From a virus (Duplodnaviria > Caudoviricetes): a DNA stretch of 64,000 bases. Made by a program: the position numbers and the translations under genes. Under the pieces are notes generated by a model. It searched no databases. It was not told where the DNA came from and saw nothing but the letters and a program-made list of their open reading frames with translations. Shown here piece after piece: positions 1-64,000 of this stretch. Location: positions 96,001 to 160,000 of the IMG/VR virus record IMGVR_UViG_3300028624_000004; one strand, given 5' to 3'. Position 1 is the stretch's first letter, and each line of letters starts with the position of its first letter.

Positions 1-1
1 C

Positions 2-2500
<2,499 letters not shown>

Positions 2501-2503
2501 TTT

Positions 2504-2878
2504 ATGGCTACTTCTAATTTTAAATTGATTACTGCGATTGGATCTGTAAGGGTTGTTCAAAGCACAGATAGTGTTTCATCGGTAATTTTTTCAAAAGTAT
2601 CATATCCTTATTATGCATATGAATCGACTTTTTCATATATAGATGGTTCCGACCCTATGAACGTAGATGGTGTTGGTGACATGGAGACTGCTTCTGGTGG
2701 GACGCCAAACATAACGGCTGCTGGTTGGAGTGTATTTGATTTAGAAATGTTTGACGCTGGAATAATAACTGGATATCCTGATAGTATATTCTTTGTGGAA
2801 TTCATTACTGGTTCAGAGGGGGATATTGATCCATGGACTGGTTATCCGCCGTGGTATCCGTGGATGTCACATAGTTAA
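2504..2878 (+). CDS. Hypothetical protein in tail-fibre module
   Basis: ORF abutting fibre gene, same strand. Confidence 0.6.
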   Translation: MATSNFKLITAIGSVRVVQSTDSVSSVIFSKVSYPYYAYESTFSYIDGSDPMNVDGVGDMETASGGTPNITAAGWSVFDLEMFDAGIITGYPDSIFFVEFITGSEGDIDPWTGYPPWYPWMSHS

Positions 2879-2906
2879 ACTATAATAAATAAAAGAAGAG
2901 AAACAT

Positions 2907-4817
2907 ATGGCTACATTTACCTATGACAATATAACATATACAGCACTTTTCCTTGATCCATCTGCTGGGTCGAATGGTTCGGGCGTGTCAACCAGCGATC
3001 CATTAAATACATTGCCTACATTTTCTACCATTGCAGCAAACACGGCACTTATAATAAGAAGAACAGCAACATCTATTGTTTTTACGGCTGGTCAAACAAA
3101 CGGAAACGCAAACATTATCTTCGCTGGTTCACCAAGAGCAACCGACCCGCTTTATTATGTTGTTCCAAATGCTTCTGATTGGGAATCGGATGTACCTGAC
3201 ACCGCAACTATTTCTATAACAGGAAATTCTACAGCAAGCGGTATTAGGTTTGACGGTGCTAATATATATGTTGAAAATTTAACTCTTTCCCAAACATCAA
3301 CAGGTGGAAATCAAGCTGCTGGAACAAGCGCAATACTTCACATATCATCAGTATCACCAAGAATAAGAAAAACAAATATAAATGTCGCCGGATTCTCATA
3401 CGATAACACAGGAACATATGGTGGAATATACAGATATGCTGTTCTTTCAAAGTGCGAAAACTTCTCCATGAGTGATTGCTATATTGAAGTTCCAAATGGC
3501 GGAGTTCATTTATTAACTGCTGCTAACAATATCAATATTTCAAATACAATAATAAAAAATTACGCTTCTACCGGACAATCATATTCCATATTTAATACGG
3601 GTGGGTCTTATAGATACTACGGATGCAAAATATACAATAAATCAAATGTAGGGCAGAAAATTTATCATGGAGCGTCGTCGTCTGGTGAAGTAACAAACTG
3701 CACAATAGTTGACGAATATCTTTCAGCCAACGGAACTTCATTTTATAACCAATCGGGATCTTGCAATATAATCAATAGTGTATTTTATTCTAAGCCGAGG
3801 GGAGGCACAGGTATCAGATACATGCTTTATATAGGAGCATCAAATAATATCATTAAAGGATGTATTTTTGAAACGCAAGACGATCAGAGTACAGATGGTG
3901 ATAATATAGCAGTCCACGCTAACGGAGATTCGCAATTCTATGATTGTATATTTAATATTGCTGGCATGCCATTCGCGGGGTCAACACACGCAAAAGTTAT
4001 AAGTAACTGTACATTATCAGGAAATATACTTACGCAAATTCCGTTGTTTGTGGAAAATATAACAGCATTTAAAAACGCAAGTGCTTCTTATCCCATTTCG
4101 GTCATAAATAAAGCAACACTTTATATGGGAACATTAACGATGAGTCATGTGCCCACAACAAATAGAAGGTTTAATTTAAATTCTGAAGGAAATATATTTA
4201 TTGATAATTTAGATGTATTTTTAGGAACCGGATCTGCGTATTCATATCTTAATTTCAACGGCAATGAAAAATGTGCAATTTATACTAAAAACGAAGTAAC
4301 TGTTGGTAACTGGAACGCTCGCAGCTTAAAAACATACATGAATACTACTAATACATATAGAAGTTCGGGGAAAAACTATTCTATAAAGTGTCAATCATTT
4401 GCTGCTCCAACAACATCGACTTTGCTTCCTTATTTGTGGATAGCGCCATTACCATTTGCCGGTATTCCTGTTACTTTTGGAACAACGGGACAAAAGAAAA
4501 TAATTATGTATTTTGCACATAAACTCTACGATACAAATGGAGTAACCCGCAATGATTTAATTCTTCAAGCAGATATTCCAGATAGCTCTTCTCCAAGTGG
4601 ATATACAACTGTATCCTCATATGATAATTTCATTTCTATAGCGGATTCTTCAGTATGGAATAATGATACAGGACTAACAGCCATGAGATTGGAACTTCCG
4701 TTTAACTTAACAACTGCTGGAGAAGTTAGATGTAGAATAGGATTCTTTAAATACAACGCATCGTATCAAACAGGGTATGTTGTAGTAGACACTGGACTTA
4801 TAGGAAGCGACATCTAA
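2907..4817 (+). CDS. Right-handed beta-helix (pectin-lyase-like) tail spike/structural protein
   Basis: Repeating Asn/Ile/Cys-rich strands (SDCYIE, TNCTI, KGCIF, YDCIF, SNCTL); position between fibre genes. Confidence 0.65.
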   Translation: MATFTYDNITYTALFLDPSAGSNGSGVSTSDPLNTLPTFSTIAANTALIIRRTATSIVFTAGQTNGNANIIFAGSPRATDPLYYVVPNASDWESDVPDTATISITGNSTASGIRFDGANIYVENLTLSQTSTGGNQAAGTSAILHISSVSPRIRKTNINVAGFSYDNTGTYGGIYRYAVLSKCENFSMSDCYIEVPNGGVHLLTAANNINISNTIIKNYASTGQSYSIFNTGGSYRYYGCKIYNKSNVGQKIYHGASSSGEVTNCTIVDEYLSANGTSFYNQSGSCNIINSVFYSKPRGGTGIRYMLYIGASNNIIKGCIFETQDDQSTDGDNIAVHANGDSQFYDCIFNIAGMPFAGSTHAKVISNCTLSGNILTQIPLFVENITAFKNASASYPISVINKATLYMGTLTMSHVPTTNRRFNLNSEGNIFIDNLDVFLGTGSAYSYLNFNGNEKCAIYTKNEVTVGNWNARSLKTYMNTTNTYRSSGKNYSIKCQSFAAPTTSTLLPYLWIAPLPFAGIPVTFGTTGQKKIIMYFAHKLYDTNGVTRNDLILQADIPDSSSPSGYTTVSSYDNFISIADSSVWNNDTGLTAMRLELPFNLTTAGEVRCRIGFFKYNASYQTGYVVVDTGLIGSDI

Positions 4818-4826
4818 GGAATAAAA

Positions 4827-7802
4827 ATGGCATTTCACCCCAATGTAAAATTTTTAGATAATGTTACTTCTGATATCCAAAATCAGATAAACAATATATC
4901 TGGTGGAGCCGGTGCGACGGGAGCAACTGGCGTTGGAACAACTGGAGCTACTGGAGCCACTGGAGTTTCTGGCAGCGAGGGGGCAACTGGTGCAACTGGT
5001 CCCGCTGGCAGCGGTGCGACGGGGGCTACTGGAATTGCTGGAAGTGACGGCGCAACTGGAGCCACGGGTGTAACAGGAGCAACTGGTCCTGCTGGCAGTG
5101 GAGAAACCGGAGCGACTGGTGCAACAGGAGTTGCTGGAAGTGATGGAGCTACTGGAGCCACTGGTCCAGCGGGTAGCGGAGCAACTGGAGCAACTGGAGT
5201 TTCTGGTAGCGAGGGGGCAACTGGAGCAACTGGTCCTGCTGGCAGCGGAGCTACTGGAGCAACTGGAGTTGCCGGAAGTGATGGAGCTACCGGAGCAACT
5301 GGAGTTGCCGGAAGTGACGGTGCTACTGGGGCGACTGGCAGTGGAGCTACTGGAGCCACTGGAGTTTCTGGAAGTGATGGTGCTACCGGAGCTACTGGTG
5401 TTGCTGGGGCAACTGGTCCTGCTGGATCTGGATTAACCGACGCCCCTGTTAACGGAAATGTATATGGCAGAAAGGACGGGGCGTGGGTCGAAGTAACTTC
5501 GGTTGCAATTAGTGGATCGCTAGAACCATCTGATACTGAATATCTCATTTTAGATTCATGCATTGAAAGATCTGTTTCTGCTTATCTCAATGTTGATGAT
5601 AGTAAACAAATGCTGTATGGGTGTGTCTATAGTGGTAAAAATCTTAACGGCACCGTTTCTGACCCCCATACTACTTTTTTGAGTTTTAGTAATGAATTTA
5701 CAAATTTTCAAGCGGGGTCTTCAAATGTAGCGCAAGGAACGACCGCATCTGCTCTATACAACTATGGGGGAAGTTATGGTCCAGAAAAGGCAGTCGATGG
5801 TATAGATAACGCTGCTGGAGACAATAGATGGTCGGGGAATTCTACCACTACCCCCCAATGGTTTAAGATAGATTTTGGTGAAGGCAATGAAAAAGTCGTC
5901 ATTAAGATGATATTATATAGATCAACATATGACGGAACGAGAGAGTTTACATTCCAGGGGAGCAACGATGATTCCTTGTGGAGTGATTTGTATGTATCGT
6001 CAAATATAGGCGCTCCTACAGGAAATCCACAGCAAATAGAATTCACATGGTCAAATTCAGTAGCTTATCGCTACTATAGGTTATACATTACAAATGTAGT
6101 GACAAATTCACCAACATATTGTGAAATTAAACTTTATGACAATATTATAGTAGAAGACGCATTACTAACGACAACAACAATGTCAGTGTCGGGAGAGCCA
6201 AATGAAGCGGTGGTTTCTGTAATAGCCAACTTAGGAAATAATGTAGTAAATGATGATTTTGTCTTTAGTATTAGTAATGATGGTGGGCAAAATTACGATG
6301 TTGTGAATATAGAAAATTCAGGTCAAATACTTCCACTTCCCGCAAACTATGTTTTGTATACCGGAATATGTGAATTGACTTCAAGAAATTCTAGTGATAT
6401 GAGAGTAAAGATTCAGGTAAACGGATCTGAGCCTGTATTTATTAAGTCCTTTGCCGTCCAATACGTAAAAAGCAGAGATGAAGAATGGTATGTTGGTCCT
6501 ACTGGCGCAACAGGTGCCTCTGGACCTGTCGGGGCAACTGGTGCTGCTGGTTCTGGTGGCGTCACATGGAGTCAACCTGTTGGCTCGCCGGTGACACTGG
6601 CAGATGATGAAGAAGTATCCATTACACATCCGTCAGTAACAAATGAGAAACTACAAGTTGTAGTTTGGATGGACGTTGCTCAGACCGGACAGACATGGAA
6701 TGATCTTGATTTTGATTTGGCTGATGAGAGTGCATTTGTTCAAGAATTAAGTGGAGAAGGAACATTATTTTCGTCTGGGTCTATAACGCTTGGTGGTGTT
6801 TTTTCTGGTGATCCCGAATTAGCCGTTCCGCAAATGACTAATTATACTGTTCCTAGCGGTGAGGCATCAGCATCAACAGACCCCTATCCACAATGGTATC
6901 CTGCCTGGAAAGTTTTTAATAGAGCTAATGCGGTAGAGACAGACGCATGGACAACGCTTGAAAACGTTCAATATGGTACACCCGCAAGCTGGCAGTGGGT
7001 AAAATATGACTTTGGTTCGGGTAATGCTGTTTACATGAGTAATTATTCATTTAGAGCAAGAAATAATTCGCCTAATTATGCTCCCAAAATATGGCTCATG
7101 CAGGGATCAAATGATAATAGCACATGGATTGATCTAGAACCAGAAAGAACTAAAGAGTCATGGTCTTCACAAGAATTATATGAGAGTACTCTTACTTCCC
7201 CAGGAACTTACCGTTATATTAGATTGCTTGTTAAGGAATCAACAACTTCATCAGGATTGTCTATCAGTGATTGGCGACCACAGACTAGAGAAATTGCTTA
7301 TCCAACAGATACATGGTATTGGGTAAGAACTAATACTAATACATTTAATTTATCCCAAGCAAACGAAATAGTAAGCATAACACCAACGGTATCATCACCA
7401 ACAAATACAGATTTAAGGTGGTTGGTTTCGTTTGATGGGAATCAGACTTGGAAGAAGTGGGCTGGAAGTAGTTGGAATGATTTCAACGGAGGGCTATCTG
7501 ATATTAGTGGAGGTAATAGTACGGCAGAGGTTCAGACGGGATTGAGTAACTATGAAATACAGGAAGGAGATACATCATTGGGCTTTGCGTGGGGATTATT
7601 CACCACGAACAATCAAGCATCTCCAGTAATAGATGCGGTTGTTGTTACTTATAACGAAGCATCGCGTTATGATCCCGCAATAATCGGTGGATATTCAAGT
7701 AGCATAGCCGAATTTGGTGTAAGAAGAATATCACCAACGGAAACTAAAATAAAGAATCTCACAGGAACAACTCAAAAGATACATGCGAGCGTGATAACAT
7801 GA
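4827..7802 (+). CDS. Collagen-like fibre with two discoidin (F5/8 type C-like) carbohydrate-binding domains
   Basis: GAT/GPA triplets; two W..IDFG/YDFG...QGSND..W...YRY.RL units. Confidence 0.8.
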
Positions 7803-8176
7803 GTATTATAGATGCAAAAAGAGCAGCAATTACATATGCTGTTAATAAAGAAAGAGAAAGAAGACTGAATACTATTATTGTAACTGTTGATGGCATTCCT
7901 TTCGATGGCGATCCAATATCCAGAGACAATATGGCTGGGTTGCTAACTGCCACTGCTAATGGTGTTCCGGTTCCATGGTCAGTGCCATGGCGCTGTGCTG
8001 ACAACATCACTAGACCATTGTCTTATACTACTGCTATACAGGTTTCTGCTGCTATTATCGGAGAAATTCAGAGGATATATTCTGCTTGTTGGTATATTAA
8101 GGATGAAATAATACCTAATTTAACTATAGAACAGATTCAAGAATTTGATGTTACAAATAATGAATTATGGGAATAA
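7799..8176 (+). CDS. Tail-fibre-associated protein (DUF4376-like)
   Basis: [16 protein letters not shown]...WRCADN motif; directly after fibre gene. Confidence 0.65.
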
Positions 8177-8180
8177 CGAT

Positions 8181-8519
8181 ATGTCTATTATTAATAACAT
8201 CTCACCCGAAAATAGAATAAGTGCGGCATGGACTGCGGCTAATACCTTTGCAGAATCGCAAATGGACACAAACAGCAGGCATTCTATAAATCTTCTATTG
8301 GCTAGACACACTATATCACCATTAAGTGATATTCAATTTCAGAGAATATTAGAATATAGTGTTTGGTGGGAAGCGATATGGACACATTACAAGCAAGTAA
8401 AAGATTCTATTAATCAGGGTGTTGACGCTAGATTTGATCCAACAGTCCCCGGAAAATGCCCATGGACTATATGGCAAATATCCAATCCTGTTCCTATTCC
8501 AGACTTCCCAGATCGTTAA
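8181..8519 (+). CDS. Hypothetical tail-module protein
   Basis: ORF; start taken at MSIINN, which resembles the start of the previous gene (MSIIDA). Confidence 0.55.
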   Translation: MSIINNISPENRISAAWTAANTFAESQMDTNSRHSINLLLARHTISPLSDIQFQRILEYSVWWEAIWTHYKQVKDSINQGVDARFDPTVPGKCPWTIWQISNPVPIPDFPDR

Positions 8520-8546
8520 TAAAATATATTATGATATAATAATATC

Positions 8547-8927
8547 ATGGGAACAATATATGTCGTTGCTATTCTTTTAGTTTATGGGATAACTAACATA
8601 ATAGTTAATTCCTCTCTATTCGAGCCATTTAGAAACTATATATCTACTAAAGTGGATACCAACAAAGCAATGCTCTACTTTTACAGGCTTATAACCTGTA
8701 TGATGTGCCTTGGTTTCTGGGTGGGGGCTTTCGTCGGCTACTTCTATGGTCCCTTCCACCCATTTAACATTATTTTCAACGGTGCCCTGTATTCTGGGGC
8801 AATATGGATACTTCATTGCGTCGTTATGTTCCTTGGGAATGGCTTCGACCCAGCAAGAACTATAAATATGGGAAGCAGCGAAACCATTAATGTAAAGGTC
8901 GTAAAAGATGAGCATCCAGAAAGTTAA
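8547..8927 (+). CDS. DUF1360-like membrane protein
   Basis: LFEPFR...LITCMMCLGFWVG signature, hydrophobic helices. Confidence 0.75.
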   Translation: MGTIYVVAILLVYGITNIIVNSSLFEPFRNYISTKVDTNKAMLYFYRLITCMMCLGFWVGAFVGYFYGPFHPFNIIFNGALYSGAIWILHCVVMFLGNGFDPARTINMGSSETINVKVVKDEHPES

Positions 8928-9246
8928 ATCAGTTCTTAATAATGTTCTCTACGAAACACACTCGCCTCGTGGTTTACTGGAGTTCACATGGAGCAAAGAA
9001 GACGCTGATAACGCCCAAACCGCATTCCAAGAAGCCCGTAAGAAGCTTAAGTCCATTGGTATAACAAACATAGACATTCAGCCCATGTCCCAGCGGGTCA
9101 TGGTCGTTTTGAACAAGACGCAGGAACCCATCGTTACAGATATAATGAATGAGCTTGGATTTCAACTAATCAATACGATTTTTGACCCAAGTAAGCAAGA
9201 AGGGGTGCCATCATGGTACAACCCAACTTTGCCGCACAATCGCTAA
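8908..9246 (+). CDS. Hypothetical protein
   Basis: ORF overlapping previous gene. Confidence 0.55.
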   Translation: MSIQKVKSVLNNVLYETHSPRGLLEFTWSKEDADNAQTAFQEARKKLKSIGITNIDIQPMSQRVMVVLNKTQEPIVTDIMNELGFQLINTIFDPSKQEGVPSWYNPTLPHNR

Positions 9247-9477
9247 TAAAAACATCATAAAAACATAGTTTAAAAGAAAGAACATAGGAGAACTTATGGC
9301 TATTGAGGATTTGCTTGAGAGTATTGACAAAGTAACTAACGAGATAAAGAAAAAGTACCCTAAAGGAGCATATAGAGTCCGTATAGCGAATGCCAAGTCG
9401 CTCACTTCCTACAATGTTGAAAAAAATGATATAGTTCATTGGCATGTGGTATACTTGGATAATCTTAGGAGGCAATT

Positions 9478-10248
9478 GTGAAATCAGTTATATTGGCAGG
9501 CGGTCGTGGAACTAGATTAAATATTCAGACACAGATTCATAACAAGCATCTTCTGCCTGTGTATTCGTCTCAGGGAGCTTATCCTATGATATGCTACCCA
9601 CTCCAGACTCTTATTAAGAGTGGCTCCCGAGATACTCTTATCATATCATCCCAGGAACATTGTGGCGACATTATAGAGTTTCTTGGCGATGGTGAAAAGT
9701 TTGGAACTTCTTTGACATATCGTATTCAGGATCACAATGACCCTACCCGCCCTGTCGGCATCGCCTCTGCAATGAAGCTCATTTCGGGATTTGTTCGTGA
9801 CGAGCCGTTCGCTGTTATACTTGGTGATAATTTCTACGAGGATTCCTTTGTAGCAGAATTCCGTGCCTTTGAAGAAACCTACGAAGCTACGAAACTTCCG
9901 GGCGCTCATATCTTCTTAAAGGAAGTAGATGACATACGGAGATTTGGATGTGCTAAATTTGAAGGAGATACTATAGTTGATATTATAGAGAAGCCTAAAG
10001 ATCCTCCTAGCAACTTCGCCGTTTCTGGATTATATCTTTATACGCCAGATGCACTTGATATACTTCCTTCGCTTGTGCCATCTGGGCGCGGCGAGCTAGA
10101 AGTGAGTGACCTTAATGCACATTACGTAAAAAGAAATAGTATGACACATACTATTGTCAATGGCTTTTGGCACGACCTCGGAACTCCAGAAAGTATGTTA
10201 TATGGTCAGAAATGGATAAACGACAATAACTATAAGGTGACTATATGA
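9478..10248 (+). CDS. rmlA: Glucose-1-phosphate thymidylyltransferase-family sugar nucleotidyltransferase
   Basis: ILAGGRGTRL, NKHLLPVY, ILGDN, IEKP, SGRGELEVSD, WHDLGT motifs. Confidence 0.9.
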   Translation: MKSVILAGGRGTRLNIQTQIHNKHLLPVYSSQGAYPMICYPLQTLIKSGSRDTLIISSQEHCGDIIEFLGDGEKFGTSLTYRIQDHNDPTRPVGIASAMKLISGFVRDEPFAVILGDNFYEDSFVAEFRAFEETYEATKLPGAHIFLKEVDDIRRFGCAKFEGDTIVDIIEKPKDPPSNFAVSGLYLYTPDALDILPSLVPSGRGELEVSDLNAHYVKRNSMTHTIVNGFWHDLGTPESMLYGQKWINDNNYKVTI

Positions 10249-10694
10249 AATATAAGAACATCAGTGGAATGCGTCAAGTTGTTGTTATAAGTGGCGTTAA
10301 GACCCAAATATTAAGTGACGATGTATTTGAATCCGATAGAGAGCTTAAGATTGCTTTTCTTGAAAGAGTATCCGACGATTCGCCAGTAACAGTCAAGCCA
10401 GGAAAAAGATTTTCTTCGGTTGTCAATCTCCAACAAAAAGTTACTTCATTGGAACAAAGGCAACAAGTAGTTGCCGAATCATCTAATGAAGTTAAAAGTC
10501 TTAAAGACGAAAATACGCAACTTAAGGAACAAGTCAAGGATATGCTACATCGCCAGGAAAAACTTGAAAACGAAACTAATAGAAAACTTGAAATGATGAA
10601 GACGGCTATTATGATGCTTCAAGAGGACTTCTATGCGGTTGAGTTTGATGAGAACGGAAAGGCGGTGGAAAAGGATGCCACCTTTCCCCAATGA
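10245..10694 (+). CDS. Coiled-coil hypothetical protein
   Basis: Heptad-rich C-terminal half. Confidence 0.6.
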   Translation: MKYKNISGMRQVVVISGVKTQILSDDVFESDRELKIAFLERVSDDSPVTVKPGKRFSSVVNLQQKVTSLEQRQQVVAESSNEVKSLKDENTQLKEQVKDMLHRQEKLENETNRKLEMMKTAIMMLQEDFYAVEFDENGKAVEKDATFPQ

Positions 10695-10778
10695 TTTTGA
10701 CCCCGAAAACGATTTCATTATACTTGGGATATAGCCATTACTAATTGGTTTATTTTTTCTTTTTGATATAATCAAATT

Positions 10779-11249
10779 ATGCAAATCAGATTCAATAGTA
10801 TTCCCGTTGATGTTCCTTCAAAAAAGACATCACGGATATTTACGAGAGAAGTTCTTCAAGATATCGCAAACCAAATAAACATAGCAACAGCGGAAATTCC
10901 TATTATCAACCATGTTGGTGATAGAACGGAATGGGAGTCTTCAAGATCCTGTGGGACCGTGATAAAAGGATCTGCCAATATAGTTGATAATGTATTGACA
11001 ATGGAAGCCAGATTCTTCAATAAAGATTTCTTCCTCGCCCACCCTTATGAATTTTCACCGAATATGGCTAACATAGATCCAACATCTGGTAACATGATGG
11101 AGAAGCTCACACTCCTTGATGCCATAGAATACTCTCCTGTTGGAATCGGTGACGTTGAAATTGTTGGCGAAGGTTGCGATTGTCGCCGTATTGTCAAGAG
11201 TTATAACCTTCTATACGTCTATGGTCAACCAAAGGGGATTCTTGCATGA
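10779..11249 (+). CDS. Hypothetical protein, weakly prohead-protease-like
   Basis: DVPSKKTSRIFTREVL resembles the N.NGRIY.REVL opening of phage prohead proteases; catalytic residues not confirmed. Confidence 0.4.
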   Translation: MQIRFNSIPVDVPSKKTSRIFTREVLQDIANQINIATAEIPIINHVGDRTEWESSRSCGTVIKGSANIVDNVLTMEARFFNKDFFLAHPYEFSPNMANIDPTSGNMMEKLTLLDAIEYSPVGIGDVEIVGEGCDCRRIVKSYNLLYVYGQPKGILA

Positions 11250-11752
11250 ATAAAGTATATCTTACACAAGAAGAGTTTACAAACATGACTCTGGACTTGG
11301 GTAGACGAATAATGTCATCAAGAAGAAAGTTTTTCAATGTTTATGGGATAGAGCGTGGCGGTGTATATGTCAGTGAACCAGTTTCAAAATATCTCCTGAC
11401 CGATCATCGCACATTTAAGATTTCTTTTTACTCTGAGAAGGATTCGGTTAATCCTGATCCCGTTTATGACTTTAAGAGGTTTGATTTCGAGCATATCAGA
11501 AAGACATCATATGTGCCGTTTCTTTTGGTTGATGATCTTCTTGACGGCGGCAATACCTTAAATTGGTTTATAGAGAAAACTAAACTTGTTCAAGGAAAAC
11601 ATTTTCATTTTGCTTGTCTTTATTACAATCCAAATAACAAGTTTGGCTTAAAGCCCAATTTCTGGATAAGAGAAAAGAAAGAAAACGAGTGGATAGTATT
11701 TCCACACGAAGCAAAGAGAGAAGCTGAAAAGCAACTGACAGCATCCGTATGA
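11246..11752 (+). CDS. Type I (purine-type) phosphoribosyltransferase
   Basis: GIERGG, LLVDDLLDGGNTL PRPP-binding loop, WIVFPHE. Confidence 0.85.
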   Translation: MNKVYLTQEEFTNMTLDLGRRIMSSRRKFFNVYGIERGGVYVSEPVSKYLLTDHRTFKISFYSEKDSVNPDPVYDFKRFDFEHIRKTSYVPFLLVDDLLDGGNTLNWFIEKTKLVQGKHFHFACLYYNPNNKFGLKPNFWIREKKENEWIVFPHEAKREAEKQLTASV

Positions 11753-12396
11753 GTGATAAAAACTACAAGGTTCATGTTCACCAGTATAAAAACGGCGCTA
11801 TACTTGGTCAAATAAAAGATAACGATGTTGTTGTCAAGGAGATTTGGCAGGATCCCGTCATGAACCCAAAAGTCACCTTACATTTTCTTCGTAAACAAGT
11901 TGAGATGATGGTGTGGTTAGATAGAATATAATTTATTCTTGATTTATATTTTTTGGCGTGTATCATGGGTTCAAGGAACTCACATATGAAACAGACACCA
12001 AATGAAAAAGAATTCTTCCAGTCTCTTTACGACCTCTGTCGCAAACATAAAGTCAATATGGTTTCGCAGCAGGTTGAAATAAAGAAACCCAAAGGCGATG
12101 CATATACTGTTTATGACTGGGTTGAAATCACCGGAGCATGGAACATTCGTCCCGAAAACGAAGCTGTCGTCATGAATAGATTAGACGAACCTGCAACTGG
12201 ATCTACTTTTGTCATAAAGGGACAGGAATGACACTTATAGAAACTTTCTGTCAGCTTTATAAAGCATCTATGAAAAATCACGAAACTGCTGTTAAGCTAG
12301 CTCCAAGAATTTCTGAAATATGGAATGACATGTCAGATTTAGACCGTGAAATTGCAACTTCTCTTTTGAAGCTGCCCAAGACCTCAGAAACGGATT

Positions 12397-13095
12397 ATGA
12401 AAAAGATGCTTAATATAGACTCATCAGCGTCATTGGCGAAAGTCATTGATCACTCTATTCTTAGACCCAACTTCACCGAATTAGAAGTTGAGAAAGAGAT
12501 AAGAATAGCCTTAAAGTGGAATGTAGCATCGGTATGTGTTATGCCATGCTATCTTCCGCTTGTTGTCAATATGCTTAGAGGAACTTCTATTTACCCATGT
12601 ACGGTATCTGGATTTCCACTTGGCTATATAGGACAGATAAACAAAATATTTGGTGTTCGCAACTCCATTCATTCTGGTGCTAAAGAAATTGATCATGTTA
12701 TCAATATAAGCAAAGTGGTCAGTGAAAAGTGGAATGAAGTTGAACATGAAGTTCAAACCGTGACCAACGAATGTCACTCAAAAAACGCTAAGATAAAAAT
12801 AATCTTTGAAAATTGCTACTTGACAGACGCTCAGAAAGTCAAGTTGACAAGAATATGCTGCCGCAACGATGTAGATTGGATAAAGACATCCACTGGATTC
12901 GGACCATCTGGTGCCAAGTTATTCGATGTCGAACTTATGATGTCGCATGTCAGTGGATCTACACAAGTTAAGGCTGCCGGTGGTATAAAGACATTTGAAG
13001 ACATGCTCGCATACGTCAAAGCAGGATGTACTCGGTGCGGCTGTTCGTCAACTGATGAAGTATTGACAAAGGCAAGGGAGTTTTATGGATGCTAA
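12397..13095 (+). CDS. deoC: Deoxyribose-phosphate aldolase
   Basis: IDHSILRP, GFPLG, GAKEID.VIN, KTSTGF Schiff-base Lys, VKAAGGI. Confidence 0.93.
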   Translation: MKKMLNIDSSASLAKVIDHSILRPNFTELEVEKEIRIALKWNVASVCVMPCYLPLVVNMLRGTSIYPCTVSGFPLGYIGQINKIFGVRNSIHSGAKEIDHVINISKVVSEKWNEVEHEVQTVTNECHSKNAKIKIIFENCYLTDAQKVKLTRICCRNDVDWIKTSTGFGPSGAKLFDVELMMSHVSGSTQVKAAGGIKTFEDMLAYVKAGCTRCGCSSTDEVLTKAREFYGC

Positions 13096-13369
13096 AGCTA
13101 TAGAGAGAATCCGTGAGTATGTTAGTGAGGTCAACCCTAAAGCCATCGTATTCGACGGACTTGACGCCGCCATTATTGGGGTTGCTAATCAACATGGCTC
13201 CGAAACCGTGATTGCTTATAGCGAATCCAAAATTCTTTATTGTCTTATGGACGATAATGGATGGGACATGGAAGAGGCACGGGAGTGGTATGACTACAAC
13301 ATCGCATGCCTTGGAGTAACAGACGGCACACCTGTCATCGTCATGGATGCATGGAAGGATGAAGTATGA
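13085..13369 (+). CDS. Conserved phage hypothetical protein
   Basis: DGLDAAIIGV...EEAREWYDYNI...TPVIV, a motif recognised from large phages. Confidence 0.7.
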   Translation: MDAKAIERIREYVSEVNPKAIVFDGLDAAIIGVANQHGSETVIAYSESKILYCLMDDNGWDMEEAREWYDYNIACLGVTDGTPVIVMDAWKDEV

Positions 13370-13400
13370 TAAAAACAATAACCATAGAGGAACTACCAGA

Positions 13401-14012
13401 ATGAAAGTAACCTACCAGTCAAACGTTCCAGCCAAGACAGAAGACATTGCGAAGTTCGTTGAATTCCCGCATGTTGTCTATGTCAACAAGTTTGACGAAG
13501 AATCCGCAAAGGGATTCTATGTGGAGTTTACTAAGGCACAATCTTCTCAGCAACCTGTTATTCCTATAGTGATAGATTCCTATGGTGGACATATCGACTC
13601 TCTCTTCCATATGATTGACATCTGCCGTGCCTCCAAGAAGACTATAGCAACCATCGTTATGGGTAAGGCAATGTCTTGTGGCGCTGTATTGGCGACATGT
13701 GGCTGGCATGGTTATAGGTTCGCCTCTCCACTGTCGAGAATTATGATACATGATGCTTTGTCCATGTCATGGGGCAAGGTAGAAGATGTCAAGGTTGACG
13801 CAACCGAGTTGGGCAGATTGAACGATACTCTGTATGGCATCATGGCAGAAAACTGCCGTAAGCCCAATAGATACTTCTGGGATATCGTCCAAGCAAAGGG
13901 AAGATCTGATTGGTATTTAACTGCTCAAGAAGCTCATGAACACAACCTCATCAACCACATACGGATTCCCGAAATCAAGATCAGTCTGAATGTCAACTAC
14001 CAGTTCGAGTGA
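13401..14012 (+). CDS. clpP: ClpP-family protease
   Basis: IDSYGG, GKAMSCGAVL (Ser), IMIHD (His), DWYLTAQEA; GAGG RBS before 13401. Confidence 0.88.
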   Translation: MKVTYQSNVPAKTEDIAKFVEFPHVVYVNKFDEESAKGFYVEFTKAQSSQQPVIPIVIDSYGGHIDSLFHMIDICRASKKTIATIVMGKAMSCGAVLATCGWHGYRFASPLSRIMIHDALSMSWGKVEDVKVDATELGRLNDTLYGIMAENCRKPNRYFWDIVQAKGRSDWYLTAQEAHEHNLINHIRIPEIKISLNVNYQFE

Positions 14013-14015
14013 CAT

Positions 14016-14687
14016 ATGTGGGGATACTACGGCTCTAAAAGCAAAATAGTCAAAAAGTATCCCGCTCCACGGTTGGATAAGATAATAGAGCCGTTTGCTG
14101 GAACTGCTCAATATAGTTTATTACACTTCGAAAAAGAAGTGACACTTGTTGAGAAATATGATGTTATTGCGAAGCTATGGAAGTGGCTACAGAGTTGCAG
14201 CAAGAGCGACATCACGGGTCTTCCTCGCTTGAAGTGCGGTGAAAATGTGGATGACTTCAAGTGGGACTGTGAAGAAGCCAAGTGGCTGGTTGGGTTCATC
14301 ATAACAGGTGCGCCATCCCAGCCCAAGAAGACGGCATCCAAGTGGAAGACGATCATTCGCCCTAATACACAGGAATACAAGCTGAAGTCTATCTCAGAGA
14401 ATCTCTACAAGATAAAACACTGGAAGATAATCCATGGTGACTATAGCGACTTGAAGAACGAGGAAGCAACTTGGTTCATAGATCCGCCTTACCAGTTTGG
14501 TGGGCAATACTATAAACACGGAAATAAAAACATTGATTTTTCTTCCCTGGCTGTATGATGTAAAGAGAGAAAGGGGCAAGTCATCGTATGTGAAAACAGC
14601 AAAGCATCTTGGCTACCCTTTTCGTCGCTTACAGAGATGCATGGCGTCAAATTCAACACAACCGAATGTATGTATCATCAAAACTAA
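14016..14687 (+). pseudogene. Dam-like (D12 class) adenine methyltransferase interrupted by in-frame TGA at 14556-14558
   Basis: YYGSKSK, EPFAG, FIDPPY; frame continues after TGA as CKERKGQVIVCENSKASWLPF...HQN* to 14687, where the next RBS begins. Confidence 0.8.
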
Positions 14688-14694
14688 GGAACAC

Positions 14695-14868
14695 ATGGAA
14701 ATAAAATACGAAATACTAACTTCCCCAGCAGTAGATGCCGATCTTTTTTATGTATATAAAATGGTATATATTAAAGGCGAGATAAAAAGCTCCCACAGGA
14801 TTTATGAATCAAAAGATATGACATCGTGCCGCAACATGATAACGGAGCTTGAAAGGAGCTTAAAGTGA
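14695..14868 (+). CDS. Small hypothetical protein (true start of track ORF 14497..14868)
   Basis: AAGGA RBS before ATG 14695. Confidence 0.55.
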   Translation: MEIKYEILTSPAVDADLFYVYKMVYIKGEIKSSHRIYESKDMTSCRNMITELERSLK

Positions 14869-15254
14869 AAGTCAAGGAACTTATAGAGAGTCTCCAACGG
14901 ATGCATGACCAAGAAGCCGAAGTTGTCATTCATGTTGATCCTGGCTACGGAGCAGTAGGAGGCTCCCCGTGCGTTCCAGTATTCGGAGCCAGCAACGGCA
15001 TTGACTGGGACGCTGGTAAGGTATTCATTGACACCAAAGAGAAGCTCTATACGAACATCGAAGAAGTCCGCAAGGAAGCTGGAAAGCTCCAGAAAATACT
15101 CGGTTGGTATGTATCTTCCAAGTCAGGTGGCGGCGGCATGGACTCCAAGGGATTTAATAGGATTGTAAAACAAATGATGGAGGATATAGTAAAGGAGAAG
15201 AAACTTGAATGGCTCTGCGAGCCTCTGCCAAAGAGAACGAAAGGAACACCATGA
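14865..15254 (+). CDS. Phage hypothetical protein (MKVKELIE.L family)
   Basis: GTGA overlap, common phage N-terminus. Confidence 0.65.
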   Translation: MKVKELIESLQRMHDQEAEVVIHVDPGYGAVGGSPCVPVFGASNGIDWDAGKVFIDTKEKLYTNIEEVRKEAGKLQKILGWYVSSKSGGGGMDSKGFNRIVKQMMEDIVKEKKLEWLCEPLPKRTKGTP

Positions 15255-15346
15255 TATTTTTAGTATTTTTCGGAGGCATTGCTATTATGATAGCAGCTTT
15301 CATATTCTTCCAGAGACAATATAATAAAAAGAAATAAGGAAACACA

Positions 15347-15844
15347 ATGATACTTCTTTACATATTTTTAGGTCTTATACTCATTGGTGGATATCTCATC
15401 TACAAGTATAATTATGACTTTAAGGGACATGGGTGGATTTATGGTTATTTGATGTTTTCGAGTGTTGTTAGCTTATTTCTATATTTTATGATATCTATGA
15501 TATTATTCAGCATACTTGCAAAGCCAGCTATAGATATTGAATGTAATATAATATCAATGACGCGGCAAACCGACTTAGAAGGAAGCTTTGTATTGGGAAC
15601 CGGATCTATACATAATGTAAGATACTACATTTATAGAGTGCAGTATAGTGATGGTGGTATTCGAGAATATACTGCGCCAATTCATCAGACTACTCTATAT
15701 GAGACTGATGACACACCAAAGATGGTTAGATATATGTGGGCAATGTCGAGAAATATAACTCTTATGCGTCGTCCAAATGAACAATATGAATATAAGTTCT
15801 ACGTTCCGAGGGGTTGTGTCGTTAAAGAATTTAACATAAACTAA
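15347..15844 (+). CDS. Two-TM membrane protein, phage hypothetical
   Basis: Two hydrophobic helices, GSFVLGTG and FYVPRG motifs; AAGGA RBS. Confidence 0.65.
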   Translation: MILLYIFLGLILIGGYLIYKYNYDFKGHGWIYGYLMFSSVVSLFLYFMISMILFSILAKPAIDIECNIISMTRQTDLEGSFVLGTGSIHNVRYYIYRVQYSDGGIREYTAPIHQTTLYETDDTPKMVRYMWAMSRNITLMRRPNEQYEYKFYVPRGCVVKEFNIN

Positions 15845-15854
15845 AGGAGAATAT

Positions 15855-16025
15855 ATGGCAAAATTACATACCCATTTAAAAGAGGCTTATGAGAAACTTG
15901 ATGATTTACGAGAGAGACTTGAGTTTCTTGGTCTAAAGAAGGAACAAAAGTTTCTTGAAGAAGCCAGAGAGTCGCTTAACAGATATCTTTCGGTTGTGGA
16001 GAAATTTGATAAGAGTAAGAAATGA
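15855..16025 (+). CDS. 56-aa hypothetical protein (absent from ORF track)
   Basis: AAGGAG RBS, MAKLHTHLKEAY...SKK*, ATGA overlap with next gene. Confidence 0.6.
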   Translation: MAKLHTHLKEAYEKLDDLRERLEFLGLKKEQKFLEEARESLNRYLSVVEKFDKSKK

Positions 16026-16558
16026 AGTCCACACTCATCGTTAATCTTTTTGGAAGTCCCGGCACTGGAAAATCGACTATGGCTGGTGGCATATTCAACA
16101 TGCTTAAGACGGCAGACTACAATGTTGAGTATGTTCAGGAGTTTGCTAAGACACTGACATGGGAAAAGAATCATGTTGCTCTGTCAAACCAGTTTTATGT
16201 GTCTGGAGTTCAGAACTATACGCAGAACATGCTTCTTGGTCAGGTTCAGGCAGTCATAACAGATTCTCCAACGCTTCTTGGGCTTCTTTACTACAGAGAA
16301 CCTAATGTCAAAATCAACACGCTCTTTTATAAGTTTATGGTAGAAACCTTCAAGGCTCAGAATAACATCAACTTCTTCCTGAATCGTAAAAAGAAGTACA
16401 ATCCATCGGGGAGAAATCAAACAGAAGAAGAGTCAGACAAGATTGCCGAAAATATGCTTTCATTGCTGCGAGTCAATAAGATACCATTTGATATGGTCGA
16501 TGGAAATGACGCTGGAAAGCAGATAATATATGATAAGGTTATTGAGCGTCTGAAGTGA
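16022..16558 (+). CDS. P-loop kinase/ATPase (NadR/Ttd14-like AAA domain)
   Basis: NLFGSPGTGKST, EFAKTLTWE, ITDSP, GRNQTEEES. Confidence 0.8.
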   Translation: MKSTLIVNLFGSPGTGKSTMAGGIFNMLKTADYNVEYVQEFAKTLTWEKNHVALSNQFYVSGVQNYTQNMLLGQVQAVITDSPTLLGLLYYREPNVKINTLFYKFMVETFKAQNNINFFLNRKKKYNPSGRNQTEEESDKIAENMLSLLRVNKIPFDMVDGNDAGKQIIYDKVIERLK

Positions 16559-16823
16559 GAAAACATGTCTATTATCAAAGGTATAAGTGTATCTTTCTAA
16601 AGGATATTAAAAACTATAAGGCAAAAACCAAAGGGACGGCTATGTTGCTCCCCCACGGTGACGGGGATCATTGGTATCTGTCGGTTAAAGAGACAGAATC
16701 TATTCTTACACATGACGCTAAAGAAGGAATTGACTTTAAGCTTGATGTAGAGATAATAGAAGATGTAACAACACTTGCGCCGTCAGAACCAGATAAACCT
16801 GTAAAGAGAAAGAGACTAAAGAA

Positions 16824-17732
16824 ATGAACGACTTCAACATTGTATCCAACGAAGAGTTTGCTCTTATAGAGAGAATGAGAAAAGAAAAACAACATGAAGA
16901 ATATAAGTATCTCCACTTGCTCAAAGATATTATGGAGAAAGGCGTTCGTTGCCCCAATAGAACAGGAGTAGATGCTCTAACACTTCCCCATGCTGTATTA
17001 TCATTTGATATGGCTAATGGGTTCCCTCTCTTTACTCATAAGAAGATGGCTACAAAAACTTTCAAGGTTGAACTTGAGGGGTTTATAAAGGGAATAACTG
17101 ATAAGAAGTGGTATCAAGATAGAGGATGTCATATTTGGGACGAGTGGTGTAACCCAACAAAAGTCAAATATGGTCACGACGCAGATACTAAAAAGAAAAT
17201 GAGAGAAGAAAATGATTTAGGAAAAATTTACGGATACCAGTGGAGGAATTTTAACTCTCAGGGGGTTGATCAACTTAAATGGATAGTTGAGGAATTAAAA
17301 AAGAATCCATCAAATAGACAACTGGTGTGTAGTGCGTGGAATCCTGTTGAGAAGGCTGAACAAGGACTACCCCCATGCCATGTTTTATGGAATGTATTCA
17401 CTACCGATAACACGCTTCATCTTTGCTGGTTTCAAAGAAGTTGCGATTTTCCGTTGGGGATTCCTGCGAATGTTATGAGCTACTCACTTCTACTTCATCT
17501 TCTTTGTAAAGAGACTGGATTGGTCCCTGGTAAGGTATCCGGATTCCTATCAAATTGCCACATATATGTTAATCAAATAGATGGTGTTAAAGAAGCATTA
17601 ACAAGACCAGTATATGATTTCCCACAGGTAAAGACCGATAAATTTACTTCAATATTTGATTGGGAAGCCAATAACACTAAATTTGATAACTATAAATGTG
17701 GCGATAAGATACCTTTCATTATTGCTGTGTGA
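16824..17732 (+). CDS. thyA: Thymidylate synthase
   Basis: NRTGV, LGKIYGYQWR, AWNP, LPPCH, QRSCD.PLGIP.N, HIYVNQ. Confidence 0.96.
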   Translation: MNDFNIVSNEEFALIERMRKEKQHEEYKYLHLLKDIMEKGVRCPNRTGVDALTLPHAVLSFDMANGFPLFTHKKMATKTFKVELEGFIKGITDKKWYQDRGCHIWDEWCNPTKVKYGHDADTKKKMREENDLGKIYGYQWRNFNSQGVDQLKWIVEELKKNPSNRQLVCSAWNPVEKAEQGLPPCHVLWNVFTTDNTLHLCWFQRSCDFPLGIPANVMSYSLLLHLLCKETGLVPGKVSGFLSNCHIYVNQIDGVKEALTRPVYDFPQVKTDKFTSIFDWEANNTKFDNYKCGDKIPFIIAV

Positions 17733-18498
17733 TTAGTTTGTAGTTAGGGAACTTAATTGGGTTGTTTAGTCTATTTCTTATAGATGCGACTGCACAATTA
17801 AGTTTCTTCGATGCTTCTGTAAAACTATCATAAATGACACCATCAACTTGAATTTTTATTTTATTGGTATTGTTAATTCTATTTCTCTCTATCATCATTT
17901 TTGATATCTTTTTTCTTGTTTTATTCGAGTGAGTTTTCCCAAAAAATGGATTTTGTTTGCCATTACGATCCCTACATTTACTACATGAGTTTTTGCTTTT
18001 AGTCCATTTTCTAATAGTAACGCCACAGATAGGACAAGTGTAGAATGTCGTTCCCCCGCGCCAGTTAGGGTTGCTTTCTCCGCACATATTTTCAGCGTAT
18101 TGTGACTTCTCTTCTTCCGTTTTCATATCCCATCTTCTTTGTGTAGCCACTCGTTGCTTTTCCTTTATCCCATCAATATTGGGATGATAAGAAATCAAAT
18201 CCCCACCCGAAGCCGACTTGGACATGTTGTAGCCCACTTTAACATTCCAAGGTGTGTATGTATCTAAATGATATTGTTCTTTTTCTAATAGTATCTTTTT
18301 ATTCACTTCTTCAACTATCTCAAAAATAAAACTCTTTTCTCCATATTTGTTCCATGCTCGCTGAAGGTGAATACAATGATGTCTGTTATGCCTTAGATCA
18401 CACCGATGTGTCTTCCATCTTTTCTTGATATTCACGCTGCTTCCAAGATAATATTTACCATTAACCCTATTAACTATCTTATAAATCCCACAAGTCAT
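17719..18498 (-). CDS. Free-standing GIY-YIG homing endonuclease with NUMOD3-type repeats
   Basis: GIYKI...YYLGSS..IKKRW..H, LQRAWNKYG, NPFFGKTHS; convergent on thyA. Confidence 0.9.
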   Translation of the reverse strand: MTCGIYKIVNRVNGKYYLGSSVNIKKRWKTHRCDLRHNRHHCIHLQRAWNKYGEKSFIFEIVEEVNKKILLEKEQYHLDTYTPWNVKVGYNMSKSASGGDLISYHPNIDGIKEKQRVATQRRWDMKTEEEKSQYAENMCGESNPNWRGGTTFYTCPICGVTIRKWTKSKNSCSKCRDRNGKQNPFFGKTHSNKTRKKISKMMIERNRINNTNKIKIQVDGVIYDSFTEASKKLNCAVASIRNRLNNPIKFPNYKLITQQ

Positions 18499-18499
18499 T

Positions 18500-18655
18500 T
18501 CATATCTCCTTTACATTAACTCTTACATGGGCATTCAATCCAACGAACCGAAGATACTCGCTTAGTTGCTTAAACCCCAACTCATTTGCCTTTATAACCA
18601 TTCTCTCCTTTTCATCATCGGTTATGCGAATATGTACTTGTTTTTCTTTACTCAT
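18500..18655 (-). CDS. 51-aa ribbon-helix-helix (MobC/NikA-like) protein (absent from ORF track)
   Basis: MSKEKQVHIRITDDEKERMVIKANELGFKQLSEYLRFVGLN; AGGAG RBS and TATAAATA upstream. Confidence 0.75.
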   Translation of the reverse strand: MSKEKQVHIRITDDEKERMVIKANELGFKQLSEYLRFVGLNAHVRVNVKEI

Positions 18656-19369
18656 TGTGTATCTCCTATATACACATATTTATACGCCATCTATTGATTT
18701 ATGGAAAAAATCTTTATAATGTAAGTATGACAATGACCCCTTATGACCTAACAAGCAAACAAGTCAAATTTTCCATGATTTCTCGTATGATATCGGAGTC
18801 GAGAGAAGAAACCGACCCAATTAAATTAAAGAGTTTTCGTATGAACATACAAAAATATTTAGACTATGAAGATTATAACGTAGGAGATTGGCATGAAGGA
18901 TATGTTGGGTGTTTAGAAAATTTTGAAAATAAATTAACTGATGAAATAATTGATATTTATCTTAACAATGTAAGAAGATATATCCTATCGGGATCTTCTA
19001 TCATTCCTTCAGATGAAAAGTTACTATCTTCACCGTCTTTTTTTAAGTAAAATACTGAGTTGTTTACGGATGTATTTTCTTAATATTATTAATTTTATCA
19101 AAGGAGTCAAATGAGATACGACCTCGAAAACCTCAACCATCGCAACCTGCTTAGGGATCACGCTGCCTTGGAAGGTGACGATTGTCCCGTAGATGATATC
19201 TGTGACTCTGTTCCCGACATCCTCAACTATATATGCGTTTTAGAGGGTCAGGTAAGAAGCCTGAAGTCAAAGAATCAGAACCTCGCTGCTGCCGTTTCAA
19301 ATGCTGAAAGAAAGATAAATAACCTTAAGAGCCAAAAACAAAGGCGACTTAAGAAACGGGGAAAGTAAC

Positions 19370-19915
19370 ATGGGCGACATTATACTGAAACAACTAAGGG
19401 AATCGTGGCTTACTTTGACAGAAGAAAAGAAGGAAGAAACTTTCTGTTACATGTTATATGTATCACCTGAAGACGAAAAACCTTTTGTAGACCTCCAAAA
19501 GAATCTTAAGTTAGATGGGGAACTTATAGAATCCGGTAAGTTTCATGCTACTGTCAGATACGTCAAATCCGAAAAAGACCCAAAACCTTTCATAGAGTTT
19601 CTGAAATCACTGGATCTTAATAACATTGAAGCAACCTGTAAGGGGTTTGAAATCTATGGCGTGGATAAAGACACACTGGTTGTTGAATTAGAAGGAAAGA
19701 AGATACACGACTGGTTCAATAAAGTCAATGATTGGTTGGTGGACCACGGATACCCTAAATCAGATTATCCAGAGTATAAGCCTCATATCTCCCTCACAGA
19801 AAAGAAAGATATAGAGAAGCCGGAATGGAAAAAAGAATACGAACAGAAAGTCAAGTTTAAGATACACGTAGTAACTGATACTGACAGAGAAGAAATATTC
19901 CGCTCCATATGCTAA
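19370..19915 (+). CDS. 2H phosphoesterase, Acb1 (T4 gp57B)-like
   Basis: Two Hx(T/S) motifs (KFHATVRY, DYPEYKPHISL) and DTLVVEL segment as in Acb1. Confidence 0.78.
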   Translation: MGDIILKQLRESWLTLTEEKKEETFCYMLYVSPEDEKPFVDLQKNLKLDGELIESGKFHATVRYVKSEKDPKPFIEFLKSLDLNNIEATCKGFEIYGVDKDTLVVELEGKKIHDWFNKVNDWLVDHGYPKSDYPEYKPHISLTEKKDIEKPEWKKEYEQKVKFKIHVVTDTDREEIFRSIC

Positions 19916-19927
19916 AAAAGCATCCCC

Positions 19928-20359
19928 ATGATATATGATGATGTCAATATTAAAATTATCTCTCGTAGAGAATGGGGATTAAAAGCAGACCCAACAGAAT
20001 ATGTCTATGAAAAGCAGACCATTTTAATACGTGAAGATTATTTTTCTCAGATGAAGAAAAACAACCCATTGACACATCACTGGTTCGTCCACGAATTTGC
20101 CCACCATATTCAATTGAAGTCAATGGGTATTGATTATATAAAAGAAGATAAGAGTTTATATCCGGATAATAAAGTAGAAAGATATGCCTTTGCTTATCAA
20201 TTCTACTATCTCATGGAAAATAAATGCTGTCAAACAATCCAAGAGTTATTTGACCGGGATCATTTTTTCCGGCAGAAGAGAATATACGCTAATCAGCTAA
20301 CATATTATTGGAATAATGCTAATTTTATACTTGGCGATTTACCAATAAAAACATCTTGA
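19928..20359 (+). CDS. Putative zincin-like metallopeptidase
   Basis: VHEFAHHIQ (HExxH) with downstream YP.N.VE.YAF. Confidence 0.6.
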   Translation: MIYDDVNIKIISRREWGLKADPTEYVYEKQTILIREDYFSQMKKNNPLTHHWFVHEFAHHIQLKSMGIDYIKEDKSLYPDNKVERYAFAYQFYYLMENKCCQTIQELFDRDHFFRQKRIYANQLTYYWNNANFILGDLPIKTS

Positions 20360-20905
20360 CTTGCGAAATAATATTGTCATAATGGTGGTCATGGTACATT
20401 CACTATTGTCTGAACTAGCATCTGACCTAAATATTGACGATAACATTATAATGAATATTATAGAAAACTCTATAGATTTCAATAGCTTCTATATCAAGAT
20501 TAAAACCCTGTATCCAGAAGTATCTGCCAATGTCTGTTTAGATGCGTGGGCTGCACATTGGGAAACCTATTCACGATCATAAAGGAAATGACATGAGTGA
20601 CTTAGATGATATTATCCACGTTAGTGTCCATAAGGAAGATGTAAATAGTCTTCCAAAGACCGTTCAGAAGTTTGTAAGTGATTACTCTGATATTGAATTC
20701 TATCCAGAAGGTTTGAAGAAGGGAAAGAAATTCAATAAGGTCATGGAGTTCAAGCGACTTCTCAAGGAACTTGAAAGTGTCAGAAGTAAAAACAACGGGG
20801 AAGAAAGTAATATTGAGTGTATCGTATATGACCAACTTCAGGAGCTTATGCATCGCATGATGCTTTCGGAGCTTAGGGAATTGAACCTTGAAAGGCTTAA
20901 ATAAT

Positions 20906-21937
20906 ATGAAAACAATAATCCACTTACCATCCTGGGAGGCTATACAGCGAGTCCCCAATGATCTTATTGCGATATCACACTTGATTACTTATAGTGTCCA
21001 GACCATGAACGGGGAATATGCTCCCCGTGTTGTTGTCTATAAGACTCGCAACGGGATGCAGGGACATCATATTTCCCATGAACAGCTTCAGATTCTTCAA
21101 GATGCTGTATTGAATGACAAGCCACTGCCAGAGTTTATGAAGTCAAACTGGCAGAAGGCTCAAGAGATATGTGACGAGTTGAAAGAATGCAGAAATAGCA
21201 ACTCGCATAAGACAATTCAGAGTCGCTTAAAGAAACTTGAGAGTGACTTATTTCCGCCGGGACATTACTATGACATCACTAGCGTCAATGTCCCCACAAA
21301 TAAAGATAGACTTTCAATAATAGAAAAAAAGTTAGGTGTTGTTCAGTCGCCTGGAGATGATTTAGGTCGCTTGGAGAATTGCGAGTTTCACTTGAAGAAT
21401 ACATACTGGAGACTGAGGAAACTTGACGATGAGATTTATCCAACTAAAAAAGATGTAGAGGGTATGCCAGCCACCATTACATATGATGGTTGGATGAAGC
21501 GGTTGGAAGAGAAACTTGGTGTAGATTTAGCATTTACCAGTATTGACCATCGCTTGAGGAATATAGAGAAAGCTTGGAGAGAAAAGCAATCAAGAGAGTG
21601 GCACTATGGTAGTAAAGATAAAATGCCATATACCAACTATACTCCATATGTTCCCCGTTGCATAAAGCACCAACAGGCATTTCAAGATGGCTTTCGAGAT
21701 GGCTTTCGAGATGGCTTACAGGAGAAGTTTGGGAATAAAACTTGTAAGTATAACGTAGGCGACACTTTGGAGTTTCATACCGAGAGGGGAAAAGTAATCA
21801 AGACAATCGGGCGTGTTGGTTCATTATATCTCTTTACTGATGGTACATCGGAATGTAGCGATTGGGTCGATAAAAATACTTGTAGTATCTGTAAAGTAAC
21901 CCCACTAAAACCATTTACTCCCGAATTCTCCTGCTAA
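20906..21937 (+). CDS. Hypothetical protein with repeated RL..LE.KL helices
   Basis: Long ORF; six RLxxLE-like units; DGFR tandem repeat. Confidence 0.6.
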   Translation: MKTIIHLPSWEAIQRVPNDLIAISHLITYSVQTMNGEYAPRVVVYKTRNGMQGHHISHEQLQILQDAVLNDKPLPEFMKSNWQKAQEICDELKECRNSNSHKTIQSRLKKLESDLFPPGHYYDITSVNVPTNKDRLSIIEKKLGVVQSPGDDLGRLENCEFHLKNTYWRLRKLDDEIYPTKKDVEGMPATITYDGWMKRLEEKLGVDLAFTSIDHRLRNIEKAWREKQSREWHYGSKDKMPYTNYTPYVPRCIKHQQAFQDGFRDGFRDGLQEKFGNKTCKYNVGDTLEFHTERGKVIKTIGRVGSLYLFTDGTSECSDWVDKNTCSICKVTPLKPFTPEFSC

Positions 21938-21938
21938 T

Positions 21939-22700
21939 ATGCATTACCGCTCCTTATTCGTATCCGATATACACCTTGGCACCCGCCAATGCCGTGTAGA
22001 GTATCTTTTAAAGTTTATTCATGACAATACCTTTGATAATGTGTTTCTCATAGGAGACATTATAGACATTCAAGCAATGTCGCATAAATGGTATTGGGCG
22101 AAGGAACACAACACATTCGTTCAGAAGATATTGAGATTGGCAAGAAAGCAAACCTCCGTTTATTACATTGTTGGAAACCATGATGAAGCACTAAGAGACT
22201 TTTTGGAGAAAGGAATGCATTTTTCTTTTGGCGACATCCGTGTATGTAATGAATATGAATACAAGAGTGTTTCTGGGAAGAATGTATTGCTGCTCCATGG
22301 TGATGAATTTGACGGGGCTTTTAGGTCGATGGGGTGGTTATATTTTTTTGGAGATAGAGCGTATGAAATCTGCCTCTCCTTGAATTCGATTTATAACTGG
22401 TGGAGAAGAAAGTTCGGAATGGGATATTGGTCACTGTCGTCATATCTCAAGTCAAAGGTAAAGTCAGCAATGCAATCAGTTAATAACTTCGATGAGTTGG
22501 TAGTTAGGCGGTGCATTATATCAGGGAGTGACATTTTGATTTACGGACATTCGCACACCCCAGGGATGAAAAAAATAAAATCAAAATATCTTTTGAATAC
22601 TGGCGATCAAGTAGAAAATTTCACTTGCATTGTAGAAACTGAAGAAGGAAAATTTCAATTGATTAAGATGACAGATGGTAGTATCGTTGGGGAAGCATAA
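21939..22700 (+). CDS. LpxH-like (UDP-2,3-diacylglucosamine diphosphatase family) metallophosphoesterase
   Basis: SDIHLG, GDIID, GNHD, LHGD.FD, GHSH, NTGD. Confidence 0.85.
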   Translation: MHYRSLFVSDIHLGTRQCRVEYLLKFIHDNTFDNVFLIGDIIDIQAMSHKWYWAKEHNTFVQKILRLARKQTSVYYIVGNHDEALRDFLEKGMHFSFGDIRVCNEYEYKSVSGKNVLLLHGDEFDGAFRSMGWLYFFGDRAYEICLSLNSIYNWWRRKFGMGYWSLSSYLKSKVKSAMQSVNNFDELVVRRCIISGSDILIYGHSHTPGMKKIKSKYLLNTGDQVENFTCIVETEEGKFQLIKMTDGSIVGEA

Positions 22701-23840
22701 AGGAACCTAATGCCCTCCAACTCCAACCATGTCTGCTTCGACTGTCGGGTTACTTTTAAGCATACGGGAGCATGTCCCCATTGTCATAGGAGTCTTATCA
22801 GTTGCGGGAAGCAATGGCGGTTCCCCAAAAAGTCTGATATAAAGGGCTGGAAGAAGACATTTGAGTTGGTCATGAAGAATCCATACTTTAAGGAAATATA
22901 TGAGAATAGGAGTAGTGAATGAACGAAATAATATGGACACCGATAATGTCAAATACTATGGGAGTATTTGGATATAAGCCAATGAGACTTATTAAATATA
23001 GCAATGAATGTTATTACAAACTTCCTCTTATTGATATGGGATATAGTGGTCATAGATACACACCATCCGATGATCGCCCGTTATTTAACACAGAAGAAGC
23101 ATGCCAGAAGTGGTGTGATGAAGAGAACACAAAGGAAACCAAATGAAACCTCTCCCAAAACGAATCACAAACAAAATTTTATCTAATAAGAAACTTTCGG
23201 AGAATGATGCTGTCCAATTATGTATGTGGGGATATTTTGGCATCGCCGGCAGTCTTAAAAGAAATAGACAAAATAACTTCACACATTGTGGCGCAGGCAT
23301 TGAATGTGCCTTGAGAGAGGCATATCAACACGGTAGAGATTCTGTAAAGGAAACTAAATGAAACCGACTCAAGAGCAAATTGACCGAGCCGTAGAGCTAC
23401 GGGAAGAGATTATCAGCATATCCCGAGCCATTGATGCTATGGGAGTAACCGCAGCAGACTTGAGACATGCTCAGATCAAGCTGAGTTCCGCCGAAAGGGG
23501 CATGGATGACTTTATAGCCAAGGCACAGAGAGGGGAGATAGAATAATGGCACTCATGGACTACGACTACAACGACCCCAGCAGAGTTGCTGAACGGGAAG
23601 AAGCCGAGAAGGAGCGGCAGAAGTGGCTTGACGAGGATATTGAATTGAAACTTACGGAAAATGTAAGAGGATTCAACACAGGCATTAGAGTATTCTTCAT
23701 CAAACGAAGAGACTTGATAGACCTTATCAACGGCTCTGGTGCCTTGGATGACATTAGGAATAGTTGTAGTCGAAGCGATTTATATCATATTATTATATAA
23801 ATCTCTGCGATTTATATAATATGAGGTTTAAGGAAACTCA

Positions 23841-24020
23841 ATGCCAACCGGAAAAACATGTGGTAACTGTCAGCATTTCATTAGAATAAAAAATCCCTCT
23901 TTTCAACATGGAGGGCGTAACGGCATCTGTGATATATTTGACTATAATTGTAATACTGATTCTTCATACGCAAAGCAATGCGATAAATATAAAGCATCTT
24001 ATAAAGGTAAAGAGAAATAA
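23841..24020 (+). CDS. 59-aa Cys-rich protein (absent from ORF track)
   Basis: AAGGA RBS; MPTGKTCGNCQHF...GIC...C...QCDKY. Confidence 0.55.
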   Translation: MPTGKTCGNCQHFIRIKNPSFQHGGRNGICDIFDYNCNTDSSYAKQCDKYKASYKGKEK

Positions 24021-24268
24021 ACCTATTGATTTTTGTAATAAACTACTTACAATAATTGTATGAAGAATGGATACGATACCCCAGAAGCATACGCTCGTAT
24101 GAACTACCTCATTGATGTGGTTCGCGGGAACATGTCTTGGGTCAAGTGGGAGTTTCTTGACGAGGACACTAAGAGGATATACAGAGAAGAAGCTTCGTTA
24201 GTCGAATATGTCATCACAGAAGATGACTTGGATAACTTTGAAGCAGCCATGGAACTACGGGAGAAAGC

Positions 24269-25414
24269 ATGAAATTCTATACACTTTACTCCAGAACCTC
24301 AAACGGCTCCATACAGGAGTGGACCATTCATGTAGAAGGTAATAGCTTCTTCACGGTCGAAGGTATCAAGGGTGGTAAGATGACTACCTCCAAGCCCACC
24401 GTCTGTGAAGGAAAAAACATTGGTAGAGCCAATGAAACCTCGCCAGAAACCCAGGCGCTCCAAGAAGCCAAGGCAAAGTACAAGAAGAAGGTCGATTCGG
24501 GCTACTACGAGAAGCTGGAAGATATTGACATCGAAAAGTTTACGGAGCCGATGCTCGCTCATAAGTACGGAGAGCATGAAGTTGAATTCCCATTAGCGTC
24601 ACAGCCTAAACTTGACGGATGTTTATCAGGAGATACTGTTGTCAATCTTAAAAATAATGGGAAGAAGACACTTAAAGAGATATACGACAGTAAAATAGAA
24701 GATGAAGTTTTATCATATAACGAAAAGAAAAGAAGGAATGAATATAGAAAGATAATGTGGGATTATGTAAAGCCAAATATGGCTAGACAGGATATGAGCG
24801 TCACTGGTTGGAATGTAATGGCTGTCAAGTCGGCGCATGGTGCAGGATTGAATGTTGGAAATTCGATGACTAACTGTAAGAAAGCAATTGAAAGAGTATG
24901 GAAAGCTGCTAACCCAGAATGGGAAAAGAAAACTGATCCATATACCGACAAGACAATATTTCCATATACTTGGAATGCTATTAATAACTCGACTGCAAAG
25001 GAACATCTGAGCTTCATCGGAACGACATGCGCTGTGTTCTTGGGGCATGGATCGGGAGACATTATGTTGGAGACGATGCTTAATGATGCTGAAGCAAGGT
25101 GGGTTGATAGTGGAGCGTATAAGAAGAATAACTATGCGTGCTACTACCTTTCGCTCTCAATGTTTCAGGCTGGGGGAGAGCGTTGGAAGAAATGCTTAAA
25201 TACCATAATTCCCTACACCGTGGAAACCCAAGATGCTTCACAGGGCTGCGCTCGCGGCTCGTGGAACTGGGAAGGGCAGTCGTGGCATGGATCAAGCATA
25301 GGAAGAGTGTTGACAACTTGCTATAATATCCTAAACCTTGAAGTTGCTTATCGCTATGTTCAGGTCAACCCCAATGCCGAAATACAGAAAAAACTGAAAT
25401 CAACACTAAAGTAA
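24269..25414 (+). CDS. Chimeric ORF: ATP-dependent DNA ligase N-terminus (to KLDG) + 46-aa intein N-fragment + C-terminal part of a prenyltransferase/squalene-oxidase-repeat protein
   Basis: GKNIGRANET, PMLAH, SQPKLDG; CLSGDTVV intein block A at 24620; DMSVTGW..MA.KSA and GRV.TT..NILNLEV.YRY from 24758. Confidence 0.75.
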   Translation: MKFYTLYSRTSNGSIQEWTIHVEGNSFFTVEGIKGGKMTTSKPTVCEGKNIGRANETSPETQALQEAKAKYKKKVDSGYYEKLEDIDIEKFTEPMLAHKYGEHEVEFPLASQPKLDGCLSGDTVVNLKNNGKKTLKEIYDSKIEDEVLSYNEKKRRNEYRKIMWDYVKPNMARQDMSVTGWNVMAVKSAHGAGLNVGNSMTNCKKAIERVWKAANPEWEKKTDPYTDKTIFPYTWNAINNSTAKEHLSFIGTTCAVFLGHGSGDIMLETMLNDAEARWVDSGAYKKNNYACYYLSLSMFQAGGERWKKCLNTIIPYTVETQDASQGCARGSWNWEGQSWHGSSIGRVLTTCYNILNLEVAYRYVQVNPNAEIQKKLKSTLK

Positions 25415-25688
25415 TCGTCAGTTGTGCCGATACTAAGTGTATGAGAACAGATAGAGTAGAACCCATAATGGTTATAAGAAAAGAAGTAAGGTTCCCAAAA
25501 CGGGAACCTTACTTTCGTGTTGATAGGGACGAAGATTCCCTTGATGATTCTATTAAGAAATATGTTGATATTGCCAAGAATTGTCCTATAGATAAGGAAG
25601 CCCTTGAAATGCTTTTGAGAATAGAGTTAGGAGACGATATAACAAATCAAATTAAAATATTCTATAAATAGGTATGGAGTAACTTATT

Positions 25689-26240
25689 ATGGGATTCAAA
25701 AATTTCTATAAAGAAAGCGTTAGAAAGTCAATAATAAAGAGAGAGGCTGAAGGTGACTTTGGAGACGAAGCCCAAGCAATGAGTTCTGCCGAAATATCAT
25801 ACGCATACCCAAAAACAAACAAAAACAAATTAAAATGGTCAGAGGCTAGGGGATTTATAAAGCCAGATGGTAAAGTTGAAAGAATTGGGGATATGGGTCA
25901 TGAAGATTTCGCCAGAGATGTTGGTTATCCAATCACGGTGGACGGCAAGCTAGTTACTAAAAAGTTTCCTGGGTCAAAAACTCTTGCCAAATATACTGGT
26001 CTTGTTCGCTGGTCGCCAGAAACGGCTTCTTTCAGTGTATATCTTCCAATGACTCTGGAGCAAATAAAGACTATTAAAGAAATAGTCAAGTCTTATGGAT
26101 ATAAAGACTTAATGTTGGATTATCAAGACAAGAATGGGAACATGCAATTGATCGAATTCAACGATTCAGATCCTAGTAAATTCAATGCTAGAATGACAAA
26201 AGTCCAGAATGAAGTCAATGACAAGAAGTTTGGACAATAG
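25689..26240 (+). CDS. Late-expressed hypothetical protein, probably virion-associated
   Basis: TATAAATA at 25663-25670; GFIKPDG...H..FA motif; N-terminal FKNFYKES. Confidence 0.6.
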   Translation: MGFKNFYKESVRKSIIKREAEGDFGDEAQAMSSAEISYAYPKTNKNKLKWSEARGFIKPDGKVERIGDMGHEDFARDVGYPITVDGKLVTKKFPGSKTLAKYTGLVRWSPETASFSVYLPMTLEQIKTIKEIVKSYGYKDLMLDYQDKNGNMQLIEFNDSDPSKFNARMTKVQNEVNDKKFGQ

Positions 26241-26246
26241 CGAATA

Positions 26247-27554
26247 TTAAGGCATCCACGGCATATCTGTTTTAGCCTCGTATTCCTTTTCTTCTTCTAT
26301 TTTTACTTTATTTAAGAAGCCAGAGTTACTAACACTATCAAACTCTTTTGCTTTTTCTTTTCTTTCTTGATATGCTTTGTATATGTTAGAAGAGGAACCA
26401 TTCATATACTTTCTTTTCCTATCTGTCTCATCGTCACTTACTTCAAATTCTATTATAAATTTTGTAAATAATCCCTCTTGGCTTTGGACGTCTATATATG
26501 CGCCCATTGATATTGCATAATCCATGCACATAGCAAGCCCAAGTCCGTGTGTGTCAACATGGTCGTCTTTGGTTGTGAAGTTTGGCGTAAATAATTGTTC
26601 CATGACCTTAGAAGAAATTCCCTTGCCGTTGTCTTCTACATAAAGAGATTTTTTAGAAGAATCGCCATATATTTTTATCTTTAATTCATCTCTCATATGG
26701 GAATTGTGGTCAATGGCATTATTGACTAAATTCATTAATATCTGATGAAGAAACATGGGGGAGTGACGACATAAGAAATCAAGGGAAGTATAATCAACTT
26801 CTATTTGTGACGGTCTTATATTTTTTCTTATTGAGGAATTCAATAAAGCTACAGAAACCATGGCTTTAATGGTGGATCCAACATTAGACCTATTCATATC
26901 ATATTTCTGAAGGTACTTTATATTCTTACTAAGATTATCTACAATATATATACACTGTTCGGCAGATGCTTCTATTTCTTGAATTTTATCTTGTATAAAC
27001 TTAAAGTCTTTGCCGTTAAGCTGGGTTTTCAGTGTTAGAAATTGCAACATCATATTGGAGACATTGCGAATTATTCCTAACCACGGAGCTACCTCATGAT
27101 TAACTCCAGATATGACATTCTTAAGGTTTCGAGAGTTGCTATGGGCTATGTTCAAGCGAAAGGAAATTTCTTCTTGCTTATCTTTTAAATGCTTCTTTTC
27201 CTTCTCTTCTTTGATTAAATCATCAAGTTCTTTTTGATGATAGAAAAAATCTTTTTTGGTTATATTAATGGCTTTAAATTTTTTATAGTTGATATAAAAA
27301 TATAAGAAGGATACGGTTAACGATATTACGCCATTAAGTATAGAAATTGTATCAAATAAGTTTTTAGACGCATCAATGACAGCCGATTGCTGTTCTTGAT
27401 ATACCATACTTCTAACTTGGCTCTCGTAATTTTTCTGTACGATATGACAGATTGAATACAGAGTTGTATATGACAACAAACAAAACAAAAAAGAAATTAA
27501 GATTGAATATCTTAATTTTCTTATTAACTTAAAAATTTCTTTAAAGGTTCCCAT
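26247..27554 (-). CDS. Membrane sensor histidine kinase
   Basis: Two TM helices; H-box NHEV, N-box NLVNNAIDH, G1 EDNGKGI, F-box FTPNFTTK, G2 HGLGL. Confidence 0.93.
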   Translation of the reverse strand: MGTFKEIFKLIRKLRYSILISFLFCLLSYTTLYSICHIVQKNYESQVRSMVYQEQQSAVIDASKNLFDTISILNGVISLTVSFLYFYINYKKFKAINITKKDFFYHQKELDDLIKEEKEKKHLKDKQEEISFRLNIAHSNSRNLKNVISGVNHEVAPWLGIIRNVSNMMLQFLTLKTQLNGKDFKFIQDKIQEIEASAEQCIYIVDNLSKNIKYLQKYDMNRSNVGSTIKAMVSVALLNSSIRKNIRPSQIEVDYTSLDFLCRHSPMFLHQILMNLVNNAIDHNSHMRDELKIKIYGDSSKKSLYVEDNGKGISSKVMEQLFTPNFTTKDDHVDTHGLGLAMCMDYAISMGAYIDVQSQEGLFTKFIIEFEVSDDETDRKRKYMNGSSSNIYKAYQERKEKAKEFDSVSNSGFLNKVKIEEEKEYEAKTDMPWMP

Positions 27555-27877
27555 AGTAAACTTTGTTTGCTGATGTAATAGTATTTTTTCTCTTCAAGAG
27601 TATTTAATACCTCGTGTTCAACGCTTCCCGTTATAAACATTATTTTACCAATATTGGACTTATTCTTATCAGCAAATTCAATTCCATTTCTACCATTTTG
27701 CAATTGAACATCTAGTATAGTATAATCGAACTGGTTGTGTGTCTTCAAAAGCTCTTCAGCTTCCTTATAGGTTTTTGCGTAGTGGATATCAATATTCCCA
27801 CTGTCTATGAACATCTTAATGTATTCTATAACTTCCTTAGCAAAAAAGCTATGGTCTTCTAAAAATAAAATTTTCAT
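27524..27877 (-). CDS. Single-domain response regulator (receiver)
   Basis: KILFLEDH, ILDVQL phospho-Asp, NGIEF, FITG, YISK. Confidence 0.92.
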   Translation of the reverse strand: MKILFLEDHSFFAKEVIEYIKMFIDSGNIDIHYAKTYKEAEELLKTHNQFDYTILDVQLQNGRNGIEFADKNKSNIGKIMFITGSVEHEVLNTLEEKKYYYISKQSLLWEPLKKFLS

Positions 27878-28305
27878 TACGGCGTCCCCATGATAATAGT
27901 TGCTATTGTTTTTATTATTTCCACAATATGTGGCGCTATTGCAACAGCTATAGCAGATATTATACCCACGACAAGGGTCTGGAAATTCCAGTACTTCCCT
28001 GCCATTTCCTTAAGCTTATTTTTCTTTGGCGGCTCAACTGTATTAATGTTCTGGACAATAACTGGAGCAACAGCAGTAGTGTTGCCATGTTCTCCATTAT
28101 CGTCAATAACATGAACTATTATCCCCTTAAGAATATCAGTTAGCTCCTTATATTGGTCACTCTGACGCTCTTCAGTGGTAAATTCATTTAAGATGTTGTG
28201 TATCTTAAACTTAAGATGGACAAGTTCGACAGAAGCCTTTTGCCACTTTGAAATCTCCGTGGGGAGGGCTGGTATGTTGGCTCGTGATGGATACTTCTTT
28301 CCCAT
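27877..28305 (-). CDS. Late-gated protein with C-terminal transmembrane segment (holin-like candidate)
   Basis: GGGGGA SD before ATG 28305; C-terminal LVVGIISAIAVAIAP helix; TAATG coupling to receiver gene. Confidence 0.55.
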   Translation of the reverse strand: MGKKYPSRANIPALPTEISKWQKASVELVHLKFKIHNILNEFTTEERQSDQYKELTDILKGIIVHVIDDNGEHGNTTAVAPVIVQNINTVEPPKKNKLKEMAGKYWNFQTLVVGIISAIAVAIAPHIVEIIKTIATIIMGTP

Positions 28306-28353
28306 TATTCCCCCATAATGATATACTATATTTATACTATTATGGGGGAATAA
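28305..28353 (-). promoter_or_regulatory. Perfect 15-bp inverted repeat sequestering SD/start, with late promoter TATAAATA in the loop
   Basis: TTATTCCCCCATAAT (28305-28319) / ATTATGGGGGAATAA (28339-28353); TATTTATA at 28329-28336. Confidence 0.85.
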
Positions 28354-28370
28354 ATGTTTCAATTGTTACA

Positions 28371-28745
28371 TTATTCTTTGCCACCATGTTGGTTGCGTCT
28401 TCTTTCGATTATATTATCCCTTACTCTTTCTCTCAATGGCTCATTATTCTCACGACGGTCCTCTAATCTTTCGGGAAGGTTTCTTGCTTCTGGGAACAAT
28501 ACGCCATTTTTAGCTATTATCATTCTCATAACGTGAACCTGTAGCTTTGGGTGTCCTTTAAGGACTTCTTTCAACTCTTGTATTTTGACTTCCATTGCTT
28601 TACGGTGTTCTTCCCTAAGCTTCTGGATTTCTAGTACCTTTCCCTTTACTTCCTGTGGTAATGTTACTTCTGGTTCGTTTGCGACCTCACATGAGTATGT
28701 TGAGGCTACTAATAAGAACGCTAGTAATGTTATGATATATTTCAT
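28371..28745 (-). CDS. Exported helical protein or lipoprotein (CpxP/Spy/ZraP-like composition)
   Basis: Signal peptide ending ASTYSC; charged amphipathic helices; AGGAG RBS. Confidence 0.55.
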   Translation of the reverse strand: MKYIITLLAFLLVASTYSCEVANEPEVTLPQEVKGKVLEIQKLREEHRKAMEVKIQELKEVLKGHPKLQVHVMRMIIAKNGVLFPEARNLPERLEDRRENNEPLRERVRDNIIERRRNQHGGKE

Positions 28746-28963
28746 ATATTATCTCCTTACCCATATTTACGCACAATTCTTCAGTTTATTAATGTAGTAT
28801 CTTTCCTCACTTGATAAAAGATTATAAACTATAGTGTTTTTATTTCCTACATAACACATAAATTAAATACATTTTTAGGGGTATTTTTAGGTTACTGGTA
28901 TGGTGGATTTTAGGACTTGACTTCGGCTCTGAAGTCATAGAATATACTAGTAAGGAACTCTTT

Positions 28964-29299
28964 ATGAACCCACCTGATGGTATTCCTCCCAAAGCACTCA
29001 ATAGACCCATCATGCCGTCTGAGGTTGTTAACCTCAAATGTAAGCATATTCCTGATATTGTTTTCAATATCTTCAACGACCACATTGTGTCAGCATGGGA
29101 TGGTAGAAAAGCAATTGTAAGGCAGGAACATGTCGTTAGTGCGCTTTTGGTTACTGAGAAGTTTACGCGAGAAGAGATTTTCCGTAAGCACATATTGGAC
29201 ATAGAAGAGATTTATAGTCGGGAAGGCTGGAAAGTCGAATTCGACAAGCCCGGTTATAACGAGGGGTATGGGGCATTTTGGACCTTTACCAAGGCTTAA
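28964..29299 (+). CDS. Conserved phage hypothetical protein
   Basis: IPD.VF..FN...LDIEEIY..EGWKVEFDKPGYNE motif; promoter TTGACT-N15-TAGAAT and AAGGA RBS upstream. Confidence 0.7.
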   Translation: MNPPDGIPPKALNRPIMPSEVVNLKCKHIPDIVFNIFNDHIVSAWDGRKAIVRQEHVVSALLVTEKFTREEIFRKHILDIEEIYSREGWKVEFDKPGYNEGYGAFWTFTKA

Positions 29300-29954
29300 C
29301 ATGAACTACGACGAGGATTATGTCAAGGATCTGGAACTCCGGATTGAGCGTCAACAGGAGCAGATTGATAAATACTCTATGTTCATCAAGCGACTTGACG
29401 AACTCAAAATCAAAATGTCGATGCAGGACTGTTCGCAGTTCATTAACCCAAAGGCATTTATCAAGTGGCTTGAAAATAGTAGCAAGTGGAAGCTATTTGA
29501 CACGATTGAAGATTCTCATGGTAAGACTGGGCAATTTCGTCATGCAAACGGTCGTAAGTTCTCTATTCGCGTTAAAGCATATGACAAGGGGGCAGAACAG
29601 GCTCAGTTACTTGATGTAGTCAATGCATTTCAGCATGTATGGGACACATGGCTTTATGACCACAAAGGATGTGGTGTTATTTCGCTGATTATTGATATAA
29701 TGGAGTACGAAGATGATTAATGACCCTCTACAGGAACTTGTTAAGCATTGTCACTCAATAGGGTTAAAATCCTATTATGAACTGGCATGTCACGCTGCTT
29801 CAAAGAAGCTGGCGGTTTATGTATTTCGTGAGGAAACTTATAAAAAGTTCCTTGGGCGAATACCCAAAAGTATCCAGGGGTTTGATGTAGAATATAAATT
29901 AGCAAGGAAATATCAAGGACAAATATATGTCAGATAATCTATATAAATAAGGAT

Positions 29955-30887
29955 ATGCCAAAGATAATAACAACCGAAGATTTCATACGAAGAGCAATCG
30001 AAAAGCATGGCGACAAGTATGACTACAAAAATACAGAGTATAAAGGATCACGCAGTAATATTACCATAACATGTAAGAAACACAATGTTTCATTTTTGCA
30101 ATCTGCCCACCATCACTTATCGGGAAAAGGTGGATGTAAAATATGTGCCTCCAACACTAATAGATCAAATGCAGAAACCTTTATAAAGAGGGCGATGGAG
30201 ATACATAATCAAAAGTATGATTACAGCAATGTAGTGTATGAAAATAACGAAAAGCGAGTTTGCATTATATGCGACAAGCACGGTGAATTTTGGCAGTCTC
30301 CTGGGAATCATATTAGTGGTAGGGGATGTCCTGAATGTGCAAAAATTACTATTGGAAGACAAAAGATATCAAACACCAAGGATTTCATTCATAAAGCAAT
30401 GGAAAAACATGGAAACCTTTACAACTATTCAGTGGTAGAATATAAGAATTCACGTGAAGTAGTTGATATTATATGTCCAGAACATGGTACATTTCGCCAA
30501 ACACCAAATTTACACCTGTGTGGATCGGGATGTCCTAAATGCATAAAACAAAGTAGCGGCGAAACTTTCATAAGAAAATTTCTTGAGAGTAATAATATAA
30601 AGTTCATAGAGCAGGTAAAGTTTCCGACATGTAGGCATATAAAGTTGTTATCTTTTGATTTTCTTATTGAAGGTAAAAATGTCCTCATTGAATATGACGG
30701 CGAACAACACTTTAAACCTGTGAAATATTTTGGAGGCAATGTTAAATTTGAATACCGTAAGAAACTAGATTCTATAAAAAGTGAATGGGCGAAGAATAAC
30801 AGATATAACCTCGTTCGCATACCTTATGACATGTCACATAATGATATTGTTGAAAAGTTATATAATACGTTAGTTTTTAGTGCTTGA
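29955..30887 (+). CDS. Homing-type endonuclease with three DUF723-like Zn-finger repeats and Vsr/EDxHD-like nuclease domain
   Basis: H...YDYS.V.Y....V.IIC..HG.F.Q.P..HL.G.GCP.C repeats; FDF...IEYDGEQHF; TATAAATA at 29942-29949. Confidence 0.85.
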   Translation: MPKIITTEDFIRRAIEKHGDKYDYKNTEYKGSRSNITITCKKHNVSFLQSAHHHLSGKGGCKICASNTNRSNAETFIKRAMEIHNQKYDYSNVVYENNEKRVCIICDKHGEFWQSPGNHISGRGCPECAKITIGRQKISNTKDFIHKAMEKHGNLYNYSVVEYKNSREVVDIICPEHGTFRQTPNLHLCGSGCPKCIKQSSGETFIRKFLESNNIKFIEQVKFPTCRHIKLLSFDFLIEGKNVLIEYDGEQHFKPVKYFGGNVKFEYRKKLDSIKSEWAKNNRYNLVRIPYDMSHNDIVEKLYNTLVFSA

Positions 30888-31209
30888 TTTATTTGTTCAC
30901 ATAGCATATAATAAAATATATGAATAATATCCAAAATGACGATGTAGAAGAATTGGAATCTCAAATATCAAAAGAAGAAGATCCCGAAAAAAAACAATGG
31001 ATGAAATTTGCACTTGATATGATTTTGGGCAAGAAATCCAAGAATGCCCGTGTCCTCAAAGAAGTTAAAGAAATAGACAAGAGTCTTAGGACTGCTATGG
31101 CAATGGTTTTAAATTTTTATGCGGAAAATGAAGGGCAGTTCAATCAGAAACTTCTCGAAGATGTTGCAACACTTATAATAAAAAGATCCAAATTGGTAAA
31201 AAATCTAAA

Positions 31210-31698
31210 ATGATATTAGTAGCTGCAATGGACCCAATGGGGATTATAGGTAAAAACGGAAAGCTTCCTTGGAACTTCCCCCAAGACCTTAGTTATTTTA
31301 AGAAACTTACAAGTGGTCATATAGTGGTCATGGGTCGCAAGACATGGCAATCACTACCTGTTAAACCGCTTTCTAATAGGGTTAATATTGTGTTTTCGCG
31401 CATTATGTTGCCCGAAGATGCCCCAGGAGCCATAATAGTAAAAGACATCGAAGAATTACAAAAAGCCGTAATAGAAATTCCAGACAAAAATATATTCCTC
31501 ATTGGTGGCGCTCAATTATATACAGAACTTATTGACTGGTGCGATGATATGGTTATAACTCATGTAAAGAAGCGCCACGATGGTGATACATATTTTCTGT
31601 GGGATTGGATGCAATGGGAACCCGTTGCCGATGTTTATCAGGACGCCGACATACGAATTGTACATTATAAAAGGATAATATATGGAAGTACAGAATAA
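31210..31698 (+). CDS. folA: Dihydrofolate reductase
   Basis: IGKNGKLPW...DL.YFK..T, VMGRKTW.SLP.KPL.NR, IGGAQLY, GDTYF. Confidence 0.95.
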   Translation: MILVAAMDPMGIIGKNGKLPWNFPQDLSYFKKLTSGHIVVMGRKTWQSLPVKPLSNRVNIVFSRIMLPEDAPGAIIVKDIEELQKAVIEIPDKNIFLIGGAQLYTELIDWCDDMVITHVKKRHDGDTYFLWDWMQWEPVADVYQDADIRIVHYKRIIYGSTE

Positions 31699-32566
31699 TT
31701 TACCGGAATCATTTGTTATTTCGGAGTCAAAAATAAATACTCAAACAGTTGACAGACTGATAAAAACTATTAATGGCAAGGATTGGGCAAGTGTTTGGAA
31801 GAAGCGCAATCTTAATGATTCCCCTAGCGATGTTGAAAAGATTCCAGAAATAGTTGCTGAAGTGACAAATGTAAGTAATAATGTTGACATGTCAACTCTT
31901 GAATACAATAAGACTCTTTGCAGTAAAGACATTAACCATCTATACGAACATACGCATGTCACGGTAGCATTTATCAATGTCACAAGAAACTTTGTGTTTT
32001 CTTTAAGGGATATGGACGGAACCATTACCGTAAGCGAAATACCACCTAAAGATGTTGTATTTTGGGTTCCTCCTTGCGTTCTTGAAAAAGACGAGAATGC
32101 AATAGAATATGGTAGCATTCTCAACGACAGTGTGGCTCGTACCGATAAGTTGTGGAAAAAGGTGGCAGATTCATCGACCGATCATGCATTCAAGGTCAAA
32201 CAGGCAATGGACAACCTCATGCCCTCCTGCGCTGCTACAAATTGTGTAGCCACATGTGATATCAACGGGTGGAAAGAAATAGCATTTCGTAATAGCCAAT
32301 TTTGGAGCAACGATGAGGCGCGTTATACTTTCTTGCATTTAGTACGAAACCTCAAAATGAGATACCCCAGTGTCTTCTATGAAGTTACCGTAGAAGATGC
32401 TAAAGGTCAGCAATTTGGGCTTGATACCATTACAGCTTCGCCATTTGCTTGGAAGGGGCTACGCCTAGCCAGGAAAGTGGATGTTCAGCCTGTACCAACC
32501 AAGCAGAAACCTCAGTTGCCAGGACCAAAATATATTAGGGAAGACGAGATTCCGACAAAAAGATAA
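31682..32566 (+). CDS. Degenerate ThyX-fold protein (catalytic motif absent)
   Basis: H.YEH..VT.AF..VTR, F.VPP, LMP....T..V.T.D...W, EAR......LK..YP.VF match the ThyX scaffold; no RHR...S.R. Confidence 0.6.
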   Translation: MEVQNNLPESFVISESKINTQTVDRLIKTINGKDWASVWKKRNLNDSPSDVEKIPEIVAEVTNVSNNVDMSTLEYNKTLCSKDINHLYEHTHVTVAFINVTRNFVFSLRDMDGTITVSEIPPKDVVFWVPPCVLEKDENAIEYGSILNDSVARTDKLWKKVADSSTDHAFKVKQAMDNLMPSCAATNCVATCDINGWKEIAFRNSQFWSNDEARYTFLHLVRNLKMRYPSVFYEVTVEDAKGQQFGLDTITASPFAWKGLRLARKVDVQPVPTKQKPQLPGPKYIREDEIPTKR

Positions 32567-32794
32567 TCATTCCTCTACAGTAAAGGAAATAAGACAGCCA
32601 TCGGCAGGAGTCCCCTGTATAACAAACTTGTCTTTTTTCTTGACGATGTAGTTTGGGTCTTTTTTGACCCTCCCATTGATTGATATGCATCCCTTTTTGA
32701 TATCATCTATAGCAAGTGTTCTGTCACTGTAAAGATGCTCCCTAAATAGGAACCATTCTAGATTTTCTTTGTTTCTGTCACATGTAAAAGCCAT
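32567..32794 (-). CDS. Stand-alone S4-domain RNA-binding protein
   Basis: LEWFL.....SDRTLA...IKKG.I.INGR..KDPNY.V...D pattern. Confidence 0.7.
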   Translation of the reverse strand: MAFTCDRNKENLEWFLFREHLYSDRTLAIDDIKKGCISINGRVKKDPNYIVKKKDKFVIQGTPADGCLISFTVEE

Positions 32795-32881
32795 GGTGTT
32801 ATATTATACTAAACATGCGTAATATATTTTTGCGTGTATAATACCTATAATTGCGATATAAATAAGTGTATAGGAGTATAT

Positions 32882-33745
32882 ATGATATTAACTAAAGAAA
32901 ATACCGATGCTATATATAAGTTATATCCTGTATATGGGGGTATCGAAACTGCCCGTATCTTGGGGATAGACTATAAAATAATAAAAAGTTATGTGGGAAA
33001 TAGAAAGATAAAAATAGGGGAGGACGGGAAGAATTTTATAAAAAACTCTAAGATGCTAAAGGATACAAATGTTGCTCTTCCGTATCTAAAAATACAAACA
33101 CCAAGAGTTGCTTACATATGTGGATTTCTATGGGCAGATGGTTCATTTCAAAGAGTTAAAGAAGGAGGATGCATATCTCTTGAAATAAAAAAAGATGATA
33201 TTAATGACATTATTTCATTGTTTACTGACGATGGTTGGAAAATATATAATAGAAAAAGATACAACTGGAAAGAGATATCGGCAGTTAAAATATCAAATCC
33301 AGTTATGTTTAATATATTTGAAAAAATGGGGTATGTGTCTGGGAGATACGATATGACAACGGCTATTAGCTATATTCCAGAAGATTTAAGAAAACATTGG
33401 ATACATGGGTTATTTGACGGTGATGGATGTATGTACGTTAATATGAAGAATAGATGTAGACAGCTATGTATATCGGGAAGTTACAATACGAAATGGAATT
33501 CGGTTATTGAATGGGCTGAACAGAATAACATATATTTTAAAGAAACGAAAACTATATACAAAAATACAAATAGAAGTTCGGCATTACGGGCTACCGGAAA
33601 AGAAAGTATTTGTAATTTTTATAATCTAATATATGATGGTAACATTGAAGGATTGAAGAGAAAACACGATAAATTCGAACAAATAAGGTATAAAAATGAA
33701 AGTCATAGCGACGAAAATATCACCCAAAACTGCCATTCTAAGTGA
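32882..33745 (+). CDS. Two-motif LAGLIDADG homing endonuclease
   Basis: AYICGFLWADGS and WIHGLFDGDGC; TATAAATA 32857-32864 and GGAG before ATG 32882. Confidence 0.88.
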   Translation: MILTKENTDAIYKLYPVYGGIETARILGIDYKIIKSYVGNRKIKIGEDGKNFIKNSKMLKDTNVALPYLKIQTPRVAYICGFLWADGSFQRVKEGGCISLEIKKDDINDIISLFTDDGWKIYNRKRYNWKEISAVKISNPVMFNIFEKMGYVSGRYDMTTAISYIPEDLRKHWIHGLFDGDGCMYVNMKNRCRQLCISGSYNTKWNSVIEWAEQNNIYFKETKTIYKNTNRSSALRATGKESICNFYNLIYDGNIEGLKRKHDKFEQIRYKNESHSDENITQNCHSK

Positions 33746-34478
33746 CATCCATGCATGTAACGATATGCTTGTTAAGGCTCTTGGAGTTTGTCATGATGAA
33801 GGTGTCAAGAACTACATCTTTTTAGGGGATATTCTGGATAGGGGACCAAAGCCCCTGGAAACTCTAAAAACTCTCTTAGACATAAAGTATATATCAACGT
33901 TCCTTATGGGGAATCATGATCGTAAATATGTTTTCTGGTCCTACGGTCGGGGAGTTGGTCTTTCTCCCGAACAAGCCGCTACTATAGATTTATTCAACAA
34001 GGATGGTCCAGACACCTTCCGACATTTTTGTGACTTATTCTACCAAGAGTATGTTGCCCTCATTGACGAAGACAATAAGATAATGCTCTCACATGCCCCC
34101 GGAGCGAAGCCAGTTCGTTTTGTTGAGAAGTATCACAACAATGAGTTGGGTAAGGCAGACTACAGTCGCCTTTTATTTGGGTTGACCAACGGAGATACGG
34201 TGGATGGTTTACCCGTTCGCTTACAATTAAGTGAACGATGTGACGATGATTTAGGAGGCTGGCATCTATATCACGGGCACACACATGGTAACAGACTATT
34301 CACAGAGCCATCACCAAATATATTTTGTCTTGATTTCAAAGCAGGGCAACCAGATGGAAGATTAGCCTGTCGTATTTTTGACAATGATGTTAGAAACGGA
34401 AGGTTACTGGTAGTTAACCAGTCGCTTGAAGTGGCGTGGAATCCTGAAAGCGACATGCTTCCCTATAAGCCGACTTAG
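33696..34478 (+). CDS. Calcineurin-like metallophosphoesterase (Ser/Thr phosphatase/PrpE-like)
   Basis: SDIHA, LGDILDRGP, MGNHD, SHA, HGHTH. Confidence 0.88.
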   Translation: MKVIATKISPKTAILSDIHACNDMLVKALGVCHDEGVKNYIFLGDILDRGPKPLETLKTLLDIKYISTFLMGNHDRKYVFWSYGRGVGLSPEQAATIDLFNKDGPDTFRHFCDLFYQEYVALIDEDNKIMLSHAPGAKPVRFVEKYHNNELGKADYSRLLFGLTNGDTVDGLPVRLQLSERCDDDLGGWHLYHGHTHGNRLFTEPSPNIFCLDFKAGQPDGRLACRIFDNDVRNGRLLVVNQSLEVAWNPESDMLPYKPT

Positions 34479-34740
34479 CTTTCACATGGCTCGGATGATC
34501 AATAGTCCTGATCCAATGTAAGTAGCTACTGAATTGTGGATGGGTTTCTAACTCATCCACATTTTTGTATTTTATGACATCGTTTAATGGAATGATATAA
34601 TGCAAAGCTTCGTGACATGTTTTGCATAATATAATTGTTTCGTTAAGTGTCCCACCTTGGCTTCTCGGCAGCCAATGATGCAGAGTCATATCAGTATTGC
34701 GAACATGGCGAAGGCAGCACGGGCACTGACTTAACTCCAT
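34414..34740 (-). CDS. Small HNH endonuclease
   Basis: CPCC...TLHHWLPRSQGG...LCKTCHEALH. Confidence 0.8.
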   Translation of the reverse strand: MELSQCPCCLRHVRNTDMTLHHWLPRSQGGTLNETIILCKTCHEALHYIIPLNDVIKYKNVDELETHPQFSSYLHWIRTIDHPSHVKAKSAYREACRFQDSTPLQATG

Positions 34741-34778
34741 ATGGCTCCGAATGTTGTCATCACTAAGTATTTATCAAC

Positions 34779-34808
34779 AAAAAACCCAGGAACTATGCCT
34801 GGGTTTTT
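34779..34808. terminator. Intrinsic (bidirectional) terminator
   Basis: AAAAACCCAGG-aactatg-CCTGGGTTTTT, downstream of the minus-strand acidic-protein operon. Confidence 0.8.
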
Positions 34809-34834
34809 GTCTCCTTATATTTTGTTTTGTGTTA

Positions 34835-35239
34835 TTACGAACCAAGTCCCCAAGGTCTTCTTTCGCGCTTATTTGCTGCTTCAAACCATTGCTTCATATA
34901 TTCTTTTGCTATCTCTGCATCCTTAGCTAAATCACCCGTTAGTTCGGGGTAGTCGGGTGCATTTATTGTTTCGCCATACATTGAAGCTGTCAATTCAGCA
35001 TCTTTCTTTTGTTGTGCTAATTCGGGAAGATTTTTATTTAAGAAATCATTGAATTTATTATATCTATCAAACCACTTATTCATTCTTTCTTTTTGTGCTG
35101 CTTTTTGCTTTTGCTTTTCTTCTTGTCTCTTCCAGTAATCTTCTGCTGCTTTTGCCTTTTCTTCTGGGGACATTGCCTCTTCGAGAGGATTTATCTCCAA
35201 ACCTTTTCCTGAGAAAAACTGCTCCCTAAGAGATTTCAT
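34835..35239 (-). CDS. Hypothetical protein, probably head-associated
   Basis: Third gene of late operon; MKSLREQF N-terminus. Confidence 0.6.
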   Translation of the reverse strand: MKSLREQFFSGKGLEINPLEEAMSPEEKAKAAEDYWKRQEEKQKQKAAQKERMNKWFDRYNKFNDFLNKNLPELAQQKKDAELTASMYGETINAPDYPELTGDLAKDAEIAKEYMKQWFEAANKRERRPWGLGS

Positions 35240-35242
35240 TGT

Positions 35243-36697
35243 TTATTCCTTGCTTTCTTCCTTTTCTTCTTCCTTTTCTTCTTCCTTTTCTTCAGAATCT
35301 TCAACTTCTTCAGCGCCCTCTACTTCTTCAGCATCTTCACCCGATTCAAGTTCATCAGATTCTTCTCCTTCTCCTTCTCCTTCTCCTTCAGCATCTTCCA
35401 AACCGTCAACAACATCGTCTGCCACATCTACTACAGCATCTACAGCATCTACAGCGCCATCGACGGGAGAAACTGGTGCTGCTGGTGCTGCTGGTGGTGC
35501 TGCTGGTGCGCTTCCGCCCTTGATAATGGCTTCAAGCTCAGCGATACGAGCCTGCAAGTCGCTTATCTGTTGCACCATACCACCCTCTGCTGCGGGTGGT
35601 TCTACTTCTGTGACTTCTGGACCTCCTGCATCAACAGAAGTTACTTCTGCACCATCCAATCCAACTTCTTCTCCTGCTGGGTCAACGGTTATTCCCGTCT
35701 CAACTGGACCACTTCCTACGGCATCTTGCCCAGCCTCGGCATCCAATTCCTTACCTATTTCACTTGCTTCGTCATCCCCAATTTCCAAACCATCCTCTTT
35801 CAAACCGGCGTTACCCTTATTCAATGGGTTGTCGAGTGGCAATCCTTCTGGTTCCTGCCCGCCGTCTGGTTTGATTTCTGGGTTTTTCTTTCCCATCTCG
35901 TCGGGGGTTACTATAACTTCGTGGTCCGAATCAATGATATCATCTTCTAACATTCCAGTATTGCCCTTGTTCAACTTATCGTCAAGTGGCAATCCAAACC
36001 CGCCCTTATTAACAGGCTTCTTCATTTCATCTGGATTTACGATAACTTCGTTATCAGAGTCGATAATGTCATCTTCTTTAAGATTTTTACTGTCGAACAT
36101 ATCTTCGCGATCATCATCTAAATGTCTATTCTTCTGACTGTCCCCATGATCGAACATATCTTCTGGTCTGTCATCTTCCGTATCTTCTTCCTTTTCGGGA
36201 GCACTTTCGTTGACTTTCTTACCGCGACGTAAGAAAGATGCCATTACTGGCGACAAAGGTCCGGTTGGACCTGCGGGAATTGGCATTCCTGGGGTTGTTT
36301 GTGTTCCAACTGCGGGTACTTCTGTTCCAGGTGTCTCTGGGTTGGTTGGGCACCCGGGCTGCTGGCAGCCAGCAGCACCAGTCAAGTCAATGAGCTTCTC
36401 TGGTCCCATTGGTCCTGCTGCACTAAGCTCTTCTGCCTTGGCTACAACATTATCAATGGATGCTGCGTCTGCGCTGGTTGCCCAGTTAAGCAAGTCACGT
36501 AACAGAGTGGAATTGACCGTAACGGTCTTATCTGGAACCGATGCAGCTACTTGAGCAGCATCGACGGCTGGGTTCTCTGGATAGAGGGGATCTACCGCCC
36601 CGTCTTCTATTAACTTGCCCATCTTATCATACCCTTCAACGATCTTCGTGCGGATACTCTGACGAACGTTGTCGAGAGATGGAATCTTGATGTTCAT
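35243..36697 (-). CDS. Highly acidic low-complexity protein with internal repeat (prohead core/internal protein-like)
   Basis: E/D-rich; duplicated EDDIIDSD.EVIV.PDEM...GLPLD..LNKGN.G unit bounded by LKE/MLE; AGGAG RBS. Confidence 0.6.
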   Translation of the reverse strand: MNIKIPSLDNVRQSIRTKIVEGYDKMGKLIEDGAVDPLYPENPAVDAAQVAASVPDKTVTVNSTLLRDLLNWATSADAASIDNVVAKAEELSAAGPMGPEKLIDLTGAAGCQQPGCPTNPETPGTEVPAVGTQTTPGMPIPAGPTGPLSPVMASFLRRGKKVNESAPEKEEDTEDDRPEDMFDHGDSQKNRHLDDDREDMFDSKNLKEDDIIDSDNEVIVNPDEMKKPVNKGGFGLPLDDKLNKGNTGMLEDDIIDSDHEVIVTPDEMGKKNPEIKPDGGQEPEGLPLDNPLNKGNAGLKEDGLEIGDDEASEIGKELDAEAGQDAVGSGPVETGITVDPAGEEVGLDGAEVTSVDAGGPEVTEVEPPAAEGGMVQQISDLQARIAELEAIIKGGSAPAAPPAAPAAPVSPVDGAVDAVDAVVDVADDVVDGLEDAEGEGEGEGEESDELESGEDAEEVEGAEEVEDSEEKEEEKEEEKEESKE

Positions 36698-36847
36698 AGT
36701 TATTCTCCTGATATTCTTTTATTTATCTGTGTAGCTATGTTCGCCTTAGCTCCGGGTGTCAGCTTCTTAGCTGTTTTGAACTTCCAAGCCCCTTCTATGC
36801 GCCTTGCTGTCCATGGCATATCCAAGTATGTTCCCTTTGCGAATCCG

Positions 36848-38329
36848 TTAGATGCTTGCTGGATCTGCACTTTTATGCTCCCCCGTTTCGGGGGATTCCT
36901 CCTGCTCAGCGTCTCCGCCTACCATGTCATCTACGGGTTCTTCTTCGGTTCCACCAGCAAGGAACGCTTCCCACTGTTCTGGTGATAGGGCTATGGAGTC
37001 AGAGGATATTTCGGCTGCCACTTCTTCCTCGGCTCCTGCCTCCAAGCCCCCTAAGCCCACATCACCCATTTCTCCACCTTCGGCTCCTGCTTCACCACCA
37101 ACTTCCATTTCTGGAACATCGGCAGTTACTTCATCTCCTTCTTCACCCATGACTATAGACTCTCCTATTCCATTGAGTCTCTCCTTAACACCCTGAACTA
37201 TCATGTCAATCTTGTCAATGTCAGATGGGTAATGCTTAAGAACGAACTGTGAGATAACTTGTCCATTGACTTCCCCACCAAGTCCAGCAGCATAATCTGC
37301 TGCATCTTGAATAACGAGGTCTAACTCGGACGTTGCGCTCTCTTCCTGTGGGACAGGAAGCTCTTCTCCACCAACATCTCCCAATCCTTCAGCGCCAGGA
37401 ACGCCAGTTTCTGAGGCTCCAAGGTCTTCTTCTCCACCGATATCTTCTATGTCGCTTTCGACAGGAATGGTTTCAGCTACTTCTTGTGCCTTTGCGACTG
37501 TCTCGGCATCGAAAGGAACTTCTCCTGCTTCGATGGTAACAGTGATCTTAGCACCTGGGAACTTAGCTTGGAGGTCAGCAATCAATCCAGCTTCCGGTGG
37601 TGCGTCCTGACCAACATTGTCAAGCCCTGGCTCCACGTCCATTTCAGGGACTTCAGCTTCAGGTGCTACTTCTGGAGTTACTTCTGGAGTTACTTCTGGA
37701 GTTACTTGGTCAAGATTTAAGCCTTCCGCTTCCATAAACTTGCGGAAATGATTAAAAAGTCTCTTTCCTTTAGATTCTTTTGTGGTTACTTTCTCTGGAA
37801 AGGTGCGCTGCTGTGGCTTTGTCTTGCACTTCTGTCCTGGCTTGCAGCCAAGACGTTCAGGAAAGCGAGCAATACCAGTTGGTCCTGTTCCTTCGGCTGG
37901 GTCGCCAGCGCCGGGGGCACTTACAGTGGCTCCACCAGCAGATCCGGGCGCAGCGTCTTCAGTTGCCTTCTTAGCCTTTTCTTCTTGTCTTTTCTTTTTC
38001 TCAGCATCAACTACTTTTTGCTTAGCATGGGCATGTGTCCACCCCATCGTTGGCTTCTTTCCTTCGGTTGCCTTCTTGCCGAAGATGGTCTTACCCTCGG
38101 TCTTGTCTTCTTTCTTATCGTCTTCCTTTTCTTCTACCTTTGATGCTTCCTTTTGTTCTTCAGCGCCCTTCTTTTTGAACTGGTGTGCCTTTAGGGCATC
38201 TGGTAGCTTGCGCTTGCCCTCTTCCAGCTTCTCCTTCTTAGTAGCGGAGACATTGACTTCAGTGTCCTCCTTCGCCCAGGATTCTTGTAGTTGCTTCCAC
38301 TGATTACGATAGTCGCGCATGTCTGCCAT
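36848..38329 (-). CDS. Acidic low-complexity late protein (prohead core/internal protein-like)
   Basis: TATAAATA at 38364-38371; KQLQESW N-terminus; TPEV repeats. Confidence 0.6.
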   Translation of the reverse strand: MADMRDYRNQWKQLQESWAKEDTEVNVSATKKEKLEEGKRKLPDALKAHQFKKKGAEEQKEASKVEEKEDDKKEDKTEGKTIFGKKATEGKKPTMGWTHAHAKQKVVDAEKKKRQEEKAKKATEDAAPGSAGGATVSAPGAGDPAEGTGPTGIARFPERLGCKPGQKCKTKPQQRTFPEKVTTKESKGKRLFNHFRKFMEAEGLNLDQVTPEVTPEVTPEVAPEAEVPEMDVEPGLDNVGQDAPPEAGLIADLQAKFPGAKITVTIEAGEVPFDAETVAKAQEVAETIPVESDIEDIGGEEDLGASETGVPGAEGLGDVGGEELPVPQEESATSELDLVIQDAADYAAGLGGEVNGQVISQFVLKHYPSDIDKIDMIVQGVKERLNGIGESIVMGEEGDEVTADVPEMEVGGEAGAEGGEMGDVGLGGLEAGAEEEVAAEISSDSIALSPEQWEAFLAGGTEEEPVDDMVGGDAEQEESPETGEHKSADPASI

Positions 38330-38383
38330 AAGTGTCTCCTAAAGGGGTATAATACTTCAATAGTATTTATACGACTTTCATTA

Positions 38384-38530
38384 TATCAAGTAGCCAAAAT
38401 TATGTGAACTACCCACCCGCTAAAGCGAGTGGGCTTCAGGTTTCATAGACACTTCTATTGAAGTCGCCTCCACCTGTTTTTGTTTAGAGTCCGATTTAAT
38501 TCCTAAACCAGACTTTTGATTTAAACCTTG
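38384..38530 (-). ncRNA. Predicted TnpB omega/reRNA scaffold plus flanking guide (ATAATTTTGGCTACTTGATA)
   Basis: Established TnpB architecture; 3' hairpin and TCAC end seen; 5' boundary approximate. Confidence 0.55.
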
Positions 38531-39694
38531 TTGTAATATATTAAGACTTGCATTTAAGTCTCTATCTATTACTTTTCCACATTGACAAGTCCATTCACGG
38601 TCTTTTATATTTAATCCTTCATTAATCCAACCACAATGACTACAAGTTTTAGAACTTGGGAAGAAGCGGTCTATTACGACCAATTCTCTTCCATACCATT
38701 CTGCCTTATAGTTTAGCTGTCGAACGAATTCACCCCAACCACAATTGCCGATTGATTTAGCAAGATTGTGATTTGACATCATACCTTTAACATTCAAATC
38801 TTCAATACATATCACTTGGTTTTCGTGAATTAACTTATGTGAAAGTTTATGTAAGAAGTCTTGACGGTTATTATGTATTTTTTCGTGAACTAATGCTACT
38901 TGTTTTCTGTATTTTATTCTACTATTACTCTCCTTTTTCTTTTTACTTAATTGTCTTTGTGTGAACTTGAGTTTCTTTTCTAACTTATGATAATGTTTGG
39001 GATTATCAAACTTATCCCCATTACTACAAACTGCGAAATCTTTAATACCCAAATCTACTCCTATTGACTCATCATTCTTTGGAAGTTTTTGTATTTCTCC
39101 AACTTCACAAGTAATTGAAACAAAATACTTCCCCAATGGAGTTTTAGAAATCGTAATGAAGTTAATATCTCCTATTTCACGATGAGCATTTAACTCTATA
39201 CCTTCATTAAACTTTGGAAAGTAAATCTTATTATCTTCAATTGAAATATGCTGTGGAACTCTAAAAGATTGTTTATCCCATTTACTTTTAAACTTTGGAA
39301 ACTTACTTTGTTTACGGAAGAAACGATTATATGCTCCATCTAAATCTCTTAAAGTATGTTGAAGTGTCTGTGAGTTTATTTCTTTTAACCAAGTAGTTTC
39401 TTCTACTTTCTTTAATTCAACCAATTCAGTTGCACAATCATAGTAATTTAGTGTCTTTTCATTCTTTAAGTATTCGTCTTTTCTTCTGTTTAGGAAGTGA
39501 TTCCAAACAAATCTCTTACAACCAAAATGCTTGGCAAGTAGCACTTCTTGGTCTTTCGTAGGTAGAAGTTGGAATTTAAACGATTTGAGCATATTACTAT
39601 TATACCACCTTCTAAAGATATTTATACGAGATTTTTAGTTTTTGTAAAAGTTTCTTTCAAGTAACCACCACTCATTATAAATGGTGGGAATATG
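38404..39694 (-). mobile_element. Non-autonomous IS200/IS605-family (tnpB-only) element
   Basis: Right end ...GAAGCCCACTCGCTTTAGCGGGTGGGTAGTTCAC; left-end hairpin CCACCA/TGGTGG 39665-39687; no tnpA; left boundary approximate. Confidence 0.75.
38420..39592 (-). CDS. tnpB: TnpB RNA-guided nuclease
   Basis: HTH FG..RFVWN, RuvC GVDLGIK / IEDL / DRDLNASLNI, Zn finger SSKTCSHCG. Confidence 0.95.
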   Translation of the reverse strand: MLKSFKFQLLPTKDQEVLLAKHFGCKRFVWNHFLNRRKDEYLKNEKTLNYYDCATELVELKKVEETTWLKEINSQTLQHTLRDLDGAYNRFFRKQSKFPKFKSKWDKQSFRVPQHISIEDNKIYFPKFNEGIELNAHREIGDINFITISKTPLGKYFVSITCEVGEIQKLPKNDESIGVDLGIKDFAVCSNGDKFDNPKHYHKLEKKLKFTQRQLSKKKKESNSRIKYRKQVALVHEKIHNNRQDFLHKLSHKLIHENQVICIEDLNVKGMMSNHNLAKSIGNCGWGEFVRQLNYKAEWYGRELVVIDRFFPSSKTCSHCGWINEGLNIKDREWTCQCGKVIDRDLNASLNILQQGLNQKSGLGIKSDSKQKQVEATSIEVSMKPEAHSL

Positions 39695-39877
39695 ATAAAA
39701 GTTATGTAATGCTTTTATCTACATGGTATAATACAAACATGACAAAGAAAGAATTAGATTGTTATGATGCCACAACGCCCGAATGCGTGGAAGACGTTTG
39801 GAATTCAGACTTAATATATAACTCAAAGATTGTAGGGACTATTTTTGGTCAATCTGAACGTGAAATAAAAAAATATA

Positions 39878-41407
39878 TTAAGCGTTGGGTCCAGCAAACT
39901 CGGACTGACAGTAAGCCTTAAACTTTTCTTTATTTTCTGGTGTTAGCTTCTTATACCAAGTGTCAATATCTTTCATTGGTATTTTCTTATCTTGCTGAAT
40001 AGCCACTAAGACAGCATCTCTTAATGACTTATCAGCATCTCTTATCTCTTCTATAAACATGCGAGCGAATGCGGGGAATTCTCTTGGAGAGTTGATATAT
40101 GCGGCATACGAAGATAGATCTTGCTTATGCTGTAATCTATTGGGATCATTCACATGTGTCAACTCATGCCATATACCGCGTGTAACAAATGCCTTTATTT
40201 TGTCAAGTTTCTTCAAGTTGCTAACAAGTGAATCAGCAGAGATATAGATTGCATCTTCTTTCTCGTTGAAGTAAAGAGCAGATTCAATATCTGGTGACGT
40301 ACTTAAGAGTTTCTTTTGGATATTTACAGATATGGAACGACCGTCCATTTCTATAGAATCTTCCACATAAGTATTATAGCCTTGTGTATATGTTTCTTGA
40401 ATCTTCTGAAGTAATTCATCAATGTTTTTCGACAGCCATTGACGAATAGAATTCGTAGGAAGGCTGACGAGAGTTTCGTTCATAGTATCATCTTCTATAA
40501 GATATTCGGTCGATACTACAAATCGTATATTTTCCGAACCCATCATATCTCTAGTAAACTCATCAACTGCTTCAAGCATGTTTTCTTCTTCGTTATAAAC
40601 ATACTTAAAATTGAAATATTTTCCAAGTTTGACCCACACATCAAACGAACCCTTTCCAGTTTCGCCAGTTAGTGATGTATCGGAATATAAAGTCTTCATG
40701 AATTCTTCTATAGCATAAATGTAAAGCTTGATAGCTATGCCTTTACCCTGTGCCTCTGGGGCAAGAGCGACTGATTCTGTTTTCCATTGACCATCTTCGG
40801 TATACCAGATAAATTCACCGACATGCGTTCCTTCGGCGTTATATAGATGTATTTGAAGATTATCTCTTCTTGACCACGTTTCCGCTTTGTATCCACTTAT
40901 GTTAAACTCATCTACCAAAGTCATACCCCTACGGTTTAACATAGATAATACTTCTCTTTTATTTTGTTTAACAACGTAGTTGGAAATGTCTTTATTTCCG
41001 TCATTCCATGCTGGCATTTCGACCAAGCGACTTTCCCGTATCTCTTGATTACGTATCAACTCGTTTATCATCTTGCCGTATGCGTTTATAGCCTGTACCT
41101 TGACATTGATCAGCTTCATACCACGCTGCTTGGCTGCGGCAAGTCGATGATGTCCGTTCTGACAGATTATCTCTCCATCACGATATATCGACACATCTAT
41201 AGGCTCACTGAAGTCCATGGATGCTGCTACATCATCAGGGACAGAACCGACTTCACTGGAATTGAGTCGCTTGATAATCTGTGGGTTCATGAACTTGATT
41301 TCTGGAATAACTTGATGATACTTCACATTGTCTTCATAAACCATCTGAGCATCGGCTTCCAGTTGACTCCAAGTTTCTTTCAGTATCTTTAAGCGATTAT
41401 CCCTCAT
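39878..41407 (-). CDS. Polyvalent protein: ParB/Srx-like domain + GNAT acetyltransferase + HExxH metallopeptidase-like domain
   Basis: PIDV...NGHHRLAAA; VALAPEAQGKGIA..LY; IWHELTH...YINSPRE. Confidence 0.75.
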   Translation of the reverse strand: MRDNRLKILKETWSQLEADAQMVYEDNVKYHQVIPEIKFMNPQIIKRLNSSEVGSVPDDVAASMDFSEPIDVSIYRDGEIICQNGHHRLAAAKQRGMKLINVKVQAINAYGKMINELIRNQEIRESRLVEMPAWNDGNKDISNYVVKQNKREVLSMLNRRGMTLVDEFNISGYKAETWSRRDNLQIHLYNAEGTHVGEFIWYTEDGQWKTESVALAPEAQGKGIAIKLYIYAIEEFMKTLYSDTSLTGETGKGSFDVWVKLGKYFNFKYVYNEEENMLEAVDEFTRDMMGSENIRFVVSTEYLIEDDTMNETLVSLPTNSIRQWLSKNIDELLQKIQETYTQGYNTYVEDSIEMDGRSISVNIQKKLLSTSPDIESALYFNEKEDAIYISADSLVSNLKKLDKIKAFVTRGIWHELTHVNDPNRLQHKQDLSSYAAYINSPREFPAFARMFIEEIRDADKSLRDAVLVAIQQDKKIPMKDIDTWYKKLTPENKEKFKAYCQSEFAGPNA

Positions 41408-41409
41408 AT

Positions 41410-41889
41410 TTAAACCCCTGCCGTCTTTAATACTTTATACATTGATTTCCATTCGGTATTCCAGTTTGTATTATTTCTAATAATAGATAAAAACACTTCT
41501 CTACCGCCAAGATATTTGTAATTTATAATATTTGCATGCTTTCCGTATTGATCAAGTGCTAGTTTTTGTAGATATTTAACGTTAATTTCTCCCATTTCAT
41601 CAAAATATCTATTACCATGTGATATTGCAACATGATATATATCAGGCTCCCCATCCAGTAATTCATCATCGGTAATCACATCAGTAACGAATGCAATTTT
41701 TAAATTTTTGTCTTTAAGATATTCTAAAATAGCGATGGCAGCCATTCCGCAATTTCCCCCACCAAGAGAGCAACCATGTGATTTTAGAATTTCGTAACAT
41801 TTTATGATTCTTGAGAATATATCATTCTCTTTGTTTTTTTCAACTATTTTATTCCATGATTCCTTGAGATTCTTAAGCAGGTTGTCCAT
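41410..41889 (-). CDS. Hypothetical protein with Cys-His-Asp (papain/transglutaminase-like) pattern
   Basis: GGNCGMAA, YHVAI, YFDEMG; KNLKESW N-terminus. Confidence 0.5.
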   Translation of the reverse strand: MDNLLKNLKESWNKIVEKNKENDIFSRIIKCYEILKSHGCSLGGGNCGMAAIAILEYLKDKNLKIAFVTDVITDDELLDGEPDIYHVAISHGNRYFDEMGEINVKYLQKLALDQYGKHANIINYKYLGGREVFLSIIRNNTNWNTEWKSMYKVLKTAGV

Positions 41890-42767
41890 TAGTCACCACC
41901 CACTTCATCACTTATCTCTTCTCTGCTTCCATTGACAATGACATACTTCAGCATGCGTTGTCCCTGTAGAGGAATTGCGAGGCACTTCAGCGTTAGCTGC
42001 CGATCAAGTCCCTCGTTGTTATTTCCCATGTAATAGGTAATCCAATCCTCAAGAATAGGCAGATAGAGGATGACCCGTTCCTTGACCAGCGACTTCCTAA
42101 GAACCTTACCTTTCTTCAAGCGGTTCTTGTCGATGGTGGCAAGATGGTAGCCAACAGGCTCTCCATCTTTTTCTTCAGGCTGATTCCAATACAGATATGG
42201 CTGCCCGTCAAGATAGGTCTGCGACTGCTTCTTCAGGTTCTCAAACAGGTTTGATTCCATGCTGGCGTCTTTGATAATCTCATTCAAGTCTCTCTTGAAT
42301 CCCTCCATGATATACAAACCAATGGCTTCAAGAAACTTGATGTCTCCTTCGTTGAGGGCTACAATGTTCTTGAAAGAGGATGACTCATGAAGAATAGACT
42401 GGGTGAAGAGTCTCTGGATTCTACTTCTATTTTCGTTGGTTGTCATGTTGGGTTCGGCAGGCGGCTTGCCTTCCCATTCCGCTGGCTGGTTGAATAGCTT
42501 GTGATCCACTTCTTTTCCGTTCATCCACACCGTGAACCATATACGACTTTTGGGAAACTTACCAAATACCCATTCTGCTCGCTTTAGCGCACCTTCAAGC
42601 GACTTGGCAGAACCATAAGCGTCTTGAAACTTTTTGACAGATCCGTCTTTATCTATAACTTCCCAGTTCACAGTGTAAGTAACTGGATAGACTCTTCCGG
42701 GGCTTGTGTCAAGACCAAGTTTTGACTTATACTTTAGCTGTTCTTGGTCGAAAGTTTCTTTGGGCAT
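41889..42767 (-). CDS. Late hypothetical protein
   Basis: TATAAATA (42773-42780) 5 nt before ATG. Confidence 0.6.
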   Translation of the reverse strand: MPKETFDQEQLKYKSKLGLDTSPGRVYPVTYTVNWEVIDKDGSVKKFQDAYGSAKSLEGALKRAEWVFGKFPKSRIWFTVWMNGKEVDHKLFNQPAEWEGKPPAEPNMTTNENRSRIQRLFTQSILHESSSFKNIVALNEGDIKFLEAIGLYIMEGFKRDLNEIIKDASMESNLFENLKKQSQTYLDGQPYLYWNQPEEKDGEPVGYHLATIDKNRLKKGKVLRKSLVKERVILYLPILEDWITYYMGNNNEGLDRQLTLKCLAIPLQGQRMLKYVIVNGSREEISDEVGGD

Positions 42768-42937
42768 GCCTTTATTTATATCTTCTTGATCTGATCCTCT
42801 ACCCTGTCAATGGTCTTTTTAGCAGTCGCAATAAGAAACTTTCTTATAGTCCAGAGCATATATAGATTTACAGCAAGTGTCGTAAGGTTGGCTAAAGCGA
42901 TTATTATGGTTAGCATAACAGAAACTCCTTCTGTTAT

Positions 42938-43396
42938 TTATTCCTTGATGTATATCGTAATAGGAATCTTGGTAGCTTCTTCGAACTTCTGTAAAGCCGA
43001 CGAATACCATTCCCAATTCCCTCCGCCTAACCCACAACCAATTTTCGCAGGGAACGCAAGTGACTTAGGATTCAACTTCTTTATCTCCCGTAGGCACGAA
43101 ATAAAATACTTTTTACGATGCTCAGCGGAGTCCCCAACGGGGTCATCGTCACGGGGCTTCCCCGGATTATATTGGGCGAACATGTTGATGATGTTCGGCT
43201 CACATGGTTCTCCACCACGGGCTACATTGATGGTTCCTGGCTTATCTGGTTCCCAGCGAGTTGAGTAACAGTCTGCGTATGTGTAGTTAGCAAACAGAAC
43301 AGCAGCTAATCCAGCAGCACCATGTGATACACAATTGCATTGATGACATATATACTCTTCACGAGCCTTCAAGATGTCAAGATGCTTGGTTTCCAT
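42938..43396 (-). CDS. Macrodomain ADP-ribosylhydrolase (TARG1/DarG-like)
   Basis: DIL, ICHQCNC...AAGLA, LAFP.KIGCGLGGGNW. Confidence 0.85.
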   Translation of the reverse strand: METKHLDILKAREEYICHQCNCVSHGAAGLAAVLFANYTYADCYSTRWEPDKPGTINVARGGEPCEPNIINMFAQYNPGKPRDDDPVGDSAEHRKKYFISCLREIKKLNPKSLAFPAKIGCGLGGGNWEWYSSALQKFEEATKIPITIYIKE

Positions 43397-43782
43397 GTTC
43401 CATCTTTCTTTGACAGCTATTGTGTCTATCCAGCATATCCCATAAAACTTCTGGGGGCAAGAGAATTCAAGTATTCTTCAAAACCATCACGAGACTTCAT
43501 ACGGCACTTGACAAGCTGACAATCAATGGGATTGCCATGACACTCGGGACATTCACTATGCAATGCCATGAGGCTGTTTATAAGATCTTCTCGTGTGATT
43601 CCTTCCATCAATCTCTCCTTAGCCATGGAGGAACCACACGACATCTTTCCTTGAATTTCCTCATAAAATCCTCACGCAATACATTCGTAAGATGCACATG
43701 CTCTGGATCAGACAAGGTAGTCTTGAAGTCGTGAAAGAAATCTTCAAACTCGCTCCACCTAAAGGTAGCAGATCCATATTTT

Positions 43783-44559
43783 TCAGTTTCCATAGAAGAA
43801 CCTTTCATGGTCATCAATCCACCCTTTGGGCATGAATTGAGGCTTCATATTGTCAAGAAAATGCTTTCGCCAGCGCACAATGAATTCGCGAAGATCCTTT
43901 TGATGTGATACGATAACAGAAGCTGGAGAAACACTTGGAGTTTCTTTGGCTATTTCTTGCCTAAATGATGATATTGAAGTTTTGTCAATATCAACAACGC
44001 CAAAATGGTCGCCAATTTCTCTTAATAGAACATCTCGACGTTGCGGCGGAATATCGTCCCACTTGCTTTCCAGCGTCATGATGATAGCGTTCAGCTTTTC
44101 TGCCTTGACTACTTCGGGTAGCTTCTGGTTGTTCTTGGTGACTATACCAGCCTCTTTTGCGAGCTTGGCGTTGAACAGATCAGCTTCTCTTTCATATTCT
44201 TCATGATGTTCTATACAAACAGGAAGAATGTCAAAATGATTATGCGACTTCAGGACATCTGGGAAATGCTTTCGGTATTGGTAAGGAACGATATGATGCT
44301 TGGTCAGGTTCTTATCAGTTCCACATATGACACATTTATTACTCATGTTGTTTTTATAAACATCGGACAGGTGAAGATTGCCTATTCCCTTTGGTTCAAA
44401 TAATAGTTGTATTGTCTTTTCGTCAACTTGTTTCGCCAATCCCTTCTTTAGATACCAGCGTATCTTCTTTCCATCGCAAAAACACATTCTATCACCACTA
44501 GGATGGAGTATAGAGTAGTTTTCATATATGTCAGTATCATTACCGTGAAGATAAGTCAT
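43783..44559 (-). CDS. HNH-family protein resembling the EXD2 C-terminal domain
   Basis: IYEN..I..P.G..MC.CD.KK..WYL.KGLA, CVICG...LTKHHIVP..YRKHFP..LKSHN. Confidence 0.75.
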   Translation of the reverse strand: MTYLHGNDTDIYENYSILHPSGDRMCFCDGKKIRWYLKKGLAKQVDEKTIQLLFEPKGIGNLHLSDVYKNNMSNKCVICGTDKNLTKHHIVPYQYRKHFPDVLKSHNHFDILPVCIEHHEEYEREADLFNAKLAKEAGIVTKNNQKLPEVVKAEKLNAIIMTLESKWDDIPPQRRDVLLREIGDHFGVVDIDKTSISSFRQEIAKETPSVSPASVIVSHQKDLREFIVRWRKHFLDNMKPQFMPKGWIDDHERFFYGN

Positions 44560-44590
44560 TAGTAGTATTCTAACGAATCATATAGGGAAG

Positions 44591-45388
44591 TCAAATGTTT
44601 TTACTTTTTAGGTATTTGTCAGAGTGACTTCCAACAAGAACCCAATTTCCAGACCTACCAGATTTTAGTGACATTTCACTTCTACATAAATGGTATTTTC
44701 TCGCCAGTTCACTTACACATCCAGATTCCTGTTCACCTGTCGCAATATTTCTAATCGTAGCTAACTTTGCGTTTTTAATAGACAATCCCTTACACAACTC
44801 TTTATCTCTCGGTATTGATGGCATTGTAACATCAATTCCGTCCTTTGTTGTCAACCGAACCATTCTCCAATCTTTCGACTTTCCTCTCGCACTCATATGC
44901 TTGTAGTTAAAATAATATTGCTTAGCCAATACCTTCATACATCCACTTACAATTTCATTAGTTTTAATATTTCTTATGGTGGTTATAAGCGCATTAGGGT
45001 GTGATATTCCTGCCTGTTTTCCTTTTCGGCTTATACTCCATTTTCTTTTGGTTTCCTCATTATGTTTTCCATGGGAACCACCTTCCATTAAATTAAACCC
45101 ACACCTTTTGTCTCGACACTTATATTTTTTGATATAGTATCTTTCCATTATATCCAGTCTCTTTTTGCTATATGCCTTACATATTACTGCGAAATCAAAA
45201 GAATCAATTCCATACTTTTTTATTGCTCTGTTTAGGTGCGTTCGATTGCCTCCTAAAGAACATACGTACTCTCGTCTATAATACTGGTATGGATCTTGTG
45301 TAGTTTGTCCAAAATACTTCCTATTGTCTTTTTTCAGAGTTAGACAATAGATATAACCATATACAGGTTTTATAATGTTTTCATTCAT
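44591..45388 (-). CDS. GIY-YIG homing endonuclease
   Basis: GYIYCL...KYFGQT, LNRAIKKYG..SF, E..YI, GFNLMEGG; duplicated C-terminal DNA-binding module. Confidence 0.85.
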   Translation of the reverse strand: MNENIIKPVYGYIYCLTLKKDNRKYFGQTTQDPYQYYRREYVCSLGGNRTHLNRAIKKYGIDSFDFAVICKAYSKKRLDIMERYYIKKYKCRDKRCGFNLMEGGSHGKHNEETKRKWSISRKGKQAGISHPNALITTIRNIKTNEIVSGCMKVLAKQYYFNYKHMSARGKSKDWRMVRLTTKDGIDVTMPSIPRDKELCKGLSIKNAKLATIRNIATGEQESGCVSELARKYHLCRSEMSLKSGRSGNWVLVGSHSDKYLKSKNI

Positions 45389-45398
45389 AATAGTTTCT

Positions 45399-45472
45399 CC
45401 TAATCAGAAGTAAGAACGTTGGGTTAGATCGTGGATTAGGCACAATCAGGGGGATCAATCCTTGTCCCCAAC
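45399..45472 (-). ncRNA. Structured 5' leader (multi-stem junction with predicted pseudoknot onto SD)
   Basis: P1 GTTGGG/CCCAAC, P2 GGA-TTGA-TCC, P3 GATTGTG/CACGATC with loop CCTAATC complementary to GATTAGG(AG). Confidence 0.6.
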
Positions 45473-45541
45473 ATACTTATTTATACGTGAAACTGAATGT
45501 TTTTGTTATGAATCTCCAATTTTATTGGGGTGGATCGTAAC

Positions 45542-46174
45542 TCATGGCTTCACAGATTCAACCTGCGTAGCAGGAATGTCTTTTTGGTCGGCAAAATACA
45601 TCTCACCCGTATTGTAATCCTTCACAAGAACCGTCTCTTGGTTAAACTCTTTAGCCAAGTCGGTTGCTATATTCTCCAGTGTCTTGGAGTCAACATAAAG
45701 AATCTCGACAGATAGCGAGTTCTCGTTGAATGTCTTTCCACTCTTCGACTTGTAGACTCCACGGAAGAATCTTCCAATGGTCATACCACCGCCCCCACCA
45801 GAGTAGACCGTGTTTTTGATTCTACTAACGCTGGTTAAGCGGTTCAACAGGGTATTAGCCCACGCCTTTATCTTTCCAATAATGCCGGATCCTGCGGTTG
45901 CGTTGATGTCGGTTGACAGGGTTATAACTCCACCTTTTAGACCATCAGGAATATTCTCGGCTCTTGCCTCCTTGATGACTTCGAGGACATTGTTGTTGGT
46001 GTCAATGGATATGGACTGAAGACGAAACTTGCTATAGACACCGTTACCCATAGTATCTTCAATCAGAGTCTTTTTGTATTCTCCATTGCCGATGATGACA
46101 ACGCCGTTGACCATACGGTTGAATACTTTACTAACCTTGTTTTCCAGCGATTCTTTGAAATCTTTCATTGACAT
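45542..46174 (-). CDS. Putative SAM lyase (T3 SAMase-like C-terminal domain) with N-terminal extension
   Basis: G.TI....G.Y......E.S..V......IA..LA..FNQE.VLV pattern. Confidence 0.55.
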   Translation of the reverse strand: MSMKDFKESLENKVSKVFNRMVNGVVIIGNGEYKKTLIEDTMGNGVYSKFRLQSISIDTNNNVLEVIKEARAENIPDGLKGGVITLSTDINATAGSGIIGKIKAWANTLLNRLTSVSRIKNTVYSGGGGGMTIGRFFRGVYKSKSGKTFNENSLSVEILYVDSKTLENIATDLAKEFNQETVLVKDYNTGEMYFADQKDIPATQVESVKP

Positions 46175-47192
46175 ATGTTACTCCTTGGTTCTCTTAGGTC
46201 TTTCGCCCAGAGACGCACGAATGGCTGACATTTTCATGATACCAGAGTCAACGTCGTAGTCAAATTTCAGCCCCAGCGGCTCCTTGGAGTCACGAACATA
46301 CTTAATGGGCTGTAGGAGCATCTTAACCGTGTTATTCCTCATGCGGAAAAACATCTTGGGGTCATTTACTGGATTTTCAGATTCAAGGACCGCCTCATAT
46401 TTAGAGAAGAGTGTCTCCAGTACCTTCTCAGCGACGGTAGTAACCTGTCCAACTGTGACAGTTGGTTGAAGCGTGATAGTAGCAGTAAGATGGTCTTCCA
46501 TGTGGTCCTTATGAGTAACTTATATTTATGCTCGGGCGTTGGCTTCAATCTCACCACAGACATACATGAGCATATGGACGATAGCTGAAAGTTTAACCAT
46601 TTTGTACTTCTGACAGAGTTCCTTGTCTGGATCTAATGCGAGAATAGCATCGGAGCGAGTGTATAACACAGCATCACCGAAGGTGCCAGCATAGAAGTTG
46701 TCTTCATAGTGAGCATAGAAGGTGCCGGAATCAGTCTTATCTTGTAAGACATACATATCAGCGATGGTGTTGCGGCTCACTTTAGCTCCTGAATGGTCTT
46801 GACAATGCCGATTGCTTCAACAAGAACATCTCGTTGATGCTTGACAGCACGATACTCGTCTCGTAAAGTCTCAAGCTCCTTGAACATACAGAGCGGGCAT
46901 ATCACGGGATGCCCCGTTGGGTTCTCGTATTCAAAGTCAAGGTCATGGATGTTGCAGTGAAATTTCATGTGATTCCTCAAGCCTTCGTGACTTCGGCGTA
47001 GATATAGGTTTCTGGTACAGGACCAACGAAGTCCCTTTGGCAGTTGACGGCGCGGGCTGCTTCGATAGCCTCCTGCTCATCATCGTAAAACGAGACATCC
47101 AGAATTTCCTGACTCCGGAATCTATCGGATTCCCTGACAGTGACTTTCCAGAGTTTATCGGTGGTAATCTTCATATAGTTCCTTATGCTACT

Positions 47193-47220
47193 ATCTTACA
47201 GAAAGGGAAGAGAAGTCAAG
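47193..47220 (-). promoter_or_regulatory. Early promoter CTTGACTTCTCTTCCC...TAAGAT (15-nt spacer)
   Basis: TTGACT 47214-47219, TAAGAT 47193-47198; near-identical copies at 47895-47921, 49258-49285, 60203-60229. Confidence 0.8.
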
Positions 47221-47939
47221 CACCTTTCCAGCCACCACCATATTTCTTCTGCCAGTAGTCAGGATTCATGAACTCCTTGTGTCGCTTTACCATGGCTTCC
47301 CATTCTTTCTTCGTCATGGACGCCTCCTGAACAGCTTCAGTGGCTTCACCACACTCATCGAATACTTCACAGCCATGACAGCCCTTTGCCCAGGCACTTT
47401 CATTGCCCTGTGGGAGACTTCCCCAGCAGTCGGGGCACTTGTCGATGGTGTAGTGGCGTGTAATCGGCTTGAAATTCTTGACAGCGGCTTTCTGTGCCTT
47501 CTTCCAACGCTTATAGTATGCCGATTCGCTCATGGCGTAACCTTGCCAGCATGCTTTCGGGCAACCTTCGCAACCCACTTGAAGATGCCAGATTGAGCCA
47601 GCGCATACTCTTCGACGGTGAAGCCATCGTTGCAGCCGCCGCTCGCCCAGTTGATGCTGTCGGTTGCCTTACCATTCCATTCCTCACGGTAGTCCAGCGT
47701 AGCGATGTCGGACGACCAGTGACAGGACGAACCGAACTTATAACTGATGCGAGTGACCTTCTTTCCCCTGCGATACACGCAGCGGAACATGGTCAGTGTG
47801 ATACGGTCGTTCAGCTTCTTGGTGAATTTCTTTTCGGTCCAAGTGTCGAGAACTTCTGGTGCAGGCTTGCTCATAGTGGTTTCCTTATAGCCCTATCATA
47901 TGGACAGGGAAGAGAAGTCAAGTGTTACTTTGCGAGTAA

Positions 47940-49232
47940 TTAACGAACAGGAGCAGATGCTCCTAATACTATAACCATCCTTGGCTCACGACTCAAACGA
48001 TATGCAGCGTCCCTCCTGCTTTGCTCAGCCCTAGCTTTTGATTCGGCTTGCCGGGCGAGTGCTTGGCGACGAGAATTTTCTTTTTCGTTCTCAATTCGAC
48101 TCTTTTCTTCTGGGCTATTAATTCTAGCAACATATGCATTCCAACTATTGAGTTTCTTTCTAGTCACCACAAGCGCACCATTGAATTCTTTAGTCTTATC
48201 CTCATACTCCTTATATTCCTTCATAGCATAAACATCCTTCAAGTATTCCGCCGGGAGTTGGGTAATGTTTTTCTGAATTGCATCAATGAGGAATTGAATG
48301 TTAAGATTATCGTCTTCAAAAGTTCGAGGGATATTATACATATCATAAGGAGCAAGTGCAAGATTGATTTCTTTTATAGTAGCAAGCATAAGTGCCTTGG
48401 TATCAATAGAGAGTGCATACAGCCTATCTTGCTCTTTTTGAAATTCCTTTTCTTTTTCCTCTTGCATACGAAGAGTATCTTGTTGAATTTTCAATTCAGT
48501 TTCTTTATTCTTAATGGCAGCATCAGCTTCTTGCTGTTTCCTCTTGTTTTCGTTAATAAGAATTTGTTGGGCGGTTTGCTCCCGAATGATTTTTTCCTCT
48601 GCCTCTGCCTTGGCATAAATCTCACGAATTCTAACATCAGCTTCAGATGCACGCATTCTCTGTGTCTCTCGTTCTTTCGCTTGTTTTAGACCAGAGAGAT
48701 ATTCCACAATAGCATTCCTATTGGAGTCAATACACAAGGCAACACTTTCCCATTCATTACTGATATTCTTGCCCTTAAGTGACTTAACATTACAAAACTT
48801 ATATGGGGTTTCTTTACTAATGAGAATTGTGTCATATGCAATGAAAGGCAATTCATTTCCGGCAACAATGGAGTCTTTAGAAAGAGCAATTGCCTTAAAT
48901 TCTTGTATATTTCCACTATCCTTGTCACCAACCCAATACTTAATGATATAGATATGGTCAAGGTTTTTGGTGAACCCAATTTCTTCAACAACCCTTCCGG
49001 GCTTCGGCATTCTCTTGCTACGAAGAGCATCTTCAAAGAGAGCAATATCCTTATCAAGATTACCAGTAGGTGTGACCAACATATAGGAACTTGGAGCAAC
49101 CAATTCCACGATATCCTTTATGGCTGCTTTATTTTCCCTATATTCGTTGATATATCTAACAATAATAAGTCCAGCAATAATACCTGCAATAGAAAAAGAA
49201 ACAAGACCTATTATGTATTTGGTTTTAGTCAT
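47940..49232 (-). CDS. Membrane-anchored coiled-coil protein (true start 49232)
   Basis: Promoter + AAGGA RBS before MTKTKYIIGLV; single N-terminal TM; long coiled coil. Confidence 0.7.
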   Translation of the reverse strand: MTKTKYIIGLVSFSIAGIIAGLIIVRYINEYRENKAAIKDIVELVAPSSYMLVTPTGNLDKDIALFEDALRSKRMPKPGRVVEEIGFTKNLDHIYIIKYWVGDKDSGNIQEFKAIALSKDSIVAGNELPFIAYDTILISKETPYKFCNVKSLKGKNISNEWESVALCIDSNRNAIVEYLSGLKQAKERETQRMRASEADVRIREIYAKAEAEEKIIREQTAQQILINENKRKQQEADAAIKNKETELKIQQDTLRMQEEKEKEFQKEQDRLYALSIDTKALMLATIKEINLALAPYDMYNIPRTFEDDNLNIQFLIDAIQKNITQLPAEYLKDVYAMKEYKEYEDKTKEFNGALVVTRKKLNSWNAYVARINSPEEKSRIENEKENSRRQALARQAESKARAEQSRRDAAYRLSREPRMVIVLGASAPVR

Positions 49233-49281
49233 TTTAATTTTCCTTATGAAGAATAATATCATACCTATCGGGGAAGAGAAG

Positions 49282-49575
49282 TCAAGGAGTCTTTTTGAAG
49301 TTTCTGTTGGTTTTCTTTTCAGCAACACTAATGAACTTACTGAGGATGTCAAATTCTTCTTTTGTAAGATAGCTACTTTCTGTGGTAAAGTAAAGCTTCC
49401 CATGAACATTACAGGATAGAAATATTGTCCCTGATAGTAGAATCGAATCTTTGGCATTGGGGTCTATATAGGTATATCTTCTCACAATGTCAAAAGCATT
49501 TTCATAGGCTTCTATCTTGTTACGGAGTAGCTCGTTTTCAGCTTCAATGGACTTGATGTAGGCTTGGGTGGTCAC
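49282..49575 (-). CDS. Hypothetical protein (YIKSIEAENELLR N-terminus)
   Basis: GTGA overlap; N-terminus duplicated at 51971-52024. Confidence 0.65.
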   Translation of the reverse strand: MTTQAYIKSIEAENELLRNKIEAYENAFDIVRRYTYIDPNAKDSILLSGTIFLSCNVHGKLYFTTESSYLTKEEFDILSKFISVAEKKTNRNFKKTP

Positions 49576-49784
49576 TTTTGTTTCATTTTCTCTATGGTTT
49601 CTTCAAGCTGCTGAATGCGGGCTTTTTGGAGGGCTATAATCTCATCTTTGCTGTTGTCGAGTTCATCGACAACGACGGTGCCAGTTGGAAGCTGGCGAGC
49701 GCCTGGGATCTTGCCCGACTTGAAGTGATTCCAGGCGGTCTTATAGGATATAGAGTTTCTTATGGCGTATTCAGAGAGTTTCAT
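49572..49784 (-). CDS. IS607-TnpA-like MerR-type HTH fused to coiled coil (no catalytic domain)
   Basis: MKLSEYA...ISYKTAW..FK.GKIPGARQLPTGT.VV. Confidence 0.75.
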   Translation of the reverse strand: MKLSEYAIRNSISYKTAWNHFKSGKIPGARQLPTGTVVVDELDNSKDEIIALQKARIQQLEETIEKMKQK

Positions 49785-49785
49785 A

Positions 49786-50802
49786 TTATTTGACTTTCAC
49801 ATAAAAAATATATTCTTTGTTTCTTGTATGACTTACTTTACCGACTTTCTCACCGCTTGGATTATAGATCCCTATTTGAGCGCCAACATATCTCTTGAAG
49901 TCTTCCTCAACTACAATAACTTCTCCATATTTTGTAAGAGCCTTTACCATGTCATCTCTTGTTATATACCCCTCGTTATTGAATGACACAATCATTAGTT
50001 TACATTTTATATTGTCACATGTCTTGATAAAACTATCTAAGATATGAGTTTTGCTATTGAATCCTGATTTTCTTTCTTTACAATCAATTCTCTTATTTGC
50101 TATTCCGTAGGTTTCTGGTTTATCCCACATAACCAAGGATTCCCACATATGATAGTTTCCGAGATATGAATGTTGGTTATAGGGCGGATCAAGATAAGCA
50201 ATATCTACTTCACCTACTTTAGTTCCTATGTCAGCAGCATCGCCAATAAAAGCCTTTCCAAGTCCATGCGGACTGACATCTACAAGATCCGGAATAGTTA
50301 GCAGTAAGTCGTTGTTGGCACGAGTAGCCCACTTCTTTAGATACGCCATTTGGACACCACAAGTAGAATCTACACGATCTGCCGCTAACATCAACGAGGT
50401 TATAAGAATACTTTTCAGTGGTTCTGGATAGTTTTGTATTTCAATATACTCGCGAATTGAATCTACTTTCCCACCATTTTTGGGGTGAATAAATCTTGAC
50501 TTTATTGAGTAATTATCGAAGAACCACCCATTCTTTGGCTCTAATGTATTTAGTGTCTTTATTTCCTTTTCAGCTTCAGCGAGATACTTATCTCTGTCGC
50601 CTTCGATATAACACTTGGCTATAGTATATGCATAGGTGTTTAGGTCATTTGCATAAACAAGAAATCCCTTCTTCTTGAAGAAATGTCCTACTCTCGAAGT
50701 TCCAGAGAATACATCAAGGAAGGATTTGTATCTATCAATTTCTTCGATGTTTTGGTATATGACATCAAGCAGTTTCTTTTTTGATCCGAGGTATTTTATC
50801 AT
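49786..50802 (-). CDS. DNA adenine methyltransferase (D12 class)
   Basis: IKYLGSK, DVFSGT, ANDLN, YLDPPYNQ. Confidence 0.92.
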   Translation of the reverse strand: MIKYLGSKKKLLDVIYQNIEEIDRYKSFLDVFSGTSRVGHFFKKKGFLVYANDLNTYAYTIAKCYIEGDRDKYLAEAEKEIKTLNTLEPKNGWFFDNYSIKSRFIHPKNGGKVDSIREYIEIQNYPEPLKSILITSLMLAADRVDSTCGVQMAYLKKWATRANNDLLLTIPDLVDVSPHGLGKAFIGDAADIGTKVGEVDIAYLDPPYNQHSYLGNYHMWESLVMWDKPETYGIANKRIDCKERKSGFNSKTHILDSFIKTCDNIKCKLMIVSFNNEGYITRDDMVKALTKYGEVIVVEEDFKRYVGAQIGIYNPSGEKVGKVSHTRNKEYIFYVKVK

Positions 50803-51445
50803 CCAATCTCCTTTATTATGTTTTTATCTATGCAATATCTAACCATACTATCAACAACAGAAACAAGATTAGATTTTAGTCTTTGTATCTCACTAGCATC
50901 GTTCATATAGTAGAAATATTTCCGTCGATCAGAGTCCAAGTTCTTATACAAAAAGGAGAGTGCTTGTGGTGGACATGCAATACATCCAAATACTGGCTTC
51001 TCATATCCCACCGGCATATAGGAAGAAATATCTCCGTGCTTCTCTATTAGTCTTTCTATCCATAAGAAATAACCTACTCGAAGTAATCTTTCAGGTCCAC
51101 CATTACACTTTGATTTCTGATCAACATCTTCTACTCTAATAGGAAGAAGGGTGTTGTCTTTATACAAAAAAGCATCTGGGCAGATTTTTGGGGGAGATTT
51201 ATATTTTACAAAACTAGGAAGTCCGTCTATAGTGAACCAGTCGTTGCCAGGATGCTTCTTTTTTTACGCAAAACCTCAATAGTAGGCAACCATCCCTGGA
51301 TCATGTCTCGGACTGCTTGTTCCTTAGCATCTGCCCTTTCTCTAACTGCCTTGTCGCCCGTTGAGTTAGTTGCATTATGCTGGTAATTTTCGCTCATCTT
51401 CACTATCCTTTCAGGGATATTCATATACTTCGACATAACTACCAT
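50799..51445 (-). pseudogene. Frameshifted gene (A7 tract at 51259-51265), putative PD-(D/E)xK restriction endonuclease-like partner of the MTase
   Basis: Track ORFs 51227..51445 and 50799..51167 join by a -1 shift into ~215 aa with CPDAF...VE..DQ...NGGPERL; ATGA overlap with MTase. Confidence 0.55.
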
Positions 51446-51548
51446 AGGGGACTCTCCTATAATGTATTTATATCAGATATAAGTATATTTTAGTATATTT
51501 TATGAATAAATCAATACCCTACTTCCAGCCCACTCCCAAGTGTATCAC

Positions 51549-51764
51549 TCACTCCCCATTCCACTCATCCATTCTACATCTCCCCTGTTGCTTATAAGCC
51601 CCTCTCAGATCCTTTCCATGGACTCTAATAGACCACATATTCTCGGGATCATAACCAGCCATAGTTGTCCCGAAAGTCAATGTATAGTGTATCAATAATC
51701 CCATGTCAAGCTTATAGTAGCATCCACCAACAGGATCGTATAACTTACTTACCTTCAAGCCCAT
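51549..51764 (-). CDS. Paralogous small peptide (array member, copy A)
   Basis: MGLK...LDMGLL...RVHGK.LRGAYKQQGR..MD.W.GE shared with 56790..57005. Confidence 0.75.
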   Translation of the reverse strand: MGLKVSKLYDPVGGCYYKLDMGLLIHYTLTFGTTMAGYDPENMWSIRVHGKDLRGAYKQQGRCRMDEWNGE

Positions 51765-51767
51765 GGT

Positions 51768-51973
51768 TCACCACCACAGGTGCGGTGCCCACTCGCCAAA
51801 CAGCTTCAGTGCCTTCTGCGCCTGGGCATGTTTCTTTTTGTCGTAACCATACCAGTCGTCGCTTGCCATAAACTCGAAGCCCACAAGCATCTCTTCCAGT
51901 ATCTCCTTCCACTTCTTCTCGGTCAAGTCTCCAGGGAAGCCGTTGTGAAGCTCAATGAACCTACGGAGTCGCG
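51768..51973 (-). pseudogene. 5'-truncated paralog of 57197..57598
   Basis: PRLRRFIELHNGFPG.LTEKKW...EML.GFEFMASDD...AL.LFG.WA.HLWW*, no start codon. Confidence 0.85.
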
Positions 51974-52025
51974 GAGAAGTTCATTCTCAGCTTCGATGGA
52001 TTTGATGTAGAGAGCGTCGGTCACT

Positions 52026-52346
52026 TTATTTTACTTCAAGTATGTCTGAAGTCTTTATAATCTCTGGACAGATGACTTCAAGAACTTCTCGGAAGGTTAC
52101 TTGCGACAGATCGTAGTCCTTGGGTGGAATACATACCATCTTTATCAGTTTCTTGAACTTGTCATCTTTCCTGTCATTGGTCCATTCCCACAGGATGTAG
52201 TTGACAGTGTGCTGAAGAGCCTGCTCAGAAGACATCTTGGGGGATCGCCCCTTTTTTATCTGGTCACGATTCTTCGGGTTGGCAACCTTGTAGTTGCCAT
52301 TGATGAACTCGTTATAGACTTCGTTGAAGACTTGTTCGAGGATCAT
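52026..52346 (-). CDS. Hypothetical protein coupled to MTase
   Basis: ATGA overlap with MTase stop. Confidence 0.65.
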   Translation of the reverse strand: MILEQVFNEVYNEFINGNYKVANPKNRDQIKKGRSPKMSSEQALQHTVNYILWEWTNDRKDDKFKKLIKMVCIPPKDYDLSQVTFREVLEVICPEIIKTSDILEVK

Positions 52347-53779
52347 CCACGAATCCCATAGTAATCGGGGAGGAACTTGTAGATATAGTCCTGGGTCTTC
52401 TGGTCAATGCCAAAGTGCTTGAAGAGCTTCTCATCGTCCCAAGACTGAGTGAAGTCGAGCCAGGGGATGAGGGACATATTTCCAAGTGAAAGATCGCAGT
52501 TGTTTTTATATAAAGAAAGACAGAAGCGAGCGAAGAAAGTCTTGCAGTATTCGTGAAAGTTATCGCGTTCGTTTTCGTTAGGAAACTGGAAAGTTGGAAT
52601 TGGATTACCAGCCCTTGTCAAGTCCAAAATACGAATACCTTTACAAGATTCATCTTGTGTATTCATTGTATAAAAATCATCTTTCACAATGGTATTAGAA
52701 ACGCTATTCGCGGACATGTTGACATTTCCGCGAATAGCAGCAAACTGACAATGTTGCTTGTTTTTATCAGCTTTATCGGTTTTCCCCAAACTATAACTCC
52801 ACACATCGTTTCCGCCGCTACAATCTTTCTTCATTTTTTCCACGAAAGGCTTGACGATAGTTTCCCAATCAGCACCAAACTTAGTAATGTTCCAAACATC
52901 AGCATCGAACTTCTGGTCGAAATACTCAACAGAACACTTGCCGTTATAGTCTCGGTCATAACTGATAATAACACATGGAACATAAAGACCAACATCGAAA
53001 GTCTTATTCCCATTGAACAAAGTAGCCGACTTCAGCTTACCTTCCAGTAGCTTCTTGATCTTGATATAACGGCTATTTCCCTTGAGGTCGATCAAATAAG
53101 TCGATGGATGAACGATGAGAACATGCTTAGCGTCCAACTTCGTAATGAACAGATCAAGGAACTTGAGGTCGATGCCCTTCTTGTACGGAGGATTCCCAAC
53201 CACAACATCAAACTTGATTCCACCCCAGTAGTCAAACTCCAGAGAATCGCCAACATGGTAGTTGAAGTCGTAGTCATTTTCGTTGCCCAAACGCTGCATG
53301 GTGAAGAACACATTCTTCGCCTGGAGGTCAACGAAGTACAACATCTTCTCAATAATGTGCTTCTTGCGAGCAGCCTCGTTGGGAATCTGATCAGCCAGTG
53401 ACACCATCAAACGAGCCAGCACTTCCACAAGGAAGTTACCACCGCCGACACTGTTGTCCAGCCACTTGTAATCCTTGTGCTTCCATACATCAGCAGGAAG
53501 CTTGTCAAGCATATCACGGATAAGCTGCTTAGGAGTGAAACACTCGCCAAACTGCTTGCGGTACATGTCACCGGGGGTCAGAATCTTGCTTACATCTTCG
53601 CCACGCTTGCGTGCCATTGATACCTCTGCTATGGGGTTATTTATCGTTCCATTAGACATTTTATCCAGTAATCGCAAAGTAGCAACAAGTGTTTTCTTGT
53701 TACCCATATCGTAGCGACCGATAATGTCATTGACAGTAGATCCAACGACGGTTTTGCTCAAAGATGACAGACTGGACAT
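52343..53779 (-). CDS. N6-adenine methyltransferase, Eco57I/Type IIG-like, with specificity region (true start 53779)
   Basis: GECFTP, LDNSVGGGNFL, GDSL, FDVVVGNPPY; own promoter and GAGGA RBS. Confidence 0.88.
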   Translation of the reverse strand: MSSLSSLSKTVVGSTVNDIIGRYDMGNKKTLVATLRLLDKMSNGTINNPIAEVSMARKRGEDVSKILTPGDMYRKQFGECFTPKQLIRDMLDKLPADVWKHKDYKWLDNSVGGGNFLVEVLARLMVSLADQIPNEAARKKHIIEKMLYFVDLQAKNVFFTMQRLGNENDYDFNYHVGDSLEFDYWGGIKFDVVVGNPPYKKGIDLKFLDLFITKLDAKHVLIVHPSTYLIDLKGNSRYIKIKKLLEGKLKSATLFNGNKTFDVGLYVPCVIISYDRDYNGKCSVEYFDQKFDADVWNITKFGADWETIVKPFVEKMKKDCSGGNDVWSYSLGKTDKADKNKQHCQFAAIRGNVNMSANSVSNTIVKDDFYTMNTQDESCKGIRILDLTRAGNPIPTFQFPNENERDNFHEYCKTFFARFCLSLYKNNCDLSLGNMSLIPWLDFTQSWDDEKLFKHFGIDQKTQDYIYKFLPDYYGIRG

Positions 53780-53863
53780 GTTTTTCTTTCCTCGGGTTAT
53801 GCTATAAGTATAGGGTGTTTCTACTAACATCAAGTAGTAGCAACCCAATTACTCGTCAGTGTC

Positions 53864-55429
53864 TCACACACCCTGTTCGATGAATCGGATGACATCTTCA
53901 ATGTTCATAACGCTCGTCGGGCAAACCATGAGAAGTTCCTTCATCATGCTATTAGCCAGGATGCGAGCCTTGTCCTCGGGAGACATGACCTTTCCTTCCT
54001 TTTTGCCTTTCTTGTCACCCTTCCTCTTGATAGTCTCGTTTTTGCCATTATCGTGGGCGTCATTTGTGTGCATGGCATCGGAGGTCTTGCCTGACGAAGA
54101 TCCGGTAATATTCAGCGAGTTGAGAAACTCGGCGTCCTTGTCGTTGATAAGCATGCCGACAATCGTGTTACCAAAGATATTCTCGTAGTAGCCCTCGAAA
54201 GTCATCTTACGCTTCATATCAATGAAACGCTGAACGTCAATCTGGTCGAAAGTGATACCATCATCAGAAGTGTAGATCGGGCAGCAATCAAGAACCTCAC
54301 GAATAACCTCAAGGTACTGTGAACCCTTGTTGGTAGCCTGACGAAGCTCAGCCATGCGGTGAACGCAGTGAAGGACTCGGTTGATGTTCATGTCATAAAC
54401 ATAGACACCCTTGCCGTACCGATCATCGCTCGGCTTACGGGGGGACTGGCAACGGAAGGCAGTCTGGATCCACTCTGACGGACTCTTGCAGTCGTTCATG
54501 AAGACCACAGCATCGCACCACGGAAGTGTAACGCCAGTCTTCAACTGGTCAACTACAATGACAATGCTGCCCTTCTCTTCTGTCGGAAGCCAGTCATTAT
54601 GGACCTTGTTATACAGGGCAGTTACATCGTTCTCCCGTGAAGTGGTCCAGAACACATTGTATTTCTTACCGACCATCTTCTCCAGCTTAGCACGAAGAGC
54701 CTCAACACACTTGGAACTCTCGACCGTGATAAGAACCCCCTTGCAGTTCTTCCGAATCAAACTGTTTTCATTGCGCTGATAGGCACCAATGCCAAAGATC
54801 ATCTTCAGACCATGCTCAACTGCCTCGTCATACTCAAAGAACCCCTTCTCGTTGACGGAGAGAAACTTCTTGAAGGTGAACCCCTCGTCCTTGCTATAAA
54901 CCGAAGCAAGTTCCTTGATGCTCTCTGCCTTGACAGTCGGGCAGATAAAGTGAATCTGCTCGAAACGCTGATAGGCATCATGACCGGAATTCTTCATCTG
55001 CATTTCATCGACCAGATCCCACATATGGGTGTTCTCAATTTCGAACCGACCATATGACAGGTTGCGCCCAGGGGTAGCCGACATACCGATCAGATACTTG
55101 TAGTCGATCAACTCAAGAAGAGCATCGGTACGCTCGGTTTCGACACCAAGGTGAATCTCGTCAATGCCCACAACATCGAACTTGACATTGCGAATAGCAT
55201 CGAACTTCTGCTTTGACCATACGCCAGCATCTTCATCAGCCTCTCCCTTGCCATCCTGAAGAGAGACGAGAAAGACATTGACAGTATTCTTGGCAATGTA
55301 CAGTTCCTCACCCTTACGGACATTGATGATGTTGTAGCCCTGATAACCGTCCCACTCCATGAAAGTTTCAACCCACTGTTGGTTGAGAATGGGGTAGGAG
55401 GACATAATGAGGACATTCATGGAAGGCAT
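53864..55429 (-). CDS. SF2 helicase/translocase fragment (motifs Ia-VI, no Walker A; true start 55429)
   Basis: NVLIMSSYP, IDEIH, MSATP, LKTGVTLP, WIQTAFRCQSP. Confidence 0.88.
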   Translation of the reverse strand: MPSMNVLIMSSYPILNQQWVETFMEWDGYQGYNIINVRKGEELYIAKNTVNVFLVSLQDGKGEADEDAGVWSKQKFDAIRNVKFDVVGIDEIHLGVETERTDALLELIDYKYLIGMSATPGRNLSYGRFEIENTHMWDLVDEMQMKNSGHDAYQRFEQIHFICPTVKAESIKELASVYSKDEGFTFKKFLSVNEKGFFEYDEAVEHGLKMIFGIGAYQRNENSLIRKNCKGVLITVESSKCVEALRAKLEKMVGKKYNVFWTTSRENDVTALYNKVHNDWLPTEEKGSIVIVVDQLKTGVTLPWCDAVVFMNDCKSPSEWIQTAFRCQSPRKPSDDRYGKGVYVYDMNINRVLHCVHRMAELRQATNKGSQYLEVIREVLDCCPIYTSDDGITFDQIDVQRFIDMKRKMTFEGYYENIFGNTIVGMLINDKDAEFLNSLNITGSSSGKTSDAMHTNDAHDNGKNETIKRKGDKKGKKEGKVMSPEDKARILANSMMKELLMVCPTSVMNIEDVIRFIEQGV

Positions 55430-55511
55430 GTTTTTTCTTTCCTTGGTTGATGACATTATTGTAGCCATCATTACGGTATATTCAAGAACGGACACAAGTC
55501 AACAGAGGACG

Positions 55512-55522
55512 GTGTATCACAC
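55512..55522 (-). promoter_or_regulatory. GTGTGATACAC box (copies at 51540, 53859, 56404, 63247), 24-26 nt upstream of a -35 hexamer
   Basis: Five copies (three exact, two with one mismatch), constant spacing to TTGNNN-N15/16-TANNNT promoters. Confidence 0.8.
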
Positions 55523-56326
55523 GCCCCGTTTAGCGTCCCACATGTTACGGATAAGTTCGGCAAACATAATGGTCTTTCCAGCCCTCGGCTTGTCAGCAAT
55601 GAGGAAGTTCCCACCCTTGGGGTTATTCTTGACAAATTCAAGAGCCTTGCTAACACAATCCTTTTGATGGGGCATGGGTTCAAGGTGCTTACGGTCCTTT
55701 ACAGCCTCGTCAATTTCAGAAGTATTCCAGTCATGTGCCTTACACTTGTCAATAATCTTGGACCAGAGGACGGCAAGATCGTTGATATCAACGATCAGAC
55801 AGCGATCCCCAGGAAACTTCTCACGAATAAGCGACGGAACAGCACGGTCTTCAATATCGTTCTTGTCACCCACAACAGCGATGAAAATCTGACGGTAGTT
55901 ACGGTATTTTTCCAGTAGCCCACCATCTAAGATAACTGACCTCCAATCAATCTGACCCCACTGGGTCTTACCACCACCATGAAGATGCTTGAGTTTCGAG
56001 GTTCCTGCGGCAATCGTTTCATCGTCCATGGCAGTAATGTCGCAACCACCAGACTTGACGCCGAAGCCAATGTCGGTCATCTTGTAGCACTTCTGACCAT
56101 TCTCATATAGGCTCAGCTTGCGGGGAATCCCCGGAATCTCAATGCGAAAGTATAGAGCCAGTTTGAACACCGTTTCACAAATTCTCCCCTTCAGAACAGA
56201 CGCCTTCTGAACAGTGGAGTAGTGGCTATCAATGTCCTTGAGAACCTTCAAGAAGTTCGGACTGATGCCTTTCAAGTCGATGACATCGTGGGACTTGAGG
56301 AACGAAGAAATCTGACTAGCGGACAT
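55517..56326 (-). CDS. PD-(D/E)xK (Mrr-like) nuclease domain + helicase Q-motif and Walker A
   Basis: KGRICE, GGCDITA...GTSK, PMPHQKDCV, PRAGKT, then stop. Confidence 0.78.
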   Translation of the reverse strand: MSASQISSFLKSHDVIDLKGISPNFLKVLKDIDSHYSTVQKASVLKGRICETVFKLALYFRIEIPGIPRKLSLYENGQKCYKMTDIGFGVKSGGCDITAMDDETIAAGTSKLKHLHGGGKTQWGQIDWRSVILDGGLLEKYRNYRQIFIAVVGDKNDIEDRAVPSLIREKFPGDRCLIVDINDLAVLWSKIIDKCKAHDWNTSEIDEAVKDRKHLEPMPHQKDCVSKALEFVKNNPKGGNFLIADKPRAGKTIMFAELIRNMWDAKRGV

Positions 56327-56408
56327 GTGTGTTTCCTTGGTTTACTCTCATACTATACCCACCACTTCCCCAACTTCAAGCCTTATTCCCAGCCCACTTC
56401 CAAGTGTA

Positions 56409-57193
56409 TCACACACCATCCCACTTCTCCATTGCCGTTCTCCCATAGTTCTTACACGCTCGCTTTAGATTCTTCATACGCAAGCTAAAAAGATTACCTT
56501 CTGTTGGGGGCAAAGATGAAATATATATTTTATATCCGCTCAACAAACCAATATCCAATAAAAAATTATAGCCATGTCGATCAGGATTTTTACTTATCTT
56601 GTATCTCATAAGCGTCTCATTCACCACTCCACTTCTTCATCGCATCTCTTCCAGTCATCTTATAGTTTTTGTAAAGCATATTTCTTTTTCTATAAACCGT
56701 CATCTCAAAGAAAGGCGGCATATGTATAAAGTATCTTCTCCCAAGGAAAACAAATACTTCATCAGAAGGAAACACGCCTTTTCGGACCTTCATTCGCCAC
56801 TCCACCCATCCATTGTGTTTCTCCCCTGTTGCTTATAAGCCCCTCTCAGGGTCTTTCCATGAACTCGAACATAATACAAGTTATCGGGCGACCTTCCAAT
56901 CATAGTAACTGCAAAAGTCAACTTATAGCTACACAATAAGCCCATGTCAAGCTCATAGAAGCAACCCGCTACACTATCAAGATTCTTGGTTATCTTCAAG
57001 CCCACTCTTCCCTCCACCGAAGCATAGCGTCACTTCCCCGTTTCTTGTAATAACGGAGCATATACGATCTATTCCAAAAACCACCGGAAGTGTCGGAAGT
57101 GTTGAAGAAAAACAAACCCCGTTCAATAAAGTAAGCGTTTATTGATCCGCGATTCTTGCTTCCATGTAATATTTTACGATACTTCAAGCCCAT
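56409..57193 (-). repeat. Tandem array of four paralogous 58-71 aa ORFs (56409..56609, 56617..56793, 56790..57005, 56996..57193)
   Basis: Shared C-terminus (Y/C)K..G(R/S)..M..W.(G/E)(E/V); overlapping or adjacent stop/start junctions. Confidence 0.8.
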
Positions 57194-57196
57194 GGC

Positions 57197-57598
57197 TCAC
57201 CACCACAGGTGTCTTGCCCACTTCCCAAACAACTCAAGCGCCTTATCAGCCTTCGCATGTTTCTTTTTGTCGCTACATCCATAGTAGTCATCGCTCGCCA
57301 TGAATTCGAAGCCCTCAAGCATCTCCTTCAGAGTAGCGTCCCACTTCTTCTCGGTCATTCCAGAATGCCCAGGAAACCCGTTGTTCAACTCAATGAACCT
57401 ACGGAGTCGTGGAACAATCCACTCGGCAAACCTGAAATCAAGGTTCCAAGTCTCCATGTCACACCAGCCCTGCTTCTCATACTGCTTGGTGAATCGCTTA
57501 GCGCGAGCCAGCAGCTTCTTGGTTGGCTTGGGTCCGACACTCTCGTTGATATACTTGAGTTGCGGCTCAATCCACTTATAGGATTTGTTTTTAGTCAT
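57197..57598 (-). CDS. Conserved phage hypothetical protein (W.LD...A..I.PRL..F...ALELFGK....LW family)
   Basis: AAGGA RBS; motif recognised from large phages; partial duplicate at 51768. Confidence 0.75.
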   Translation of the reverse strand: MTKNKSYKWIEPQLKYINESVGPKPTKKLLARAKRFTKQYEKQGWCDMETWNLDFRFAEWIVPRLRRFIELNNGFPGHSGMTEKKWDATLKEMLEGFEFMASDDYYGCSDKKKHAKADKALELFGKWARHLWW

Positions 57599-57935
57599 AT
57601 ATTTCCTTTTACTCGTCCTTCTTATCTATCTTTTCTCTAAGCATTCTAACAACCATAATCCACAGCATTATAGAGGCGGGAACCAATCCACCAAGAAAAA
57701 CAGTTATGATCACAGTGCCTAAGAGAATGTCCATGTTATTTTATCCTCGCTTCCTTATCATTATACTCAGCCCCCACCAAAGAAGCAAGTTCTTTTCTCA
57801 GGGCAGCCCGATCAGATCGACCATCGTTAGAGGGGCGACGAAGATACTCACGAAGCTTCTGCTTGAGTTCCTCGTAGCGAGCATAATCCTCGCTTTCACG
57901 CTCGCTCATGTCTGAATGGTCTAAGAAGCTCATGT

Positions 57936-58442
57936 TCACTTTCCGTTGTAAATCTTCCAACACTTCGCCATATCCTTACGGCACTTGCACTCGGTAATCA
58001 TGCCCCACCCAAGATACTTGGTACAACGGGTCTTGTACAGATCGTTGACATCGTGGCTCTGGAGTCCCTGACCAGTGTGCTGATAGGGGCAGTGAAGCTC
58101 TTCGATGGGCTTGGGTTCAGCGCCATTCAGCCAATCTTCATAATCAACCCCGAAGCGGCTGAAGTGGATGGTGTTGCCTTCACTAGTAGTGACATCTTCA
58201 GCAGCAATACCATATCCACTTGCAGTCTCAAAGACTCGCTTGACGCCTTCACGCTTCTTGCGCTTCACAAACTTCTTGAAGGTCTGCTTGACGCTGACCT
58301 TTCCAGTCCCTTTGCAGTGGGTACAGACAACAGCAGCGCCCTTCCTTTCAGCCATACCGCAGTAAAGACCAGTTCCCCTACAGGAGTCGCATTCGACCTC
58401 GCCAGTGATAGTGTAAGTGGTGTTGGTTTCGGTGAGTTTCAT
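57936..58442 (-). CDS. DnaJ-type zinc-finger protein
   Basis: CDSCRGTG and CTHCKGTG (CxxCxGxG). Confidence 0.7.
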   Translation of the reverse strand: MKLTETNTTYTITGEVECDSCRGTGLYCGMAERKGAAVVCTHCKGTGKVSVKQTFKKFVKRKKREGVKRVFETASGYGIAAEDVTTSEGNTIHFSRFGVDYEDWLNGAEPKPIEELHCPYQHTGQGLQSHDVNDLYKTRCTKYLGWGMITECKCRKDMAKCWKIYNGK

Positions 58443-59198
58443 ATTGTTTCCTTGATTTTCTATGAATCAGAGTTTGTAGTGAACGACCATGTAACGCTTG
58501 CGGTTGTAGGAGAACTCAATAGCCTCCTGCTCAATGTCGTTTCCAAGAAGCAGAGAAACCTTCTTCGGGTATAACTCCACCTTTCGAAGAACATCGGTGT
58601 ACCAGCGATAGCGACTGGTGTTGAAGTGCTTGTAAAGCTGCCATGTAGGACGCTTGCCCTTGGGCTTGACTTGAACAAAAACCTCAAAACCATAGTAAGT
58701 GGTTTTAAGAATGTCTGGTGTCTTTTTCTTCATGGTTATATCATATACTTCGATAACGAAAGTCAAGCCCCATCTTCATCGGGAACTTCTTCGACTATAT
58801 AACAACCTCGGAAGCTCTCAATCTCTATAAAAATGTTATTCACAATCATGCGTCTTTTTGTTTCGTCAGACTCCACCCATATGTCACGAAGCTTCTTCAT
58901 GGCACGGGAATCATTCAAGTGCGTTCCTGGGTGGAGAGGTATTCGCATTTACATATCTTTTTTAATTATCTTTTCATACTATCAGAAACAATCTTCAAGC
59001 CATTAATAAGATTGTCAACGCAAGCAGGATCGAACGACATGCGCTTTAGCTGCTCGTACTGATTGCTGCTGTTGAAAGTTTTCTCGAAGTAACGGATTTC
59101 GACGTTGCCAAGCCCGTCCATATCCTCACCAATCCCGAAGTAATAATCGTCTTTTGATACAACACGAACGATGGTTTTTGAAACGAAGTCTGACATGA

Positions 59199-59402
59199 TT
59201 ATGCTCCACAGCCACGCTTGATGGCATCAATGATGAACCTACGGAATGAAATACCTTCACGCTTAGCGAGGTACGCCAGTCGGCAGCGGAACATGGCTCC
59301 ACGCTTGCCGACGAAGACGATGTTGCAACCCCGAATTCTGAGAAGGTTGCGGGTTGGACCGAAGGCGTCGATCCATTCCTTGGTCAGTGATAGTTTATTC
59401 AT
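59199..59402 (-). CDS. Small protein with RHH-like C-terminus
   Basis: LAKREGISFRRFIIDAI. Confidence 0.45.
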   Translation of the reverse strand: MNKLSLTKEWIDAFGPTRNLLRIRGCNIVFVGKRGAMFRCRLAYLAKREGISFRRFIIDAIKRGCGA

Positions 59403-60225
59403 GTTAGAAGTCCTTTCCCGTCCATACCTTAAGCATCTTCTTCTGCCAGTCGTTCAGTTCGTCAATAGACTCCGGTAAGAAAGCATTAAGATGCTGTTGA
59501 ACTTCAAGCCAACGCATATCCAAAGCCTCTGGTGGAGTATATGGAATATTTTCAAGAACATGTGAGAGTCTTTGCCTAAGTTCCTCTGGAACAAAGGGAA
59601 GCATATCGGCAATAACTTCATCAAGGTTTCGCATGTCAAAATCCTTTCGGTGGATTAGCTGGTGTTAGAACAACATTACCCCAATCAAGCACATAGTCAA
59701 TAGTGTGCCAATCTGGGTTTCCAACAAATATGAGATAGACTCCGGGTGTGGTCCATATCCCATCACGAAACCCTGAACAGGGGCGGGAATATGCCTCTCC
59801 CACAACAACGATTTCAACAGGACGGTGAAGTATAATGTCTTTACCCGTCTTGTCAAAGGCATTGTTCGCAAGCCAGTAGTAGCCACTGGTAATGTCCTTG
59901 ATGTTTTCTTTTGTAAATTTGACGATTTTAGACACGCTTGGCTTCCTCCCAGTAAACAGCCGGATCCTTCCTAAAACCATCCTTTTCGGCAATGAAATAT
60001 GCCTTTAAGCGTAGATGCTCTTCAACCAGCTTCTCGTGATGCAGGGTACGCTCGTGCTTCCAGTTGGGATTATCAATTACCCTCTTGACACCATCGACTC
60101 CATGGCAGATATGCTCAACATGCATATCACAACGATTCTTGCCAGTAATGAATCTCCAAAGCTTGTTTATAAAGCTCATACATCTTCCTTTCTGCTGCTC
60201 CTATTATGAGCAACGGGAAGATAAG

Positions 60226-60927
60226 TCAAGCCATAAGTTTGGTCAACATAGCGGCTCGTATGGACTCCTTGACGCCAGCCAGCTTATTCTTTTCTTTTTC
60301 GCGCCTGTTCTGTAAGTCCTGTAAAGCCAATGCTTCAAATTCGTCCTCCCACAATATATCAAATATTTCTCGTAGTCTATCATTGATATAGTCATAAAGA
60401 GTCACACCATCTGTCTTAACATAATCTTTCTTTATGTGGGAAATAATCTTGTCCTTTACTATAAATTGATGCCTCGTATCAATTCTTCCGTTCAGTGCCT
60501 TTTTAAGCTTCTCATAATCACTGACAGGGTATTCTTTAAAGGTCAACCACAAGTCGTCCTTTAGAGCCAGTACATCATCTTCATCGTGAGGAAGATTGAG
60601 CGACTTCATACCACGCTCTTGGTTCAGCTTCTTCACGATGTCAACAAGTATTTTATCTATTTCAATCAACTCGGTTTCTTTTCCTATTGACACTATTGGT
60701 TTTATTATATCTATTACTTTACTGAGATAATCAACAGGAATTTCGGTGGCTTTATAATGCTGTATCACTCTCTCAAGTTCAGTAAGAACATGCTTTATCA
60801 ACTCAACTTTGTTATAATCTTTTATTCTTGTAGTGTTCGCCATGCGCTGGCGATTCTGTTGTAAAAACAAATCTATCGGTCCAGCAATCTCTTCGAGGAA
60901 GTCTTGTTTTAGTTGTTCTGGGTCCAT
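60226..60927 (-). CDS. Hypothetical helical protein
   Basis: 233-aa ORF with AGGA RBS and GATAAATA upstream. Confidence 0.6.
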   Translation of the reverse strand: MDPEQLKQDFLEEIAGPIDLFLQQNRQRMANTTRIKDYNKVELIKHVLTELERVIQHYKATEIPVDYLSKVIDIIKPIVSIGKETELIEIDKILVDIVKKLNQERGMKSLNLPHDEDDVLALKDDLWLTFKEYPVSDYEKLKKALNGRIDTRHQFIVKDKIISHIKKDYVKTDGVTLYDYINDRLREIFDILWEDEFEALALQDLQNRREKEKNKLAGVKESIRAAMLTKLMA

Positions 60928-62033
60928 AGGTTATATTCCTATGGTTATTTATCAATACTCCAAGTCTACAACGAACTCTTCATTACATGCTGGACATATT
61001 ACCCTGACGTCACGAGTCTTATGGGTATTATACTCACATGGTTCAAACTCGGCATCACACCAGAAATCCGGAGTGTCAAGCAAATTTACAAATTCCTTGC
61101 AATGTGGGCAATCGCAGTCAAGCGATAGACTCCATTGGGCGGTTGTCTTAGGTGGGGTGTCCATTACTTCACCAACCTGAAGTAGTCGCAGAACTCACGC
61201 TTGAATACCTTCAGAAGATGCTCATAGTCGCCTTCCATCATTTCATTTTGGATAGGCTCCCAGTCTCTTCCTAGTTGCTTACAGAGGCTACGACCGTAGC
61301 CCATGAGAACGAAGGCATTGCCTTCAGGTCCGGATAGGTTGATTACTTTCTTAGCCATGATATGGTTCCTTTACTTTTGTTCCACAATGGGGGTTCCGTC
61401 GATCTTTACCCAAACCTTGGTAACATAACGATTGTATGTGCTATTGGGGTCGCCAATAACAACAACTTTCTCGACATATCCTGCTTTAGCCATTTCAACA
61501 TCCTTGTCGGTGGCATTGCTGACAGTATGAACGCAGAAACAAAATGCACTGGCTGCTATAGCGATAACCAGCAACCAGAAAATTCCTTGGAAAGTCATAC
61601 TTCGCCCTCCGTCATTTCAATAAAGGTTTCAATGTGATAACCGACATGCATCTTATTGTCATCTTGGTTGAAGATGACGCAATGCCCAGGCTGATTAGGA
61701 ATCTCGCCCATGTAGAGCAAGAAGTCGGCTCGACCAAGATGCTTCTTGTAGTGGTTCATGTGTTCATCGCTGAGTGACGGGTCGATCTTGACCCATGACA
61801 GATAGCGAGGATCCTTCGGTTCCTTCGACTTCTTTTTCATTTAGAACTCCATGTGTGTTTGTCGTTGATAGCAACTATCAGTTTCTTTCCCATCTTCGCA
61901 TTGTAGATACTTACCTGCCCACAGAGAAACCTCAAGTCGAAATACCAGATTCCGATTGTGGTGTCATTCTCACGGCGTACAGACGGAAGCCAGTAAATCT
62001 TATTCAGCCCCGTGAAGTTGAAGAGGATAACCA

Positions 62034-62207
62034 TTATTCACTTTCCGATGCAAATATACCAAGAAGAAAGTAGAAGAGTAAGAAAGTCCCACCAGTTGAC
62101 AAAAAGAGGAAAATTGCAATCATTCTGATAAGAAATACATCAACGCCAGTCTTATTGGCAATGGTGGCACAAACTCCCATGAACGATCCGGTTGCCTTTT
62201 CAGTCAT
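62034..62207 (-). CDS. PspC-domain membrane protein
   Basis: MGVCATIANKTGVDVFLIR...Y.LLGI; GGAG RBS before MTEK. Confidence 0.75.
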   Translation of the reverse strand: MTEKATGSFMGVCATIANKTGVDVFLIRMIAIFLFLSTGGTFLLFYFLLGIFASESE

Positions 62208-63251
62208 TTTCAACTCCTTTGATCCATGTCTCAAGATTCTTCTTCATGCGCTTCATGCTCTTCTTATCCGATGCGTCCCAATCATCACTGGCGATTGCCT
62301 CCTTGAGCATCTTGATAGTCTCATGCGTGACATTGTAGAAGTAGTTGCGGTAATCCTTATCAATCTTCCCGAAGATCGTCTTGTCCTCCATGACGAGAGC
62401 CACATTGAGAAAGCCTGGAGTGTTATACTCGTTATCCGTGTGCTTCAACTCCTTCTTCAGCGTATTTGCCATATTGGACAGAAGCTCTGAGCGGAAGTCA
62501 GCAGCGTTGTCAGAATCGCACCAGTGACTAAGACCCATGTATCCCATGATTTACTCCTTTTTCTCGTTTATACGATAATACCACCAAACAGACAAAATGC
62601 AAGTGGCAATAACGCCGATGACAGCAGGCACGGCAATCCACGTAGATACCCAAACCCCATTCATAATGGCAACAAACGCTTCCTTACCAATATAATCACG
62701 GACTAAGCTCTGAGAGCATGCGAATGCAGAAACACCAAGCCAAAATCCAAGATTGAAGTCCTTGTTACGGCGATTTACCTTATCGTAGATTGCACCTATG
62801 ACAAACAGAATGACAAGAAGATAAAAAGCAAACATATTTACTCCTTAAATCCAAATGTATATTCAGTGCAGACAGGACCGCAGCACATACCATGCTCAAC
62901 GATGCTGTCAAGTTCAATGTCGAACTTCTTGCAGAAGTTCTTGAGCTTGCGTTCGGTGATGGTATCACATAGGTCATTGCCAATGCTCTTGTCAAGTGCC
63001 TTGTCCATCTCGTCGGTGAAGTTGAAGCGATTGACCATACCATCAGTTACGACGAATGCAACATGCTTGCAATGGGTGTCGGGGTCGGTTCCAATCTTTT
63101 GATCGCAGAAAGGACAGACGATATGCTCGAAATCGTCTTCGGGGATGCTGGAGTTTCCGTGATGGGCGCACATAGTATTTGTTTCCTTACCTTTATGGTA
63201 GCAGCTTTTGAGCGCCTCGCAAGCGACAATACAAGATGCTTGGGGAGTGTA

Positions 63252-63782
63252 TCACACAACTCCGTCGTTCTTGTCATTGACTACTTCAAGATTATGCTTG
63301 ACAACATAATCACGATACTCGGACCACCACTCGGGTTGCTTAATTTTCCATTTTGCGAAACGATATTTAGATCCGGCGTAAAATAATTTATAGGAATGTA
63401 CTGGATCGTCGGTCATAAATTGAGGAAACATAGCAAGTTTAAATTTCGTCAATGGTTTATTTGGAAATATATCTATATATTTTTTTGAATGGTTTACTAT
63501 ATTCATACTTTTATGCGGCTTACCTTGTCTAATAATATTTTCTTGTCCCAACTGATCGCACATATCCATAAGCCACTTGACATTTTCTCTACTTTCCATA
63601 AGCCACAGATTACAGGGGTGCTTAGGGTTAAATTTCTTGTAAAGAATATCATCATCATCAACCCCTAAGTGACGAATACATGTTGAAAGCATCTGTGCTG
63701 ATTCCAAAATCATTTTTAAATGTTTGTCACAATGAAACTTAGCAGATTTTACTGGATTGTGGTCAAGAACGAAGATATTCAA
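63252..63782 (-). CDS. Pyrimidine-dimer DNA glycosylase-like (DenV superfamily) protein
   Basis: NIFVLD..P..SA..HCDKH.KMILESAQMLST, HPC..W, AM, Y..FY...K..FAKW. Confidence 0.8.
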   Translation of the reverse strand: MNIFVLDHNPVKSAKFHCDKHLKMILESAQMLSTCIRHLGVDDDDILYKKFNPKHPCNLWLMESRENVKWLMDMCDQLGQENIIRQGKPHKSMNIVNHSKKYIDIFPNKPLTKFKLAMFPQFMTDDPVHSYKLFYAGSKYRFAKWKIKQPEWWSEYRDYVVKHNLEVVNDKNDGVV

Positions 63783-64000
63783 TGTTTATACCTTTCAAGT
63801 TTTTCTTTGGCTCTTTCATCTATTGTTATTTTGCCACTTTTGATAAGAAAGTCAATGGTTTCTTTTTTAAGGTAAGGTATGTCGCGTTCTGTAAAAACCT
63901 TAAAGTTTTGAAATGCTTTATTAGCAGATTCTAACTTTAATTTGTTGTTATTATAGCTTAATAATGAATATGGCTTTATTTCGACAACAGTTTCAGTCTC
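63779..64000 (-). CDS. 3' end of TnsA-like PD-(D/E)xK endonuclease (5'-partial)
   Basis: Open frame from window end: VVEIKP...K...A...FKVFTERDI...YKH*. Confidence 0.6.
   Translation of the reverse strand, partial: ETETVVEIKPYSLLSYNNNKLKLESANKAFQNFKVFTERDIPYLKKETIDFLIKSGKITIDERAKEKLERYKH

Follow-up and report, generated by a model that had tools for sequence, protein, structure and literature searches.

Gene organisation at the locus

The stretch of DNA that was analysed (64,000 nt; the window) derives from an uncultured, T4-like phage from activated sludge, the contig of which spans 177.5 kb and is ~76% complete. Four minus-strand open reading frames (ORFs) and their overlaps, as placed by the first-pass annotation, were confirmed. 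In the direction of transcription, they encode an exported protein (28371-28745; 124 aa; an ORF with a hydrophobic N-terminus), a protein with a transmembrane segment (TM protein, core gene 1; 27877-28305; 142 aa), a receiver (core gene 2; 27524-27877; 117 aa; Pfam Response_reg) and a histidine kinase (core gene 3; 26247-27554; 435 aa; HATPase_c). A longer, TTG-started ORF at 27877-28362 was rejected as a mis-call; homologues place the start of the TM gene at position 28305 (ATG). Its stop codon and the start of the receiver gene have one base in common within a TAATG at 27877, through which the receiver is predicted to be translationally coupled to the TM gene. The kinase gene begins within the receiver gene, with 31 nt (27524-27554) in common. 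Both neighbours of the cassette are on the other strand, and its GC content is 0.33, against ~0.39.

The order TM protein, receiver, kinase was kept without exception in every context examined (the window, L002, L003, L004, L012/13, L014/15, L016, L017, L018, L025, and the P0153, P0127 and P0022 contigs). The first-pass annotation had joined all four genes and a hairpin, described below, into one unit. The trio part of this stood in all contexts, and the exported gene and the hairpin were confined to a sub-lineage. The exported gene was seen in just five loci and was missing from L003, L016, L017 and the P0127 contig, where the trio was otherwise intact, so the four-gene unit was abandoned. 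As judged from this comparison, the conserved unit comprises three genes (TM protein, receiver and kinase), not four.

The trio was kept in phages from 177 kb to 332 kb at 26-30% identity, often near DHFR, ThyX or ThyA genes. DNA and protein searches of GenBank phages returned no relative of the cassette, and the kinase had only generic matches there (≤34% identity). The IMG/VR search for cassette relatives returned a 332-kb contig only, none was found in prokaryote genomes, and metagenome contigs yielded three further loci. A phrase search of a library of papers found no mention of histidine kinases, response regulators or two-component systems encoded by phages or viruses.

Late transcription apparatus of the phage

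T4-like hallmarks of the genome include a gp43-type polymerase and portal, sheath and gp15-like proteins. The polymerase is ~30% identical to cyanomyovirus gp43, and the phage clade is one of uncultured, deep-branching T4-like myoviruses that are only distant kin of T4. PHROG profiles identified a gp55-like late sigma factor (phrog_234 / phrog_12791; 1.2e-15 / 1.9e-18; genome 16792-17253) and a gp45-like clamp (phrog_223; 8.9e-10; genome 4246-5001). Neither was matched in the genome when T4 gp55 and gp45 were used as single query sequences.

The T4-type late promoter, TATAAATA, is present at 36 sites in the genome; 31/36 precede the start of an ORF on the same strand by 4-39 nt, and those of the portal and sheath genes are among them. 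Within the window, 11 sites were observed against 4.65 expected. The sole such site on the minus strand inside the cassette lies at 28329-28336, with the ATG of the TM gene 23 nt downstream, and in every relative TATAAATA is found 15-36 nt upstream of this gene. A scan of the cassette for sigma-70-like promoters was not above chance (15 found, 12.8 expected).

A hairpin over the translation start of the TM gene

A minus-strand RNA hairpin is present at 28305-28353, starting 18 nt past the stop codon of the exported gene and comprised of two 21-nt arms (28305-28325 and 28333-28353) and a 7-nt loop. The arms are 90% complementary over 21 nt. The outer 15 bp (28305-28319 / 28339-28353) are perfect, as in the perfect 15-bp inverted repeat noted earlier, the arms of which in fact reach 21 nt. 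In the minus-strand RNA, the 3' arm holds the Shine-Dalgarno (SD) sequence of the TM gene, GGGGGA (28309-28314, minus strand), and also the A of its ATG (28305). TATAAATA spans the top of the stem and the loop, and the 5' arm is upstream of the late promoter. The fold has an energy of -25.4 kcal/mol compared to a shuffle mean of -12.6 (z -4.8; 0/200 shuffles equally stable), and the MFE structure pairs 15/17 nt of the TM-gene start region (-14 to +3). When RNA was modelled from ~6 nt downstream of TATAAATA, a start position inferred from T4, the energy was only about -2 to -4 kcal/mol (-4.2 here). There is no U-tract in the sequence 3' of the hairpin.

In RNA-library contigs from one study, the exported gene was covered in 4/4 runs and no contig spanned the hairpin. 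The hairpin and parts of the trio were uncovered; such contigs cannot show absence, strand or RNA ends. The hairpin could double as the 3' end of the upstream mRNA.

The insulation of the trio was compared across 11 distinct loci. Where the exported gene lay upstream in the same orientation, an SD-masking hairpin was present in 5/5 loci (-22.6 to -26.9 kcal/mol). Where another co-oriented gene lay upstream, an intrinsic terminator and a promoter were present in 3/3 loci, with the terminator upstream of the promoter and not surrounding it. Where the neighbour was divergent, there was neither hairpin nor terminator in 3/3 loci (-4.4 to -10.0 kcal/mol). The hairpin was kept with compensatory changes in L002, L004, L018 and L024; the five distinct versions have compensatory double changes at 4-5 stem pairs, and in L024 the SD sequence differs and the 5' arm is altered to match. 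In each of the five hairpin loci, the 3' arm falls on the SD and start codon, with 13-17 of 17 nt paired.

Each of the three promoter-region layouts is predicted to confine expression to the late phase. Selection for late-only expression is strongly supported by the covariation and by the hairpin, terminator or no-element rule, as read from the sequences, and the strict insulation of the trio implies that early expression would be harmful. The late gating first proposed for this locus is thus supported by the gp55-like sigma factor, the gp45-like clamp, the placement of TATAAATA, the hairpin covariation and the 11-locus rule. The comparative evidence likewise backs the proposed T4 gene-e-type gate, with a late promoter inside an SD-masking hairpin.

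Receiver and histidine kinase

The receiver scored 34.6 bits with Pfam Response_reg (PF00072; cut-off 30.2) and 33.7 bits when the genome was searched, and the PDB matches of its family profile were receiver domains. E7, D8, D56, T83 and K104 were invariant in nine homologues. By Pfam analysis, it is a bare single-domain CheY-like protein without a DNA-binding or output domain and, as a stand-alone receiver, must have its output via protein contact. No second receiver is encoded in the 177.5-kb contig. PADLOC defence models returned chance-level receiver rows only.

Residues 266-371 of the kinase matched HATPase_c (PF02518; 68.2 bits, cut-off 26.4), and the kinase is the sole HATPase_c protein in the contig. 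Two TM segments (17-36 and 66-88), with a loop of ~29 aa between them, are followed by a coiled coil, a diverged DHp domain that carries H153, the CA domain and, at the C-terminus, a charged tail. Within 17 family members, H153, which lies in an NHE..PW.G motif, was invariant, as were the boxes N275/L276/N279, D308-N309-G310-x-G312, F322 and G337-L-G-L340. The DHp domain is regarded as diverged because Pfam HisKA did not match the kinase; NCBIfam kinase models align to it from ~residue 145, and its PDB matches were kinase CA domains. Relatives of the kinase, approximately 30 in number, cluster tightly (E ≤ 5.5e-39), the next-best cellular kinases being at 7.9e-15. The first reading of the pair as complete in a lytic T4-like phage holds, with the catalytic residues invariant and activity predicted.

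The N-termini of the kinases are variable and include two TM segments with a loop, one TM segment, a two-TM hairpin, or none, with the H-box at residues 31-80. The two-TM-plus-loop form was seen in the closest relatives only; the majority of kinases in the family begin just before the H-box, with neither a TM segment nor a sensor domain. Envelope sensing via the kinase loop, as had been suggested, was not supported, given that the loop and TM segments are unconserved and most of the family has no sensor domain.

Tail-anchored membrane protein

The TM protein has a single C-terminal hydrophobic segment (residues 105-139) that ends ≤3 residues from the C-terminus. Its AF2 model shows two helices that form a hairpin (residues 20-40 and 50-75), then a disordered linker and, at the C-terminus, a TM helix, with pLDDT >90 for residues 20-70. 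On this model it is predicted to be a tail-anchored inner-membrane protein with a cytoplasmic N-domain of ~100 aa. K20, W21, A24, S25, L39, F42, Y52 and L55 are invariant. The family comprises 46 clusters among 1.8 billion representatives, with every member 89-205 aa in length, and no homologues were found in GenBank phages or in 185,579 prokaryote genomes. By sequence, the TM protein belongs to a new phage-only family.

Foldseek comparison of the TM protein with the PDB gave no match, the VIA wide fold search gave only generic helical hairpins (Z ≤ 6.0), and scores in the Atlas feature search were ≤0.76. A search for fusions (Rosetta stone) showed that the longest family member, P0173, adds just a low-complexity acidic N-extension. 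A role as an HPt or Spo0B-like relay was rejected since the protein has no conserved histidine; H36 and H65 are lost in L003, L013, L014, P0153 and P0146.

The protein had initially been called holin-like, a description for which no support was found. There was no match to a holin family in Pfam (E ≤ 1) or PHROG (E ≤ 0.01), with the caveat that holins are so diverse that such a negative does not rule out membership, and the topology common to the whole family, an N-domain followed by a terminal TM segment, is unlike that of a typical holin. In none of the loci did an endolysin gene adjoin the trio, which is weak evidence, since t and e stand apart in T4 as well. Phage_lysozyme, Amidase_2 and SLT had no match in the contig (~76% complete).

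Exported protein

The exported protein is helical and highly charged, with a predicted SPase-I-type signal peptide at the N-terminus. A lipoprotein identity was rejected, as Cys19 is not conserved. Homologues were found only in L002, L004/L005/L023, L018 and L024; a word-based homologue search returned only the protein itself. No Pfam, PHROG, NCBIfam, PDB or fold match was obtained. The AF2 model is helical (mean pLDDT 67) and Foldseek against the PDB returned no row, while the family profile gave chance-level rows only (E ≥ 0.12) and the Atlas search scores of ≤0.81. The Pfam LTXXQ model did not match any of four exported homologues at E ≤ 10. The earlier assignment to a CpxP/ZraP type was therefore left without an LTXXQ or other Pfam, PDB sequence or fold match and was not supported.

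The CGTAAATA that precedes the exported gene is atypical as a late promoter in this genome. A block, GAAAGATACTACA, is conserved in this region and is not repeated elsewhere in the genome. The exported gene is a lineage-specific accessory outside the conserved core and would be separately expressed.

Discussion

We consider it probable that the trio is a late-only operon, gated by the late-promoter hairpin, that encodes a phosphorelay tied to the inner membrane. The gp55-like sigma factor would read TATAAATA and direct late transcription of the trio from a promoter 23 nt before its first gene. In RNA presumed to read through from the exported gene, the 21-bp hairpin would hide the SD and AUG; RNA started at the promoter, without the 5' arm, would be translatable, and translation of the receiver and kinase would be coupled to that of the TM gene. 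The kinase would autophosphorylate on H153, and the phosphate would pass to D56 of the receiver. The tail-anchored protein is the likeliest third partner, linking the phospho-signal to the inner membrane, because most of the kinases lack a sensor or membrane segment, the receiver lacks an output domain, and the linkage is invariable. The evidence for this partnership is gene order, coupling and co-conservation. Tentatively, the TM protein may be the target of the receiver; that it is a membrane activator of the kinase is possible, if somewhat unlikely. That the output is control over some late membrane event, for example the timing of lysis, is unlikely, and we are doubtful that the phosphorelay is a late phospho-timer or membrane-state sensor that decides when the inner membrane is breached or sealed (lysis timing or lysis inhibition).

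Two other readings concern what the locus is. The inverted repeat might be the 3' end or stabiliser of the exported-gene transcript, or a DNA palindrome or cruciform bound by a protein, with the SD overlap accidental. The 18-nt distance from the exported-gene stop codon fits this, and the RNA-library contigs, which cover the exported gene and never cross the hairpin, give a weak hint in the same direction. However, the U-tract is absent, the true terminators of relatives stand upstream of the promoter and not around it, and the stem sequence changes while pairing stays, which is a misfit for a sequence-specific operator. As the 3' arm also coincides with the SD and start codon in 5/5 loci, and the 5' arm of L024 follows a different SD, we regard this reading as quite improbable. 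It is highly improbable that the kinase and receiver are a recently captured host pair (moron) without a dedicated phage role. Their opposite strand and lower GC content would suit such an origin, but the kinase group is tight and clearly apart from cellular kinases, the trio is kept at 26-30% identity across phages of 177 kb to 332 kb, the TM protein has no cellular homologue, and the catalytic residues are invariant.

The remaining readings concern function. In the model of the first-pass annotation, the four genes sense the envelope or superinfection, the phospho-receiver binds a TM protein acting as holin or holin regulator, and a CpxP-like protein tunes the kinase, together setting the time of lysis. 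Late-only, strictly insulated expression resembles that of T4 lysozyme (PMC3014915), the operon opens with a gene for a small membrane protein, a DNA-binding domain is missing from the receiver, and the contig, at ~76% completeness, yielded no further recognisable lysis gene. This model is nonetheless improbable. Most loci that keep the trio have no exported gene, the L016 kinase has the loop where that gene is absent, and most of the family is missing both loop and TM segments. There is no LTXXQ/CpxP signal and no holin match in Pfam or PHROGs, the topology is reversed relative to typical holins (a big cytoplasmic N-domain and nothing past the TM segment), and an endolysin adjoins the trio in no locus. 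Alternatively, the module could target the host, with the tail-anchored protein recruiting the sensor-less kinase to the membrane or activating it there, and the phospho-receiver, or the kinase as a phosphatase or phosphate sink, disturbing host pathways. Possible targets include the flagellar switch, a host kinase (cf. DivK) or a protease adaptor step (cf. CpdR). Single-domain receivers often act on motors, kinases or proteases, and the phage receiver is a bare CheY-like domain with its chemistry residues intact; most family kinases have no input domain, and the TM protein is the only invariably membrane-bound part. Against this, no host target can be named, late timing leaves scant time to reprogram a host, and the place of the TM gene at the head of a coupled operon suggests a yield of TM protein no lower than that of the receiver, which would weakly favour a target over a kinase cofactor. 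We view host targeting as rather unlikely.

The gate that we favour for the late-only trio has precedents in T4, where a hairpin enclosing the late promoter gates translation of genes e (lysozyme), soc, 49 and I-TevI (PMC3014915; McPheeters et al. 1986 cited therein). As in these T4 genes, the SD and AUG are held in the stem, late transcripts would lack the 5' arm by virtue of the position of TATAAATA, long upstream transcripts would be untranslated, and the hairpin has no terminator tail. Unlike in T4, the gated product heads a coupled signalling operon and is not a lysozyme, capsid decoration protein or nuclease, and sister lineages replace the gate with a terminator or drop it, according to the upstream gene. 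This hairpin, terminator or none pattern amounts to a natural experiment, and would mean that gene-e-type gating is used well beyond the T-even phages.

Two-component systems are the main bacterial sensing device. We found no described case of such a system as a conserved lytic-phage module, and GenBank phage records do not contain the trio. Were the lysis-decision reading true, the trio would represent the first case of a two-component system devoted to a life-cycle decision of the virus itself. That the trio is co-kept across the clade and restricted to the late phase argues for a real, dosage- and time-sensitive late membrane function. As in CheA/CheY, DivJ-PleC/DivK, KinA/Spo0F and CckA-ChpT/CpdR, a DHp-CA kinase with H, N, G1, F and G2 boxes is paired with a stand-alone receiver with a full acidic pocket, Thr and Lys. 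In contrast to classical systems, the phage pair is encoded by a lytic phage and late-only, its DHp has no Pfam HisKA match, most of the kinases are sensor-less, and there is an obligatory third gene for a tail-anchored protein of a new family. With a kinase devoid of a sensor, a receiver without further domains and a partner of 140 aa, the system is small and self-contained, which should make it biochemically tractable.

In Firmicutes, the LytSR and CidAB-LrgAB systems provide kinase-regulator control of holin-like proteins, and similarly link a kinase/regulator pair genetically to a small membrane protein. Their regulator LytR, of the DNA-binding LytTR type, acts on transcription, and the Cid/Lrg proteins are multi-pass; in contrast, the phage receiver has no DNA-binding domain, its membrane protein is single-pass and tail-anchored, and the sequences showed no relation. 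Known small proteins that modulate kinases include Sda, KipI and FixT and the membrane connectors MgrB, SafA and MzrA. The TM protein is likewise a small helical protein linked to a kinase, and Sda too is a helical hairpin; to our knowledge, none of these modulators is tail-anchored with a cytoplasmic hairpin, and there was no sequence or specific fold match to them (best Z 6.0, generic hairpins). The tail-anchored ElaB, YqjD and YgaM of E. coli (~100-150 aa) have a cytoplasmic helical N-region, a linker and a C-terminal TM segment, an architecture that the TM protein shares. Unlike these, it has no Pfam DUF883 match, is phage-only and linked to a kinase/receiver pair, and carries the motifs KWQxAS ... 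EERQSxxYKxL.

The phage and its late promoters

The window spans bases 96001-160000 of a 177.5 kb IMG/VR virus contig, for which completeness is estimated at 76%. PHROG profile matches included a gp43-type DNA polymerase, a DnaB-like helicase, a portal, a tail sheath and a gp15-like sheath stabiliser, and the best GenBank relatives of the polymerase were cyanomyoviruses, at only ~30% identity. The phage is therefore classed as a deep-branching T4-like myovirus.

A gp55-like late sigma factor and a gp45-like clamp are encoded in the contig. The T4-type late promoter motif TATAAATA was found 4-39 nt upstream of a same-strand ORF start at 31 of its 36 sites, usually with a good Shine-Dalgarno (SD) sequence after it, and the portal and sheath genes were among those so preceded. 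In a census of NNTAAATA, the TA- and GA-started versions accounted for nearly all sites at this position. These observations together identify TATAAATA as a predicted working late promoter of the T4 type in this phage.

Two mobile-element genes, encoding a TnpB/IS605-type transposase-like protein (38420-39592, minus strand; phrog_506, 1.8e-138) and an HNH homing endonuclease (29955-30887, plus strand; phrog_559), each carry TATAAATA 5-26 nt upstream of the start, and also seem to be under promoters of the late class.

Organisation and conservation of the cassette

Four minus-strand ORFs are present between 28745 and 26247, exactly where the first-pass annotation had placed them. The first encodes an exported protein of 124 aa with an N-terminal signal peptide (28371-28745). 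It is followed by the TM protein (27877-28305; 142 aa), in which hydrophobicity is confined to a single segment at the very C-terminus, a receiver (27524-27877; 117 aa; Pfam Response_reg, 34.6 bits, cut-off 30.2) and a histidine kinase (26247-27554; 435 aa; HATPase_c, 68.2 bits) that carries two TM segments near its N-terminus. One base is shared by the stop codon of the TM gene and the start codon of the receiver gene (TAATG), and the kinase gene starts 31 nt inside the receiver gene. The contig contains no other HATPase_c protein and no other receiver.

The order TM protein, receiver, kinase was the same in all genomic contexts that could be read. These were the window, the related metagenome loci L002 (31-kb contig), L003 (332 kb), L004/5/23, L012/13 (48 kb), L014/15 (20 kb), L016, L017, L018 and L025 (102 kb), and the contigs of the TM-protein family members P0153 (58 kb), P0127 and P0022. 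Protein identity to the trio of the window fell to 26-30% among these contexts. Genes for DHFR, ThyX or ThyA are often close to the trio, which is therefore taken to be an old resident of the clade, rather than a recent pickup. The exported gene was found only in the window, L002, L004, L018 and L024, and the trio occurs without it in L003, L016, L017 and the P0127 contig. Thus, of the four-gene unit originally proposed, the syntenic TM protein, receiver and kinase stand, but the exported gene does not belong; by this comparison, the conserved unit is the three genes.

In L003, the strand opposite to the trio encodes an ECF-type sigma factor (6002-6544, minus strand; Sigma70_r2 plus r4, E about 1e-11) two genes upstream, with a PARP-like protein and a UvdE homologue close by; no equivalent was found beside the trio of the window. 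In the distant relatives L012 (4719-5195) and L014 (4370-5035), the gene directly upstream encodes a very acidic protein. The two proteins have alike N-termini (W-R-x-x-[LV]-R-x-x-x-E-S), and that of L014 is packed with LEGGDE-like repeats.

A hairpin and late promoter proposed to gate the TM gene

The 65-nt gap ahead of the TM gene holds an inverted repeat: two 21-nt arms (28305-28325 and 28333-28353), 90% complementary and perfect over the outer 15 bp, enclose a 7-nt loop. The RNA fold has a predicted energy of -25.4 kcal/mol, compared to a shuffle mean of -12.6 (z -4.8; none of 200 shuffles was as stable). The 3' arm takes in the SD (GGGGGA) and the A of the ATG, and TATAAATA at 28329-28336 lies at the top, 23 nt from the ATG. 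This confirms the proposed burial of the SD and start codon. The hairpin-borne motif is the sole such site on the minus strand inside the cassette, and its geometry is usual for the late promoters of this phage. No U-run follows the hairpin in the window sequence.

In all relatives, TATAAATA lies 15-36 nt upstream of the TM gene ATG, in surroundings that vary with the upstream neighbour. Where the exported gene is upstream on the same strand (five distinct loci), a strong hairpin is present (-22.6 to -26.9 kcal/mol), with the promoter at its top and 13-17 of the 17 nt around the SD and AUG paired. Where another co-oriented gene is upstream (L013, L014, L025), there is no masking hairpin, and a GC-stem and U-tract terminator stands directly ahead of the promoter. 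With a divergent neighbour (L003, L016, L017), neither hairpin nor terminator was found (-4.4 to -10.0 kcal/mol). The five hairpins keep their pairing with different sequences: RNAalifold reported 4-5 pairs changed on both sides, and the 5' arm of L024 is altered to match the GGAGGGA SD of that locus. RNA modelled from ~6 nt downstream of the promoter was nearly unstructured (-2 to -4 kcal/mol); we infer both this start site and read-through from upstream. Since three independent solutions would all block expression from upstream transcripts, there is good evidence, of a comparative kind, for selection against expressing the trio early, and the late gating first proposed from one sequence is supported across relatives.

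T4 genes e, soc, 49 and I-TevI are reported to have the same arrangement (PMC3014915), and the gate is thus a known T4 device in a distant relative.

An intact kinase and receiver without a general sensor

About 30 relatives of the kinase, all metagenomic, were found at E <= 5.5e-39, and the next matches were ordinary cellular kinases at 7.9e-15. H153 (N-H-E-x-x-P-W-x-G) and the N, G1, F and G2 boxes were invariant in 17 family kinases. The DHp region had no match to Pfam HisKA; the alignment to curated kinase models extends across it. The receiver is a bare CheY-like domain in which the acidic pocket and the remaining key residues (E7, D8, D56, T83 and K104) are invariant. The pair is accordingly predicted to be intact, as had been noted.

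The kinase N-terminus is not conserved. Two TM segments with a ~30-aa loop are confined to the closest relatives, one of which, L016, lacks the exported gene. Elsewhere in the family there is a single TM segment or a TM hairpin without a loop. Most members have nothing ahead of the H-box, which falls at residues 31-80; among them are L003 and L014, where the gene is complete and the contig long. Judged from this architecture, the family kinase is basically sensor-less, and periplasmic-loop sensing, including the envelope sensing first suggested, is excluded as its general mode.

In the close relative L002 (kinase at 8001-9122), the two TM segments and loop, which the window, L004, L016 and L018 retain, have been lost, with the exported gene and hairpin kept. 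This natural deletion variant is useful for asking if the membrane anchor matters.

The TM protein and the function of the trio

The TM protein has nine close relatives, and a profile search returned 46 clusters among 1.8 billion representative proteins, all of 89-205 aa; none was found in 50,697 GenBank phage records or 185,579 prokaryote genomes. In an AlphaFold2 model (13 sequences), residues 20-40 and 50-75 form a helical hairpin (pLDDT above 90), and a disordered linker leads from it to a long C-terminal helix that stops three residues short of the chain end. The same architecture holds throughout the family. K20, W21, A24, S25, L39, F42, Y52 and L55 are invariant. The N-domain is predicted to be cytoplasmic because positive charges precede the TM segment. 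Fold searches returned nothing but generic hairpins. An HPt or Spo0B-type relay was ruled out, as neither His is conserved.

Taken together, the comparisons show the trio as a putatively late-only, translationally coupled operon of a competent kinase/receiver pair and an obligatory tail-anchored partner. Phosphate would pass from H153 of the kinase to D56 of the receiver. As the kinase is usually without an input domain and the receiver without an output domain, the TM protein most plausibly supplies the missing kinase input or receiver output at the inner membrane. We lean slightly towards the TM protein as the target of the receiver because, being first in the coupled operon, it is probably produced at a level no lower than that of the receiver. 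It is nearly as likely that the TM protein is a membrane activator of the kinase and that the receiver has a host target. Were the TM protein the receiver target and the kinase constitutive, the system would act as a phospho-timer.

A role in lysis timing is attractive given the gene-e-like gating, but nothing specific supports it: the TM protein, called holin-like at first, matched no holin family in Pfam or PHROGs, its topology is the wrong way round, and no locus has a lysin neighbour. No lysozyme-type gene was recognisable anywhere in the contig (estimated 76% complete). Late gating and an intact kinase/receiver pair thus survive from the first-pass annotation, without its holin, its CpxP-like modulator or its four-gene unit.

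A literature search found no paper describing such a late-expressed phage kinase/receiver/tail-anchored trio, and a jumbo-phage survey discussed only a different, kinase-independent receiver variant (PMC7824862). The RNA gate and the kinase and receiver superfamilies are already known. What is new is the apparently phage-only, late-expressed conserved trio with its previously undescribed tail-anchored partner, as well as the comparative rule pointing to selection for late-only expression.

The exported protein and neighbouring observations

The signal peptide of the exported protein is cleavable and ends Y-S/A, with (A/C)-E-V after it. A lipoprotein was ruled out, the Cys being present only in the copy of the window. 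The mature part is helical and highly charged. Searches gave no LTXXQ/CpxP/ZraP signal, leaving the suggested CpxP/ZraP-type identity unsupported, and no other match.

The gene's own promoter is not of the typical late type. Assembled contigs from all four RNA libraries of one biofilm study cover the exported gene. Coverage of the TM and kinase genes is limited to small contigs, and no contig spans the hairpin; RNA ends and levels cannot be read from such contigs. At most, this hints that the exported gene is a separate, well-expressed unit. The divergent intergenic region upstream (28746-28963) contains a block, GAAAGATACTACA, kept in L002 and L018, with no recurrence elsewhere in the genome.

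The metatranscriptomic contigs match the exported gene (28392-28740) at 99% identity or more, and a T>C difference at 28515 is common to three of the four biofilm runs. Matches at this identity indicate that a near-identical phage strain is present outside the activated-sludge samples holding the whole stretch.

Near the cassette, a plus-strand ORF of 381 aa (24269-25414) resembles ATP-dependent DNA ligase (phrog_114) in residues 10-118 alone, the match reaching as far as the KLDG adenylation motif. Beyond this come an intein-like CLSGDTVV and then an unrelated C-terminal part, so that the ORF may be chimeric, or a ligase that is split or broken.
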